Positions 1 through 64,000 of a stretch of DNA of 64,000 nt are shown one piece after another. Both the position numbers and the translations under genes were made by a program. How positions within the stretch are numbered: the first letter of the stretch is position 1; each line of letters starts with the position of its first letter. Source of the stretch: Octopus vulgaris (lineage: Eukaryota); contig OX597833.1 in NCBI GenBank assembly GCA_951406725.2, positions 56,730,001 to 56,794,000 of the forward strand. The letters are read 5' to 3'. The notes beneath the pieces are model-generated. The model had not been told where the DNA came from. It was given only the letters and a program-made list of their open reading frames with translations, and did not search any database.

Positions 1-198
1 ATATTTTCTCATGACCAGAGATGTTTTCATGGCAGATTGGAAATGAATGATTCCACTTGTGTGACTGCAACATTCATTTACAACCATCACACAATGTCAA
101 GAAGAGGAAACTAAAACACACACACACACACACACAGATACATATATACATGTACATGACAGATTTCTTTCAGTTTCCATCTGCCAAAACAACTCATA
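1..198 (-). mobile_element. Fragment of CORE-head/RTE-tail SINE (body, microsatellite, part of head region)
   Basis: CTTTCAGTTTCCATCTGCCAAA next to an (AC)n tract matches the abundant SINE; 1-110 resembles the reverse complement of 11830-11930. Confidence 0.6.
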
Positions 199-231
199 TA
201 TTTTGTTTACTTTGGGAAAGTCAAACTGCCA

Positions 232-376
232 ATAAAACACATGCACTGATTGTATTTCATTTTGGTTTTATTATCAATTAATTAGACTGATTAATTAAGT
301 AATTGACTAATGAACTAATTAGCTAATTAACTGATGTTAAATCTAAAGTGAAATACAAGCTGTGCATGCATTTTAT
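232..376. repeat. Imperfect ~145-bp palindrome (fold-back/MITE-like)
   Basis: TAAAACACATGCACTGATTGTATTTCATTTTGG..TTAATTAG is the reverse complement, with mismatches, of CTAATTAACTGATG..AAAGTGAAATACAAGCTGTGCATGCATTTTA. Confidence 0.8.
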
Positions 377-1774
377 ATAGTACAATATCTATTACAACAT
401 ATGATTTCATATCAAGAAACTTGTAAAATAAAATAAAACATATCTTTCAGAAGTTCACCAAAACTATACATTCATTCACAACATAGTATAATATTTTTTT
501 AATAAGACATTCTATTACTAGAAGTAACATAATTTCCAACCAAAACATAATGAACAGAGAAATTCACATTATCCAAAAAAAAAAAAATAAATAATAATAA
601 TAAATGAAAAACTGAACTTAATTGGTAAGCAGTGCTGCAATTTTAGCTATGTTAACTGAGTAATTGCTAATTATCGAGAAAATAATCAGTTTGGATTCTG
701 TGAGAAAACATTGAAACAAAAGTGTTACATTTTACATGGTTTGATATGAATATGAGAGAGAAATTGTTTAAAAGTATTTAATACTACTGGAGAAATCTAA
801 CACAGACTATAAAAGTTGACTGAGGATTGTAAAATTACATTTAAAAAAATAATGGAAAGCTATATTTCAATTCATATTTTTAAACCTTAAAGAAACCAGT
901 TTATTTATATGTCTTTGGTGAAAAAATCCTATATAAACAATAAAACTAAAATTCATGTGCAATGAAAACAAATTTGAGTTTTGGAGTAATCCTTTAGTTA
1001 GTTCACTGGTATGTACTTGTGAATTAATATAAGTCATCACATTCCTTGATACATTCTCATTACTCCTCTTGTTCCCCATTCTCTCTTCACTTTACTCTCT
1101 CTCTCTTTAGTTGTCTTGAAATCCACCCACCCACAACATAGCAGCATTATACCCAGGATAGAATTTTCCTTATAGCTACTGCAGCTGGACTTGCCTGCCC
1201 AGTATTGGCCAAGTCAGTTATGAACAAGCCTGCAGCCAATGTAGACAGTTCGTTTCATGAATCTTCACTTACATATCCAAGTCATGATGATATAAAATAA
1301 ATGAAAACAAATAATATAAGATCAAGTGCACACACCTCTCACACTGAATTTATATTTGGTTTTATTTTACCTTCCCTACTTTTATAACCTGTTCAGTATT
1401 TCAATCCAGTAAAATAAAAATAAAAACAATGATTAATAAAGATACTAATTGTTTCACTTCTTTTATTTTATAGTCATCACTTGAGATACAGTCTTTATAG
1501 TGTCTCCTTCATAGTGATGCAACTCCTTTAAGGGATGAAAATATTTAAGATATAAAAGAAACACTGAAAAATTATGTAAAGAGTGTAATAATCTTTAATA
1601 AATACAAATTCTAAAGCAGGATCTGTTTGATCTTTATTAATCCAAAATTTCATAATTAGATCTACTTTTATTGATGTACTGAGTACAAAATGCTTCCTTT
1701 TCAGCTTTTCACTAGCAAATTCCTTCCACTGGTCTTTCAGACATGGTACTGAGTGAAAATTATAATAAATTGAA

Positions 1775-1950
1775 GTAGGAGTGGCTGTGTGGTAAGTAGC
1801 TTGCTAACCAACCACATGGTTCCGGGTTCAGTCCCACTGCGTGGCATTTTGGGCAAGTGTCTTCTGCTATAGCCTCGGGCCGACCAATGCCTTGTGAGTG
1901 GATTTGGTAGACGGAAACTGAAAGAAGCCTGTCGTATATATGTATATATG

Positions 1951-1981
<31 letters not shown>

Positions 1982-2203
1982 GTTTGTGCGTCTGTGTTTG
2001 TCCCCCTAGCATTGCTTGACAACCGATGCTGGTGTGTTTACGTCCCCGTCACTTAGCGGTTCAGCAAAAGAGACCGATAGAATAAGTACTGGGCTTACAA
2101 AGAATAAGTCCCGGGGGTCGATTTGCTTGACTAAAGGCGGTGCTCCAGCATGGCCGCAGTCAAATGACTGAAACAAGTAAAAGAGTAAAGAGTAAAGAGT
2201 AAA
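1775..2203 (+). mobile_element. tRNA-derived CORE-type SINE (family A; resembles octopus OR-type SINEs)
   Basis: A box TGGCTGTGTGGT, B box GGGTTCAGTCCC, CORE-like GTGGCATTTTGGGCAAGTG, internal (TA)/(TG) microsatellite, tail CATGGCCGCAGTCAAATGACTGAAACAAGTAAAAGAG; many near-identical copies in the window. Confidence 0.92.
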
Positions 2204-2399
2204 TAAATAAGTATGGAGATGGGTAAGTGCACAAGTGAAAACAGCAGAGCTGAGTGGTGCAAACTACTACAAAACCTGATAGATCCAAAACTAAACAGTT
2301 CTTTTTGTTATTGTTTGGTTTTGAACTAAGATGCATGAAGAGGTGTTCCTTACAATTTTTGTTTTGCAAATTTTTATTCCTCGATTTATCCCTGTTGCA

Positions 2400-3650
2400 A
2401 TGGCGCCAAAACATAGACTGTGCACCGCTGCAGTCTGTGGGTACAAAATAAACAAAGTAAAAGCATAACATTAGAAACTAATTTAGAAGTGTCGCAGAGA
2501 TTCAACGATGAACAGTGAGTCGTAGATATTCGAAGAGCTCTGTCTGCAACCAACAACTGTATAAACAATTCACAGTAACACCAAAATAAAGTGCTTTTGC
2601 TTAAACTGTAACAGCTTTAGCTGCAACAAAACTGACTAGGAATAGAACCAGCATAATGGAAAATATAGGAAAACTTTTACTCAAAGGACAGCATAGCTAC
2701 ACACCAGCATACCTCTCTATGTTTGCTACTTATTACAAAAATGCAAGTTTTAAGTGTAATTGATGACCTTAAGAAAAAACCCAGCATATTGGAAAATCAA
2801 AATTTCATTGCAAATTGTGGTTCATATGAGCATTTCAAGAATTGTCTAAAATTGCAGGGTATGGAGTAACAGGTGAATCTGTAAGTACCAACGAAGATAC
2901 TGCAGCTGCGTTTCCAGTTTTACTGAACAATATTATTGACAAGGAGATATACTGTAGCAAATTTTTAACATAGATGAATCAGGCTTGATATTGAAACAAA
3001 TGCCAAAACAAACTTATATTTTTTTATGAAGGAAAAACAGCACCAAAGTTCAAGGCTGCCAAAAATTGCATGAATCTCTTACTAGGTGGTAATGCATCAT
3101 GAGATGTAAATTTTAAGCCACCGCCTTTTTATCATTGAGACACCACAACGCTATGAAAGGTTAATCTAAATACCTATTTCTTTATTACCCACAAGGGGCT
3201 AAACACAGAGGGGACAAACAAGGACAGACATAGGTATTAAGTCGATTACATCGACCCCAGTGCGTAACTGGTACTTAATTTATCGACCCCGAAAGGATGA
3301 AAGGCAAAGTCGACCTCGGCGGAATTTGAACTCACATCGTAGCGGCAGACGAAATACCGCTGAGCATTTCGCCCGGCGTGCTAACGTTTCTTCCAGCTTG
3401 CCGCCTTTAATCTAAATCTAAATACCTTCCCTTTATACGGCAATCAAATAAAGAGGCATAGCTCACAAGAACAGTGTTGCAAGATTAGTTTACTATGCGT
3501 TTCTACCCAGTTGTCAAAGAATATTGTCAGCCTAAGAACCTTGGAAATAAAACCTTGCTATCTGTGAACAATATTCCAGGTCACACACCTAATTTGGATG
3601 ACCTAACAGATAATGTGCAAGTAGCATTTCTGCTTCTTCCAAACACCCAG
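2400..3650 (+). pseudogene. Decayed Tigger/pogo (TIGD-like) DNA transposase
   Basis: Manual translation across frameshifts: MAPKH..KSITLETNLEVSQRF..VVDIRRAL (HTH), TGESVSTNEDTAAAFP, QIFNIDESGL, KTAPKFKAAK..LLLGGNAS, NKTLLSVNNIPGH; many stops; interrupted by a SINE at 3176-3408. Confidence 0.85.
3176..3408 (-). mobile_element. SINE family B (Meta/MESC-like central domain)
   Basis: Minus strand reads GAGTTCAAATTCCGCCGAGGTCGACTTTGCCTTTCATCCTTTCGGGGTCGATAAATTAAGTACCAG; 13-bp TSD AATCTAAATACCT at 3163-3175 and 3415-3427; copies at 11388 and 44287. Confidence 0.9.
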
Positions 3651-3674
3651 CTTGACTCAGTTTGTTAACTATAG

Positions 3675-3770
3675 CAGTGGTTCTCAACTGAGGTCTATAA
3701 AAGATTTTGTTGCCAAAATTTGTGCCATAAATTGGTTATACTTCCACTATACACAAAATATTTGAATATA
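3675..3770 (+). mobile_element. Possible hAT-Charlie MITE end
   Basis: Starts CAGTGGTTCTCAAC, a typical Charlie/MER-type TIR; opposite end not found. Confidence 0.4.
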
Positions 3771-4084
3771 AATAAAACTGAAATGAATTTTCTCCTTCTT
3801 TGAAAGAATTTTCTGTTCTAAACGTTTGCTTCAAGCATACATTCTGCTTAACTGCAACCATGCACACACTTTCAAAGAAGTCTTGTACTTAGGAATCAGA
3901 TTTCTCATCTTACATGAACAACCCACATTAGATTACCTTCATGTTTTAAGTAGGAGGCTTTTGCTTAAAATTTGATATCTCCATCTAAACTTCAAGCAAA
4001 CTCTTACATGAGACTAATCAACTACATTCTCATTAGTTTAAATGGCTCTGTATTAAAAATTGAATTAAGATGTATTGTAATTAA

Positions 4085-4315
4085 AGGAATCAGTTGCAGT
4101 GTGCAAGAGAGAAGACCATAATGGTAAAGACATTTGATGCATATGAAGGATGACAGTTGGATGAAGAAGAGTCAAATGACCAGAGTGGAAGGATGCTACA
4201 GAAGTGGAAGACAGAGGAGATGCAGGAGGAAGTGGTGAAAGCTAATCTCAGGTTGCTGAGAAAATCACATAAAAGTTCAAATGTGAAGTGATGATAATGA
4301 TGATGATGATGATGA
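4085..4315 (+). mobile_element. RTE-clade LINE 3' fragment with (GAT)n tail
   Basis: Translates as GISCSVQERRP*W*RHLMHMKDDSWMKKSQMTRVEG..GRQRR..EVVKANL, like the RTE C-terminus. Confidence 0.7.
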
Positions 4316-4324
4316 CAACAATGA

Positions 4325-4680
4325 TCATCATCATCATCATCATCATATAGCGTCCGCTTTCCATGCTAGCATGGGTTGGACGGTTCAACTGGGGTCTGGG
4401 AAGCCAGAAGGCTGCACCAGGCCCAGTCTAATCTGGCAATGTTTCTACGGCTGGACACCAGCCACTCCGTGAGTGTAGTGGGTGCTTTTTACGTGCCACC
4501 TGCACAGGTGCCAGGCGAGGCTGGCAACGGCCACGATTGGATGGTGCTTTTTACGTGCCACCGGCATGGGGGCCAGGCGAGGCTGGCAACAGCCACATTC
4601 AGATGGTTCGCTTACGTGCCACCGGCACTGGTATCACAGCTACAATTTTCATTGATGTTGATCGATTTCGATTTTGATTC
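4325..4680 (-). mobile_element. RTE-tailed SINE-like element (family C) with internal GGTGGCACGTAAAAAGCACC repeats
   Basis: (CAT)n followed by CGTCCGCTTTCCATGCTAGCATGGGTTGGACGG; homologous to 14170-14537. Confidence 0.85.
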
Positions 4681-4959
4681 TTACATTATTTTTCATTTTT
4701 TTAAATACAAAACATTTTTCCCAAATATTTCCTTCTAGAATAATGTGTATGTATGTCTTCGCTCAAATCTTAAATCCGTACGAAATTCAAATGAAATTAA
4801 GACAGCACCAACAGGTCAACCAAACTTTTTCAGTAAGTGACTCTTATTCCTTTCCAAAGTGCCTCCTATACATTAATGATACTCCTTTACTTTGGAGCAT
4901 CTCAAAACTGATAATTATCTTTTCTACCTTAACAGGTCAGCCTCTTATAGTAATACTCA

Positions 4960-5110
4960 TAGAAGTACTTATTTTATTGACCCCAAAAGGATGAAAGGCA
5001 AAGTTGACCTTGGCAAAATTTGAACTCAGAATGTGCAGATGAATGAAATATTGAAATATTGCTAAGCATTTTTCCAAGCATGCTAACAGTTCTTCCAGCT
5101 TGCTGCCTTG
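4960..5110 (-). mobile_element. Degenerate SINE family B
   Basis: GACCCCAAAAGGATGAAAGGCAAAGTTGACCTTGGCAAAATTTGAACTCAGAA matches family B. Confidence 0.75.
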
Positions 5111-5217
5111 ATAATCATGATAATAATCATCTACTGACCAAGTGTTAGTGAAAAATTACTTCTTAATCTTGTTTTAAAGCGAATTATCTGATTTGATTAA
5201 AGAATATTTTAAGATAC

Positions 5218-5630
5218 TCTTTTACTCTTTACTCTTTTACTTGTTTCAGTCATTTGACTGTGGCCATGCTGGAGCACCGCCTTTAGTCGAGCAAATCGAC
5301 CCCGGGACTTATTCTTTGTAAGCCCAGTACTTATTCTATCGGTCTCTTTTGCCGAACCGCTAAGTTACGGAGACGTAAACACACCAGCATCGGTTGTCAA
5401 GCAATGCTAGGGGGACAAACACACATACACAAACACACACATATACACATATATATATACATATATACGACAGGCTTCTTTCAGTTTCCGTCTACCAAAT
5501 CCACTCACAAGGCATTGGTTGGCCCGGGGCTATAGCAGAAGACACTTGCCCAAGATGCCACGCAGTGGGACTGAACCTGGAACCATGTGGTTGGTTAGCA
5601 AGCTACTTACCACACAGCTACTCCTGCGCC
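5218..5630 (-). mobile_element. SINE family A, full length
   Basis: Reverse complement of 1775-2203; 8-bp TSD TAAGATAC at 5210-5217 and 5631-5638. Confidence 0.93.
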
Positions 5631-6171
5631 TAAGATACATAACATATCTCTATCTCATGCAACCCCTCAATCCCTATGAAACTATACATTGGTTTTTAGT
5701 TGAAACAATTCAAAATACAAACATATTATTCTAATTAGTTATAGCTTAGCAATTACAACAATTTTCAATAAAGAAGTAATTTGATAGTAAACTGCTAAAT
5801 GTAGTAGTTAATGAATAGCTTAAGGCACATGTCCTGTCAGTGTCTAGCATGGATTATTTTTTGAGGTGAAATAGTTGAGTGGATAAAATGCTGATGTATC
5901 AAATTCATTTCTCAAATGTTTGCAAGTTGTGTCTTTATACCATATTTTCCTGTTTCCTGTGTTGTGTTAATAAGAAACATTTGTACTGCAGAAGAATATT
6001 AGAGGCTTATTGAAATATTATACATTTATTTTCCCAAGTAAATACAAATTAGAGTGTTTTATTCAGACATTTCTGTGAGGTGTTGAAATTAGTACTTTAT
6101 AGTTTGGATAATTTTCATAACTAAAGCTTTTTAAAGCGTGAGAAGGCCCTTCTTTCACACAAACTGTTATG

Positions 6172-6383
6172 GCCGTTCAAGAATTTGGACCTGGAGATCT
6201 CCATTTCCAGCGACTTCGAGGGCCACCTCCCAGTGGTGTCGGGCATCAACGAAGAGCCCTCAACTACAACAAGACGACCAAAGTTTTTTGTTTTTTCCCA
6301 AGGTCTGGGGTCTCCTGCCCCTAAGCCCTAGACCATCACCTAATCACCCTTACCCGTCTTGTTGCTTAACAACAACAACAACA
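6172..6383 (+). mobile_element. 5'-truncated retroposon with (AAC)n tail
   Basis: GC-rich insert ending in (AAC)6; 13-bp TSD ACAAACTGTTATG at 6159-6171 and 6384-6396. Confidence 0.8.
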
Positions 6384-7116
6384 ACAAACTGTTATGCACT
6401 ACTAAATTCTTGTACTCTTAACATGAACAGACTAACTTCACCTAAACTTTTAACATCAGAGATACTTTTTATAAGATATATCAAAGAAAACAAAATTATG
6501 TTTTTTGACACAATGATGTAGGAATGCTTTAATCTATGGCTATTAAACAATAAAACCAACAAACCACTTGATCCAGCTGAATCACTCCTAAGAAATTTGC
6601 CTACAATGTGATGACCCAATGATTATTTCATGAACATATTTAACAATTATACATGAATTTTTGCTAGCTCTAAAGTGACGACTCCCACATTCAGATTAAT
6701 TACTCCAAATGGAATAAAAACTGCATCTGGTTAGGATAGTATCAGTGGCACACACAGCCAGGGGATCTCATGCACTTGTCCTACTCCACCTCCTCAATGT
6801 GAAATACAGGTTCCAAGTGCAAAAATAAATTAAAGTCTGCAATAGTCCTCTGTTCTACATCATTCTCACATTTCATTCTGCACTGCACAAGAAATACAAG
6901 TCACTAATAGGAAAACACAATGTCATGAGCAGGGGTGTGTTGCTGGCAGTAATCCAATTTGAATAATCAAATTTGTACTCAAAAGAAGTGCTTTATTGTA
7001 TCATAGTTTACTGTATTATAGTTTGCTTTAAATTGGATATGTTTCTTGCCATGCTACATTACATCTCTATATCTCCCATGCTTACTGCAGCAGACCTGTA
7101 ACCAAACTACCATCCT

Positions 7117-7710
<594 letters not shown>

Positions 7711-8699
7711 TGATTTTTTTTTATATCTATTATATATTATAGATATAAATCTGACAAAAGTTTAATAAAAAAACAACTACATAATATCTAAATCATTTAC
7801 TCTCTTGTTTTCTAAGACAAGGAGGACAAGATGACATTCATGTATTTGAATTATGCATTGATGCTGAAATTTGTCAGTGGTTTTTGTCAAACAAATGATT
7901 AAATTATATAACATTATTAAATTGAAATGCTTTTTATTGTTTTACAGATTTCAGTTCTTAATTCATTCTTCAATAAAAAAAGAAAAGCAAAATTATTTAT
8001 CATAAGAATGTGCATCTACATGCTTGTCACTCTTATTTCACAAGAAAAATACATTTAAAAGACAATTTTTTTTTGTTTTCCTTTCAAAAATTAAAGAGTG
8101 TTCATCTCATTTTAATACTTTTTATATGCATATTGTGTTCATTGATTTTGATATTAACAGATGAGCAACACATACACATACATTATGAAGTATATTATCA
8201 CAATTTGAAAATAAAATTGCTTCTTTCACAAAAAGAAATTATACATTAGCACCGTATACATTGCCTATTAACTGTGTATATAAAATCTCTTATTCTGAAC
8301 CACATTTAATAAAATTAAATTTGATCTTTTAATATCAAAAATTTTCCTTGTGTGGGTGTTATCAATCACAATTTCACAATATCCAGTATACTGCTTTCTG
8401 GATTCATAACTGAATAATTTGTAAATTTAAAATCTTTAAATGCAATGATGAAATATATTAATCAGCAAAATTTCAATAACTGATATCTATCAATGCTAGA
8501 GGGTTGCATATTCTTCAGGGGTAGCTAAAATACCATCATCATCACCACCACTGCCACCTTGCCTATGGTTACATACTGAAATTAAATTATCATCTCTATC
8601 TCAGTGCTGGCATTAAATTCCTGCTTAATAAGCCGACATGTCCAAAGATATTTTTTGTGCTTGCTAGCCAGTCACATCCGAAAAACCTTTGCAGCTTTG

Positions 8700-9830
8700 C
8701 ATTGTTTTTTTGCACCTGATGATATGGTAGTGTGATTTTTATTAAAGCTAGGTTTACAGGTGGATCAAATTATTCAAGTATAGCAACACACAAAATACCA
8801 GCTTAAGTTGCCATTGGTGAGTGACATTTCTTTAAATTCTACTTCAAAATTCACAGTGTATATGTTGTGCAGTGACTCTGTGGCGAGAGGTAACAAAAAC
8901 ATTGCAATTTTCATACCACCCAGTACCATACTGTTGAAAAGAATAAGTTGTGAATAAATCTAAACTTAGTTGAATTGAGAATAATATCATAAAACATTTC
9001 AACCCAAGAATAAAATAGTATCTAAGAAAATGAAGTACACATCAAGTGACTGAAATTATGCGGAAACAATTTGGCTGTAACTGTTTTTGCATACCTCACT
9101 GGGATGGTTGTGGATCAAGTTTTTGAACTGTAAGTAGCTATAGTGAACTCCCTTGCTGCAAAAGCACACCCTAAAGAACACTGTCTTTCATGAAATATTC
9201 ATCACATAACAAGTTTATCTATCAGAGACTTCTTTTGAGAGATGAATATGTTGAATTGCTCTTTTAAGGGAAAATATTCTTCTGTCATTATTATCACTTT
9301 CTGTAAACAACTAGAACAAATGCATAGGTGAGTCAATGTCAACATCATTCCACTGTTTACCAGGCTAGACAAATTTCTTCATGGTAGCTAGGGTTCAATG
9401 CCTGCCAATCAAAATTATTGAGCACCAATAACAAAATATCATCCCCAAAGTTGGCTCTATAGAGATAAACCAACTGTTTCTTGTCATTAAAGATGTCATT
9501 TTTGACATCAACCCTGTGAAAGATGAATTACAGAAATCGAGAAATAATTCAGTAACCCATAGCACATTTGATACTGTCAAGGATATTGCATCTTTTTGGC
9601 TTCATCAAGGAACAATGGAATATCCAACCGTAATGAATCAGGCTATCTTCATAAATCTTCCATTATCCACAACCAAATTATGTGAATTAGTGTTCTCAAC
9701 AACATGACATGTCAAGTCCGAGACTAGAAACTGGCTTCTTCCAAGATCAGATATGAGGTTATTTCTTTCAAAGATTAAATCATGCACCGAAAATTTGGTG
9801 TCAAAAAACTTCATTCAGCCAACAAAGACT
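8700..9830 (+). pseudogene. Decayed Buster/Charlie-type hAT transposase fragments
   Basis: 9580-9820 reads DIASFWLH..EYPTVMNQAIFINLPLSTTKLCELVFST*..KSETRNWL..SDMRLFLSKIK (hAT dimerisation region); 9080-9290 resembles RVFEL..YLS..EMNMLNCSFKGK. Confidence 0.7.
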
Positions 9831-10099
9831 AAGATTTTAATGACACTATATAGTAAGAGCTGAATTGTACTAAAATTGTATGCTTGCATTTTGTATAAAA
9901 CACAAATTTACACTGGGACATGAACTGTAAGGGGTGAAACTGGAAGTTAGGAAAATAAATCCAATTTTCAATGTCATCTCATGTATGTAAGATGGCCAAG
10001 TCAAGGAACTGATTAGTCAAAATAAGCTCTGATAATCTATAACTTATATGTATCAATTACACAATAATATACAACAATATCTATTTATTTCATTTTTGT

Positions 10100-10437
10100 G
10101 GATGCTGAGAGCCCCTTCGGTCATGAGTGACCATGGGATTGCACCTAGAAAGTTACCCTCCCAGGCACAAGTCCGGGCAAGATTGTTTATGGAAGATCAG
10201 CAGTCACCCATGCATACCTCTCCACATCACCAGTGTTATCCAAGGGAAAGGCAAAGGCTGGTACAGCTTGGCACCTGTGACATCGCAACTCATTTCTACA
10301 ACTGAGTGAAATGGAGCAACATGAAATAAAGTTTCTTGCTCAAGAAAGAGCACAACATGCAGCCCAATCCAGGATTCGAACTCACAACTTCACGATTGTA
10401 AGCTTGATGCTCTAACCACTGAGCCATGCGCCTTCAC
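10100..10437 (-). mobile_element. tRNA-derived SINE (family D)
   Basis: Minus strand GGCGCATGGCTCAGTGGTTAGAGC..GAGTTCGAATCC (A/B boxes) then CORE-like TTCTTGAGCAAGAAACTTTATTTC..TTGCTCC. Confidence 0.85.
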
Positions 10438-10738
10438 ATTTCTAGATAGAAATAAGTTAATTGTTGAATTTATTTTTATCAGATTATAAAGTATGTTGTA
10501 ATAAGTCAAATATATTCCTTTTATTCTGAAGTTTATACTTCAGATAGTAAGAAATCTATAAATAACATAGAAGAAAAGATATACAAAGAGGAAAAAATAT
10601 ATAAATATATCTGAGGGAAAAAGATTTACAAATATATCTGAAAAAGTTTGTGAGCAGGTTACAACTAAAAAAGAAAAATTAAAACAATTTAGAGGTAAAT
10701 AACCAATCTGTTTATCCATTCGAAAATATGGGTATTAA

Positions 10739-10961
10739 ACCTTTAGTGGTCATAGCACCAATGTTTCTAGATATGCTTACGTGTGATAAAAAAAAAAACA
10801 AGGAAAGCTAACTCAAAAAAAAGAATGTAACTTTCTATGTGATTTTGGAGGAGGGTAAACAGCAATCAAAAAATGTTATCAACAAGTCTGGTTTGAACAA
10901 ACAGAACTTTTTATTCATGTTGTTATAGTAGTTGTATTCGGCTGTTTCGAATGCTAAAGGG
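10739..10961. mobile_element. TTAA-flanked piggyBac-type MITE
   Basis: TTAA|ACCTTTAGTGGTC ... GAATGCTAAAGGG|TTAA. Confidence 0.7.
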
Positions 10962-11387
10962 TTAATCATTAAAATGTCTTGACTGCAATAAAGCTGTCAG
11001 ATAATACCATTTAAATTTCCATTTAGAAAAATGTTAGCACTACTTTAAGACCATGTGCATATAAAGCACTGCTTAAGTGTTTATTTTTAAAAAACTACAA
11101 ATTTGCTAATATTTCCATATTAAGTTATCTTACAATGTTATAGGATTGTCATTAAAAGAAGACTTTTATATTTTTGAAAGTTCGTGCACAAAAGAATTAA
11201 GCAAAATTCATCAAGTAACATAAACACTTGCCATATTGTTTTCCTGGAATATCTTGATCATAATTTATAACAGATTTCCAATATGATACTTTAATTACAA
11301 AATATTAACTTTCTTTGACAGAAAAACAACATTACCCGCCTCCATTTTTGCTGAATTTCAGAATAAAGTACATTGATGAATATCCTA

Positions 11388-11620
11388 GTTCTTTACTACC
11401 CACAAGGGGCTAAACACAGAGAGGACAAACAAGGACAGACAAACGGAGTAAGTCGATTATACCGACCCCAGTGCGTAACTGGTACTTATTTAATCGACCC
11501 CGAAAGGATGAAAGGCAAAGTCGACCTCAGCAGAATTTGAACTCAGAACGTAGCGGCAGACGGAATACCGCTAAGCATTTCGCCCGGTGTGCTAACGATT
11601 CTACCAGCTCGCCGCCTTAT
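11388..11620 (-). mobile_element. SINE family B, full length
   Basis: 17-bp TSD CATTGATGAATATCCTA at 11371-11387 and 11622-11638. Confidence 0.93.
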
Positions 11621-11647
11621 TCATTGATGAATATCCTATAAACATAT

Positions 11648-12052
11648 AGGCACAGGCATGGTTGTGTGGTTAGAAAATTTCTTCCTAACCACGTGGTTCT
11701 AGTTTCAATCCCACTGTGTGGCACCTTGGGCAAGTACTGCCTACTATAACCCTGAGCTGACAAAAGCATTGTTTATTTGATAGACAGAAACTAGTGTATG
11801 TATGTGTGTGTGGGAGAGAGTTTCTCCTTTCTGGCTGAAAGTAAATGAGTATCACTATCCCCACACAAGCAATGTTGTTCATTTCTAATATTCTGCAAGA
11901 ATGTATCTAGCCATGGAGAGATATCACCTTGCTTGGAAACGGATGAGGGAACAAGAAGGACATCCAGCTGTAGAAGATTTACCTCAAATAAAGTCAACTA
12001 GCCCATGCAAGCAAGGAAAAGTGGATGTTGAATGATGAAGATGATGACGATG
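11648..12052 (+). mobile_element. Chimeric SINE: family-A tRNA/CORE head with family-C (RTE-type) tail
   Basis: Head GGCACAGGCATGGTTGTGTGGTTAG..GGCACCTTGGGCAAGT; tail GAAGGACATCCAGCTGTAGAA..CCCATGCAAGCAAGGAAAAGTGGATGTTGAATGATG. Confidence 0.8.
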
Positions 12053-13075
12053 TATAAAAGAGTTAATTCAAATAAAATATACCTGTATGCTTCATAACTT
12101 AAAAGGTGCAGGTGGAAACTTGAGAAAGTGAAGAAAGAATAATTAAGTGATCGAGAATTTTAAAAGCATAATGTAAAATAAAATGACAAGCTGAGGAAAG
12201 ATAACCAAAAAAAATAAATGTTTTAGAGAGCAGAAAGTAAAGTAACTGGAATGTTGTTTTGAATGATTGCCAACAGGACAGTTTAAAGACCTTTAGTGAA
12301 GTGGTAAGAATTTACACATTGAATTTCCTATCCAAACAGCTGTAATTAATAATAAAAAAATATTCTGAGGCCTAGATAAATTTCAATGGCCAAATCAATG
12401 AGCAGTTGTTTATTTGTCACGCCTAGCTTAACGAATCAATATTTATCTAACCCATATTACTGACTCAACAAACTTTGGAACAACTTATCAATAATCTTTA
12501 ATAAAGAAGTAATCATTGATCAGTTTATGATCAGTAACACTTGACATGTCTGCTTTGTTCTGCCTTTAAATATTTATTGATGCATATAAAATATTTAGAA
12601 ATATTACCTTTATTTCTTACAATATTTCAGCTGTAATCATCAACATGATAAACACTGTTTAATAGTAATAAAACGCATCATAACACCAGCTGTATAATAA
12701 TCCATACTATAAATGTTTACTTTGGCACTAACGTGTCTGAACACCAGAGAATATCTGGATATAACAGCATATTATTTTGTGTATTTTAATGGTTATTAAT
12801 CAATTATCATATTGACATTTCAACCAAATGCCAAAATATGCATTGTCACTCCTAATCATTTGATCAGTTTTCTTCCAGTTCAAACATCATTTAGAGATAG
12901 AAGGAATTTCTTGGAACATTCTAAATAAAACAAGTACATAGCTATATCCTGCCAAACTAACAAGAGTTTAGTAAAATAATTATTTAAAGAATTGTGCAAG
13001 TAAAAGTGCTTTGATGATTATATGAAATGTCTTTGCTTGTATGAATACAAACATAATCACACATATCCACCTCAT

Positions 13076-13077
<2 letters not shown>

Positions 13078-13150
<73 letters not shown>

Positions 13151-13152
13151 TA
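13078..13152. repeat. (TA)n microsatellite
   Basis: Directly visible. Confidence 0.97.
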
Positions 13153-14116
13153 AACAAACATTGATTAATTGAATGCTGCCAAAAAAGAAATATATACTTA
13201 TCCAATTTAGCATTGTTGATATTACTATGCCTATAGAAGCAAGAAATTTAGTTTCTACTACTCAGAACTATTCAATTCACTACCCAATTTACTAATATCA
13301 CAATGAATGGTATAAACATCTCTATCAAATCAGAAATGCTTCACAAGAGAGTATATTGAGTAAAAATGACAGAACAGCTAAGCTCACTATCACCCTACAT
13401 AGCTTCAACTAGTTTGCAAGCTAGCAGGCTATTGATCTTTAATGCTTCTAGTATATGAACAACAAGATAAAAAAGTAATACCATGCTTAATATAGAGATT
13501 TTCATGTCATAGTTCTGTTTGTGATTTTGAGAAGCATGAACAGGTGTAGAGGCTTACATCAATCCGCATTCAATACATTAAGACTGGTTGTGACAATTGA
13601 AATAAATAGAATATCTATTAACAGTAAACTTCCCTGATATCTGATTCACCTTAAATTCAAATTGTACAACTACCTGTGCAAACAAGTAATTAGCTTTTTT
13701 TTAGACACAGTCTAAATATCCATCCAGCATCACCTGACAGATGGGTAGAGAAATCAATGAACGGGATAAGTATCTCATCTTTTCATAGAGTAACCTTCCG
13801 TAATAACACCACATACAATGTAAAGAGGCACGAAGAGGCAGTCAGTAAAGAGAAAAGCTGCTGTATGAACATGGTTACAACAAAATTTCCAGGAAGTGGA
13901 ACGGAAGCGAATATAAACCTGTATACACCATTAATATAGTGACTAGCAGTGACAGGCAGTATTGGTTATGTTTGCATACAAAAACATTGCACTAAGACTA
14001 TTGTTAACCCAAAGAACTATTAAATCACACCTACATTAAATAAACCATGTGAAACAAGTATAATGAGTTTCATATATCAGTTGCTTCTTCCATACATATA
14101 TATATGTGTGTGTGTG

Positions 14117-14169
<53 letters not shown>

Positions 14170-14174
<5 letters not shown>

Positions 14175-14538
14175 AATCGATCAACATCAATGGAAATTGC
14201 AGCTGTGATACCAGTGCCGGTGGCATGTAAGAGAACCATCCGATCGTGGCCGTTGCCAGCACCGCCCCGACTGGCCTCGTGCCGGTGGCACGTAAAAAGC
14301 ACCATCCGTTCGTGGCCGTTTGCCAGCCTCGTCTGGCATTTGTGCCGGTGTCACGTAAAAAGCACCCACTACACTCACAGAGTGGTTGGCGTTAGGAAGG
14401 GCATCCAGCCGTAGAAACATTGCCAGATCAGACAGGGCCTGGTGCAGCCTTCTGGCTTCTCAGACCCCAGTTGAACCGTCCAACCCATGCTAGCATGGAA
14501 AGCTGATGCTAAACAATGATGATGATGATGATGATGAT
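14170..14538 (+). mobile_element. Family C element with 3 internal ~60-bp units
   Basis: GTGCCGGTGKCAYGTAA repeated 3x, GGCGTTAGGAAGGGCATCCAGCCGTAGAAAC, (GAT)n tail. Confidence 0.88.
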
Positions 14539-14559
14539 ATATATTATCATATATAGAGA

Positions 14560-14661
14560 GAGTCACTATCAGAACTAGAGGAGAAGTTTCAAGTGTGGAA
14601 ACAAGGATTAGAATCGAAGGGCCTTAGAATCAACCTAGCTAAACCCAAAGTCTTAATAAGT
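14560..14661 (+). mobile_element. RTE reverse-transcriptase fragment
   Basis: ESLSELEEKFQVWKQGLESKGLRINLAKPKVLIS, the RTE segment following YADD. Confidence 0.8.
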
Positions 14662-15108
14662 CTTCATTAGACACTAAACTCTGCATGTGATGACCTGTTG
14701 AGGCAAATGAAATTGAAATCGAAATCAAATTCGATGACTGGCATCCATGCTAGTGGAGCGCTAAGAGCACCATCCGAGCGTGATCATCGCCAGAGCAACA
14801 AATTGGCTTCCATGCCGGTGGCACGTAAAAAGCACCGTTCAAGTGTGATTGTTACCTGCGTTGCCTTACTGGCACGTGAAAAAACATTCGAGCGAGGTCG
14901 TTGCCAGTGCCGCTGGACTGGCCCTCATGCTGATGACACGTAAAAGCACCCACTACACTCTCGGAGTGGTTGGCGTTAGGAAGGGCATCCAGCTATAGAA
15001 ACTCTGCCAGATCACATTGGAGTCTGGTGCAGTCATCTGGTTCTCCAGACCTCAGTTAAATCGTCCAACCCATGCTAGCATGGAAAGTGGACATTTAAAT
15101 GATGATGA

Positions 15109-15112
<4 letters not shown>
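14662..15112 (+). mobile_element. Family C element (variant 5' modules)
   Basis: GGCACGTAAAAAGCACC units, GGAAGGGCATCCAGC, CCCATGCTAGCATGGAAAG, (GAT)n. Confidence 0.85.
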
Positions 15113-15179
<67 letters not shown>

Positions 15180-15187
15180 ATATATAT

Positions 15188-15705
15188 CATCATCGTCATC
15201 ATCATCATCATTTAACGTTTTTTATGCTGGTATGGGTTGAATAGTATGACAGGAGCTGGCAAGACCAGAAGCCATACCAAGCTTCATTGTCTGTTTTGGC
15301 ATAGTTTCTGTAGCTGGTGCCCTCCCTAACACCAGTTGCTTTACAGAGTGCACTGAGTGTTTTTTATAATGACATCATCACCAACAGACTCACTAAGTAC
15401 CTTGCAAGACAAGAAAGACAAAAAAGTCAAAAACACCGCAACTGAGATGAGGGAGTAGTACTGAGGAGTGGCTTTGTGCCAGTTGAGAGATTAAAGGTAT
15501 AGAGGGACAGAGATAGGTGTCTTGCTGTAGATACATGGATACTCCAGTTGGAAAGGAAAAGAGAGTTAGAGAGTAAGAAAAGAAGAGTGGCAGTGAGATG
15601 GTGAAGAGTCAGAACATGTCCTCAAGGAACTTTGGGAGTAGTAAGAATAGGTGAAGTGATAGAGAGGTTTGGACTAAGTGAGTGGACAGGATAGAGACAA
15701 CTGTA
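15188..15705 (-). mobile_element. Long family-C-tailed element (homologous to 22890-23500)
   Basis: (CAT)n tail; 15600-15700 aligns with 23330-23435. Confidence 0.7.
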
Positions 15706-15769
15706 GCAACTGCTAACCTGCTCTTCTACCCCCCCCCCCCCCGCCCACACACACGCATCGGTTGTTCAT

Positions 15770-16046
15770 TCATTTTGCATTCATTTTCCCATGCCAGCAT
15801 GGACAAATGAATCCATATTACCGAGACATTGTTTTACAGCTGATACTCTCCCTGCTTGCTAACACTAATTTGTTTCAAGAGAACTTCTATTTTACAAGTC
15901 TTTGAAAGCATATAGATAACAATTTGTTGACAGAGAATTGTCAACAAAACTCACCGTCTGTAGTGCAGTGTATTACAGAGGTTAAACATTCACACAAACA
16001 CACATAACGCATGCATGCATGCGTGCACACACACACACACATGCGT

Positions 16047-16080
<34 letters not shown>

Positions 16081-16254
16081 GAGTAAACTTTGTATAGTTT
16101 CTGTCTACTTAATTTACTAACAGGGCAATAATCTGCCTGGGGCTCCAACAGAATATACATCTTGCCCAAACTGCCTCACAACTTGGACAAAGTGTTTCTT
16201 TCTGAAACCCAAAACCACATGAGTGAAAAGCAATCATTGTAACTACAGTCATGC

Positions 16255-16258
<4 letters not shown>
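15770..16258 (-). mobile_element. Degenerate CORE-head/RTE-tail SINE
   Basis: CCCATGCCAGCATGG tail, (AC)n, CTTGCCCAA CORE remnant, decayed head. Confidence 0.6.
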
Positions 16259-16294
<36 letters not shown>

Positions 16295-16302
16295 ATGCAT
16301 GC

Positions 16303-16566
16303 ATTGTTGTTTGTTCCTTTTTGAGCCATGCCTGGCTCATAAGAGCCGGTTTCCTGGTTTCATTGGCGTATAGGTTCCCCACCTGGACGGGACGCCTGTA
16401 GTTGTGGCGAAAGAGTCGGCAGAAGTTTCGCCATTACCTTCTGCCAGAGTCGCGTGGAGCTTAGGTGTTTCGCTCATAAACACACACATCGCCCGGTCTA
16501 AGATTCGAACCCGCGATCCCTCGACCGCGAGTCCGCTGCTCTAACCACTAGGCCATGTGCCTCCAC
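16303..16566 (-). mobile_element. tRNA-derived SINE (family E) with V-domain-like 3' part
   Basis: Minus strand GGCACATGGCCTAGTGGTTAGAGC..GGGTTCGAATC; 3' GGCGTCCCGTCCAGGTG..GAAACCAGGAAACCGG. Confidence 0.8.
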
Positions 16567-16621
16567 TAAAAAGTCTTTAACATTTCAGGAGTACAGCGAG
16601 ATTCACCCCACCCCACCCCAC

Positions 16622-16750
16622 AACCGGAGCCTCGTGGAGCTTAGGTGTTTTTTGCTCAATAAACACTCACAATGCCCTGTCTGGGAATTGAAACCACGTT
16701 CTTACGACTGCAAGTCCACTGCCCTAACCACTGGGCCATTGCACCTCCAC
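16622..16750 (-). mobile_element. Partial family-E-related SINE head
   Basis: GTGGAGCTTAGGTGTTT..CTAACCACTGGGCCATTGCACCTCCAC parallels 16455-16566. Confidence 0.75.
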
Positions 16751-16774
16751 ATGTGTGTGCGTGTGCGTGCGTAC

Positions 16775-16805
<31 letters not shown>

Positions 16806-17299
16806 AATACACAGACAAAATATATTGTAACTTTCTAGTTACATTATTTTACAACTCAATAATCACATTTAAACTTTAGTGGCATGTTGTTTGTTTTCTT
16901 TAATAATTTGATTTACACTTAGATAGATAGATCAGTCATAATTCAGAAGTTTCCACTGCTCACCACAGGTAGCTTAGCTGACACAGTCTAGTGTCTATAA
17001 ATATAACAATAGTTTCGCTTCATGTTCTTTCTATGATTTTCCTTTGATGAAACATCAACCTGATTTAGGTATAAAAATTAGCTTGTTTGCAGAAACAGTT
17101 CTCTCTTGGGCTTTATAAATGTAATTTCTGTGTGTCAGTGATGTAGCAAGGGTTCTCAGTAGCCAGGATCAAAGACATTAATATGTTATATGAATATCTA
17201 TCTAATCTGTTCTATCGTAAGAAACCCTTCAATGCACAATTTTAAATTATTTCTTGTACTGGATCAAGATTTCTAGATATTTCTATCTGTATCAAGAAT

Positions 17300-17730
17300 A
17301 GCTATGAAAGACAAGATTTGAAAACAGAAGGTAATGAATCAGAACAGATACTGCAATGAGTTTAGTGGGCATGTAAGGGTCCAGTGGAACTATGTTCTGA
17401 GTCCCATTTTGTTTATCAGGATCCTCCAAGCCATAACAGAGTAATTTAAGACTAGCTGTCTGAGGTAACTCCTATATAATGACGACCTTTTTCTTATAAC
17501 TGAATCTGTAGTTGAGAAGACATTCCAGACACAAAAGCAAGACTACTGTCAATAAAATAACCTTGTTCACTACACACAAAAAAGAAGTCAACAGAAATTC
17601 TATACAGGATACCCAGTGTAAATTATGGATGGAGAAAAGTGGCAAAGTAAGTCTGAATATAAACTAACGTGAACCATGATGATTCATTTCCAGCATGGAA
17701 AGCAGACATATAATGGGGATAATAATGATA
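17300..17730 (+). mobile_element. Decayed RTE LINE (RT core fragment plus tail)
   Basis: VLSPILFIRILQAITE*FKTSCLR*LLYNDDLFLITES; later CCAGCATGGAAAGCAGACA tail remnant. Confidence 0.75.
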
Positions 17731-18004
17731 ATGGATATAGACACACACAAGTGTATGCAAATGTGTATGTGTGTGTATTAATATAATCTGGTTAAAAAAA
17801 AAATCTTAATAGTGTGCTTTCAAAAGCTCCTCTGTGAGTAAAATCCATTTCTTTCTAAAATTCCATCTGGCAATGAATGAGTTTGCGATTTAAGGTTGAA
17901 TGAGTATGCTGTTTCTCTCTTCTTCGTTTCACACACAGATGGCCATGTACCTTTAGGTGCATTTATATATGAACATCTATGTAAATACAAGTACAATTAT
18001 ATGT

Positions 18005-19112
18005 ATAGAGGTATCAAAAAGTTCCTGGACTAGTTCTGTAGCATGTCAACAGATGGCAGCACAGGCGCAGTGAAAGCTACCAGTGACATTCACGAGGCAG
18101 TGTACCGAGTGACATCACAGTGTTTACTTTGCAACTTGTGAAATTTGTGATCATGTGTATGCTGTAGTCTGCAATTTTGTTATGGACAGGAAGTTGGAGC
18201 AAAGAGCAAATGTGAAATTTTGCATTAAATTTGGGATCTCTGCTACAGAGACATTGAGCATGCTTTGGCAAGCTTACGGTAATGAAGGAATAGGATCGTT
18301 GGACAATCAACAATATTGCTGATGTTGTTGGTCTGTTGTATGGATCTGTGCAGGCAATCCTAATATCTGAATTGAACATGAGGCATGTCTCTGCCAAGTT
18401 TGTCCCCTGCCTGCTGACCACTGAGCAGAAAGAACATAACACTGGAGTCTGTCGGGATCTCCATCAGCGTGCCACTGATGACTCATCTTTCATGTCAAAG
18501 ATCATCACTGGTGATGAACGTTGGGTCGACAGGTACAACCTTGAGGCAACAATCGTTGCCCTTCATCTCCACAACCAAAGAAGGCACTGTTTTTTTCCAA
18601 CATCCACAATATTGTACATTAAGAATTTATTCCCCAGGGACAGACCATCAACCGAGAGTTCTACTACAACATTTTGAAGCATCTGAGGGAAGTGACTAGA
18701 TTTGAGCATCAGTGGAAGTGACTAGATTTGTAAAGTGCAAAGAATGGGATTCTTCACAACAAAAATGCACCCTGCTACCAAGTTTCTTGCTAAAAAACAA
18801 CATGGTACTGCTTCTACACCTGCCCTATTTGCCAGATTTAGCACCTGTGGACTTCCATCTCTTCCCCAAGATGAAAATGCAGCTTAAAGGTTGCCGTTTT
18901 AACACCATTGTTGAAATCCAGAGCAAATTGTCTCACTTACAGAAAATAACTTCCAGGCCAGATTCCAAAAGTGTCAGGAACATTGGGACCAATGCATTCC
19001 TGTGCAAGGTGACTATTTTGAAGGAGATGATGTTAAAACCTAGGTAAATAAGCTATTTTTTTTTATTAAACATAACTAGTCAGGGAACTCTTTGATACCT
19101 ACTTACCTTGTA
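18005..19112 (+). mobile_element. Mariner (DD34D-type) element with TIRs and internally deleted, frameshifted transposase
   Basis: TIR AGGTATCAAAAAGTTCCTGGACTAGTT (18009-18035) vs AACTAGTCAGGGAACTCTTTGATACCT (19074-19100); MDRKLEQRANVKFC, SAKFVPCLLT, ITGDERWV, HLPYLPDLAPVDFHLFPKMK. Confidence 0.93.
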
Positions 19113-19429
19113 TCTAGGGATGCCACGACACCTATCTGATACTCTCCAACACTCCATTCTCCCTCTCTTATCCACATCACTCTAGCCATCTCAACATCTT
19201 GAGATATAACTATAAGGGACCTCATCAGATCTGTGTGTACCCTGTACATTCTACATATACACTCCCAAACCATTAGGTATCAACATATATCACTCTCTCT
19301 CACCATTTATCCACTCCTTGCTATCCATTATTCTCCCTACCATATTCTCTCTAGTGTTGGTGTCACAACAAATGTACCCAGTACCCTCTGTTATGTATGG
19401 AGTAGGACAGGTTTTTAGTCTTGGTGAAG

Positions 19430-19650
19430 ATATAAAAACTTTGCTAGAGCTGGTGCCATGGAAAATGCAGTTAGTACACTATGTAAAGTAACTACATTAG
19501 GAAGAGCATCCAACTGTAGAAACCAAACCAAAAATGAAACTTATGAGCAAGATATGGCTCTCCAATCTAAGGGGGTAGCGATGATCCACCCAACCCATGC
19601 AAGCATGGAAAGTGGAAGTAAAACAATGACAATAGTGATGATGATGATGT
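19430..19650 (+). mobile_element. Degenerate family C element
   Basis: TTAGGAAGAGCATCCAACTGTAGAAAC..ACCCATGCAAGCATGGAAAGTGGA..(GAT)n. Confidence 0.75.
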
Positions 19651-19709
<59 letters not shown>

Positions 19710-20662
19710 ATCTGTGTGTGCGCGTGGATATATTTAAATCGAAAATTGTCCATGTTATTTTCCTGGCTATTTTCCACAATTCTCGGGCGTTTATCAAACA
19801 GTCTTGTTTAGTATTTCATTCCTCGGTTGTTACATCTGTTACACATTATTGCTTGATTTTAATAAGTACAATAGACATAATGCAGCAGTAATGTTATTGT
19901 TCATTTGGACACCGAAATCTATAAACTCATTTATGATTCCTATTGATTTGTTCACTTCACTAGAAAATAAAAAAAAACACGTGAAGGAAGCAGAGAAAAT
20001 CTTTTACGGAAAGATAGCAATCAATAGCTGGTCAGTTATTAAGTGCTAATAGGTTACAACCATGAATAGGAACCAGAAACTACATGCTTCACTTCCCCTA
20101 TTAGCTTAACAGAGAATCCATTGAATTATTAATAACCGAAAAAAATACACACACAGACTCCTTTTATGATTACTGTTGTATATAATTTCAAAAATATATT
20201 TAATTAAATTATCAATTACCAACGGAGTGTATGGTGAAAATTATGGATTTAGATTTATAAAATAGTGTGAAGAAAAACAGAAAAAATAACATGATAAATA
20301 CACAACTAACTAAGAGTGTCTAATAAATTTGTGATCAAGTAAAAGTTATGTCTGGGTGGATTATTTTTTTAAACAGCTGAATTTAATGATGTTCAAGAAT
20401 GAAGAGAAACCAAGTAGGTGAACAAGAATGAATTTATAAGTCTGTTGTATAATATAATTCAGAGGTAAATATATTGATAAAGGGAAATTAATGATAAATA
20501 CTTATGAAGCAGCCAGTGAAATAAATGACTGTACAGTGTATTGGATATGTATATATGTAATAAGTGTGAATAGGCCTATACACATACATATGCGCACACA
20601 CACACACACACGCGTGTATATATGTAAGCCTGTATGTATGCATGTGTGTAAATAATATATAT

Positions 20663-20663
<1 letters not shown>

Positions 20664-20749
<86 letters not shown>

Positions 20750-20750
20750 T
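20664..20750. repeat. (GATA)n tetranucleotide microsatellite
   Basis: Directly visible. Confidence 0.98.
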
Positions 20751-22579
20751 AGATATGTAGATATATATACATATGCATACATACATGACACACACACACT
20801 ATTTATTTAGTTGTATATCATCAATAGTATATCTAGTAAGGTGTACTGCCTTGATGCAGTAGACTTTACCAGATATTTTCAGCAGATATATTATAAACAT
20901 AACACACAGACAAACATGTATATACACACATAAATTAGTATGTTTACAGAATATATAAATCTAATCTTTTCAAAGTCAAACTTAAGCTAAAAGACAGACA
21001 ATAAAATGATCAAGTAATATTAACAATGAAAATATTAAAAAGGCAAAAGAAAAATGCATTTCCTTTTTGTTATATTAAAATATTTTGGCTTCCCACTAAG
21101 TGTATGGTAAGGCCAGTGCAATCAATAGAGTGCAGAGAAATAAGTAAGATAGGAAAGATAAAATAACAATTTTTGACTATTGCAGAAATGTCACTTAAAA
21201 TAGCAGTAAAGTGAAGAAGATAGTGGCAACAATAAAAATCATTAAAATTAAGTGCAACATTAAAGGTGAAATATAAGAATACGAAAGAAATATCTTGATT
21301 AAGACTTTTGAAAAGGAAAGAAAACTGTGTAAGACAGCAACCGGAGGAAGAAAATATAGAAACAGCCAGTAATATTTAAGAATAGAAAGTTGACAGTGTG
21401 AAAGTGAAAGTGAAACAACAGTCTAGTGAGAAATTAGGTCTGCTATATCTAGATGCACGTGTACTGATAGGAATAATATTTTGCATTACTGTGTGCACAC
21501 ATTCATATACATATTAACTCACCAATCTTATTTACATTAGGCTTTGCACTAGTGTATTAAAAATGTTTTACCTTTCTTCTTTCTTCTAGAAAAACCATCA
21601 GTAATCCTTGACACTCTATTACCCATAATTTCAATTAATGTCTAAGACTGCAGGTAAATATAGCAAGGAAAACACCTAACACAGAAAAAAAATTGCCTGC
21701 TAAAATGTCAAGCTAGAGTTGATTGTTTCTAGTTAAAGCTGAAAAAGTCAATGCCCAGCAGGGAAGAGTGCATCGTCTGCAGTCAACAGCATCGTTCTAG
21801 TGTGTGGCAGCAGTGGTCAGTGTGAGCATTCAGTTTCTTATGTTATTGATGAGGCTGGATACTACACACCAAGATGGGAGCAATGAAGTGTAACCAACAG
21901 TGGATCAGTTACAGAGATGTGATATCCAGTCATCCTGGTCTCTCCTCTGTGGATGAGAAAATTGTTACAGTTGCTGAAATCAGCCTCATTCTCAGAATTT
22001 CAATCGATTATTTTGGAAAATATCAATAACAGGGATATGAAATAACAGCTGGGGAACTTTTGACACTGGCATTCACTCATTTTCTTATTTCTATTTTGTT
22101 TCTTTTGCTTCTGATGAATAGAAAGCACTTGTTTCACCAGAAAAATATTCCACAATTTTTTTTTTACTATATTTATGATAAAAAAAAAGCAATAAACACA
22201 TTATAATGATTTCTTAAGAGAGATAATGTAAAGAAAAGTTAAAGCATAGGATAGAAAGATGAAATTAGGATATGAAATTATAGGTAAAACTATTTTTGTT
22301 TTGTTTTGTTTTTCTTCTCTCTTTTTTTTTTTGCAGCCTATCTGAACATTAGATAACATTTAAAGGGAATAGGGAATTTCTTTTTTTAATATATAAAATG
22401 TAGAATTGTGAAAAGGAAGAGAATAATACAAAAATAAGAAGATTCAAATAAACTAGTGAATAGTCTAAATATCAAACATTCTAAAAATAACCTTATCATT
22501 ACAATGTTGGTTTGCTTTATGATAAATAACTATAAATGTTACCACCACCTGTGTCTCATACAAAATGTATACACACTGT

Positions 22580-22790
22580 TAGCAGGAATGATGCTGTAGA
22601 ATTGTCTGAGATAAAATCTCTTTGTAGACTTGTGCAAAAAACACAATATATAACAGGGTGATAGAAACATTGTTGCTGCAGTGACTCACAAGAACGACAG
22701 GTACATTTAAACCTATGTGAAGCTTGACAATGTTGTACACCCATATTGCCACATGCTCAAATGAAATTTGTACCTCAGTATGCATAGGAA
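22580..22790 (+). mobile_element. Diverged single arm of the fold-back MITE at 23507-23983
   Basis: TCTGAGATAAAATCTCTTTGTAGACTTGTG matches 23533-23562. Confidence 0.7.
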
Positions 22791-22889
22791 ACAGTGACTA
22801 AAACATTTACTGGTATTGTGGAAGGTTGTTGGTCTGTAGAAAACTCAGTCCATGCAAAAGAAACAAATTAAAATCACCATCTATATATC

Positions 22890-23500
22890 ACATCATTGTT
22901 GTCTCATGTCCATTTTCCATGCTAGCATGGGTTGAACAGTCTAAAAGGAGCAGGTAAGACCAAGAGCTGCACCAGATTCCATTGCCTGTTTTGGCATGGT
23001 TTCTATGGGTGGATACCCTTCCTAATGTCAACCACTTTACAGTGTGTACAGAGTGCTTTTTATCTGGGCACCAATTTCAGTGCTTTTTACATGGCACCAG
23101 CACCAACAAGGTCATCATGTAACTTCCAAAACAAAATCCCCCTCAGCTGGAAGGGGGAAATAGTAGTGATGGATGGGGTGAGGGTTGTGTCAATACATGA
23201 GAGATTAGAGATATAAAAGGACAAGGATAGGTATCTTGCTGAAGAGCAGATACATGAATACTTCAATTGAAAAAGAAAAGAGGATCAGGTGGAGAGTAAG
23301 ATAAAGACAGCAACAGTGGGAGAGATGATGGTGAAGTTGTGTCAGGACATGCCCTCAAAGGACATTGGGAGTAGTGATAATAAGTGGGGTGACACAGAGG
23401 TTCAGACCGAGTGGATGGGCAAGGTAGAGGTGACTGAGACAAATGATGGAGAGAAGTACGGGAAAGGCTCAGGGACATGGGTTGTGGAAGGTATATGAGG
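22890..23500 (-). mobile_element. Long family-C-tailed element
   Basis: TTTTCCATGCTAGCATGGGTTG tail; 5' extension homologous to 15400-15700. Confidence 0.75.
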
Positions 23501-23506
23501 ATACCA

Positions 23507-23983
23507 TTAAAAGGCATGATGTTGCACAATCATCTGAGATAAAATCTCTTCATAGACTTGTGTTAAAAACAATATATATTGTAGTAAGACAAGTATCCTC
23601 ATTACAGTGACTCGTGACAACAATGACAGATGCATTTCAATTTCCTTGATCTTCGTCAATGCCATGCACCAGATAATTACTGGTTCATATGCATTTACTA
23701 GGATACACTGATGGTGATTTCAATATAATGCTGTTTCAGTTGCACACTATAAAGTTTCTCTATAGCCCAGGAAGCTTCTGCAATACCAATCAGTGAATTG
23801 TTTTATTTTTTCACTGTTTGCTGTGTATCAAAACATGAATTTTGTGGGGGCATGGCATTGACAAGCCTCAAGAAAAGTGAACAGCATCTGTCATTCTCAT
23901 GATTCACAGTAGTAATGATGTTTGTCTAAGAAATCTATGAAGAGATTTTATTTCAGCCAATTCCACAGCGTCATGCCTTCTTA
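23507..23983. mobile_element. Fold-back MITE with long imperfect TIRs
   Basis: AAGGCATGATGTTGCACAATCATCTGAGATAAAATCTCTTCATAGA vs reverse complement of TCTATGAAGAGATTTTATTTCAGCCAATTCCACAGCGTCATGCCTT; inner arms 23588-23670 and 23846-23926 also pair. Confidence 0.85.
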
Positions 23984-23992
23984 GAGCATATA

Positions 23993-24494
23993 TATTGGGT
24001 TGAGGAATAATTCATGAGTGTTTTCAAATTTTAAAATGCACTCAGAAATAAAATGCATTGGCAAATTGTTTTATGTTATTTGAAAGAGAATTTTTTGCTC
24101 TACAAGATGATGTTTTGATTTTTTAATTTTATTGATTTTTGTGTATTTTCAGATCATTAAAATAGAATGTCAGGTAGATAAAACTGAGCATTTTCGACAC
24201 CATTTGCTTTTTGCATTTAATCAAGGTGTTAGGCCCACCAAAGCTGCTCATGATATTTGTGCTGTGTATAAAGAAGGAGCAATGCCACAAAGTACAACCT
24301 GCCGTTAGTTTTTGCACTTCAAAAATGGAAATTTTGACCACACTGGTTGACCAATTGAGTTCGATGAAGAGCAAGTGAATAAACTTTTTCATGAAAATCC
24401 ATGTCAAACAACCAGAGGATTGGAAGAGCAGATGGTTTGTAATAAAAAAAAAAGAAACTGTGTTGAACGACCTTCACTCAATGGGTAAGGTTCA
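23993..24494 (+). mobile_element. 5' half of a mariner element (mellifera-like), decayed
   Basis: Starts TATTGGGTTG; translates ECQVDKTEHFRHHLLFAFNQG..AAHDICAVY.EGAMPQSTT..FKNGNFD..PIEFDEEQ..ENPCQTTR..LHSMGKV. Confidence 0.85.
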
Positions 24495-24648
24495 TTGAAC
24501 TCAATTGGCCAACCAGTGTGTGATCCATCCTTGAGGTCAAAATTCCCATTTTTGAATCGCAAAATCCAACAGCGGGTGGTGCTTTGAGGCATTGCTCCTT
24601 CTCCATATACAGCACAAATCTCACAAATCTCGGTGGGCTTAACACTTC
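24495..24648 (-). mobile_element. Inverted second copy of the same mariner N-terminal region
   Basis: Minus strand ICAVYGEGAMPQSTTRCWILRFKNGNFDLKDGSHTGWPIEF; homologous to 24224-24365. Confidence 0.88.
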
Positions 24649-25491
24649 AAGCATGACAGAAGAGCAGTTGGATTCTACATGTCTCAATGTCAAAATGATG
24701 TGACCCAAGCAGCTGATTTCTTTTGGAGGGTTTTGTTTATAGGTAAAGGGGAAGGTAGCCCCTATGACTTTACTGAAGGGGCTCCAAAACTGGTAGAGGA
24801 GAACAAAGAAATAAATGATAACTGACATGATTCAGCTAAAGTGCTTAAAAGCACTCAATATACATGTGGTGGAGTCAACATATACATATAAATGTATATT
24901 ACACACACACACACACACCAGGTGAACAATGAGCCAGGTGAACAAAGAGAAAAAAACCAATCCTTTTCCAATAAATATTGTTGTTTTGCTAAGTCACCTC
25001 TAGCTGAATAGATAATGAAATAGTCAATAACTAATCACATAGCTGGTGATGATCTATTAAGCGGGCATGTATGAAAACTCTATATTTATGTGGTCCTAAC
25101 ATACACAGTTGTACAGAAGATAAAAAAGGGAATTTCAAGTGCTGAATGAGCACTTTGAACACCTGAACTGTAATTCCTTCTGTTATTTTTCTTGATAATT
25201 TCTAGGTCTAGCATGCTGTCAGATATTACGTTGCATAATATTTAGATCACAGATGTCTGTTTTTGTCGGATCTTTTGAAAATCTAATAGACATCTGTGAT
25301 TAAAAAAGAATTTATTCTTCATATTCACAAAGATAATTTTTCTTTCAAATTTTCATGTTTGTTATAGATTTTCTGGATTTAAAAATGTGTAAGAACATCC
25401 AAACAACTTATGATTTCATCAAAATTGAAACTATGTGGAATATCAAAAATATATGTGTTAAATATTTCTGACATGAGACTTAACAGATAGT

Positions 25492-25562
<71 letters not shown>

Positions 25563-27797
25563 TACAATACATATATATATTACATACACTACATCAATGG
25601 TTCATAATGAATGGAAAGAACTATTAAGTATGTAAGAACCAGAATTTTGAGAAAGAATGAAAGTCATTACAAGTAATTAGAAAATATAGAAATCCTACTG
25701 ATATTTGATATAATATATGATATAATTAGATGAACAAATGTTGAAATATCATCATAATTAAGATGGAAAATATAGGTTAAGAATAACTGCTAATCTTAGA
25801 ATGAGATAATAGAAAAGATGAAGTAAAAAGCAAGCTTAGTAATACTCGAACATTTTAAAAATAGATTTTATTAAAAATGATGCCAATTTAAATGGCCCCT
25901 AAAGATATATTTATTGATCAATAACTGTATTTCTTTTTTTAAATATTCTTTGAGAAGATATTAAAACCTGCATATAGAAAATATCAATATTTAACACCTG
26001 TTATTAAATTAACACAAATGTCAACCTGTAAAGCTCCACCTGCAATTCTACACTGCATTCACATGACCTGATTTGTTTTACAATTCAAGTATGCAGGGAA
26101 TGACAGAGTTGGATACTTTCCACTGCTAAGAGTTATATTTCATTCTTGGCAATTAATGGCCAGACAAAATAAACAACATACAAGTCTTGAGGTGTGGCAA
26201 CAGACAGTTGAATCTTGGTAATGTGTAGATTCATTGGTGTCTGTTCCGAATAATATTCAGAATTGACTGACTGGCTTCCTAATAACGTCACCACGACAGA
26301 ATACTTCTAATGCAGCAAGGTTTGAAAAAATTCCATTGCCAAGACACAAAAGTCTCCTTATAACTCTGCTTAAAGGCTTAACTTTCATTAAAGGTTACCA
26401 AAAACACATACACTGACCTAGTGTAGCTTCAGAAAATAGTCAAAGATAAATCTGGAAAGATTTAACTGAACTTGTTAGAAATATAGCACAACAAAATCTT
26501 AAGTGAATGCTTTAGATAATATAATGGCATTATTATAATTACTATCTAAAATTAATACACAAATTCTTCAGAATTTCTCACAGTGTTCTGGAAATGTCAC
26601 AGTGGAATACTTTGAGCTAAGAGATATTCTCCTTTTTGCACATTAATTTTTAAAAATCGAAGTTTTAAATAAAGAAGCTAAGTGATGTTACAAATTAAAC
26701 AGGTTTAAGAGTTAGATGTGAGATAGTCTAATTAGATGATGAGTTAAATTATTCTAAATATCAATAAAACTAATGACCTTGGAAAGTTGCAAAGTCATAC
26801 ATTCAGCTTCTTTGTTTTAGAACAATACAAAATTTTTTTTAACATACAATAGGATTATTTTGATAGATAATGTTTGATACATCTTGTCTAAATAGCTAAT
26901 ATGTTAACTAGAAATCTATATAATACAACAAATGAAGATGTTCATACCATGAATGCTTCTTCTCAGTTATAAGTCAGGCTAATCTGATACAAGTTTGATA
27001 CAAAAAATGATAAACACGCAGAACATTTAGTTGAAAAGTGTAATTTGCTAAAGGCAGATTTTTTTTATATTCTATAAATAATATGATTAAAGTTGTTGGC
27101 TAATAACTAGATTTTCCTGAGCAATGTTATAATAATTTTACTTTTTATTACAGCTATGATTTAAAGTGAGAAAAAATAGCCATATTAACTATTTAAACAA
27201 TGAATAACAAATGTTTAACAAACAATAATGAAAATCTTCCTCGTTAGAGAACCAATCTTAAAACTTATTTTTATCCACACTTACTGCTAGAAGAGACAGA
27301 ACTTAATTGAGCTTTTCATGCCTTAATGTAAGAAACACCATTTATTTTAGGAAAAACATATTTCTAATGCCAGTTTTACCCATGGGACTGTGAAAATATA
27401 CCACAGCAATCAAATAGAACCATGAATTATACAGTAACACTGCTGCTTCCAACAAAAAATTATTTATTAAAAACATTTTTAAGCAACATGTGGTCACTGA
27501 GAGATGTTTTCCCAAGGTAGTGGTGATCAGTAATATACTTCAACAAGATGTAGCCTGGTAGCCCCAATTCCAAATTGTTCAATAAGCTAGCAGGCCAAAG
27601 AGACAGCAGATAGTTTTAGTTTTACCCTCTTCCTCACAACAAATTTACTCCCTTATGGGAACTTTTTGTACTTACAATTTGTAAACATAGACTGTCAGGA
27701 ATTTCATTGTAACCATTTTATCCATTTTAATGTCTCAGCATGCTATAACTTTGATTTATACAGCTATTAGATGAAATACTAGCAAATGGAAACTATA

Positions 27798-28110
27798 CTC
27801 TCTTTTCTCTCTCTTTACTCTTTTACTTGTTTCAGTCATTTGACTGCGGCCATGCTGGAGCACCGCCTTTAGTCGAGCAACTCGACCCCGGGACTTATTC
27901 TTTTGTAAGCCCAGTACTTAGTCTATCGGTCTCTTTTGCCGAACCGCTAAGTGACGGGGACGTAAACACACCAGCATCGGTTGTCAAGCAATGCTAGGGG
28001 GGACAAACACAGACACACAAACACACACACATATATATATATATACATATATACGACGGGCTTCTTTCAGTTTCCGTCTACCAAATCCACTCACAAGGCA
28101 TTAGTCGGCC
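27798..28110 (-). mobile_element. SINE family A, 5'-truncated
   Basis: Tail and body match family A; head missing. Confidence 0.92.
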
Positions 28111-28945
28111 CTATCAAAAGTTATTCAAACAAACTAATAGATAATCTAGATCCAACTGTACAAAATTCCTCAAATTTGATGCATTCTATTAACATTTTCA
28201 CATAGATTAAATTGTAAAGAAACAGTATTAAGAAAAGTAATATAAGTGCATGACTCAAAAATTAATATTTTTATAACCTTTAATTGATTAATTTTTATCA
28301 ACTGAAAATAAATTGATTAAACTTAATCTAAAACTTTGATGTAGGAAATCTATATTTTTTATGAATTCATAAACAGAACAACATTCATAAGGTGGTTGCA
28401 AGCCTTCCACATACAATCGCTATGTGTTTGTATATGTGTATTGAACTGTAAAACATCTGCTCAAATTACATATACACTGGTACACCAAATGTTAGTACAA
28501 CCGTTATGTAATTAAAACAAACCTTCTTTATTCATCAGACTTTGAAGAAATGCCAAATTTTGCCAAACAGATAGATCTTTTTAGCCTACAGTGGCATGAA
28601 AAAATTGATGTATGAAGAATGCTTGTTGTAACATGTAAATTTTTAGCAGCCAATTTATATGTCCAAACTTATGTTAGTTAACTTGGAGTTATATGTCTTT
28701 AATATTTTTGGTGTCAATAAATCATCTTTTAGTGTTTTAACTCATGTTTGGTTTCTTTTACATTTACTTTTTTATTATTTGACTTATTACAAGTGGTTGT
28801 TGGAAATTGCCTTCACTATTCTCTCTGGTAATATATTAAGAGAACTGAGAGTCAAGGTTTAAACATAAAATTTTAAAACAAAATGAAGATCAAACCAATG
28901 ATCTACTAGAAATAGCAACCAAATCACCATAAAATTGTTAAAGAC

Positions 28946-29105
28946 GGCTGTGTGGTAAGTGGCTTGCTTATGAACCACATGGTTCCGGGTTCAGTCTCAC
29001 TGCGTGGCACCTTGGGCAAGTGTCTTCTACTATAGCCTCAGGTTGACCAAAGCCTAGTGAGTGGATTTGGTAGGCGGAAACTGAAAGAAGCCCGTCGCAT
29101 CTATG

Positions 29106-29167
<62 letters not shown>

Positions 29168-29384
29168 TGTGTCTGTGTTTGTCCCCCCAACATCGCTTGA
29201 CAACCAATGCTGGTGTGTTTATGTACCCCGTAACTTAGCAGTTCGGTAAAATAGACCGATGGAATAAGTACTAGGCTTACAAAGAATAAGTCCTGGGGTC
29301 AATTTGCTCGACTAAAGGCGGTGCTCCAGCATGCCCACAGTCAAATGACTGAAACAAGAAAAAGAGTAAAAAAAAAAAGAGTAA
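28946..29384 (+). mobile_element. SINE family A
   Basis: Head, CORE, (TG)n and tail all present. Confidence 0.92.
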
Positions 29385-29614
29385 CACATGTCATTCTGAG
29401 TAAAAGATAGATGGTCTCAGCTGGAATACTTTTGATAATAGCTCTGTTTGATCAGGCATAGTCTGGGATTAAACAAGAACAACAAAGATGAGATGGAATC
29501 CAGAAGCAGAAATTAGACATTTAATGAACAGATGAGATGAACTTAACCAATGTTAAAAAGATGTGAGTCAGAATTCAACCAAAGTTGATGTTCATCTTAC
29601 TAGAAACCAGAACT

Positions 29615-29980
29615 TTAAAGGGTTGTTATTTTACTTTTTCTGGGCATCTGCCCATCCAAGAGGAATTACAACCATGTTTCGTGGTCTGCTACCACAACAG
29701 CTCCTTTATAGGATCCAGTTAGCTCAAGACATCATCAGGAGGAACCACATCCGGTTTCGGCCCCTACTCCTCTACCGTTTTGACGTGGTGTGCCCCCCCC
29801 CCCTTTCGGAGGTGTCTTCAGCTCTGGTGTTGGGTGCATGTCTTCTTTCTTCTGTTCCCTGGCCTCTTCGATGTATTGTCAGCGAGTGTCAGCCGGTGAC
29901 TTGACTGTCTTGTCAAATTTTTCCCTTTAAATACCTAAATATAGGCTCCAGCAGGCAGCCCCAGCAAGTTGTCACGTGAC
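29615..29980 (-). mobile_element. GC-rich element with several hammerhead-like core motifs (Penelope/retrozyme-like)
   Basis: Minus strand has CTGAAGA (29815-21), CTGATGA (29732-38), GAAAC (29754-58, 29676-80), GTA-GAGGAG pairing with TTCCTC, and hairpin GTGGT-AGCAG-ACCAC. Confidence 0.5.
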
Positions 29981-30439
29981 ACTACTGCTACTGCCACAAC
30001 TACAACCACTACAGCCATTGCCACTATGCCTGCTACTGCTGCTGCTACTACGACTACTATATTGGACAAGTGAACTGAAATCAATTATGAGTCAATGTAG
30101 TAAGGAAGATGCTGGCTTCATAGATTGATTTTTTTAACATTGGCACATGGAGAACATTTGGGAGAAAGTGTAATCAGTTAAATAAGCCCCATTACATGAC
30201 TTGATACCACAATTTCTCTGGCTCAAGGTCAATAATTTGGGTGATAGATTAAAAATTAAAACGACATAGTAACAATATATTTTGAAACCACAAATAAACG
30301 ATATTTGCTAACTTTTTCGATAAAACCAAATCTTCAAGTTCTGACAATAGGCAAGGGTTAATAAGATATATAATGCAAAGAAGATTGACTGCAGAACCAA
30401 TTAACTATTTAGTGTGTGTGTGTGTCTGTGTGTGCGTGT

Positions 30440-30630
30440 ATCATTGTTTTAATGTCTACTTTGCCATGTTTGCATGTGTCAGATGAAAGTATAGAAACAG
30501 AGCTTTCTATGTCTGGATGCTCTTCCTGATGCCAATCTCCACCCGTTTCCAACTAAGGGAATTTTCTCCCAATCTATGAAACAACAAACATCCCTGACAG
30601 TTATGCAGACAACTGGAAACGAATGACATG
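30440..30630 (-). mobile_element. RTE-type SINE tail fragment
   Basis: CTGGATGCTCTTCCTGATGCCAA..GTTTCCAA matches the tail of 11648-12052. Confidence 0.65.
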
Positions 30631-30632
30631 TA

Positions 30633-31044
30633 TACTCTCTTTTACACTCTTTTACTTGTTTCAGTCATTTGACTGTGGCCATGCTGGAGCACCACCTTTA
30701 ATTGAGCAAATCAACCCCAGGACTTATTCTTTGTAAGCTTAGTACTTATTCTATCGGTCTCTTTTGCCGAACCACTAAGTTACGGGGATGTAAACACATC
30801 AGCATCGGTTGTCAAGCGATGTTGGAGGGACAAACACAGACATACAAACACACACACATACACATATATATATATATATATATACATATATACAATGGGC
30901 TTCTTTCAGTTTCCGTCTGCCAAATCCACTCACAAGGCTTTGATCAGCCCGAGGCTATAGTAGAAGACACTTGCCCAAGGTGTCACGCAGAAGGACTGAA
31001 CCCGGAACCATGCGGTTGGTAAGCAAGCTACTTACCACACAGCC
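30633..31044 (-). mobile_element. SINE family A
   Basis: Reverse complement of the family A consensus. Confidence 0.92.
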
Positions 31045-31224
31045 GAGTTTTTTTTTTTTCTTTTTGCTTACAAAGTTTGTGCAATATATCAAGACATGTC
31101 AAGAAGCCAGGACATGCTTTCATAGTGGACTGCAAGCTAACAGCACAGTCCACATGAGTAGTGAGACCACTGTTTACAACCAACAAGCACATGAGAAGAT
31201 GAAGAGAAACATGAACTCCCTTAA

Positions 31225-31385
31225 ACACACACACACACACACACACACACAATAGGTTTCTTTCAGGCTCTGCCAACCAAATCCACTCAAAAGGCTCTTT
31301 TCAACCTGGGGCTATTGTAGAAGACACTTAGCCAAGGTCCCACACAGTGGGACTTAACTCCTTAACTACACAGCCATGCCTGCTA
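31225..31385 (-). mobile_element. Degenerate family A head fragment
   Basis: CAAATCCACTCA..GAAGACACTTAGCCAAGG..CACAGCCATGCCTGC. Confidence 0.7.
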
Positions 31386-31779
31386 CTTATGTATATATTA
31401 GTCTAAGCATATTTTTTTTATGGTTGTATTAATAAGTACACAAGTGGCTAACTTTAGTAAAACAGAGCAATTACAAACAACTTAAAGAGTCTCTGATCAA
31501 AAGCGGGCTGTTTAACTATAAGCTAGAAGTTCCTGTTTGCCAGCAAGTTAACAAATAATCATATGTTTTACATAAAGTGAACAGTCAGAGTTATAATTAG
31601 ACTTTATGAATGATTTGTGTGCAGTCTGTGTTTAGAGAAATCAAAGCTAAGAATTTCCTATACAAGAATGAAATAACAGTGCTGGTGACTCACAAAACTG
31701 CTCTATTTATTGTCATCAGCAAATTAGCTACATGTCGTGTACATGTGCTTCAACAAGGAAGTCAAATCAATTGATTTTC

Positions 31780-31820
<41 letters not shown>

Positions 31821-32254
31821 TAATAATAATAGAAACTATAGCAAAATGCACATTTATTTATGAATATTTCAGTGTTTTCAGGAGGCTGGGGGATAAATTA
31901 CCAAATAGATTAATTAATATTTTAGCAGTGAGAATACTATCTAAACTATAACTGAAACATAACACAATTCAGGAAAATTTTGGTTCTTCCTCGTTAGTCA
32001 CTTTCCTGTTTGCTTTATGCTTCTGCTCAACAATGTTTAAAAGCATTCAATCCCTACTTACTCATCACTAAAAATTTTTTTTTTAAATCTAAAATTCAAT
32101 CATTGAGACTGAAGATTAAAAGAAAGCAAGGTTTGAATTATGTAAAAAAAAAAGAAATTACACGAATATATTTTTATCAAATTTCAAAAAAATTTTGCAA
32201 AAAAATTAGCAATCAGTTCTCAATTCCAGCCTGCAAACAGCAAACAGAAGAACT

Positions 32255-32688
32255 GCAGGCATGGCTGTATGGTAAACAATTTGCTTTTCAATCACATGGT
32301 CTCAGGTTCAGTCCCAGTGCGCAGCACTTTGGCAAGTGTCTTCTACTATAAACCAACCAAAGCCTTGTGAGTGGATTTGGTAGATGGAAACTGAAGAAAG
32401 CTCATCCACTGTGTGTGTGTGTGTATGTGTGTGTGTGTGAATGTGTGTGTGTATCTCTCTCTCTCTCTCCCTCTCTCTCTCTCTCCTTCTTTCTCTCTCT
32501 CTCTCCTTCCACCCCTTGACAACAGTTTATATCCTCATAGCTCAGCACTTCAGCAATATACAGTAAGTGCTAGATTTTTAAAAAAACATAAGTACTGGAC
32601 TCGATTTGTTTGACTAAAACCTTTCACGGTGGTGCACCAGCATGGCCACAGTCCAATGACTAAAACAAGTAAAAGATAAAAGATAAGT
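32255..32688 (+). mobile_element. Older SINE family A copy
   Basis: Head, CORE and tail CAGCATGGCCACAGTCCAATGACTAAAACAAGTAAAAGA. Confidence 0.85.
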
Positions 32689-32884
32689 AAACAAGCACGT
32701 GTAACATTCAGAACATGATTTTTTCAGGTAAACTATGTTAAACATGGAAGTGAATACTGCCAGAAGGCTTATGGTACAGTGGTAAATGCCTTGAGTATCA
32801 ACAACGATGTAGATTTGACTCGCTCCAGGCTCACATTTTATTTTCTTCCATGTTTGCTTAATCATCATCATCATCATCATCATT

Positions 32885-33397
32885 TAGCTGTCACGTAACT
32901 GACATGTAAAAAACACCTTTCGAGCATTGAACTTCGTGGAGGCAACTGGCACCCGTGCTAGTGGCATGTAAAAAGCACCTTTCGAGTGTTGGGCCTCACG
33001 GATTCGATATAGCTGATGCAAATGTCACATAACTGGCACCCGTGCTGGTGACACGTAAAAAGCACATTTTGAGTGTTGGGCTCACAGAGGCTATAACAAA
33101 TGACCAAGACCCTTGGCAATATGTCGTGCTTGAGAAGAAGACCCGTCAAACCAAGTGAAATCGTAGTTGTGACAGATACTGGTGTCCAGCAACTGGTACC
33201 CATGCTGGTGGCACATAATGGCACCCATTACACTCTTGTAGTGGTTGGTGTCAGGAAGAGCATCCAGCTGTAGAAGCCTTGCCAAATCAGGCTGGAGTCT
33301 GGTGCAGCCCCTCAGCTTACCAGCCCTGGTCAAACCATCCAACCCATGCCAGCATGGACAATGGATATTAAATGATGATGATGATGATTATGATGAT
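32885..33397 (+). mobile_element. Family C element with internal repeat units
   Basis: Repeated CTGGCACCCGTGCT..GTGRCAYGTAAAAAGCAC; GGAAGAGCATCCAGCTGTAGAA; (GAT)n; related to 7216-7710. Confidence 0.82.
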
Positions 33398-33548
33398 AGG
33401 CACAGGCATGGCTGTATAATAAGAAGCTTGCTTTCTGACCACACAGCTTTGGGTTCAGTCCTATTGCATTGTACCTTGGGCAAATGTCTTCTGCTATAGA
33501 CTCTAGTCAACCAAAGACTTGTGAGCACATTTGATAGATGGAAACTGA

Positions 33549-33620
<72 letters not shown>

Positions 33621-33828
33621 TGTCCCCCACCATTGCTTGACAACTGGTGTTAGTGTGTTTACATCCTCATAACTTAGCAGTTTGGTAAAAGAGACCGATA
33701 GAATAAGGGTCAGGCTTTAAAAAAAATTATTACTACTGGGGTTGATTCATTTGGTTAAAAGTTCTTCAAGGCTGTGTCCCAACATGGCCACAGTCTAATA
33801 ACTGAAACAAGTAAAAGATAAAAAGATA
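33398..33828 (+). mobile_element. Older SINE family A copy
   Basis: Head, CORE, (GT)n and tail. Confidence 0.87.
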
Positions 33829-33920
33829 GATATGTGAGAAGAATGGACAATATAAATATCCTGAGCTAACAGTATTTATAAATTAGGCCTTTACATTCAA
33901 TTGATCCATTTTTACACATA

Positions 33921-34312
33921 GGCGCAGGAGTGGCTGTATGGTAAGTAGCTTGCTAACCAACCACATAGTTCCGGGTTCAGTCCCACTGCGTGGCATCTTG
34001 GGCAAGTGTCTTCTGCTATAGCCCAGGGCTGACCAATGCCTTGTGAGTGGATTTGGTAGACGGAAACTGAAAGAAGCCTGTCGTATATATGTATGTGTGT
34101 GTGTTTGTGTGTCTGTGTTTGTCCCCCTAGCATTGCTTCACAACCGATGCTGGTGTGTTTACGTCCCCGTAACTTAGCGGTTCGGCAAAAGAGACCGATA
34201 GAATAAGTACTGGGCTTACAAAGAATAAGTCCCGGGGTTGATTTGCTCGACTAAAGGCGGTGCTCCAGCATGGCCACAGTCAAATGACTGAAACAAGTAA
34301 AAGAGTAAAAGA
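33921..34312 (+). mobile_element. SINE family A, full length, young
   Basis: Near-identical to 1775-2203. Confidence 0.93.
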
Positions 34313-34962
34313 ATTAAGGTTTTTCCCATCTAACAACTATGATAATTTTCAACTCATTGATTCTTGAAATCTACCTACAATTTCTTGCTATATGCAGCTT
34401 CAGCTTCATAGGTAGTAAAAATAAGTGTGAAACAGATAATCTAAACCCTACTATTACAATAAGCATTATACATTCTATGCATAGTTTATAGATTAGCTGG
34501 AATGTGTCAGACAAAATGTAACCCCATAAATAACTTGTTCCGTGGTAGGACATAAACCTCCAGCCAACAATCAATGGTGTTTAAGAAGTGATACATCCTT
34601 GACTGGCTTCAGCAAATACTTTTTATAATAGTAACAACCATGTAATAGAAGTTATTTTAATTTTTTGAAATTTAGTTAAACTAGATTAAAAATTTAGAAA
34701 AAAAAAGAGAGATAAAAGATTAAAATTAGATGAGCGTCATCAATTTTCCAAGTCTTATTCAAAGTTATGTTTCGTTAATGTACCTATAATGGAAATATTC
34801 ATACATACGTAATTGATTCTACGTTGCTTTACAGTTTATCTAGAGACAAAGATTAAATGGAACATTTATGGACACACTATAACTGTAAATATTTTGAATC
34901 CAATATCAAATTTAAAACCTATAAAACTATAAAATACTTTGTAATATAAAGTGAAATGTGTA

Positions 34963-35108
<146 letters not shown>

Positions 35109-36073
35109 GCAATTGTAAAGTTTTTTGAATTATTAATCTGCATATTAAAATCAATGTCATGTAAAAAAATGTTTCACTTAAGATATTGTTTTATAAAACC
35201 ATTTCAAACACTTTTTTCTATTAACACAATATGCCAAACAGAATATTTAAAAAATACAACTGTTTTAGTTTAAAGAATGTATTAAAAGCAGACCTAGTGA
35301 AATATTTTATAGATAGCATGAATTAAAAATAAAGTTTTCATTGCTGTCTTAAAGATACTTCAAATAGCATTAAGTTTTGAGAAAGCAATGATGTCTAAAA
35401 GATGTATCGAGAGAAACTAAAAGAAAAATATTTTCAAATAGTGGAATAAATTTGAAAAAGGCAAATGGGTAGCAATGTAACATACCAAAATTATAAAAAT
35501 TTAAATGTGAACTGACATTTTTTAAAGCAAAAGTGGATATTAATAAATAAAGGTCAGTCACAATCGATACTCCTGCATCTGATTTCTGATTTTGATGCAC
35601 AGATCTTTCTAGATAAAGTAGTTCAAAAAAGTATGTTGTGAATGAAATAGCATTTTTTCACCAAATAATAATTCCAGTATTAGGAACTTAGTTTTTAATT
35701 TACTGTTTCCCTTCTTACATAGGGACTTCCTTACTTAAATTATTACTTTTCTTGTCAGTTTAATTTCTTCCCTACCACCAACCGCTAAAACATATGTAGA
35801 ATATGTTGCCAACTCAACTCCAATAAGCAAAAGCATTTGTCTTTTAGTACAGAATACAATGGCTGTCATATTATCACCGTATAGTCACTATTCCAACACC
35901 AGCATTGTACTTTTTATTATTTAACTGCAAAATTTATTAATGATTATTCTATTTTTAGATTACTGATAACTTTATAATAATGGAGATGTACTTGCATAGC
36001 GAGTGACTTAATCTGAGATCGTGTGTAGGAACGAAAACAATTGCAGCGTGGAAGGTGTTTATAAGCCATTTAA

Positions 36074-36293
36074 CCCTTTAGTGTTCAGATTACTCTGTTA
36101 AATGTAATACTTTTTCACTCAAATTATTTTGAATTAATCATGCATTATCTTATAGCTTTGAAGTTTCAATGATGTGATTGGTTATTTTTAGAATGACATT
36201 GTGGGTTAGGTGTGAGAGGCTAGATATGGCCAGTTTGAATATAAAATATGTGGAATATCTGGGCCAGATATGGCCGGTTTAAACGCTAAAGGG
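36074..36293. mobile_element. TTAA piggyBac-type MITE
   Basis: TTAA|CCCTTTAGTGTT ... AACGCTAAAGGG|TTAA; second copy at 52664-52893. Confidence 0.9.
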
Positions 36294-36342
36294 TTAAGAA
36301 ACACACAAAAGCCGTTCGATTCACTTCAACATATAAGTTTAA

Positions 36343-36393
36343 TTTGTCAAAATATTTTCCTCGCTTTGAGACCGCGACCTGTTCACTGACAAA
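36343..36393 (-). ncRNA. Minimal type-I hammerhead-like motif with G3-C8 core variant
   Basis: Minus strand TTTGTCA-GTGAACA-G-GTCGC-ggtctcaaa-GCGAG-GAAA-ATAT-TT-TGACAAA: 7-bp stem I, palindromic AATATT stem III. Confidence 0.65.
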
Positions 36394-37079
36394 GCTTCAT
36401 GCTGTAAAGCTTCGTGTTGTTTATAATAATGTTATTTCTTTTAAGAATTTGTTTTAACCTTACTTCATAGCAAGAGAATCCATTTTCTTTGACCGCACAA
36501 TCCATAGTTGCTTTATAAGCACTTATTGTGCAAACAAAGCCTGCTACATTTGCTGGTCTCTTTGCTTTCAACTCTATTCTGTGCAAGCACACACAATGAC
36601 AACAACATGTAGTATTTATATAGTGCTCCACAGGTCATCCTAAAACATTGGAGATTCAACATGGTCCCTATCCTTATGGAATTTTAAAATCTTTCTCTGT
36701 GCCTAAACTGGAAGCATAAAACAGTGTGCTTCATACACAAGAAAGAAACTTCTCAATTTTATCAACTATCAACCTTTAGATCTTTTCATCCTGCTACCAT
36801 TGCAGAATTTATTATAAACAATTACTTAATTTTTGTTTTTCCTTTTCTGTGATTCCTACAATGGGTTCTACAGATTTGACACATGAAATGACAGTTCTTG
36901 TCACCAAAGAGAGGTGAAAGTGATTCAACATGAAAAATAACTATTTTCATCACTTTGGAAACAGTGGAAGTATAATAGATGGTTTAGCAGTTGGCAAGAT
37001 TAGAATTATTTGCTTCTCAGATAAAAGATAAAAATCATGTTCCATGATTGATACTTATTTCATTGATCTATGATAAGTA

Positions 37080-37545
37080 ACAAAACTGTGGAAACCATGC
37101 CAACGTAGACACTGGAACACAACACTGTCGGCTGACCTGTCAAAACATCCAACCCATGCCACCACAGAAGGCAAACATTAAAAGATGAGGAGGAGGAGGA
37201 AGACGAGGAGGACGAGGACGACGATGACGAGGAGGACGACGACGACGAGGAGGACGAGGACGAGAGGACGAGGACGAGAGGATGAGGACGAGAGGGGGAG
37301 GAGGGGGAGGAGGGGGAGGAGGGGGGAGGTGGATGTGGAGGAGGTGGTGGAGGAGGAGGTGGTGGAGGAGGAGGTGGTGGAGGAGGAGGAGGAGGAGGTG
37401 GTGGAAGAGGAGGAGGAGGGGTGGAGGGGTGGAGGAGGTGGAGGAGGTGGAGGTGGACGAGGAGGTGGAGGAGGACGAGGAGGTGGAGGTGGTGGTGGAG
37501 GAGGCGGGGGACGACGACGATGAGGGGGAGGAGGAGGAGGGATGA
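37080..37545 (+). repeat. Family C tail fragment followed by ~360-bp (GAG/GAC/GTG)n purine-rich expansion
   Basis: CCAACCCATGCCA..ACATTAAAAGATGAGGAGG.. grading into GGA/GGT repeats. Confidence 0.85.
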
Positions 37546-39992
37546 AAGCCTGGGTGAACAACAGAGTGGACATGGCTGTGCAGTGAGACTGAAGCTGAAA
37601 CAACACGGTTGTGAAGCAAATTTCAGAACCGCACAGTTATGCAAGCACTTACGGCTATGCATCAGCCTATGATTATTATGTGCACCAAATGTTCAAAATG
37701 ATGTGAATCAGAAGATGTGACAAAGTGAGAAATAAATTATCGCTACTTCAGAGAGTGCAGAAGTTACTGAAACCATTTACATTAATATTGTTAGAATTGA
37801 AGTAGATTTATCAAATGTCAATGTAGACATCAATGAGGAAAAACCAAGATCATTTAATTAATAACAATATGAATGCTAGGCCTAAGCTAAATAGAATCCA
37901 ACATAATCTTCAAATAAGATTCAATTTGCCTCATCAACAATTCAAATAAATTGAAATTGATAATAGTTTCAAATGTAAAAACAGTTACATATAGAGATGA
38001 TATTCCAATATTTCAACTCCGATTGATCTTCATGGTTAATGTATTACAGTAATTATAGTGTTCGTTTGAAAAATTTTCGCCTACAGATATTTATAGCAAT
38101 TATAGAAATGAGTGGAGCATGATCTGTTAGATCTGCAATATTAATGAGAGGCTTGAAGTGGTGATTCGCTATCACTTAACTTACAATTCCATTATCCCCT
38201 TTATCTACCTCCTGGTTGCAGAGTATTGAATTTCTACCATCATCTGTCCTACATACCAAACACGGTCATCATTCTGAATCAGTAACACTGTGGGGGATCC
38301 TTAACATAAGTATGCCAAATATTGAAACAGAGCTATAAATTTACCTCTAAAACAGTATTTACTTTTAGATAAGGTGCCTCAGGAATAATTTTCTAAAACT
38401 CATATATACCCTAACCAGAAAACTCTTTGTTCTAAAGCTATTAATATACTGATTATAAAATCCAATTCTTTTTACATTCCAAGAAATAATGAGTAGATTC
38501 TTTATTCTTTCATATTTCAATGCAAAACTCTACATAAAATACTCAATAATTAACATATTACAACTGAGACATTCTTTTACATCCCTTCTCCTAGATTTGT
38601 AGATATTTCATGAAAAACAGAAATATCTCATACATAATCTAGTTTAAAATTTGAAGGGTTTCTCATGCTATTAGATGAGTGCTTTGTGTAGGAATCTCAT
38701 CTTTCTACTTAGTCATTAATTGCTTTAATAGTAAGCTAAGGCCACCCATATCAAAGTGTTCGTATTGAAATTAAAACCTCTCATAACAACACGAATGATA
38801 TTGTGATATTTCAGTGGGTCAACACCAACATGAATATATATAAATATGTAATAAAGTTATATGCATTTTATGAAACCTCTAAAAACACATGACTATATTA
38901 AAAATTAATTGAAAAGCAAAGGCATTCTCCCAAGAAATCTGGTCACAAAAAGGGTTAAATGAATAACCATTATTTGGATATGTCCTTATTTGTCAAGAGA
39001 CATTCCTGAAGTGGTTTTCACCACAATCCAATATTCTGAAACTATTTGCATTCTAAAATGAAATACAAGAAATACAGTTTTTTTTTTTTTTTTTTTTTTT
39101 TTCATTTATCTCTCATTTCAATACTTCAAACAATTATAAATACAGATTAGAGAGAAATTGATTAAATACAACACTAAACATGTAAAACAATTAAAGAACA
39201 CTTTAAAGTATTTTATAATTAATTTCTAAATATTTTAATGGTATGATTCACATATTTTCACAAAAATGCTCAGTACCCAATTATATATCTATATATTGAT
39301 TATATTGAAAAAAAAAAAAACCCACCAAGATTAAGTACATGTTTACGTAAAGATATTGTAATCAAAAACATTATTAATGTTTTTGATTACATTGATTTAT
39401 TATTAACATATAGATGATTATCTGTATATAAAAATACATGAGTTTATATGTATGTATAAAAGCATGGGCATGTCTTCATTTTCTTTTTTAATTTATTTTA
39501 TTCCATGAATTTTATCCCTGTTCAAAAAAAAATATTAATAAATTATATAGTTTTACAGTATAAATGCATAATGGGGTTAGATATTATCAAGAGAGCTTCA
39601 ATTGTTCAACTTTTATTAAAAATGAATATTTATAGAAATATGAATTATGAACATTTGAATAAAATATTATTTTATAATATATTACAATGTTGCCTTTATT
39701 TTACAGCTTTTGTATTTTTATAAGAATATTTATAACAAACCTCAAACATTTATCAAACACTTTTCCCTTGAATCAAAGTTAGTTTGATTTTCATTTACAA
39801 ACCCCTAAAATTTCAAACTAAATGATTGCTTACATTAAAAAAGGACCTCACTCATGTAATAATAATGAAGGGTGGTCAATTGTTTTGTTTTTGATATCAT
39901 GTTTCAGGGCAGTGAATAAAGCAATAGAAAAAATGTTTTGCTTTTAAATAAACTATTTGGTTTCTTTTTGGACAGACCTTGTATACCTAGAT

Positions 39993-40221
39993 AGTTTGCT
40001 GGACATTGTTGTAGAGCTGAAAAAGAGGTAATTTCTACTCTTCTCCTCTGGAAGCCATCTACTCGCAATACCAGAGGGCGCACACTCTCCTACCCTGATG
40101 TAATCTCCAGGGATACAGGCATCCAGCAACAGGACCTCCGTAATGCCATGATGGACCGTGAAGTCTGGCGTAGCATGGTAAATTCCATTGTCTCGACCAC
40201 GGTCGAACAATGATGATGATG
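39993..40221 (+). mobile_element. 5'-truncated LINE 3' end (RTE-related)
   Basis: Matches 43708-43937; 10-bp TSD ATACCTAGAT at 39983-39992 and 40222-40231. Confidence 0.9.
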
Positions 40222-40244
40222 ATACCTAGATGCCATTATCAACA

Positions 40245-40520
40245 ACAACAATATCACTACCTTCATTGTTTTAATATCCTCTTTTCCATGCTTGCATGGG
40301 TTAGATGAGAATACCCTGGAAGGGAGCTTTCTAAGGCCAGATGCCCTTCCTGACACTAATCCATACCTGTTTCCAAGCAAGATAATAATCCACTCTGTCT
40401 ATTGAACTACAAACAACCTGAACATGATTATGCAGAGAACTGGAAGCAAATGATACAGTTTGATGTACCTTTTGTTTACAGAGATCACACAACAAGCCAA
40501 GAAGTGCAGACATGCCCTCA
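40245..40520 (-). mobile_element. RTE-tailed SINE fragment
   Basis: TTTTCCATGCTTGCATGGGTTAGA..GATGCCCTTCCTGAC..CCTGTTTCCAAGCAAG. Confidence 0.75.
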
Positions 40521-41069
40521 CAGTAGACTGCAAGAAAAGAATACCATCCGTGGGACTAGTGAAGCCTTTGTTTACAGTCAGTAAACACACATGAAACGAA
40601 GGGAAATACAAGCTTACTCACACAATATATTATACACACATACACACAGAGGCTTCTGGAGAAGAAATGGGCACCCACAATTTACATTGGCTACAAAGTA
40701 TAGAATTCCGATTAACTCCTTATCAGTAATATCAAGTATGATTACTTCCCAGATACGAGCAGAGCTCTGTCATCTTTGCTTTAAACTAAAACTTGTCTTT
40801 ACTAGATAAACCTCAACTCTCTCTCTCACACACACACACAATTTTAAGCATTGCTTCCCTATTTAGAATTTCTTCTGATTCTTCTGATTCTGCAACAAAT
40901 TCAGATGTGAAAACTAAGTCAATGGTATGAAGAAGTTCCCACAGAGAGATAATCCTTTTTTTTTTTTCTGTTTCAGTCTAGAGGACTATAATAAACAGAA
41001 GGTGGCTAGGAATGAAGACCAGATGGTATGGACTCCAACCTAAATTTTTTTTCTAGCTTTCATCTTGTT

Positions 41070-41450
41070 GACAGAATCCTTGTACATGGTTTGCATGGCA
41101 CTCCAAACCATTCAACATTCATCAAGCTTTTTTAGCAACCATCTGACTACCAAATTTGGCACCTAACAAAAGGCTTTCAGCAGTTCAACACATTCCAGCT
41201 GTAGGACCTTATCCTTTGGTATAAAATACCCCTATAGTTGTGTCTCTAGGCAGAGGCTAACAGTGGTACTATATTCAAGTACAAACCTAAATTGCATTTC
41301 ATCTAAGTTTTCTTCCAAATTAATAGTACTATATAATGCTATCTGGTATTTGTAACCTATTCCATCAATTTGATATCTCTTCAAGTCACTTTCCATGTCA
41401 TAGGTCTTTATCTTCTTTTCCTTGATAAAACTTCACCTAGTATTTCTTTG
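41070..41450 (-). mobile_element. Highly decayed RTE RT N-terminal fragment
   Basis: Minus strand LDEMQFRFVLEYSTT..KDKVLQL..VELLKAF..VPNLVVRWLLKKL. Confidence 0.65.
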
Positions 41451-42004
41451 AATAATTTCTAGCCAAAGAATCTTTTAGTTCTCATATCTTTCTTTAGATT
41501 CATTTATCATTGCAATACGAAGCCATCTGCAAGAAGGCTTCATAGAAACAGGTTCTTTTGCTCAATTCTGATTTTAGTGAATATATAGAGATAACAATTG
41601 CTATATATTGTGTGTGTGTGTGTGTGTGTGTGTGCATGCACACAAGCATGTGCTACTGTGAATGCAGTATCTTTAAGACATCATGTATGTGAATCAAAAA
41701 GAAGATAGTATGTAATATTACTGCAAAGATGTATGCTTCTGAATGCACAATTTTCTTTCCTTTGTGCACTTGTTTTTACAAGTGCACAAAGGAAAAAGAT
41801 TGTGCACACACATGAGGTTTTCAGTATGAAACCAAACTTGCTTTCATTGAAGGAAATAATCACTTAATTTCATCATAACATCATAAAAATACACATTTCA
41901 AGATGCTGCGCATTTTCTTAGGTTATCAATATGGCATTTGAGCAATGGTTACTTACACAGATATGCACATATTTGCAAAAAAAGATAAAATATTACACAC
42001 TTGT

Positions 42005-42035
<31 letters not shown>

Positions 42036-42162
42036 AACTCACTCACAAATATCCACACATACACTCATATACTTATACATATATTATATCCATACACACA
42101 TGCATACATACACATATGGGCATGCACACACATTCACACACACACACACACATACACACACT

Positions 42163-42301
42163 GCATGATTAAGAAGCTCACTTCAGGACTATGTGGTTTA
42201 GGGTTTGTTCCTACTGCACAGACACTGCTGGGCGGAGTCTGCTGATGTAGCAGTGAGTTAACCAATGCCTTGTGGGTGAAAATTGGTGGGATGAATCCTG
42301 C

Positions 42302-42379
<78 letters not shown>

Positions 42380-42665
42380 GTGTGTGATGTGTGAGTGAGC
42401 ATATGTTTCCCCTTGAGCGAAATAAAGAGAGCTAATTGTAAACAAATTAACATTCTACAAATAGTGTCATTTGTTCATTATCCTTAGTGAAAGTATATCC
42501 AATTATGCTACTGTTTTTTGTGTGATGTTCTAAATATTACCTAGATGGAAACACAAGAGAGTTGGCAACAGGAAGACCATCGGACCATAGAAAACTCTGC
42601 TTCAAGAAAGTTTCATCTGACGCATGCAAGCATGGAAAAGTAGATGGTAAATGATGATGATAATA
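42163..42665 (+). mobile_element. Degenerate CORE-head/RTE-tail SINE
   Basis: Decayed head, (TG)n, TTGGCAACAGGAAGACCATC..GCATGCAAGCATGGAAAAG..GATGATG. Confidence 0.65.
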
Positions 42666-42897
42666 ATTACAACAAAGACACCATTTGGGAAAATACTTCA
42701 GCAGTGAAACAAATGTACAACTCTCAAAGATATTTATATAAAACTACACACACACACACATACACACATGCAATACACACACATGTACATATAGATATGT
42801 AAACACGTGTTTACATGTTTACTCACACAGACATGCACACACAAATATCCATGTGTGCACATGTATACATACACCCCTGCATATACATACATAAAAA

Positions 42898-43425
42898 CCT
42901 TGTCAACCATCCTCACTATTGTAACTAAAAGCAGAACAATTGTCTCTGATGCTCTAAATCTTTTGAAAGGAATATTCCGAGGAGACAGACTGTCTGTGAT
43001 TCTGTTTATTTTGGCTCTAAATCCACTGTAATTTCTTTTACAAAACTAAAGTGGTTTTGTGCTAAGGTCTACAACAATAAGAAACAACAAATGTAACCCG
43101 TAATTTCTTTATTGTTGATAATGATCTACACAACTCTTATTGTGAAATGACTGGATTTAATAACAATGTTCTCAGCTGATATAAGGATGGAATCTGGCCA
43201 AAAGAAATGTTCATATTGGATGGTGGAACATGAGAAAATTCATTTCTCAAAGCAAAGTTCTTTACATTAATAGCAGCCATCACTCAGCTGTTCCACACAA
43301 TGAGTGCTGCAAATACACAAGTATTGCTGGAAATATACCTTATACAGAAGAACAAGCGTAGAGTGACCAAAGATTACTGCACCAGCTTTTAAAAATTTGG
43401 CAAAATGAGCTTTCCTCTTACACTG
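42898..43425 (+). mobile_element. R4/Dong-like non-LTR RT fragment, decayed
   Basis: KGIFRGDRLSVILFILALNPL*FLL..LDLITMFSADIRMESGQKKC..RVTKDY..KIWQNELSSY. Confidence 0.75.
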
Positions 43426-43534
43426 TTGTTATCAGCAGGCATGGAAATGGTAATTCAAGATGTTGCTGAATGATTCTCATTCAGTGCAGGGTAGAGAGAG
43501 ATAATGAATCTTATGTAAATTCAACAGGGGGGAC

Positions 43535-43937
43535 AAGCTACTGGAAACCTGGACGTTATCAAAGAAGCTTGAGAGGTGGTTGGATGGAACCTACACTCGC
43601 CTCCTTATGAGAGCTCAAAATCTTTTCTGGAAGCGTCATCCAACCAAAATGCAAATATATGGGAAACTGCCACCTGTGTCATCTCTTGTGAAAGGTAGGA
43701 GAGTCCAGTTTGCTGGACATTGTTACAGGGCTGAAAACGAGGCAATATCTACTCTTCTCCTCTGGAAGCCATCTACTCGCAACACCAGAGGGCGCACACT
43801 CTCCTACCCTGATGTAATCTCCAGGGATACAGGCATCCAACAACAGGACCTCTGTAATGCTATGATGGATCGTGAAGTCTGGTGTAGCATGGTAAATTCC
43901 ATTGTCTCGACCACGGTCGAACAATGATGATGATGAT
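43535..43937 (+). mobile_element. LINE ORF C-terminus and (TGA)n tail (RTE-related)
   Basis: ETWTLSKKLERWLDGTYTRLLMRAQN..RRVQFAGHCYRAE..LLLWKP..AMMDREVW; open frame ending in the tail. Confidence 0.88.
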
Positions 43938-44049
43938 AGCTAAAAAATCACAGCTGTATGGTAGAAATGATTGTTAAGAATAGGAAGTCAGTGTCAGTGG
44001 TACCAGAGATGCCATCATTGTTAGCCATAAACTTTCACTTGCATTTGCA

Positions 44050-44270
44050 GTAATTGCGATAACAAGTATCCCTTATATCCTGTTTCATCATCAGTGTTCT
44101 AAGTGCATCACCAATCACAGCATCACTGGTCCTCCAACAGGATTTTGACCATGTTTTTGGAAGAACTCTATGGTTTATCATCTCATACATTGGGTTTCCA
44201 GCTGATAGCTTGGTCAACATGCCAATCTGGATGTTTCAGACAGTGTCCATCAGGCTGTAGCTGGGCTTCT
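44050..44270 (-). mobile_element. Diverged LINE C-terminal fragment of the same clade
   Basis: Minus strand LQPDGHCLKHPD..QAISWKP..ILLED..ALRTLMMKQDI. Confidence 0.55.
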
Positions 44271-44286
44271 TGCTATCTATTTAATT

Positions 44287-44519
44287 AAGGTGGCGAGCTG
44301 GCAAAAATGTTAGGACGCCGGGCGAAATGCATAGCCGTATTTCGTCTGCCGTAACGTTCTGAGTTCAAATTCTGCCGAGGTCGACTTTGCCTTTCATCCT
44401 TTTGGGGTCGATTAAATAAGTACCAGTTACGCACTGGGGTCGATGTAATCGACTTAATCCATTTGTCTGTCCTTGTTTGTCCCCTCTGTGTTTAGCCCCT
44501 TGTGGGTAGTAAAGAAATA
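44287..44519 (+). mobile_element. SINE family B, full length
   Basis: Matches the reverse complement of 3176-3408 and 11388-11620. Confidence 0.93.
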
Positions 44520-45469
44520 TATCTAGGTAGATTACTGGAATTTCACCAAAAAAATGCACATTTTCTGTATCTATTTAATTAATAAAAGGACACATCAGGC
44601 AATGTAGTTCTACATAGCTCTAAAAAGACAAGATTGCCACAGCTGATATGCATTTAATTATAGATTTGCTCAATAAAGGCTGGCTTGAGTCTATGCAACA
44701 ACAACCTATTATTTTTCACAGTTGAAAGTATCAGCTGTGAGGGGTGTTGTACAACTGAGAAGTGATTTGGTAGTTTGAAGTTCTGGGCTTAAATCCACCA
44801 TGGACTTAGAGAAACTATTTCATACCAGACTGATGGATGTTATTCTCCACTGAAGCTAATACATCAAATCACCCATTGATAAATAACATTGATACAGACT
44901 TTCTAAAACAACAAATATCATTATACACTATATATATCTTTTATTCCTATTCTATTATTAGTCCACATTTTGTACAGTGTGCTGCTTTATAATTATTGTC
45001 AAAATAATGAAAATTGTTTCTAACATTTCTGATAATAATATTGTTATTTTTACGTGGGTGTAAGACTACTAGATGTGAGAATGGTAACTTTTAATGCTTA
45101 AACCTTTTCCAAAGACATTATCAATATAATGAACTGATATTAGAATCAAAATCAAGCCATAGATATAGATTGCCAGGAGCCTATCTCTAAATATGGTGTA
45201 TGCTGCATACAACAGTTATAATAATGATTTCTCACATTGACATGAGGTCTGGTTATAGATTTATTGACAATGGGTAAAGATCAATTGAATCAATGCAAAT
45301 ATACTACAGGTTCTTGTTTTATCAACTTTGAAATATTTCAAGATAAAGTTGATATTGATAGAATTTCAAATCTAAATATACATATAGATTAAGTTAAGTA
45401 TAATTAGGTTTGGGTAACTTCATTAATAGTAATTTCTCATAGGCACAAACAAGATCTTAAATTTAAAAG

Positions 45470-45640
45470 AAGTGTAAAGGCAATATTATTGAGTCCAGTA
45501 CTTTGATAATATTTAATTTATTGACCTTAGTAACAAAGATAGACAAGCTTATCTTCAAAGAGATTTACACTTAGAACATAGAGACAACTAAATACCACAA
45601 GACATTTTGTCTGTCCTTCTACTAAATCTGCCAATCCAAA
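45470..45640 (-). mobile_element. Old family-B-related SINE remnant
   Basis: TTTATTGACCTT..ACTTAGAACATAGAG..AAATACCACAAGACATTTTGTC..TCTGCCA parallels the family B layout. Confidence 0.5.
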
Positions 45641-45958
45641 GCAATAATATATCATTTTTTTTTCCTACATGTTTGAGATTCTGTGTGGGAGTTATATTAA
45701 TGGCATTCTTAAAAAGCATTAGTGACATCAATGTGAAATTAAATAATAACATTAACAACAATGACAACAAAAATGATATTAAAATATCTTGTAATAATAA
45801 ATTAAAATATAAATAGGTGGCTGAAAATAAAAAAAGATCAGAAACAAGAAAACATATTAAAAAATACAACTTTGAATTATGAAATATGTTCCATAAAAGT
45901 AAACATCTTTATCATAATAACACTTCTATATCCAGGCATAAATAACCAAAACAAACAC

Positions 45959-46030
<72 letters not shown>

Positions 46031-49000
46031 CTGCTCCCTCTCTATCTCATTCAGTATATATGTGTGCATCAATGTATGTGTGTACATTGATACTTGCTTG
46101 TGGAACAAATTTGACCACACTTTGCAAAAGGACTAAACACCAATGAATTACATAATAGCAAGTGAATCACTTGATATAATAATTAAAAGTCTATATATTG
46201 CGCATGTACATCAGTTACTCTCCAAAAATGAGAGGTTATCAAGCACCATGATAACCTGTCATATTTAGATAGAAGTAGATGGTTACATGTAGCATTTTAA
46301 AATTTTAACTATTAAATATTATATATATTGTGTCAATATTTATGAGTGTGAATATGTATTTGCATGTGTGAATACATTTGTGCATATGTATGTGTAGCTA
46401 AGTAGTGAGAGAGAGAGAGAGGGGGGAGATAAGAATGGTGTACATACAGATATTCATGTGCATACTTTCATACAAATTTAATTACAAGTCTTTCAGGGAA
46501 ATGTTAAGTTAAGAAAACATTTTTTTAAAAAATATACTGGAATCAAAGAAATGTGCTGGCATGTGTAATTTAATAAAGATGAAGAAAAAAAAGAAGAAGA
46601 AAAAGCATTTTTCAATAAGATGTTTCCACAATCAATTTGATGCACATCTATTTATAGAAATACCATTAATACTTTCAATCAAATGTTAAAAGCCATTATT
46701 TCATATGAAGACAGAAAAATGTTATTGCTAGATGTTTGCCATGCATTATTAACAAGTTGAAACTGTTCTAAAACAAGAGTTATATATCAAAGTGAAATTA
46801 GAAAAATCAAAATTGAAAAAAAAAAAAAAAAAAAAAAGGAAGGAAGAAAGAAAATCAATTTAACGAAAATAAAAGTTTATAAAATATATTTGAAAATGTT
46901 TAATTAAGCTGTTTCACAGATTAGTTGCAATTTTTTATGCAGAAATTGGAAATAAACCAAAGAAAAATATTCTGTCAGTTTAACCTTTATAACAACCACC
47001 AACATGCAAGAAGATAGGGTTGAAACAAAAAGGTCGAGCTCCTTTTTTACATATTTTTTTAAGGCTAATTAGGATCTAGCTGCAATTAACAATATGTGAA
47101 AAAATATATTTTCAATTAATATGTTCACATTTTTTTTGCTGATATCAATTAAGACTAAACTTGAGATAATTATTGAAATATTTTCCCAGAAAACTAATTA
47201 GATACTTTCTAATTTAAATATTAATCTGCTTGGCAATAGCTGCTCTTCCTGAACAAATTTCTTAAATGGTCCAAATTCAAAGGGAAATCTCACAAATTCA
47301 TAACAAGAATTTTCATTGTAATCTAATATACAGAATGAAATTATAATTTCTTAAAAGGTCAGTAACTTTAAGGCTAAGTTCACAATAACCTGTATCATAT
47401 TTTCATAGCCTTTCATTAACATCTGTGAAACAGGGGCTACTTAGTCAAATTAAAAGTCTAATGTTATTGATGTATTACTAATGAAGTAATGCTGAAACTC
47501 TTGAGAATTCAATTAACTTACAAGATATATGGTTTTACAATTGATCTAGTAATGAATTTTCTTAAGAAGCTTTGATGTAACTATCACTTCTGCTATGTTG
47601 ATTATGTGTCAGTAAATCTGCAATCGTTCTTGGAAACTCAAGGCTAATGAAGACATCACTAACTCATCAGATATTCAATGTTTTTGAAAATCAGCAATTC
47701 GACTAACATGGTTTCAATCATCTTTATAATTTGTATCAGTTAATTTAGCTCAGCATAATACTTCTTTTCTATTCTGGCTTCACTGACCATAACTCTTGCT
47801 CACACTCAAAAGAAAAGTATTGTAATACTCCATTTAATAAAGAGCATTAAGTAGGAAGGAATAAAAAAAAAATTTTAATGCAAAATTTTATCCTCGACAT
47901 AAATAAACAAGCCCTTTGATATAGCATTTTTAAATTTAATTCTAAATTTTGATGCCACTTCAATTCACTCCAGAAAATTTTCTCTTAAATTTTAATTGCA
48001 CTATTAGTGACAAACATTAAGAGAGTAATTATTTCACATGCAGTTGCTGGTTTCCTTAGATAATTACTAGCAACTTCACAATTGTCAATCTCAAATGACA
48101 AGTAAGATGCTTCTGAGATTGACAATGTATCTAATGCTATGATATTCTTATCTAACACTTGAGATAAATTCCAGTTTGATTATTTATTTAGCCTAAACTT
48201 TCTTTTGTGAGCCACATGGACACTTTTCTTTTACCAAGAAATTATTGACCCTAACAATAAGAAGCCATCATTCTCTAAGATGCAAAAATCCAAAATCCAC
48301 AGAAGGTGTTCACAAAATGATATCTGAATTGAACAGACAAGAACCGACAATGATTATTATAATATAAAATGAAATTGAAGGTCGAAAAATATAGCACCTT
48401 CAATTTAGCTTATACCAGTAATGTTCTACATAAAATGCTTCTCAAATCCTACATGATCATTATTTTTGTGGTTAATACTTATCCATGTAAAACCATATAA
48501 ATTGCTTTGGTACTCTGAAAGCTGGGGCTAATGATATTCTAAGCAGCCCACATATTGTTGTATTCATGAACATGACAATGTCTCCTATTAACTAATAATC
48601 TGTTAATGTCTTTGCACAATTGCTTCATTCCAACCAGTCCAACCTTATTGTTGTTACTAATAAAGGAATGTAATGATCTGCTGTGAAGTTCTTGTCAAAT
48701 AATTGATTATCCAATATTCGCTCAAAACTGACTCTTACATCACAAATACCTTTTGTTACAACTTTCGACTTCTATCATAAATTTGGGAACAATATATCAC
48801 AAGACTTTATGTCAAAGGCTTTCAGATTACCAACAATATTAATAATTTTTATACAGATTACACACACACACACACACACACGCGCGCGCATAGTATAAAC
48901 AAGAAAAGTGAATGCACATTGGTGAAATAGGAGAAAAAGACTATTCAATGCAAAAAAATAGTGATATAATATTATTCATTTGAAGTTGAAGCAGCTTATA

Positions 49001-49084
49001 TATAAGTCCATATTCAATAGTGTGATTGTGAAGGTGCAGCTTCTGACACTATATATATGTGTATTTATATATATATATATATAT

Positions 49085-49209
49085 ACTTTGATACTTTGAT
49101 ACTTTGATAGGTTTCGGCCATTATTGGCCCAGGCCATGTCTAACTTAATAGCACCATATATATAAATCTCCAGCATGGCCGCAGTCAAATGACTGAAACA
49201 AGTAAAAGA

Positions 49210-49210
<1 letters not shown>
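49085..49210. mobile_element. Two divergent SINE/LINE tail fragments
   Basis: Minus tail CATGGCCTGGGCCAATAATGGCCGAAACC(TATCAAAG)3 and plus family A tail CAGCATGGCCGCAGTCAAATGACTGAAACAAGTAAAAG. Confidence 0.6.
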
Positions 49211-49244
<34 letters not shown>

Positions 49245-49851
49245 CACACACACACATACACACCACACATATCTTGGTTTTAGAATAAGTACACTATGCC
49301 CCATGTATCATAAGAAGTGATTAAAAGTGTCGTCAAAGAAGGATATACAGGTGTATAATATTGCAAGAGAAAATCCTATCAGATGAAATGTGGACATGAA
49401 ATGTGGACATGAAATGTCCACATGCTGATGATGGTGCTGACAATGCTTGTGTAATTCAAGTCAACACATTATTGTTAGGTTCCTTTTCATGTTTAATTGA
49501 ATTTAATTTATATCCAGCATACACTGGGTTTGCTTCCGCTTTTGTTTATTAATAATTACGAGCCTTCTTTAGAAAACGTTTAGATCACAAAACAGAATGG
49601 AAAGAGACAGTTAGAAGACAAAAGTTAAATTTACTGCATTTAGAAAATTCAAGTTAACATCTGATCTGTATTCATTTCAAATTTTATTGGTTTGCCTTAA
49701 GATTCACACCCATCATATACTGACTTAGTGGAAAGCCTGAGTGACTGGTGAAGCAGTATCATCAAATGTTTCCTTCTAGAGCAAAGGAGGTAGCTACAGA
49801 AGTATCAATCAAACTGATGATATATGTCAAACATCACACACATGCACACGC

Positions 49852-49912
<61 letters not shown>

Positions 49913-50299
49913 CTAGCAGTATCGCCCAGCGTTGCTCGGGTTTGTTTCGACCCTTTAGAATTGGAATTTTTGAAAAGTAAAAATTTTGCATTATGTAGCT
50001 TGTTATTCTCTTTAAGTGAACATTTTTCTGGTTGAAATACACCGAAAAATGGCGATACAGCAGTTAAAAAATCGTAAAAAATAGGGATTTTCATAGAAAA
50101 AAAGCACCTTTTTGATGTAAATAATTTTTGGTCTTAACATGGTCCGATTTGAATTTTATCTTCTACAGAATGAAGAGCAAGCCTTCTATCATACTCTCAA
50201 TTTTGGTCAACTTGCAGCGCAGGGTCTCAGAGGAGATAGTGTTAGTTGAAGGCTACCAAACCTGTCACACACAGACAACTTCAGCTTTATATATATAGA
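49913..50299 (-). mobile_element. Non-autonomous Helitron
   Basis: Minus strand A|TC...CCCGAGC-AAC-GCTGGG hairpin..CTAG|T; inserted between A and T in a (TA)n tract. Confidence 0.85.
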
Positions 50300-50313
50300 T
50301 ATATATTATTTAT

Positions 50314-50359
<46 letters not shown>

Positions 50360-50680
50360 TAGACACACACGACCACCATAGCTATCTCTCTATTTATCTA
50401 TCTGTGTGTGTGTATTTGTGTACCTTTCTTCTTCTACTTCCACTTTTCCACTTGTGTCGCCACCACTTACACCTACACAGACATTCATTCACTACTTCTC
50501 AACATGCCTGACTTCTTCCCTTCTCTAGATCTTTCCTTCTCCTATGTTTCCGACAAAGAGCTCCGCTCGAAACGTTAAACCCTCCTTCTTTCCTTCTTTC
50601 CTGAGCGTCCAATAATACTATATTTGTTCCACGTCCTCGCGTTGATGTGTCTTTTTGTACTTTCCTGTTTGGATTAACTT
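50360..50680 (+). mobile_element. Penelope-like terminal fragment with decayed minimal hammerhead (50546-50580)
   Basis: GTTT-CCGACAA-A-GAGC-tcc-GCTC-GAAAC-GTT-AAAC; flanked by (TA)n. Confidence 0.65.
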
Positions 50681-51039
50681 TATATATATATATATATATA
50701 CATACATACATACATACATACATACATACATACATAGTGTTGTGTATGTGTGCAAGTAATACATATCACACACACACACACACACACACACATACATGTA
50801 GACATACATATGTTGTGAGTGGGATATATATATACATACTTAGATGCATGCCAATACAGAACAGAATGAATATAGCATTAGATTCTCATCTGACAGCTCA
50901 CATGACTCCCTCATCATCTATTTTCCAGGTAATTTCTTAAAACCTAATAATGATTATATTTTGCAGTTTTAGAAAATTAGCTAGTTAATTATAGAAGCTA
51001 TTAATGCTGATGCTTTGGAAATGATACGGGAATTATTAT

Positions 51040-51098
51040 TAATTTTCAATAACAATAATAACATCAATAATTATAATAATTGATATTATTATTATTAT

Positions 51099-51141
<43 letters not shown>

Positions 51142-51202
51142 GTTGTTGTTGTTGATACTGCTGTAGTTGTTGCTGTTGCTGCTATTATTATCATTATTAT
51201 TA

Positions 51203-51265
<63 letters not shown>

Positions 51266-51275
51266 GTTATTATTT
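51040..51275. repeat. Compound (AAT)/(TAC)/(TGT)/(TAT)n microsatellite
   Basis: Directly visible. Confidence 0.95.
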
Positions 51276-51965
51276 TAAATAAACTATTTTAATAGCTATT
51301 CCGCAAAAGATTGCTGTTCATAAACATATGTTATTGGCAAACAGGAAATATTGATTAAAGTGCCCACTAGAGAAAAGTACTGTTTCCTCTCAACCCAACC
51401 TCTTCATTCATTCCCCATCATTATAAACACATACATGCAAACACTCACGCTCGCACGCGTAAAAATCATTCATGATATACATAAATGAATATATTAACAG
51501 AAATCAAGTCATAAATACCTACTTAATTGATGTTGCATTCAGTAGAAATAATTGAAAACAACTAAAACAAACTGTATTCCTGTCAAATATTGTTTTATAG
51601 CAACTGTTTACAGAGTGACAGTAAACTTCTCGGTTGGCAATAGGTTTTTGTCAAGTGAATCTGATCAAATCATTTTCATCATCTAAATTATCAAAACCCA
51701 ATAACACACGCACAAACATAAATAGTGGAAACTTTTATGGGATTGAAATTTACGCCAGTGCTGCATTGCCTTTGAAATAGATTTGTTTACATAAGTACTT
51801 CAAATTAAGTATATTTATATATACATACATTCATATATAAGTTGATAAAGTCTACTACCTTAATGTTCTTAAATTTTAAATCGACATCTTTGTCTATATA
51901 TCTACCTTCTCTATAATGTTATCAATTGATATGAAAATTATGTATTAATGGAAAACCTCTATTAA

Positions 51966-52049
51966 TGGCTGATGATTGCTCAACATTTTAAAACTGTTGT
52001 AATATTTACAACATTTAATATAATGATGTAGCATGAAACGATCGTACCA
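51966..52049 (+). ncRNA. Type-I hammerhead ribozyme motif with intact catalytic core
   Basis: TGG-CTGATGA-T-TGCT..(TGTTGTAA-tat-TTACAACA)..AGCA-T-GAAAC-GATC-GTA-CCA; stem III is the perfect palindrome ACGATCGT; predicted cleavage after 52046. Confidence 0.8.
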
Positions 52050-52449
52050 AATTACCGAAGTTATTCTTGTTTGCTTATTTTGATTATATATATATATATA
52101 TAAAACAATATTGTAACACCTACTGCCAGAGGCACTCATTCTTGCAACACCTGTACAAATGAGTGCAAGTCCCTAGCAAGGCTGAAAAGCTACATCCTTG
52201 CTGCTCATTTTTAAGAGAACAATAATCATATATATATATATATATATATATCAAGGCTTTGATCACCTCAGGACTATAGTAGAAGATACTTACTCAAGGT
52301 GGCATGCATACTCCACACAGACATACACACTTCTTTATAAGACTATGAAACTTTATAATTGGAAAGAAGAACAATTCAATTAAAATGATTAATTATTACA
52401 TTAAAAAACACTTTAATCTTCTTAAGTTTACTTTTTAAATTTAAAAATT

Positions 52450-52568
52450 CATCATCATTATCATCATCATCGTTTAACATCCGCTTTCCATGCTAGCATG
52501 GGTTGGATGATTTGACTGAGGTCTGGCGAACCAGATAGCTGCACCAGACTCCAATCTGATCTGGCAGA
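52450..52568 (-). mobile_element. Family C tail fragment
   Basis: (CAT)n CGTTTAACATCCGCTTTCCATGCTAGCATGGGTTGGA. Confidence 0.85.
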
Positions 52569-52663
52569 AAAAATTCCCCAGGCAAAAATGTGACAACACT
52601 AGTTTCATACATTCCACACAATTGCTCACCAGTCATTTAGGTTTAACGTTAGTACCTGCTTAA

Positions 52664-52893
52664 CCCTTTAGTGTTTAAATTATTCTGTTAAATGTAATAC
52701 TTCTTCATTCAAATTCATCATCATCAACTTGAATTAATCATGCATTATCTTCTAGCTTTGAGGTTTCAATAATGTCACTATTTATTTTTAGAGTGTCAAT
52801 GTAGGGTAGGTGTGAAAGGCTAGATATTGCCAGTTTGAATATAAAACATGTAGAATATTTGAGCCGGATATGGCCGGTTTAAACACTAAAGGG
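52664..52893. mobile_element. TTAA piggyBac-type MITE
   Basis: Perfect 16-bp TIR CCCTTTAGTGTTTAAA/TTTAAACACTAAAGGG with TTAA on both sides. Confidence 0.92.
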
Positions 52894-55499
52894 TTAAAGC
52901 ATACTTTTAGTAAAATTCATATTGTTTCACCCCTTCATTTCCCTCATCCATAATATTCAGATTGGGCATTGGCTGCAGAGATTTCATCAGTGTGTCAAAG
53001 CCTACAAATCTTATTGTGCTGCCTCACACCTTTAAAATAAGAAAATCTTAATTATCAAAGCTTAACCTAATATTTTTGGATCAACTGCAAATGACATTTA
53101 TGCTACAGTTGTAACAAACATTGTACCTGACATATTTAAACAACTTTAAGACACAAAGGGAGAACATTGATATTCTCCACAAAACTATTTGTTTTTATTG
53201 TAATAAATATTGTTAAAAAATTTAAAATTTAAATTGTAGACCTCACATAAGTGTTCCATTTTTTTTTATAAGAATTCAGTTGCTACACTGATTGCCATAA
53301 GCATCTATGTAGCAGCTCAACTTTTTTCTAATTTCAATTTAGAATTTATGGCCACCAAAAAAAGAAAAAAAAAATTGATAATTACTAAAGGCAGTTTTTT
53401 TTTTTTTTTGTATCAGTTTACAAATGATTACTAAAGCAGATTTCAATACAAAATAACAAGAAACCAATAATCTGCTGTATTGTAATTAAATAACTAAAAT
53501 ACCTATTTATTTCTATAAATGAACCTTGTTACATCCTAGGTGTATCGAATTAATCATATGGTAAGAGGCTTATTGATGTATTGCCAGACTTGAGTACTTC
53601 AAAGAACAGGCACTGAGTCCTGTCTGTAAAACTACTCTCTCATAGATTCAAATAGTAAAGTTGATTTTTCTGAGACTTTTCGCAATTATGGAATCCATTT
53701 TATTGGATTTAGGTCTGTTTTTCAAGAACCCTACATTGGCACTGATACAATAATCTTCCAGCACACAAACGGTTATCACACACATGGCTACTTAAAAAAC
53801 AATAATATTTCCTTAATAACTAGTGAATATATATCATGCAACTTGAGACATAAGCCAAAAACCTGTCTGAAACTAATTACTTTAGAATTATGTTCCTTGT
53901 AAGGTTTTAACTAGGGAAGCCTACAAAATAGGATATGAACACCTCTTGAACCAAATCAAAAAAAGCCAGATTTTTATTTGCATATACAGTAATATTACTT
54001 CAATTTCATCCTTCATGTTACAACCCGAATGTCAAAACTTTACATTTCCAACTCCAATATCAGTAAAATAAATAAATAACCCACAGACGAATACCTATGA
54101 TTAAAAATTGTGAAAGAATTTTTAATATGAATAGTAAAATATTGATTGACTTATATGACAATGCTAAATCAGAAGCTAAGAAAATCAATATCTATCTTTT
54201 AGAAGATCTAACTCTGATGACCAATACTATATACTTTTTCTAAACTAGTAATAGTATTGCTTTTACTATTATTCCCACTTACTCTCCAGCTCCCCTCCCT
54301 TCCTATTGTCATTAAAATCACCTAGTTAGAGGAAAGAGTCTAACATATGTCAAGACTATAGAAAATCTATCTTTGTAATTTCAACAGCACTTCTTTTGTA
54401 AATATTTTACATTGTGTGATAAATGAAATCCAGCTGCACTAAATATACCATCATTGTATTACTGCTTCTGTTCTGAGTTATTTTGGTAACTTAAATATTC
54501 TGAAATCATGCTTTTTTCCTAACAACTTCACTCAATTATTTCAATCTGATTTTGTATAAAACTGTATTCTAGCAACCAGCCAGTTCTTAGTTTCTTTGGT
54601 TTTATGAAATTTTAATCTCACAGGAACAAAGACATTTCAAGACATTTGCCAAATCAAAGAATATAATTTTTCCTATCACTTCCCCCAAAATGTTCAAAAG
54701 ACATCATAAACTGATTATTGTCTACACTGATTTTTTCAAGAAAAGTTTGATCTCTGATCAGAAATATTAGACAATTGTCTGCACAGAATAATACATTTAC
54801 AACTTTTCTATTCTGTCATATTGCATCATAGAAGCCAATAACTTAAAAATCATAGCGTCATATGTTAAACCTCTGCAGTCTGATCCGGTATGAACTACAT
54901 CCTAATCTAAATATTCATATCTAGATCAAAATCTAACAAATATTCGTTTTGATCAACATAAAATTTAGATTAATTGCCTTACTTTCTTAATACATGCCAA
55001 CTAACTCTTAATTATTCTTATCTGATGAATGTGATATAAAGCAAGAGACAAAGACACAGTGAGCCAAACCTTCAATGCTTGGTTTGAAGTCAATTTTATT
55101 TCACTTTTGTTACTATTGTCTCTAATTTTGTGTCTCATAAAAAAAACATAAAGACGGTAATTCTTAATCAGTTTAATATCTTTAAGAATATCCAAAAGAA
55201 ATAGAAAGAAAAATTGAAACAAATAGATAAGAAAATATGTGAATTTAAAAGTTTCATGAATTATTACGAAATATATGATGTACATCTGTGACATCTTCTC
55301 CATCAAAAGTTTAACTCTGCATGAATCAGTAAAAGATGAAAGTTTTTTTACCTTATCTTTTAACAAAATTATAGGGTATCATTATGATGAAAAGTTGGGA
55401 AGTTTAACTGGTAAATGCCTTTGACTAGAATTCCAGAAATACAAATAGTTTTATCACTTTAGATCTTAAATGGTAATGGTGGAATTTGTTGTAGTTACG

Positions 55500-55579
55500 A
55501 TATGATGATGGTCGCTGTAGTGCTGCAACTACTGCAGTTGCTGCTGTTCATCATCATCATCATCATTATTATTATCATG

Positions 55580-55653
<74 letters not shown>
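55500..55653. repeat. Compound trinucleotide microsatellite (CAT/TAT/GAT)
   Basis: Directly visible. Confidence 0.95.
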
Positions 55654-55654
<1 letters not shown>

Positions 55655-55779
55655 AAATTTCAAATATTCCTAACTATTCTTCATATTTCATGTCTTCATC
55701 TCTTCCTTAACTATACTCCCTCTCTCTCTCTCTCTTCACCCTGAAAATTGGCTAGCATTGTAAAACTTCCATTAAAAAT

Positions 55780-56320
55780 GTTCTATAATTCAACATGCAA
55801 CCTATAGTGACTTCATCATCCTCATCCAATGAAGTAAATTGTCCAGACCAATAAGCCGTATTGGTCTTCCAATAGTAGAATGTCTCATCTGTGCACACGA
55901 TGAATACAGATGAGAGCAGTAGTTTACTAACTGAACTGGTTGATCCTGACCATTGACAGTTTGTTGACTGATCATCCACTCAAAATCTAGTAATATTTGC
56001 CACTGACTCATTAACCCTTTCGTTACTGTATTTCTTTTGTGATGCTCTGTGTTTCTTTCAATTACTTTAAATATAACAAAGAATTTAGTAAAATAACTTA
56101 GTTATCATTCAGCTAGTGTTAGGAACATAAATTGTGACTAAGGTTTGGTGGAAAATTTTAATTCAGAACTTATGAAAATAAAACATTTGTACCCAGAGCC
56201 AGAGCCGGTTTCAGCCGGGTTGGTAATGAAAGGGTTAAGTTCATCTGTTGAAATAGTTCACATCCACCATATTGCATCCTATCATTTCAAGATAACCCTG
56301 ACTCAGCTAACCTTGTGACC
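55780..56320 (-). pseudogene. Possible very old Tc1/mariner-type transposase fragment split by a MITE
   Basis: Weak similarity: ..LLDFEWMISQ, IVCTDETFY..NTAYWS, like FSDEATFH..NCRYWS. Confidence 0.3.
56015..56234. mobile_element. TTAA piggyBac-type MITE (different internal sequence)
   Basis: TTAA|CCCTTTCGTTAC ... GTAATGAAAGGG|TTAA. Confidence 0.88.
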
Positions 56321-56575
56321 TACCTTGCTTTATACCAGTGCTACAAACACTTTACAAAGTTGTTAATTGAGGCAGAATAGATATCACTAAATAATGCTAA
56401 CGTGGAAATACAAGGTAACAACAAATGATAATGTGAATGGTCCTTAAACTTAACATTAAGCAAATGCGATTTTATGTTATAGAAATTCAAGTTCCCAACA
56501 AACGTAAGTAAGCTTTGACTCTTGCTTCTCAAAAATTGCTAGAAAAAATATTTGGGATATTATAATGGGATTAAC

Positions 56576-56639
56576 TCAGCTAGCTACATTCACAGCCTAT
56601 AACAAAATCAGTTAGCTACATTCACAGCCTATTACAAAA
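56576..56639. repeat. 32-bp tandem duplication
   Basis: TCAGYTAGCTACATTCACAGCCTATWACAAAA x2. Confidence 0.9.
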
Positions 56640-57975
56640 ATGCCATCGTGTCAAATGAGGTAGTTAAGGTATATGTATTTTCATTGGTACAGACCACCCG
56701 GAATTTGTCTAAGTGGTTCATAATAACTGAATATGAGTTTTCTAGTAATTCAAAATGAGATTATATAGTGTGTGCGTGCATGTGTGAATTTAATACTGTT
56801 TCATATATAACTATGAAATCATCTTTTCTAAGATATATCAAACTCATAATGAATGGTCATATAACTAATTAAGTGTTATAAATTAAATGCTACATATATA
56901 GTTATGAATTTATTGAAAAGTGGACAAGAAATCTAAAAAGATTTTCAATTAAACAAACTTCATTAACAATATACAATTATATGAAATGTTTAAATGAATA
57001 TCAAGATTAATAAATACTAATGTACTCCATATGTCAAACAACTTCAAACAGTCATGTAAACATTTAACAAAATAATTCTCTGTACATTTGTAGAGAAGAT
57101 GTAAACATAGAGAGGCCTAAACACCAGTTTTTAACCATTAATTTGATCACTGCCAGTTGAGGGACTTGTGAACGTATTGTTCTATAGTCAGTGTACATCA
57201 TACCTTCACATCAAAGAGTGAAGCCGTCTAACATAGCAATAGAATTTATTGGGTTTGTAAGGAGGAAATATTAAACAATAACAAAAGGCTAATTGGTGGA
57301 GAGATGAAGACAAATCATTAGTTAGGAGATGGCATAATTAATATAACTACTTAAGAGCCACTTTGCATACTACATACTTAAGGACAATACATCGTTACAT
57401 TCTAATAATTGTTTTTAAGTATTTTTTAATTATAAGCAAGTATTGCATGGTTTTGGTGTTTTGTGTATTATTTTACGTAACTCTTTTTAAATTGGTATGT
57501 TTCCTAATTTCCAGAGATCCTCATTATACAAATGTGCAGTAATTGCTGTAGTGTGTGTATACGTAATTGAACAATTTGGGTAAGAAGAAGGTCGTCTATG
57601 AAATGCAGCAGCTATTTTCATGAGGTTGGTTTCACAACTTTTATGTCAACAAATGGCATTGTTAATAAGAATGTTGAAACTTTATAAATTAGTTATAATG
57701 AAGGCTAATGAGAGTTATCATAGTTAAATTTATTGATAAGCTATGCAAAACACTTGTCAATAAGAGTATTAAGATGGTTATTCGCTTTATTTCTCCAGTC
57801 AGTTTTACAAGAACACATTTAGCCTTTCTATGGCAGGCATTTTAAGTAGAAAATAATTTCCCCGTTCTTATCACTGCATGTGTCTTAGAACATTTAGTAC
57901 ACATAAAAGTAGCAAATTCCTTAATATACAATTCTTGGGGTTAGAAAACCCAATTTAATACATACTTCATGCATG

Positions 57976-58008
<33 letters not shown>

Positions 58009-58017
58009 TCCCTCTCA

Positions 58018-58073
<56 letters not shown>

Positions 58074-58454
58074 TATCATATAGTGAGGCATGTAATTTGT
58101 ATATAGGGCTAATATATTTATCATAAAGATTCAACTAAATCAAATAGATGATTTCAAACATGACAATCCAGAGTGGCAATGGATGGAATGAGGAAATTTG
58201 AATCTTCAAAATATATCCGTGATTAAGTGTTAATGATGTCAATGAACTGGCCTCAATTGGATATTTTCCTATTGTGTGTTGTCAGCTAAGCATTCATGTA
58301 CAGTCTGCAACATGAATATGCTGAGCTACATGTGTGTGTGGTATGATCCCCAAGTGCATAAGAGAAAGTATGTGTGTTGTTATTGTTACTTAGCCTTTGT
58401 TCAGTTTCACTCAAAAGAGTTTCATTCCAATTCTCCTTTTTTTTTCTCTGAGAT

Positions 58455-58766
58455 TCCACCACAAGGAGTGTGGTGGCTTGTGTACTACAATGACCATGGG
58501 AGCTATGCCAGCAGAACAAAAACTTCTGGTAGACGGATTCCCATAGTGGACAGGTCAAAAGGTAGAGGCATGACTAATATGGACCACCTCTTCCCAGAAG
58601 TAAAAATGGGTTTGTGTAGAGCTAACACCCCTACCTAGAAAACAGTATAGTTACAGAAGCATTGATGACAGTTCAAAACAAACATGACCAAGGCCAAGAA
58701 CAGTGGAGAAAAGTAATCAAGGGCCTACGCTCCATAGGGAGTGAAAGGCTTAAGTAAATAAGTATC
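58455..58766 (+). mobile_element. Bipartite non-autonomous RTE derivative (5'-UTR-like part joined to 3' tail)
   Basis: GGCTTGTGTACTACAATGACCATGGGAGCTATGCC..GACAGGTCAAAAGGTAG..GCTAACACCCCTACC resembles RTE 5' ends; GGCCTACGCTCCATAGGGAGTGAAAGGCTTAAGTAAATAAGTA resembles RTE tails. Confidence 0.6.
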
Positions 58767-59552
58767 GAAGATTACACTAAATTTTTTAATAGTGATTTTA
58801 GGAATATTGGACTATCACTTCAAGCTGCTTCAGTGAATATATAGTTGTTCTATCATCAGCTTGTATGTATGTGTGTATAAGCATCTATGAGAAAAAGATA
58901 ATGTATATGGGTATGTTTTGCAAAGAATATGAAGAGGGATGCGTCTATAATAATAAAATACATAATCTTTCAAATTTATTTTCACTGCTTTAGTGTTACA
59001 AAAATATTTTTTCACTTTTCAATATAGTTTTGAAATTGATTGGAAATATATATTTTCTCAATATCTATGTACATACATTAATCCTGATGTTTGTGTTTCT
59101 AGAATGTAGCAAAAATACAAACAAAACAATAATGATAGAAAACATATTAGTGAGAATCAATTGTTCATTCAGAATCAATTGTATTTTACTCACTAAATAT
59201 TTTTTAAAATACATATTTCCTTTCTGTGTTCAGCTATATTATTAAAATTTATCTCAATATGATTTTCAACATTTTCCCCCATAGTTTGGTTTTATCATTC
59301 TTGCACTAATACTGTCATGTAGATACACTTAAATGCACTTGAAAAAGAAAAAAATGTCTATGTGTAATACTTAACTGCTAAATCTTTTTTTATGCGCATC
59401 TATTTTTGCTTCAATGTTGAGTGGATGACCATAGGAAGGGCATCCAGTTATTTTTCAACTGTATGCGAAGAATATCACAGCAATACAAGTATAGGAGGGA
59501 AATGATGTAAAGTAGTAAGCAAACAAAGTTATATGAGAAACTGATAGTAACT

Positions 59553-59976
59553 CTCTTTTACTCTTTTACTTGTTTCAGTCATTTGACTGTGGCCATGCTG
59601 GAGCACCGCCTTTAGTCAGCAAATCGACCCCGGGACTTATTCTTTGTAAGCCCAGTACTTATTCTATTGGTCTCTTTTGCCGAACCGCTAAGTGACGGGG
59701 ACGTAAACACACCAGCATTGGTTGTCAAGCAATGCTAAGGGGACAAACACAGACACACAAACATATACACACACACAAACATATACACACACACATATAT
59801 ATATACATATATACGACAGGCTTCTTTCAGTTTCCATCTACCAAATCCACTCACAAGGCATTGGTCGGCCCGGGGCTATAGCAGAAGACACTTGCCCAAG
59901 ATGCCACGCAGTGGGACTGAACCCGGAACCATGTGGTTGGTTAGCAAGCTACTTACCACACAGCCACTCCTGAGCC
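59553..59976 (-). mobile_element. SINE family A, full length
   Basis: Reverse complement of the family A consensus. Confidence 0.93.
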
Positions 59977-60547
59977 TAACTGTTTGATAATCATAAATAA
60001 AAATCCTAAATTGCTCAACAGAAGGTATTTTATAAAGGAAGAGATTAGTCTAAGTGCCTATCAAACATACAACCACCAAAATGACAAACCCACTACTCAT
60101 CAAAACCTTTCATCCTCTGCTCAATGTCATACTGTCTTTACTCTAGTTTTTCTAGTACAAGAGTTAATAAACAGATTCTGTTCTTCAGAACATTCTCGGT
60201 ACATACCAGCTCTATTTGAATTGACTTTTTACACCCACTCTCTTGCCATCTCCTCTACTCAGTTTCTCTTCCTCACCAGATATTATGTGCAGTTCTTTAT
60301 TCCAAAGAGTACCACTCAACAACTCACTTCCTGCAATATAATAACCTCCTACTTTGCAACCATTGTATTAACAACACTTAAGTGACTCTTCCCTAATATC
60401 TGATGCAAAGAAGGCCCTCCCATACTCAACATGCAATGCTTCTCCTTCATAGTAATGCCAATAAAATGTTACACACACACACACACACACACATTGTAAC
60501 TTACAAAAGAATATGAATGTTATTCTTAAAAAATACACTGTGAATGA

Positions 60548-60551
<4 letters not shown>

Positions 60552-60644
<93 letters not shown>

Positions 60645-60812
60645 TATTCAGAAATTGATTTTACTTTTCGTCCTCTCAGGGTCAATGGAACAGATACTAG
60701 CTGAGAACTGAGGTTGATGTAAATGATTAGCCCCCTCCTTTTTTCAGGCCTTCTGATTAGCCCCCAATTTTTCAGGCCTTCTGCCTATAGCAGAAAGGAT
60801 TATTATTATTAC
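60552..60812 (+). repeat. (TAT)n tract followed by a family-B-related SINE remnant with internal duplication
   Basis: TGATTAGCCCCC..TTTTCAGGCCTTCTG occurs twice; (ATT)n tail. Confidence 0.6.
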
Positions 60813-61519
60813 TATCAAGAGAGACTTCTTCCGTAATCATGAAACAGTTCTTGACAGAGGCAAGAATGAATCCAATAACTTCTAGAGTAGCATCAAACTC
60901 ATACCATTGATAGACAGACAGCAAAGCACAGAGTTTCAGACACTACTTAAGGGTTAACATCCAACCATTGATTTGCTGTCATCTGTAATATTATAGCAAT
61001 TAGAGTAACAGAACATGCTTTTTTCAACAGATTTCTCTCTGCAGACAAGAAATGTGGTAGTAAATCTAATAAAAGGCAGCACAAAGGTACTCTGTCAAAT
61101 AACATAGGGTCCAGAGCTAGGATAAAAGGATTATTGTATATAGTGCTATCAATGAAGTGTTTCACTTTTCAATTATTTTGATATCGCTAATGACCAGAAA
61201 CATTCATTAATTATTTCTACTCATTTATACATGAAAAATAAAAACAACATTAATTTAGGTTAAATGTTTTCGACTATTGAACCCAAAGGTGACAGGTTCG
61301 AATCCATTCACAGATACTATATTTTGTTCCTGGAAAATGTTCATTCTTCTTGGAAGAACAAAAGTTATTGGTATTAGAAAGGATACTCAGTAATAAAAAT
61401 ATATTTCAACTTAGGCAACTGTTGGAATTTTTCTAAGCACCAACCCTATACTCTGACAGAAAAAAAGACATTTTTAGACCAAAATCCACTCATGCAAAGA
61501 TAGAAAACAAATGTGAAAA

Positions 61520-61680
61520 CTGTGATTAGGAAGCTTGCTTCTGAACTACATGGTTTTGGGCTCAGTATCACTGTGTGGTACCTTGCGCAAATGTCTTCTG
61601 ATATAGCCTCAAGCCGACCAGACCTTTGGGATTGAATTTGATAAGTGGATGTTCCCATTGTGTGTGTACATGTGTGTATA
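61520..61680 (+). mobile_element. Degenerate family A head
   Basis: AAGCTTGCTTCTGAACTACATGGTT..GGTACCTTGCGCAAATGTCTTCT. Confidence 0.7.
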
Positions 61681-61887
61681 AGAGTTTGTGCCTCCTAACA
61701 AAGAGGAAGGAATATGATGGCCAACTTAATATATCTTTAATGATGAATAAAGTTAATTTCTTTTACAAGTTGAGTGTAAGAAAGTACGAAATGTGATTAA
61801 ATTCATTTGTTTTTAATTAAACAATAGCATGATAGTAATATATCTCAACAAAAGTCACTTAATCTTATAAGTGATTAATCTTATAAG

Positions 61888-62040
61888 TTGGCGTTAGGAA
61901 GGGCATCCAGCTGTAGAAACACTGCCAGATCAGACTGGAGCCTGGTACAGCCTCCTGGTTCCCAGACCCCGGTCGAACCGTCCAGCCCATGCTACCATGG
62001 AAAACGGACGTTAAACGATGATGATGATGATGATGATGAT
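61888..62040 (+). mobile_element. Family C 3' fragment
   Basis: GTTGGCGTTAGGAAGGGCATCCAGCTGTAGAAAC..GGACGTTAAAC(GAT)n. Confidence 0.9.
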
Positions 62041-63399
62041 TAAAAGCATCAATTTGAGGTGAAATAGTAAAACAGGCAACTGATGGGACTAGAACCACAC
62101 ATATACATTGTTTGCCAGGTGAGTACATTACCAATTGCATGCAAATGCTCTATAATGTAATCAGTAATATGATCACTTGCCAAATGAGTGCTTATGTTCC
62201 ATATCATTTACATTAAAATTACTTCCTAATCTGTAACAGTTTATGGTGTACATCAAGCATAAACATAACTCTGAGATCGGCAACATCTCACCAAAACGTG
62301 CCTGATATATTTTATGTAATAAAACACATACGCAATTAATGTTTACAAAAACCTGAAGGGGAGAGGGCTGAGAAGAACAATTTTTTAAAATATATTCCAA
62401 AAAAGTTATATCCAATTAATAACAGCCTATTTTTATTCAAATTCAACATTGTATTTTGTTTAAATATTGATTAATGTAACTAATGTAACAGAGATAACAC
62501 AATCAATATGAACACATTTCGTGTATTGTATGATGACAAATCTACCTACCTATATTGATTTCATAAATATATGACCAAATATTAATTGATGAGAGATATG
62601 GGAGTTTTGTGACATTCACTTTTTCCCTATTGAAGCACTAGAAACTGTTACGACCAGAATGGAAACTGGCTTTCAGGTTTAATTGAGAGTTTACTATTCT
62701 CACACTCGGGCAGGATTTCTTTTCCAGAAGTATATGGTCAATTTTTCAAAAGGTTATGGTTCAGTGAATCAACCCCATTTCATAGATCTTAGCAAAATGG
62801 AAAGTAAATTTGACTCTAACAGAGTTTATTTAGACTCAAAGAGAAAAGACAAAATACCGTAAAGCAGGGAGTACTTTCAATTTCAAATTGTAATAAGTGT
62901 AAGATGATATAAACATGGAAATTAGTAAATAAATTCTTTTGCTTTAAAGCTTATATGTTCAAAGATACCTGTCAAATAGCACAAGATCGTCATAGCTAGA
63001 AACCTCGATCCAACTTCCTTTTTGATTAGCCATCTGGGTGTCAGATGTTAGCCCAGGACTAATTTAGAGCTAAATAACAATATCTGTAACATTCTATGAA
63101 CTTCAATTCATAAGCTAGATGCCTTAGTTACCTAATCAACCAACACTTCACTTTCAATAAAAGTATTACTAATTCTTGATTCTCATACTGGTACGAAATA
63201 GGATTTTCAAATTTTTGTAGAAAATATTATCCTGCTTTTTCTAGGAACATTAGAAAAATATATAAAGCGAAGCATTTACAATCAGGAATCAAAGTCAAAT
63301 TGTAGGCTCAGTTCACTGAGAAATCACAGTAACTTGCAAATGGTAACAGCAATAATACCAACAATCATAGTAATACTAATTTCTTTTGACTAGCATCAA

Positions 63400-64000
63400 G
63401 GAGCATAGACCTACTTGCCTTCATGTCCAACAGTGGCCACTCTTATGCAGATGATATGGTCCTTCATTCTTCTTTAAGCTTCTTCACTCAAGTGTCATCC
63501 ACATTCCACTTCACTCCAAACCTGTACTGGACTCCATAAACAGAGACCACAAATGCATCCACCAATGGAGCCATATTAATCCTGTCTTTTTCAATAGCAA
63601 AAAAACACAAGCACTGCTCATACCAAAAAAAAACATCTTTGCACCTCACTCCTCTTGAACACGGACAGCACCCAAGGGCCCATGCAATCACTCCAAATAG
63701 CAAATACTCATCTTTAACAATGCTAGAACTGCATCTCAAAACTGGCCTGTCTTTTCAGAGCCAGAAAATACATCAAGCCATAATAATTACTAACCCTCAA
63801 CAAAGTTCAGATGAGACCCATACTGGAATACTGCTCCATATCTGTGATAGTCCTGCTGCAAACACAGACCACATCCAGAGAAAGGCCACTCAATTGACTG
63901 GCGTAAGGTCACCACAGACACACTTGAACCAAAGACATGATATCTCCTCTCTCTACCTTTTCTATCAGTACTTACAATAGCTTCTGCTCCTTGGATCGCA
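63400..64000 (+). mobile_element. Decayed non-LTR RT and C-terminus (Jockey/CR1-group-like)
   Basis: DLLAFMSNSGHSYADDMVLHSS; QMRPILEYCS..DHIQRKATQLTG..QRHDISSLYLFYQY. Confidence 0.75.

What the first reader, a model, noticed from the sequence alone, without database searches (positions are those of the whole stretch)
29660..29830. Multi-core hammerhead-like cluster with alternative or permuted pairings
The minus strand reads CCAGAG-CTGAAGA..ACCAC-GTC-AAAA-CG-GTA-GAGGAGT-AGGGGCC-GAAACCG-GATGTG-GTTCCTC-CTGATGA-TGTCTT..GTGGT-AGCAG-ACCAC-GAAAC-ATGGT. Seen: two CUGANGA, two GAAAC and two GUH triplets. GAGGAGU pairs with GUUCCUC right before CUGAUGA (stem I), CGGU pairs with the ACCG of GAAACCG, and ACCAC-GU pairs with the AC-AUGGU of GAAACAUGGU with one mismatch. 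No single canonical type I/II/III fold uses all parts. Inference: a nested, strand-swapped or pseudoknotted HHR, or decayed tandem HHRs.
Basis: partly seen in the sequence, partly recalled or inferred. Interest (0 to 1): 0.7.

Follow-up and report, generated by a model that had tools for sequence, protein, structure and literature searches.

The report
Rewired hammerhead ribozyme of Naiad retroelements
This stretch is one partly damaged copy of a very abundant animal repeat that carries every catalytic base of the self-cutting hammerhead RNA in a rearranged, knotted order, and the same layout or close versions of it sit behind the gene of many Naiad jumping genes that were reported to lack a normal hammerhead, so it is likely their missing ribozyme, although cutting is untested.

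Summary
All listed motifs are present, but they form one hammerhead, not a mixed cluster. Order on the minus strand: clamp helix P0, hairpin, stem II 5' arm, stem I/II interaction arm, stem III + GUA site + stem I, stem II' + GAAA + stem III', stem I' + CUGAUGA, P0. This is the non-circular CSG/SGC order of Eckert 2023, but opened between A9 and G10.1, a link that paper treats as unbreakable. Seven independent loci pair 96 of 98 stem I-III positions with compensatory changes; the two misses are in this copy's stem II. Shuffles: 0 of 20,000. Of 8 loci fetched by Naiad RT protein alone, 5 carry such a ribozyme behind the ORF: 2 split, 2 intact CSG, 1 CSG with two hairpins inserted at A9/G10.1, a likely intermediate. 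By eye, at least 16 of 54 published Naiad consensus sequences carry one, though Craig 2021 reports no canonical hammerhead in Naiads. Untested: cleavage, and linkage of this particular family to a Naiad ORF. The second GAAAC belongs to a relic type I hammerhead predicted to be dead.

The parts
29658..29983 (-). One copy of a very abundant dispersed repeat (3' end / pseudo-LTR-like piece of a retroelement; family runs on beyond 29983)
   Evidence: summed depth about 1e4-1e6 inside vs 57 in flank (X1, X5); 6266/6254/3195/126 contigs laid in four runs; loose ends pile at 29660/29661, 29901/29902 and 29983
29813..29832 (-).
   Evidence: pair probability 0.76-1.0 for the 14 pairs scored; P0 28 of 30 pairs in 5 loci, 0.48 when arms are swapped
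29799..29812 (-). Hairpin P0a between P0 and stem II (5 bp, GAAA loop)
   Evidence: p about 0.9; a hairpin at this place in relatives
29790..29795 (-). Stem II 5' arm (G10.1 = 29795); 2 of 6 pairs broken in this copy
   Evidence: family letters at 29793 and 29791 that pair are in 18-44% and 17-63% of depth
29782..29789 (-).
   Evidence: p 0.98-1.0; 36 of 40 pairs in 5 loci; family letter at 29749 turns a G-U into G-C in 83-97% of depth
29773..29777 (-). Stem III 5' arm and GUA triplet; predicted cut between 29773 and 29772
   Evidence: (p 0.93-0.98); cut site inferred from hammerhead rules
29768..29772 (-). Stem I arm after the site (5 Watson-Crick pairs, extendable to 7)
29759..29764 (-). Stem II 3' arm (C11.1 = 29759)
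29752..29758 (-). G12-A13-A14-A15.1 and stem III 3' arm
29744..29751 (-). 3' arm of the interaction helix, continuous with stem I'
29739..29743 (-). Stem I' arm
29732..29738 (-). C3-A9 core strand CUGAUGA; chain leaves the core after A9 into P0
29715..29731 (-). 3' arm of clamp helix P0 (a further 5 bp at 29699-29695)
29658..29706 (-). Relic canonical type I hammerhead: stem II hairpin 29695-29681, GAAAC 29680-29676, 3-bp stem III, GUA 29669-29667, possible stem I offset by 4 nt; core 5' strand reads CUGUU, so predicted inactive
   Evidence: half-hammerhead in 17 of 20,000 tail shuffles, but 1.23 per shuffled 64-kb window; layout like type I rows of File S2 in PMC8557442

Best explanation
The stretch holds one complete set of hammerhead core bases and helices in a non-circular (pseudoknotted) order with the chain opened between A9 and G10.1, and it is likely the self-cleaving 3'-end ribozyme of a Naiad-type Penelope-like retroelement family, here in a copy whose stem II is damaged. 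Shown: the order P0 / hairpin P0a / stem II 5' arm / interaction arm / stem III-GUA-stem I / stem II'-GAAA-stem III' / interaction arm'-stem I'-CUGAUGA / P0, its conservation with changed but paired letters in other animals' elements, and its position 3' of Naiad GIY-YIG-RT ORFs in relatives. Inferred: P0, P0a, the interaction helix and stem III fold first as a nested scaffold; stems I and II close across it as pseudoknots; P0 and P0a would stack on each other as a four-way junction, so A9 and G10.1 lie side by side without a direct link; G12 and G8 would then act as in any hammerhead and cut 3' of GUA (29773/29772), giving 2',3'-cyclic phosphate and 5'-OH ends. Both catalytic strands lie downstream of the site, so cutting could only follow transcription of about 45-60 more bases. 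Inferred role: cutting unit-length element RNA out of read-through or tandem transcripts for reverse transcription, as proposed for other Penelope-like elements. Inferred origin: type CSG gained two hairpins at A9/G10.1 (the state seen in L548), and a circular permutation within tandem copies then opened the first hairpin's loop.
For:: 7 independent split-form loci, 96 of 98 stem I-III pairs; identity is the best of 5040 arm permutations; both-side changes in stem I (1 column), stem II (3), stem III (3), including an AUU site with GAAAU; core C3-A9 and G12-A15.1 intact in 7 of 7; helices not set by the search pattern pair 0.85-0.93 with their own arm and 0.34-0.75 with swapped arms. Prospective test: of 8 loci fetched by RT protein alone, the unchanged descriptor hits L543 and L544 (0 of 2400 shuffled loci); L546 and L547 hold intact type CSG; L548 holds CSG with a 30-nt two-hairpin insert at A9/G10.1 (CSG descriptor: 2 of 2400 shuffles). 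N-terminal GIY-YIG in 4 of 6 ORFs scanned, DKA motif in 7 of 8 loci. L065's motif follows a UCH ORF whose full-length relatives are GIY-YIG-RT(DKA)-UCH. By eye in File S5 of PMC8557442: split form in 9 and intact CSG in 7 of 54 Naiad families; the closest match to the window is about 70 nt behind the ORF of Naiad_Plae. Family variation: no variant row at core bases or stem I arms 29772-68/29743-39 among the 40 of 56 rows shown; changes at 29749, 29789 and 29753 keep pairing. SGC and CSG ribozymes with the same four helices cleave in vitro (PMC10085705).
Against: No cleavage data; contigs cannot show RNA ends, and the one 'RNA' run laid is a guess by the tool. This family is not tied directly to a Naiad ORF: no ORF remnant in the window (tblastn with 8 proteins, best E 0.89), and 6 of 6 family words are absent from the Craig supplement. 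The octopus Naiads there have the same layout with other letters. This copy is likely impaired: stem II has 4 of 6 pairs, and its long G run pairs with stem I'/C3-U4 in the nested minimum-energy fold, also after putting in four family letters. Part of the family seems to have a shorter stem II arm (29791/29792 variants, up to 35-36% in X1), and depth at 29789-29800 is a small share of neighbouring depth, so these fractions are weak; phase is seen in one loose end only. A G>A change at 29748 (minus strand) breaks an interaction pair in 44% of X1 depth. Stem I is nearly invariant among the in-session loci because the first search fixed it, and four of the seven loci were picked partly on stem III. 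3 of 8 RT-selected loci show no such motif (L545, L549; L550 has no 3' tail). For an Anolis element, hammerhead mutants did not reduce insertion in vitro and no reads ended at the site (PMC11167929 passages).
Confidence: 0.8

Rival explanations
1. A hammerhead-derived fold kept for another job (binding site for the element's RT/endonuclease, 3'-end protection), with little or no self-cleavage.
For: Low in vitro activity of metazoan PLE hammerheads (PMC4209133); cleavage not needed for insertion in vitro in one element; L543 has an AUU triplet; the window copy's nested fold hides part of the core.
Against: All catalytic bases are kept in 7 of 7 split loci while helices change, with matched changes at 15.2/16.2; intact CSG forms that match a tested cleaving layout sit at the same place in sister elements.
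Confidence: 0.12
2. An ordinary type-SGC hammerhead, with stem II made by the bases right after CUGAUGA.
For: The S, G, C blocks are in this order; 5 of 6 or 4 of 6 pairs can be drawn in this copy, mostly G-U.
Against: Each register has a U-C mismatch at 10.1 or 10.2. Those bases pair with P0 at p 0.76-1.0. In L543 no contiguous stem II forms (0 pairs) while the upstream arm gives 6. The upstream arm covaries with the G-block arm.
Confidence: 0.04
3. Two or more decayed canonical minimal type I hammerheads in tandem that work, or worked, as dimers.
For: Two CUGAnGA and two GAAAC; the 3' tail does look like a relic type I; PLE minimal hammerheads are common in animals.
Against: The first CUGAAGA has no GAAA partner or stem I and is not kept in relatives (listing); the middle blocks pair completely in the knotted order; the tail lacks A6 and G8/A9.
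Confidence: 0.03
4. Chance coincidence of short words in a G-rich stretch.
For: Short motifs; descriptor made after the fact; 2 of 417 word-matched controls pass loosely.
Against: 0 of 20,000 and 0 in 200 window shuffles; prospective hits behind Naiad ORFs.
Confidence: 0.01

Closest known systems
Type-SGC and type-CSG non-circularly permuted hammerheads (Eckert et al. 2023, PMC10085705; main text parts 1-6 of 8 read, supplement passages)
   Same: [quoted passage not shown]
   Different: Block C is split: CUGAnGA is at the 3' end and its stem II arm at the 5' end, bridged by P0 and P0a. The paper assumes no insertion of more than 1-2 nt there and lists six possible types. It found SGC only in metatranscriptomes and CSG in 2 unique metagenome sequences, none in genomes of known organisms; here the host is an animal genome and the carrier a retroelement.
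Hammerheads of Penelope-like elements and non-LTR retrozymes (Cervera and de la Pena 2014, PMC4209133, parts 1-2 of 4 read; bioRxiv 10.64898/2026.07.22.740005, part 1 of 5 and passages)
   Same: Near the 3' end / pseudo-LTR of a Penelope-like element; high copy number; tolerance of an extra base between positions 9 and 10.1.
   Different: Those are nested type I motifs, mostly with a tiny stem III that needs dimers; this one is pseudoknotted with a full stem III and would work as a monomer.
Naiad clade of Penelope-like elements (Craig et al. 2021, PMC8557442; passages of main text, File S1 sheet, part 12 and passages of File S5)
   Same: Relatives of the motif lie 3' of GIY-YIG-CxC-DKA-RT ORFs; the paper notes 'HHR_core' and 'HHR_half_core' words without a fitting fold.
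   Different: The paper reports no canonical hammerhead in Naiads and did not describe a permuted fold; this window's family is not among its consensus sequences by 6 words tested.

Membership tests
Hammerhead ribozyme (structural class) | Core C3-U4-G5-A6-N7-G8-A9, G12-A13-A14, A15.1-U16.1, H17 | tested here: met
   7 of 7 loci
Hammerhead ribozyme (structural class) | Stems I, II and III abut the core (1.1-2.1, G10.1-C11.1, 15.1-16.1 paired) | tested here: met
   96 of 98 pairs; this copy lacks pairs 10.3 and 10.5
Hammerhead ribozyme (structural class) | Site-specific self-cleavage 3' of NUH | not testable with these tools
   contigs only
Hammerhead types I, II, III (circular permutations) | Nested three-way junction, blocks in order CGS, GSC or SCG | tested here: not met
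   order is S-G-C with crossing stems; no Rfam match
Type-SGC hammerhead (Eckert 2023) | 5'-3' order S, G, CUGAnGA | tested here: met
Type-SGC hammerhead (Eckert 2023) | Helix joining the far ends of stems I and II | tested here: met
Type-SGC hammerhead (Eckert 2023) | Unbroken block C (stem II arm within 1-2 nt of CUGAnGA) | tested here: not met
   stem II arm lies 57-87 nt upstream of C3 in 7 loci (spacings); contiguous register is mismatched
Naiad PLE (this window's family) | ORF with N-terminal GIY-YIG, CxC, DKA, RT upstream in the same element | tested here: inconclusive
   no remnant in the window; copy ends at 29983 while the family runs on; no genome held
Naiad PLE (carriers of the motif elsewhere) | ORF with N-terminal GIY-YIG, CxC, DKA, RT upstream of the motif | tested here: met
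   L544, L546, L547, L548; L543 has DKA-RT-UCH with its N-terminus cut off
Naiad PLE (this window's family) | Pseudo-LTR / partial tandem arrangement, 30-40 bp tail | not tested
   single copy in the window; L070 has two motif copies 450 nt apart
Non-LTR retrozyme | Tandem 150-450 nt units each with a type I hammerhead | tested here: not met
   single dispersed copy, many different 3' flanks; fold is not type I

The most novel reading that the evidence does not exclude
Non-circularly permuted hammerheads are the normal 3'-end ribozyme of a large part of the Naiad clade across cnidarians, nematodes, spiders, crustaceans, acanthocephalans and cephalopods, and this locus shows a seventh natural wiring: the catalytic CUGAnGA block is split at A9/G10.1 and held by a four-way junction, reached from type CSG through the two-hairpin intermediate seen in L548. 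Animal retroelements would then be the main genomic home of the rearranged hammerheads so far known only from environmental sequence.
Probability: 0.7. Interest if true: 0.92.

Novelty: new variant of a known kind. Interest (0 to 1): 0.85.

Why it matters
It would explain why Naiads, among the most abundant invertebrate retroelements, seemed to lack the hammerhead found in other Penelope-like elements: descriptors for nested folds cannot see it. It gives the non-circular hammerheads a biological carrier and many copies for covariation work. It breaks the stated assumption that the CUGAnGA block cannot be interrupted and offers a concrete evolutionary route between wirings, with an intermediate in hand. 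It points to A9/G10.1 as a site that tolerates whole helices, useful for structure work and RNA switch design. All of it can be tested with one co-transcriptional cleavage gel.

Tried and rejected
No genome is held for the window, so no direct paralogue alignment; blastn finds no second copy in the window. Rfam: 0 matches at gathering score in the window, 3 weak snoRNA matches in 29400-30100, only a SECIS in 11 related loci. First viral scan: 7 of 7 hits chance. Four more viral scans (417 loci): no convincing member, used as controls. Prokaryote genome scan with the family pattern: 0. Metagenome scan covered 34 of 64 parts and gave 118 loci; 4 loci (5 motifs) were kept, the rest fail the descriptor. 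RT searches in viral contigs: none. Longer homologues of the L065 ORF by word search: none, later found by full HMMER scan. MAFFT misaligns the 5' arms, so helices were anchored by coordinates in scripts and no covariance model or R-scape-type test was made. Rejected readings: contiguous stem II; GUC 29782 as a site (no stem I); CUGAAGA as a second core; ACCAC/AUGGU pairing; a C-terminal coding role for 29830-29983 (no protein match). My first idea (decayed tandem minimal hammerheads, 55%) was dropped. Weinberg 2015, cited for hammerheads with additional helices, is not held; Lunse 2017 was not read.

Full report
Setting. The window is AT-rich, full of microsatellites and without long ORFs, as expected for a large animal genome. 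From recall only, some of its repeats look like octopus SINEs; this was not tested. No genome is held. Laying four public runs on 29440-30060 shows that about 29660-29983 is a very abundant dispersed repeat: summed depth is 57 in the flank and about 1e4-1e6 inside (X1, X5), 6266, 6254, 3195 and 126 contigs were laid, and loose ends pile up at 29660/29661 (the 3' end on the minus strand, with unrelated AT-rich flanks) and at 29901 and 29983. The tool warns that depth is no copy number. 20 of 24 listed runs hold the stretch or part of it, under four organism labels plus two metagenome labels.

Observation. The region folds well (z -3.5) and has no Rfam match.

Finding the fold. That is type SGC of Eckert et al. 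2023 (PMC10085705), but stem II was poor when made from the bases after CUGAUGA. A metagenome scan with a pattern that fixed only GUAGAGG, GAAAC and CCUCCUGA (118 loci, 34 of 64 parts scanned) gave four loci, L022, L039, L065 and L070 (two tandem copies), that also had a full core, CC before GAAAC and 3-7 unspecified extra stem III pairs (126 pattern matches in 125 loci scored). In all of them the partner of the arm before GAAA lies upstream of the cleavage site, and the bases after CUGAnGA pair with a region further upstream. The order is: P0 5' arm, hairpin P0a, stem II 5' arm, interaction arm, linker, stem III + NUH + stem I, 2-4 nt, stem II' + GAAA + stem III', interaction arm' + stem I' + CUGAnGA, P0 3' arm. 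In the window P0, P0a, the interaction helix and stem III form together in the nested fold at probabilities of 0.76-1.0; stems I and II cross them and cannot be scored by that program.

Tests against chance. A descriptor for this layout hits the window once, 0 of 20,000 element shuffles and 0 times in 200 shuffled windows. It was written after the fact, so two further controls were run. Among 417 viral loci picked for having the core words in this order, 2 pass at minimum thresholds. Helix arms pair with their own partner at 0.85-0.93 and with another locus's partner at 0.34-0.75 (5 loci; one tandem copy left out). With seven loci, stems I-III pair at 96 of 98 positions, the best of 5040 permutations, with changes on both sides in all three stems. 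Four of these seven were picked partly on stem III and with stem I fixed by the pattern, and the upstream stem II register was chosen as best fit, so these numbers lean upward.

This copy. The two unpaired positions are in the window's stem II (29793, 29791). Family letters that pair there are seen in 18-44% and 17-63% of depth across the four runs, on a thinly covered stretch; another share of contigs seems to have a shorter arm. No variant row touches the core or stem I among the 40 of 56 rows shown; changes at 29749 (83-97%), 29789 (71-73%) and 29753 (5-19%) keep pairing, one at 29748 (0-44%) breaks a pair. The copy's 11-G run can pair with stem I' and the start of the core. I put the chance that this copy cleaves well at about 0.3, the intact family at about 0.8 (judgement).

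The carrier. Craig et al. 2021 (PMC8557442) report that Naiad elements lack canonical hammerheads but note unexplained core words. Reading passages of their consensus file by eye (not the whole file, and family names partly assigned from the next header or the position in the file), I found the split layout in 9 of 54 families (three Acropora, one of them damaged; one Clytia; Naiad-2_Movir; Naiad_Plae; one crustacean; Naiad_Obim; Naiad_Ovul), including AUC, AUA and UUC sites matched by GAAAU or GAAAA, and an intact type CSG in 7 (two Pristionchus, three Nippostrongylus, one other nematode, one spider). It was not seen in the shown 3' ends of Omin, Adux or Dcar; Esco and Bfor are doubtful; no bivalve example turned up. 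The Naiad_Plae motif is very close to the window's and lies about 70 nt behind the ORF. In session, L065's motif follows a UCH ORF whose full-length relatives are GIY-YIG-RT(DKA)-UCH proteins. Using these proteins as the only query gave 8 loci (AT-rich contigs filed in prokaryote assemblies, likely eukaryote DNA). Behind the ORF, L543 and L544 carry the split form by the unchanged descriptor (0 of 2400 shuffled loci), L546 and L547 an intact CSG, and L548 a CSG with two hairpins between A9 and G10.1 (CSG descriptor 2 of 2400 shuffles); L545 and L549 show none in 363 and 445 nt of tail and L550 has no tail. Four of six ORFs scanned have an N-terminal GIY-YIG. The first hairpin of L548 has the same stem letters as P0 in L543 and Naiad_Plae; opening its loop and moving the front module to the back gives the window's layout. 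For the window's own family the link to a Naiad ORF is inferred, not shown.

The extra words. CUGAAGA lies in the P0 5' arm and is absent at that place in six relatives (listing). GUC 29782 lies in the interaction helix. The tail 29706-29658 has a 5-bp hairpin before GAAAC, a 3-bp stem III, a GUA and a possible offset stem I, like the type I rows of File S2; such a half motif occurs in 17 of 20,000 tail shuffles but 1.23 times per shuffled window. Its 5' core strand reads CUGUU, so it is predicted dead. Its last bases can also pair with the stem I arm and might switch the active fold off in full-length RNA; this is speculation.

Mechanism. Shown: anatomy, conservation, position. Inferred from established hammerhead chemistry: cleavage 3' of GUA by G12 and G8. 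Inferred geometry: P0 and P0a stack as a four-way junction that keeps A9 next to G10.1; one extra base there is common in PLE hammerheads. Inferred role: release of unit-length RNA from tandem or read-through transcripts, as proposed for other PLEs; against a strict need, an Anolis element inserted in vitro without cleavage.

Novelty. Searches of the held library: 'non-circular permutation' + hammerhead, hammerhead + permut + Naiad (47), type IV / additional helix (58), type-CSG or type-SGC (77, only Eckert 2023), Naiad + ribozyme + Penelope since 2022 (78), 'permuted hammerhead' + retrotransposon (79, none), stem IV + G10.1 (90, none), extra helix (95), hammerhead + octopus (14) and Penelope-like + tandem (15). 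None of the listings or passages seen describes a hammerhead opened at A9/G10.1 or a permuted hammerhead in Naiads. Passages only were seen for PMC13725137, PMC10162972, PMC11167929, PMC6155905, PMC6765202 and PMC3088659. Subscription papers, Weinberg 2015 (not held) and figures or bioRxiv supplements that I could not see may bear on this. Earlier AI notes of this scan mention a phage hammerhead opened at the same link, rearranged hammerheads in two Penelope-like elements, and twisters in clam Naiads; these are unchecked leads, and the last suggests that not all Naiads use a hammerhead.

Verdict. Real feature, new wiring of a known ribozyme class, with a strong and testable link to Naiad retroelements. 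Interest 0.85.

Noticed in passing
L065:3-752, L543:1-2640; proteins P0025, P0084, P0040, P0100: Naiad-type ORFs (GIY-YIG, DKA, RT) with a C-terminal ubiquitin hydrolase domain (PF00443); 'ubiquitin' and 'UCH' have 0 hits in the main text of PMC8557442.
   Followed up: partly
L548:4940-5032: Type-CSG hammerhead with two hairpins (30 nt) inserted between A9 and G10.1; likely intermediate between CSG and the split form.
   Followed up: partly
L546:5159-5219, L547:4371-4424: Intact type-CSG hammerheads behind Naiad ORFs; Eckert 2023 had only 2 unique CSG sequences.
   Followed up: partly
L549:1060-1123: SECIS element (RF00031, 39.3 bits, above gathering score) at the end of a Naiad-like RT ORF; fits the selenoprotein Naiads.
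   Followed up: no
L070:1-1120: Tandem units of about 450 nt, each with the split hammerhead: a retrozyme-like array with a non-type-I ribozyme.
   Followed up: partly
L543-L550: Penelope-like elements on AT-rich contigs inside prokaryote genome assemblies, likely eukaryote contamination.
   Followed up: no
window 29658-29706 (-): Relic type I hammerhead at the element's 3' end; its last bases repeat the stem I' arm and could compete for stem I.
   Followed up: partly
window 4481-4628, 14214-14366: 62-63 nt repeat units in opposite orientation, SINE-like; recalled as resembling octopus SINEs, not tested.
   Followed up: no
window 16300-16560 (-), 11530-11670 (-), 44230-44380 (+): tRNA-head-like SINE copies with GAAAC/GAAAT words but no hammerhead fold (no descriptor hit).
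   Followed up: no
window 29985-30060: The copy's 5' end abuts an imperfect trinucleotide run; Naiads are reported to favour microsatellites.
   Followed up: no

What the first reader, a model, noticed from the sequence alone, without database searches (positions are those of the whole stretch)
35971..36431. TSD-bounded ~213-bp retroposon carrying a hammerhead with swapped G3-C8 core
Seen: a perfect 7-bp stem I (TTTGTCA/TGACAAA), core GUGAACA instead of CUGANGA, stem II TCGC/GCGA, GAAA, palindromic AATATT stem III and a UUU triplet; 12-bp flanking duplication; 15-bp tandem repeat at one end; later split by a TTAA MITE. Established: positions 3 and 8 form a tertiary Watson-Crick pair, so a double change can be compensatory. 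Standard CUGANGA searches would miss this motif. The G.G at the base of stem II suggests this copy is damaged.
Basis: partly seen in the sequence, partly recalled or inferred. Interest (0 to 1): 0.8.

Follow-up and report, generated by a model that had tools for sequence, protein, structure and literature searches.

The report
Swapped-core hammerhead in octopus retroelement family
This is one slightly damaged copy of a very abundant short repeat, likely from an octopus and likely the leader-and-start fragment of a Penelope-type jumping gene, whose hammerhead-shaped RNA motif carries the two paired core letters swapped (G3-C8 instead of C3-G8) as the family's majority form, a swap so far found only as a laboratory rescue mutant in the papers searched and predicted to leave a slow but working self-cutting RNA.

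Summary
Observation confirmed (motif on the minus strand). Stem I, GUGAACA core, stem II, GAAA, palindromic AAUAUU and UUU are present at 36393-36343; 12-bp duplication, TTAA MITE and 213-bp net length hold. New here: 56 nt after the predicted cut site an ATG opens 29 codons that match the N-terminus of two Octopus gene models (27 of 29 identical to one), and the family ends at codon 29 while those models run on. That is the layout of a Penelope-like element's pLTR and ORF start, where reverse transcription begins internally. Depth does not fall at the cut site in 3 of 4 runs, so copies likely came from uncut RNA. The 15-bp tandem is private to this copy. Not shown: cleavage, and a reverse transcriptase/endonuclease partner. 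Natural U3-A8 is published; natural G3-C8 was not found in 10 searches. New variant of a known kind; interest 0.55.

The parts
36420..36431 (.). 12-bp target-site duplication, copy on the hammerhead (5') side
   Evidence: 12/12 with 35971-35982; control 5 of up to 3000; empty site not seen among the joints shown (349 hidden)
36391..36420 (.). 15-bp tandem duplication at the 5' junction, private to this copy; only 1.5-6% of family depth reaches 36399
36343..36393 (-). Type I hammerhead motif: stem I 7 bp, core G3 U4 G5 A6 A7 C8 A9, extra G9.1, stem II 5 bp in the family (4 bp here), GAA, palindromic AAUAUU, predicted cut after U17 (36350)
36381..36386 (-). Swapped core pair G3 (36386) and C8 (36381), majority state in four runs
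   Evidence: no C>G place other than 36360 in any run
36360..36360 (-). Position 11.1: G in this copy, C in 86-94% of family depth (copy-specific damage to G10.1-C11.1)
36298..36342 (-). Leader between hammerhead and start codon (cut site to ATG 56 nt once the MITE is left out)
   Evidence: (joint and loose ends across the TTAA)
36070..36297 (.). TTAA-flanked MITE with 16-bp terminal inverted repeats, inserted later, immediately before the ATG; second copy at 52660-52897 (84% identical) in other flanks
35983..36069 (-). First 29 codons of a longer ORF (27 of 29 identical to an Octopus sinensis gene model's N-terminus; also matches an O. bimaculoides model); family 3' end near 35986-35983
35971..35982 (.). 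12-bp target-site duplication, copy on the 3' side; AT-rich, reads CATTATT... on the minus strand

Best explanation
This is a dispersed, MITE-interrupted copy of a high-copy repeat that is likely the 5' leader and first 29 codons of a Penelope-like retroelement of octopuses, and its type I hammerhead motif carries a family-wide G3-C8 swap that is predicted to keep a slow, dimer- or protein-dependent self-cleavage. Shown: motif, family-majority G3/C8/C11.1, high copy number, both family ends, match of the 29 codons to two Octopus gene models that continue beyond them. Inferred: the parent RNA begins at or just before stem I; the element's own reverse transcriptase, primed at a nick in AT-rich DNA, starts copying about 85 nt inside the ORF (as the anole element PAc does at +111 to +118) and runs to the RNA's 5' end, giving uniform copies of about 185-190 bp flanked by a 12-bp duplication. 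Because the whole hammerhead lies 5' of its own cut site and is present in the copies, they were likely made from uncut RNA, which a slow G3-C8 core, a stem III that cannot close in a monomer and a predicted G3.U17 wobble would favour. A TTAA MITE, a 15-bp junction duplication and the C11.1-to-G change came later in this copy, which is probably dead.
For: Family state and ends: (summed depth over the motif 1.2-2.9 million against 12-56 in flanks; left edge about 35986 in 4 of 4 runs; depth at 36399 only 1.5-6% of body). Depth ratio upstream/downstream of the cut site 0.92, 0.54, 0.98, 1.08. ORF start: E 1.3e-8; identity 27 of 29, then 1 of 7 beyond the element end; second species, same continuation. 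Match to the published consensus of Penelope-type hammerheads, CUGANGAH GNNNNN..NNNNNC GAAAN palindrome NUH, with an extra base 9.1 and G10.1-C11.1 (PMC4209133); G at 9.1 occurs in Hydra-clade elements (PMC8557442 supplement). PAc: hammerhead at the ORF start, internal RT start, insertions end there, ATT preference, uncut RNA is the substrate, C3G/G8C partly rescues cleavage (PMC11167929). P0001 residues ~196-218 resemble the GxKF/Y motif named in PMC8557442 (the resemblance is my reading, one residue short); long N-terminal helix in a low-confidence model (pLDDT 47) as in PAc. An opposite-strand joint at 36393 in 4 of 4 runs fits the inverted truncated copies typical of these elements. Two random hits among 13 core positions would fall on 3 and 8 and re-pair about 1 time in 230 (rough equal-rate sum). 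C11.1 restores stem II, -10.8 to -13.8 kcal/mol.
Against: No reverse transcriptase or GIY-YIG protein was linked to the ORF: 0 hits among 563 and 8000 candidates, none in Pfam or NCBIfam for the N-terminal part, Atlas, PDB, viral contigs. P0001 is a chimeric-looking gene model ending in methyltransferase exons, so its middle may be spliced together. No canonical C3-G8 sister family was seen, so the ancestral state is assumed. X2 shows a 46% lower depth upstream of the cut site. Summed contig depth is not a copy number; 20 variant rows, 349 joints and 2399 loose ends were hidden; only contigs at 80% identity or more count. Most copies could continue past 36393 in a shared sequence different from this window's, which the output could not exclude. 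Cleavage and transcription were not tested.
Confidence: 0.7

Rival explanations
1. Same element, but the hammerhead is a dead relic: the swap abolished useful cleavage in the master copy and the fold is kept only as a protein-binding or RT-stop structure, or not kept by selection at all.
For: Copies carry the whole motif, so cleavage was not needed to make them; in PAc hammerhead mutants did not change insertion in vitro (PMC11167929); a G3.U17 wobble appears in the predicted fold and an engineered G3-C8 was reported less active with C17 than with G17 (PMC3884650); in a young family, uniform columns reflect one master, not selection.
Against: Exactly the two paired positions changed and re-paired while the other core letters, G10.1-C11.1 and the palindrome stayed (about 1 in 230 by a rough sum); state shared by three organism labels with different subfamily allele frequencies; double mutant partly active in a Penelope hammerhead.
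Confidence: 0.15
2. It is a monomer of a non-LTR retrozyme: a 170-400-nt tandem unit with a type I hammerhead that makes circular RNA and is reverse transcribed in trans.
For: Size, type I hammerhead with palindromic stem III, high copy number; solo monomers are described, and retrozymes are proposed to derive from pLTRs (PMC7229834; 10.64898/2026.07.22.740005).
Against: Single copy with a target duplication; no head-to-tail joint (hammerhead end to ORF end) among the joints shown (349 hidden); the 3' part is the start of a longer ORF that continues in two species.
Confidence: 0.08
3. It is a SINE-like or other non-Penelope repeat (for example mobilised by an RTE or Dong/R4 LINE, as with schistosome hammerhead SINEs), and the two gene models merely read through repeat DNA.
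For: Both ends are sharp and a 12-bp duplication is present, whereas target duplications are often not discernible in Naiad/Chlamys elements (PMC8557442); no RT link found.
Against: No tRNA-like head or A/tandem tail shared by the family is seen; two species' models share about 145 aligned codons beyond and including the element at 78% identity; hammerhead-ATG-end geometry matches PAc.
Confidence: 0.06
4. The hammerhead-like pattern is a chance arrangement in a repeat.
For: No Rfam hit; folding z-score -0.55.
Against: 0 of 150 shuffles and 0 of 120 control loci; the family majority letter repairs exactly the predicted G10.1-C11.1 pair.
Confidence: 0.01

Closest known systems
Minimal/type I hammerheads in pLTRs of Penelope-like elements (Cervera and de la Pena 2014, PMC4209133)
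   Same: Type I topology, extra base between 9 and 10.1, G10.1-C11.1, palindromic 15/16 region that needs a dimer, mostly single dispersed motifs; a 3-8 covariant family (U3-A8, about 1,300 hits in Schistosoma mansoni) is described.
   Different: Core pair is G3-C8 (two transversions) instead of C3-G8 or U3-A8; stem I is 7 bp; copies appear to have two fixed ends.
PAc, Poseidon-clade Penelope-like element of Anolis carolinensis (PMC11167929)
   Same: Hammerhead at the ORF start, insertions ending inside the first ~100 nt of the ORF, AT-rich target, uncut RNA as template; C3G/G8C double mutant partly active.
   Different: In PAc the ATG lies at stem II and the core is C3-G8; here the ATG lies 56 nt after the cut site, the end is near +85, and the double change is the natural state.
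Non-LTR retrozymes (PMC7229834; bioRxiv 10.64898/2026.07.22.740005)
   Same: Short, high-copy, non-coding-sized unit with a type I hammerhead, tied to Penelope-like elements.
   Different: No tandem arrangement seen here; unit ends in an ORF start; canonical core in the described families as far as the passages read show.
Natural hammerhead core variants (Perreault et al. 2011, PMC3088659)
   Same: Covariation at 3-8 occurs in nature.
   Different: Only U3-A8 is reported in the section read.
Hydra-1_Obim, Naiad_Obim/Ovul (octopus Penelope-like elements, PMC8557442 supplement)
   Same: Octopus Penelope-like elements; Hydra-1_Obim has a hammerhead with G at 9.1.
   Different: Different sequence (0 matches for two DNA motifs and three peptide motifs); canonical CUGA core near the 3' end.

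Membership tests
Type I hammerhead ribozyme | Three-way junction with stems I and II, ends in stem I | tested here: met
   stem I 7 bp, stem II 5 bp in family form, pair probabilities 0.94-1.0 except the outer 1-2 pairs
Type I hammerhead ribozyme | Core letters U4 G5 A6 A9 G12 A13 A14 A15.1 U16.1 H17 | tested here: met
   majority letters
Type I hammerhead ribozyme | Literal C3 and G8 (Rfam/descriptor consensus) | tested here: not met
   G3 and C8; no Rfam hit
Type I hammerhead ribozyme | Watson-Crick pair possible between 3 and 8 | tested here: met
   G3-C8 is the majority state in 4 of 4 runs
Type I hammerhead ribozyme | Site-specific self-cleavage after N17 | not testable with these tools
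   needs an in vitro assay; only contigs were laid
Penelope-like element (pLTR hammerhead) | Extra base 9.1, G10.1-C11.1, palindromic stem III | tested here: met
Penelope-like element | Hammerhead near an ORF start, insertion ending inside the ORF's first ~100 nt | tested here: met
Penelope-like element | Parent ORF encodes telomerase-like RT and GIY-YIG endonuclease | tested here: inconclusive
   only N-terminal fragments found; no RT-bearing homologue
Penelope-like element | Partial tandem or inverted truncated copies | tested here: inconclusive
   one opposite-strand joint at 36393 in 4 of 4 runs; two more joints at 36393 of unstated kind; 349 joints hidden
Non-LTR retrozyme | Head-to-tail tandem units each with a hammerhead | tested here: inconclusive
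   this copy is single; no such joint among those shown
Non-LTR retrozyme | Abundant circular RNA | not tested
TTAA MITE | Terminal inverted repeats, TTAA duplication, independent copies, empty site | tested here: met

The most novel reading that the evidence does not exclude
An octopus Penelope-like lineage has fixed the G3-C8 'rescue mutant' hammerhead as its natural, catalytically active but deliberately slow ribozyme, and internal priming on its uncut 5' leader has mass-produced a SINE-like family of about 10^4 ribozyme-bearing copies that all standard searches miss. The swap may have been driven by a second code on the same bases: both swapped letters create CAG triplets (UUUGUCAG| ending at G3, and C8-A9-G9.1, CAG|G), which could serve as the 3' splice site of the leader intron that in Drosophila virilis Penelope ends at helix I (this last step is a speculation, about 10%).
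Probability: 0.45. Interest if true: 0.72.

Novelty: new variant of a known kind. Interest (0 to 1): 0.55.

Why it matters
The C3-G8 tertiary pair is a textbook feature of the hammerhead active site; nature was known to use U3-A8, and G3-C8 turned up in my searches only as an engineered partial rescue. A family of roughly 10^4 copies across several related organisms with G3-C8 gives natural support for that pair and a direct handle on an open question: whether hammerheads in Penelope-like elements are under selection to cut, given that transposition in vitro does not need them. It also shows that CUGANGA descriptors and Rfam models miss whole abundant families, and it offers a genomic example of short uniform copies expected from internal initiation of reverse transcription.

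Tried and rejected
No whole genome is held, so copies could not be aligned one by one. Family pattern with free 3 and 8 positions: 1 match in the window, 0 in metagenome contigs, 0 in viral contigs, 2 in prokaryote genomes, both inside open frames of flavobacterial genes with no stem II: chance. Loose viral pattern: 120 loci, none with stem I >= 5. Rfam: nothing at gathering level in the window, five unrelated chance hits at E <= 10. Protein searches for an RT-bearing parent: none; Atlas gave no usable hit; AlphaFold model pLDDT 47, not used for a fold search. A tblastn hit at 16201-16154 (E 0.08) lies between microsatellites with stops around it: rejected. Descriptor hit at +820 folds poorly (z +0.41): rejected. 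My first descriptor missed the motif because it allowed no base at 9.1. Earlier scan findings: nothing by sequence or place; eight listed by words concern other genomes. Lunse et al. 2017 (dimeric Penelope hammerheads) is not held; the Octopus vulgaris repeat library is on Zenodo and could not be seen; either could already hold this family or a G3-C8 variant.

Full report
Observation. The window is AT-rich, repeat-laden animal DNA without long ORFs. The motif reads on the minus strand from 36393 to 36343: stem I UUUGUCA, core G3 U4 G5 A6 A7 C8 A9, an extra G, stem II GUCGC / loop GGUCUCAAA / GCGAG, G12 A13 A14, the palindrome AAUAUU (A15.1 to U16.1), U17 at 36350, and UGACAAA. The 12-bp direct repeat, the 15-bp tandem and the MITE arms are as described, and the stretch between the repeats is 213 bp without the MITE. 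The minimum-energy fold forms stems I and II but is not more stable than shuffles (z -0.55). A descriptor with any Watson-Crick 3-8 pair, stem I of 7 bp or more and a palindromic stem III matched 0 of 150 shuffles; with stem I of 5 bp or more it matched 8 of 150 shuffles and four places in the real window, three of them AT-rich. None of 120 viral loci that share only the core letters had a stem I of 5 bp. Rfam does not see the motif.

Family. No genome was held and the window has one copy. Of 24 runs listed I laid four, X1, X2, X7 and X9 (four studies, three organism labels; X1 may be the window's own source), on 35880-36520 at 80% likeness and 8% share (contigs only). Summed depth over the motif is 2.9, 1.5, 2.8 and 1.2 million against 12-56 in the flanks. 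The tool warns that this is no copy number, and overlapping contigs inflate it; the ratios (22,000-124,000 in the body, lower at the edges) still mean a family of order 10^4. Twenty variant rows were hidden, but the per-run totals by kind of change allow a recount: each run has one C>G place, which is 36360, so no C3 allele reaches 8%; G>T places are all accounted for in X2, X7 and X9, so no A8 there; one G>C place per run is unplaced, so a minor G8 allele is not strictly excluded, but it would lack its C3 partner. The listed variable sites near the motif are in loop II (36368, 0.3-25%) and 3' of stem I (36337, 36333). Joints that skip the MITE (36069 to 36294) stand in 22, 23, 18 and 2 contigs, and loose ends read straight across the TTAA, so the MITE is a later insertion; a second MITE copy lies at 52660-52897 in other flanks. 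Family depth starts near 35986 in all four runs (interpolated from a partial bin), next to the left repeat. On the other side it falls to 1.5-6% of body depth by 36399 and to single-copy level from 36408, so most copies end or diverge at about the first base of stem I and the 15-bp tandem is private to this copy.

Parent element. With the MITE left out, an ATG (36069-36067) lies 56 nt after the predicted cut site and opens 29 codons up to the element's end. A 41-residue translation found one protein among 5.8 billion clusters, an Octopus sinensis gene model (P0001, E 1.3e-8), and one among 1.84 billion representatives, an O. bimaculoides model (P0002, E 6e-4). Both begin at the same methionine. 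Identity to P0001 is 27 of 29 inside the element and 1 of 7 beyond it. The two models continue with a shared sequence (78% identity); P0001 switches to methyltransferase sequence only from about residue 230-243. This places the host among octopuses (inferred) and shows that the short element is the front end of a longer coding unit. That the unit is Penelope-like is inferred from geometry and from a GxKF-like stretch at P0001 196-218 (my reading; motif name from PMC8557442); no search tied it to a reverse transcriptase, and the structure model is too weak to use.

Mechanism. In the anole element PAc the hammerhead sits at the ORF start, reverse transcription begins 111-118 nt inside the ORF, genomic insertions end there, the target is AT-rich with ATT, uncut RNA is the main template, and the C3G/G8C double mutant partly restores cleavage that each single mutant abolishes (PMC11167929). 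The element here fits that scheme: priming near ORF +85 on an RNA whose 5' end is near stem I would give the observed short copies. A type I hammerhead cuts at its 3' side, so copies from cut RNA would lack it; depth upstream over downstream of the cut site is 0.92, 0.54, 0.98 and 1.08, so most copies likely came from uncut RNA. Slow cutting is expected: the six-base palindrome cannot close a stem in a monomer and gives only -0.2 kcal/mol as a bare duplex, and the predicted fold adds a G3.U17 wobble. That only the two paired positions changed, and re-paired, is unlikely under decay (about 1 in 230 by an equal-rate sum), which argues for selection on the tertiary pair; the ancestral C3-G8 state is assumed, not seen. 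An opposite-strand joint at 36393 in all four runs fits the inverted truncated copies of Penelope-like elements (PMC8557442).

Known work. PMC4209133 (parts 1-2 of 4 of the text, part 1 and passages of supplement 2; supplement 1 could not be searched) describes Penelope hammerheads with an extra base 9.1, G10.1-C11.1 and palindromic stem III, low activity as dimers, and a U3-A8 family. PMC3088659 (passages and section 8) reports natural U3-A8 only. PMC3884650 and PMC8495972 (passages) mention G3-C8 as an engineered variant. PMC7229834, PMC6765202, PMC6155905 and PMC13282606 (passages) and bioRxiv 10.64898/2026.07.22.740005 (part 1 of 5) gave no G3-C8 or octopus hammerhead family; PMC8557442 (passages, supplement searches and part 2) lists octopus Naiad and Hydra elements of other sequence. 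Ten full-text searches, read as listings, showed no report of a natural G3-C8 hammerhead. The library lacks most subscription papers, including Lunse et al. 2017, and Repbase, Dfam and the O. vulgaris library could not be searched, so the repeat family itself may already be catalogued.

Verdict. It works like a Penelope pLTR hammerhead and meets every structural criterion except the literal C3/G8; cleavage and the RT-endonuclease parent remain to be shown. New variant of a known kind. Confidence in the best explanation 0.7; interest 0.55.

Noticed in passing
window 1777-2189 and at least seven more places (e.g. 5215-5625, 28946-29384, 30637-31044, 33409-33825, 33926-34309, 59557-59971): A ~410-bp interspersed repeat with many copies at 74-95% identity; probably a SINE.
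   Followed up: no
window about 16566-16490, minus strand: tRNA-like head with A- and B-box-like letters followed by a SINE body; ARAGORN calls no tRNA in the window.
   Followed up: partly
window 43508-43927 (+) and 18294-18677 (+): Frames that look like the C-terminal end of an RTE-type LINE and a mariner transposase fragment (labels recalled; no Pfam hit).
   Followed up: partly
window 36395-36390 with 36368-36363, minus strand: GCUUUG upstream of and within stem I can pair with CAAAGC of loop II/stem II, an alternative pairing that survives the common loop variant as a G.U pair; could be a switch or chance.
   Followed up: no
window 36388-36386 and 36381-36379, minus strand: Both swapped core bases lie in CAG triplets that look like 3' splice sites; in D. 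virilis Penelope an intron ends at helix I (PMC4209133).
   Followed up: no
window 36218-36239 and 36262-36283: 22-nt internal direct repeat (86%) in the MITE's subterminal region.
   Followed up: no
P0001 (Octopus sinensis LOC115227545): Gene model joins the element's ORF start to methyltransferase sequence resembling a protein arginine methyltransferase (label recalled); annotation chimera or a transposon-gene fusion transcript.
   Followed up: partly
window 36348-36520; run X7 record 24: A contig of organism D spans the element's 5' junction into the same flank, so this insertion appears to be shared between organism labels A and D.
   Followed up: no
window 814-870 (+): Canonical CUGAGGA...GAAA descriptor hit with a weak AU-rich stem II; folds no better than shuffles; likely chance.
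   Followed up: yes

Follow-up and report, generated by a model that had tools for sequence, protein, structure and literature searches.

A type I hammerhead motif with a long stem II in the terminal repeat of a truncated Hydra-clade Penelope-like element from Octopus vulgaris

Parts of the motif and its standing against chance

We analysed a window of 64,000 nucleotides of Octopus vulgaris DNA (contig OX597833.1, positions 56,730,001 to 56,794,000, forward strand) that holds, at 51963-52054, a stretch reading like a hammerhead ribozyme with an unusually long stem II. The locus raises the question of whether this is a self-cleaving RNA in its own right or part of something larger, and how such a motif could work. 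A preliminary description had listed an intact core, a GUA triplet, an 8-nt palindromic stem III, a TGG/CCA stem I and a long stem II closed by U·U, and each of these lies where it had been placed. By direct reading, CTGATGA occupies 51969-51975, GAAA 52035-52038, the stem III palindrome ACGATCGT 52038-52045 and the GUA triplet 52044-52046, with stem I formed by TGG (51966-68) and CCA (52047-49). The TAAT/ATTA extension that had also been proposed for stem I is not a full addition because it reuses T51966, so that stem I has 3 bp, or 6 bp at the most if it bridges a 2-nt bulge. The stem II domain (51976-52034) is 59 nt long, with 57 nt inside its closing pair, U51976·U52034. It contains TGCT/AGCA and ACAT/ATGT pairings and an inner hairpin of 8 bp (51995-52002 with 52006-52013) with a 3-nt loop. 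This triloop lies about 23 bp away from the core, and a contact between loops 1 and 2 of the canonical kind was not recognised by eye. The parts are as follows.

51943..51967, plus strand: competing 10-bp hairpin, formed from a 9-nt near-palindromic direct repeat and, by prediction, occupying the 5' strand that stem I needs (MFE, pair probabilities)
51963..51968, plus strand: stem I, 5' strand, three firm bp and at most six across the bulge (sequence; two of three pairs change on both sides across families)
51969..51975, plus strand: catalytic core C3-A9 (sequence; unchanged in six of six subfamily majorities; intact in 46 of 49 U·U copies, counted on fetched copies partly picked by similarity)
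51976..52034, plus strand: stem II domain, 59 nt, comprising U10.1·U11.1, 4 bp, a 2-nt bulge, 5+5 bp around a 6-nt bulge, a 2-nt bulge and the 8-bp hairpin with its triloop (folds, subfamily substitutions, pair counts)
52035..52038, plus strand: core G12-A13-A14-A15.1 (sequence; intact in 49 of 49 U·U copies, chosen in the same way)
52038..52045, plus strand: palindromic stem III / loop 3, predicted to form an 8-bp intermolecular helix in a dimer (duplex -10.0 kcal/mol; two-copy cofold)
52046..52047, plus strand: predicted cleavage site 3' of A17 (GUA), which we take from hammerhead numbering
52047..52054, plus strand: stem I, 3' strand (sequence; pair counts across families)

The window by itself is an unconvincing test against chance. 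A loose type I descriptor had a single match in the 64 kb, at this motif, and the same descriptor matched 18 of 100 dinucleotide shuffles (mean 0.2 matches). CTGATGA alone occurred 17 times against 11.7 expected, which is no enrichment, and the fold z-score of 51940-52090 was only -0.65. The Rfam hammerhead models gave no match at the gathering threshold or at E <= 10, a miss that is probably due to the long stem II. Because the descriptor matches shuffles, the fold z-score is weak and Rfam is blank, the case cannot be carried by one locus; the family does beat chance, because the core is invariant and the stems covary across paralogues.

The same core invariance and covariation bear out the earlier reading as a hammerhead, here of type I. 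The motif has CUGANGA, GAAA and an NUH core at a three-way junction, and stems I, II and III each show double-sided changes, with the relatedness of the sequences as a caveat. In place of the consensus G10.1-C11.1 (R-Y) closing pair we found U·U, which is not disqualifying because U·U is a documented natural, active exception. Judged by its sequence, we conclude that the motif at 51963-52054 is a real hammerhead-ribozyme motif of type I.

The host element and its relatives

Searching the 2.8-Gb source genome at the DNA level, we obtained 44 matches at 89-100%, with 40 of 1,500 candidates scored. These copies align with the window over about 51840-52084, with variable 5' ends and fixed 3' stops, and define two further features.

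51840..52084, plus strand: 3'-terminal piece of a Hydra-clade Penelope-like element (PLE), 5'-truncated to about 245 nt and covering the end of the 3' UTR / pLTR, with ends set from alignments (92-98% identical to 29 other fetched loci; 96.6% over 264 nt to the 3' end of the ORF-bearing copy L031)
52085..52102, no strand: (TA)n tract of the target site, adjoining the insertion at its short 3' end (alignment; a TA-rich flank also lies at 51812-51839)

Among 145 fetched copies, the distance from the cleavage site to (TA)n is 35-39 nt in 68 and 135-139 nt in 33; the longer tail is present in 56, and (TA)n terminates 132, as is characteristic of Hydra-clade targets. Many copies have an inverted copy at their 5' side. 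The family combines the traits of PLEs: pLTRs with a hammerhead, 5' truncation, inverted 5' copies and an optional tail. Exact 17-mer matches in the genome numbered 397 for the U10.1 variant and 811 for its G10.1 sisters, with 0 for the controls. Paralogues keeping the core, which the preliminary description had named as something to search for, were therefore found as hundreds of dispersed copies, with the core unchanged in the six subfamily majorities. Tandem arrays, also sought, were not seen at this locus, nor were tandem 170-450-nt non-coding units, since the window has a single copy and 5' ends vary. That description was accordingly right in part; it had missed that the motif is the pLTR hammerhead of a truncated PLE copy with hundreds of dispersed relatives. 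The window motif, we conclude, has hundreds of nearly identical counterparts, left like it by the tail of a Penelope-like element. The window copy is a fragment of about 245 nt with no ORF, a single ribozyme and no partner, and most likely it is inert unless read through on the plus strand.

Elsewhere in the window, dispersed repeats of about 200-240 nt that appear SINE-like occur in both orientations, joined by microsatellites (1759-2192, 5215-5632, 27811-28053, 28922-29383, 30640-31050, 33381-34309 and 59559-59994). Decayed fragments at 18077-19047, 24404-24831, 39953-40225 and 42795-43939 read like what we take to be mariner-type transposase and LINE ends.

Walking upstream on the same strand, we found a non-coding 3' UTR of about 1.05 kb and then a broken ORF with an RT (YRDD), a poly-Asn linker and an endonuclease-like end. 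The motifs of this own-family ORF are DKT, YRDD, CxCx5C, CxxC and CxH; RWK is present in sister families B and C and was not recovered from the two broken own-family copies checked. A protein search identified these sister families with open frames of 941-1,091 aa, and several of their full-length elements carry a related hammerhead in both pLTRs and have the same two 3' ends. An intact 981-aa sister ORF, folded from a 111-sequence alignment, reached a pLDDT of 78, with linker residues 693-834 disordered (pLDDT <50). A fold search with this ORF gave telomerase RT as the best match (E 7e-9), TERT filling nine of the 11 top rows, and its atlas look-alikes, which serve as leads only, were RVT_1/HTH_animal and GIY-YIG clusters at 0.94-0.96. 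The sister ORF is thus a single ORF joining a telomerase-like RT to a C-terminal GIY-YIG, as in EN+ PLEs, and the window family has the same domains in broken frames. Pfam recognised no RT or GIY-YIG domain in own-family or sister ORFs, and among six homologues it gave a GIY-YIG match in P0001 only; PDB sequence and profile searches with this family's ORFs likewise returned neither domain.

Hydra-clade PLEs are defined by RWK, DKT, CxCx5C, CxxC and CxH motifs and by having no CCHH (section 11 of PMC8557442). The sister ORF has all five motifs and no CCHH, with DKT, the CxCx5C linker, and CxxC and CxH around E and N, and with only one Cys between the GIY- and YIG-equivalent motifs. The comparison with the Hydra proteins published there was of motifs by eye. 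The usual length below 3 kb does not hold here, a family B copy (L109) being about 5.0 kb; that trait is typical, not diagnostic. A first reading of the ORF as Neptune or Nematis, made from its motifs, was dropped against the clade definition in PMC8557442. We likewise rejected a further ORF, antisense or recoded, within the 3' UTR, where nearly every frame has stops of all three types and the longest open stretch is 84 aa. By these motifs and its flanks, the element is a Hydra-clade PLE inserted in (TA)n. We found no intact own-family ORF among 150 scored protein matches or among the copies examined, and for this reason the window family may have been mobilised in trans.

Families B (L105-L110, L113, L114) and C (L111, L112) are young Hydra-type PLEs with open ORFs of the lengths given above. 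Their pLTRs are 98.6-99% identical, exact matches to the family B hammerhead motif number 1,476 in the genome, and both families are possibly still active. The poly-Asn linker between RT and endonuclease (L031, L044, L051, L060, L105) is (AAT)n-encoded and very variable in length. The 3' UTR also differs among subfamilies, at about 590, 1,050-1,080, 1,320 and 1,550 nt (L097 and L102 compared with L058, L103 and L109), while hammerhead and tail stay homologous.

These observations bear on two readings in which the window copy would be something other than a PLE remnant. One is that it is a stand-alone or host-co-opted self-cleaving RNA acting at this locus, as its intact core and its mere 6 differences from the U·U subfamily majority over 239 positions, none of them in the core, would allow. 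The copy is, however, one of hundreds equally intact, and its divergence fits neutral decay; CpG decay probably explains its U-A at pair 10.2 (89 vs 409 exact matches), its stem I is predicted to be sequestered in context, and inspection recognised no host exon nearby. We consider such a local role very improbable. Even less credit goes to the motif as a monomer of a non-LTR retrozyme, that is, a tandem, non-autonomous, circRNA-producing repeat, although a type I hammerhead with palindromic stem III in an AT-rich animal repeat speaks for it (PMC7229834). The window has a single copy, 5' ends are variable without a fixed unit, and in longer copies the upstream sequence runs into the RT-EN ORF, a linkage that contradicts this reading and leaves it next to no likelihood.

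Long stem II and the U·U closing pair

The stem II domains of families A (the window family), B and C are 59, 60 and 57 nt long, and each folds as one long interrupted hairpin. Between subfamilies S1 and S5, eight majority-level substitutions fall in paired stem II positions; seven keep a Watson-Crick or wobble pair and the eighth makes the U·U. Over the same interval the core and the three firm stem I pairs showed zero majority-level changes, while the count upstream was 14 of 127; for the core this difference reaches only about p = 0.05 by hand arithmetic. Pair counts were made on 48 chosen sequences, of which 43 are distinct. Pairing was kept in 92.8% of cells, with double-sided changes at eight pairs; 0 of 500 shuffles reached this, and slid controls paired at 30-51%. 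Related sequences can beat the shuffle control without structure, and deriving the structure from the same sequences inflates the slid control. The distal part of stem II aligns poorly between families and out of register, with several family-A pairs broken in B and C.

In the Hydra rows of File S2 of PMC8557442, stem II is at most about 26 nt, compared with 57-60 nt here, though loops of about 30 nt occur in two Chlamys-type rows marked as deviant. A literature search that left subscription papers, Repbase/Dfam and bioRxiv supplements outside its scope found no description of this PLE family or of a stem II of about 60 nt in PLE hammerheads, and PMC13282606 and bioRxiv 10.64898/2026.07.22.740005 do not mention the motif in the terms searched. 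What sets the motif apart, as far as these alignments go, is its stem II of 57-60 nt, which three families keep with covariation. We also observed further, unrelated hammerhead families with a 43-55-nt stem II, palindromic stem III and inverted pairs (L096:9603-9839, L101:8700-8942, L104:8776-8849, L106:8298-8628). A long stem II seems to be common in this genome.

The U·U pair, which had been noted before as a feature that might lower the activity of this copy, is indeed present; its reading as a defect of the copy does not stand, the pair being fixed in the lineage and a known natural variant. The base of stem II forms a series among subfamilies: GTACT/AGTAC, GTGCT/AGTAC, GTGCT/AGTGC, GTGCT/AGCGT, TTGCT/AGCGT and TTGCT/AGCAT, the window type being last. 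In an endonuclease tree of 22 rows, from which 25 rows without a linked hammerhead were dropped, the GTACT/AGTAC type was basal with families B and C as outgroup. A tree of EN and 3' UTR with the hammerhead excluded (24 rows, root taken from families B and C) gave a ladder of G-C, G·U and U·U, in which 12 of 12 U10.1 copies fell into one clade (100/100) nested in G10.1 copies. Further sub-lineages are nested within this clade. Because all U10.1 copies form a single clade with nested sub-lineages, U·U was fixed once, in a source element that continued to be copied. Tip lengths of the U·U and G-C subfamilies are similar in the same tree, and the greater divergence of U·U copies from their own majority (6.3% vs 3.3-3.9%) reflects several pooled U·U sub-lineages. 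The window's A at 52033, which makes U-A at pair 10.2, is scattered on the tree and is probably later decay of a CpG (89 vs 409 exact 22-mers), a known mutational process. Taken together, the trees indicate that U·U is lineage-wide rather than decay and arose once, by way of G-C, G·U and U·U. They show a source lineage that, as reconstructed, kept core and stems while its closing pair changed along this path, and went on making copies.

There is precedent for such a pair. U10.1·U11.1 is described as natural and as the best-tolerated mispair (section 8 of PMC3088659), and by our count it occurs in 14 of 25 Hydra-clade hammerheads in File S2 of PMC8557442, two of those rows being identical. An axolotl U·U hammerhead was 22% cleaved in 1 h in monomeric form, and its dimer performed much better (section 15 of PMC7229834).

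A second repeat family with a type I hammerhead closed by U10.1·U11.1 accounted for 38 of the 100 listed rows of a genome motif search (L185, L192, L194, L199, L200, L215-L244, e.g. G000:C2:172987838-172987902). Its stem II is 45 nt and its stem I 5 bp; a tail and (TA)n ends are present, and some copies are inverted or in partial tandem. In 30 loci no ORF was found, and the family may be a non-autonomous PLE derivative or a retrozyme-like element. One recurring match of that search looks like LINE coding sequence and was set aside as not a ribozyme.

Proposed working of the ribozyme and comparison with known systems

As a monomer the motif is predicted to misfold, the core pairing with the palindrome (P(stem III) no higher than 0.03). 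For two copies the cofold energy is -39.0 kcal/mol, compared with -32.8 for two separate monomers (2 x -16.4 kcal/mol), and the predicted topology is that of a double hammerhead, in agreement with the earlier suggestion that the palindromic stem III points to dimer use. The upstream hairpin is predicted to compete in the construct proposed in the preliminary description, 51940-52090, where P(stem I) is 0.09-0.19 vs 0.65-0.80 for 51955-52060. We conclude that the motif is very probably the terminal-repeat hammerhead, of type I, that belongs to a Penelope-like retrotransposon of the Hydra clade and sits here in a truncated copy of about 245 nt. It would likely act as a weak, conditional ribozyme that needs a second copy or the protein of the element to fold.

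The 3' ends of insertions lie about 37 or 137 nt beyond the cleavage site. On the 5' side, the pLTRs in full-length family B copies start about 170-250 nt before the 5' hammerhead, which is more than unit length. Because insertions run past the site and 5' repeats start upstream of the hammerhead, the reverse-transcribed template was continuous across the cleavage site. For an Anolis PLE (PMC11167929), the tail is set by two internal sites at which RT starts, the ribozyme is protein-assisted, uncut RNA is the main template and no reads end at the cleavage site; cleavage is unneeded for insertion in vitro, and catalytic mutants still insert. As in Anolis, RT in the octopus element may initiate internally, at either of two positions on the downstream side of the ribozyme. 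Cleavage would be slow or conditional: two copies would pair through their stem III palindromes to form a double hammerhead, and multi-repeat transcripts could in this way be processed without destroying the template. The long stem II may itself be a selected structure of the element RNA. Four runs of assembled contigs contain related sequence under four organism labels, at 80% likeness and with other families mixed in, and are silent on ends, strand and level.

Two other accounts use much of the same evidence. In the model of PMC4209133, which differs from ours on template continuity, both pLTR hammerheads would cut as a dimer, the unit RNA would be ligated to a circle, and RT would run past the re-formed site. 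The insertions spanning the cleavage site, the more than unit length of the family B copies and the dimer topology favoured in the cofold are all compatible with a circle, but an uncut read-through transcript leaves the same DNA pattern, and the Anolis findings of unprocessed RNA as main substrate and no reads ending at the site (PMC11167929) speak against it. We regard the circle as possible but doubtful. The other account is that this lineage no longer uses the hammerhead for catalysis: the shift from G-C to U·U would be relaxation, and the fold would be kept only as an RNA signal for packaging or RT binding. The stepwise weakening of the closing pair, the predicted misfolding of the monomer and the insertion-competent Anolis mutants (PMC11167929) fit such a loss. 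So does the contrast between the U·U lineage, in which we saw no intact ORF, and the young G10.1 family B with its 1,476 exact matches. Against it, no base of the core changed at majority level, U·U is the one tolerated mispair (in the section cited of PMC3088659) and the state of those 14 published Hydra-clade families (PMC8557442, File S2), and a second family in this genome has U·U as well. On balance we think the loss of catalysis unlikely, and prefer the weak, conditional hammerhead of the PLE terminal repeat. A bolder extension, to which we give equally little weight, is that the ~60-nt stem II is a separate module, an RT-EN docking site or built-in brake, that makes cleavage conditional; the subfamily ladder would then record selection retuning the ribozyme from G-C through G·U to the weak U·U pair used by cnidarian, echinoderm and crustacean Hydra-clade elements, so that templates last until copied.

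The closest published systems are the Hydra-clade PLE hammerheads (Craig et al. 2021, PMC8557442; Penelope-1_HM, Hydra-1_aJap, Hydra-1_oBim). In the parts of that paper on this clade, as here, the hammerhead is a sense-strand type I near the 3' end with a short stem I and a short self-complementary stem III, the U·U pair is frequent, targets are (TA)n, and the proteins share the DKT, CxCx5C, CxxC and CxH motifs, with RWK shared by sister families B and C. In contrast, most of its Hydra rows have a one-nt loop where the octopus family has an even 8-nt palindrome. Hydra-clade elements there are generally under 3 kb with a usual tail of 30-40 bp, whereas the octopus elements are about 4.3-5 kb, with the poly-Asn linker and a 3' UTR of 0.6-1.5 kb, and have a tail of about 100 nt. 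Hydra-1_oBim has a different hammerhead and is not the same family as the window element. The PLE minimal hammerheads of Cervera and De la Pena 2014 (PMC4209133; D. virilis type, small palindromic helix III) are also located in pLTRs, with a long helix II, a short helix I and a dimer-type architecture, and in the passages on them occur mostly as lone motifs in truncated copies. Unlike these, the octopus motif has no extra nucleotide after A9; the G10.1-C11.1 pair that PMC4209133 calls highly conserved is replaced, and the helix II of 6-8 bp given there is far exceeded.

The axolotl retrozyme HHR_Amex2, as described in PMC7229834, has U·U at the base of helix II and combines a weak monomer with an efficient dimer, measured in axolotl and predicted here. 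It is a 350-bp tandem non-coding repeat with short loops, whereas the octopus element is a dispersed, ORF-bearing PLE. The Anolis Poseidon element PAc (PMC11167929) shares the pLTR hammerhead, the two alternative downstream 3' ends (tail) and AT-rich targets; it belongs to a different PLE clade, and its ORF starts within the hammerhead, compared with about 210 nt past the cleavage site for the family B ATG.

By itself the locus is ordinary, since the literature already describes PLE hammerheads, the U·U closing pair and a Hydra-clade element in an octopus. What is new is a long-stem-II structural form of the PLE hammerhead, with an evolutionary series leading to the known U·U state. Because Rfam missed this form here, and because exact matches to its motifs within a single genome number at least about 2,700 (397 + 811 + 1,476), hammerhead counts in such genomes may be underestimates. 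The ordered natural series of variants, together with an intact young sister ORF, makes the role of PLE hammerheads, and selection for weak cleavage, directly testable.
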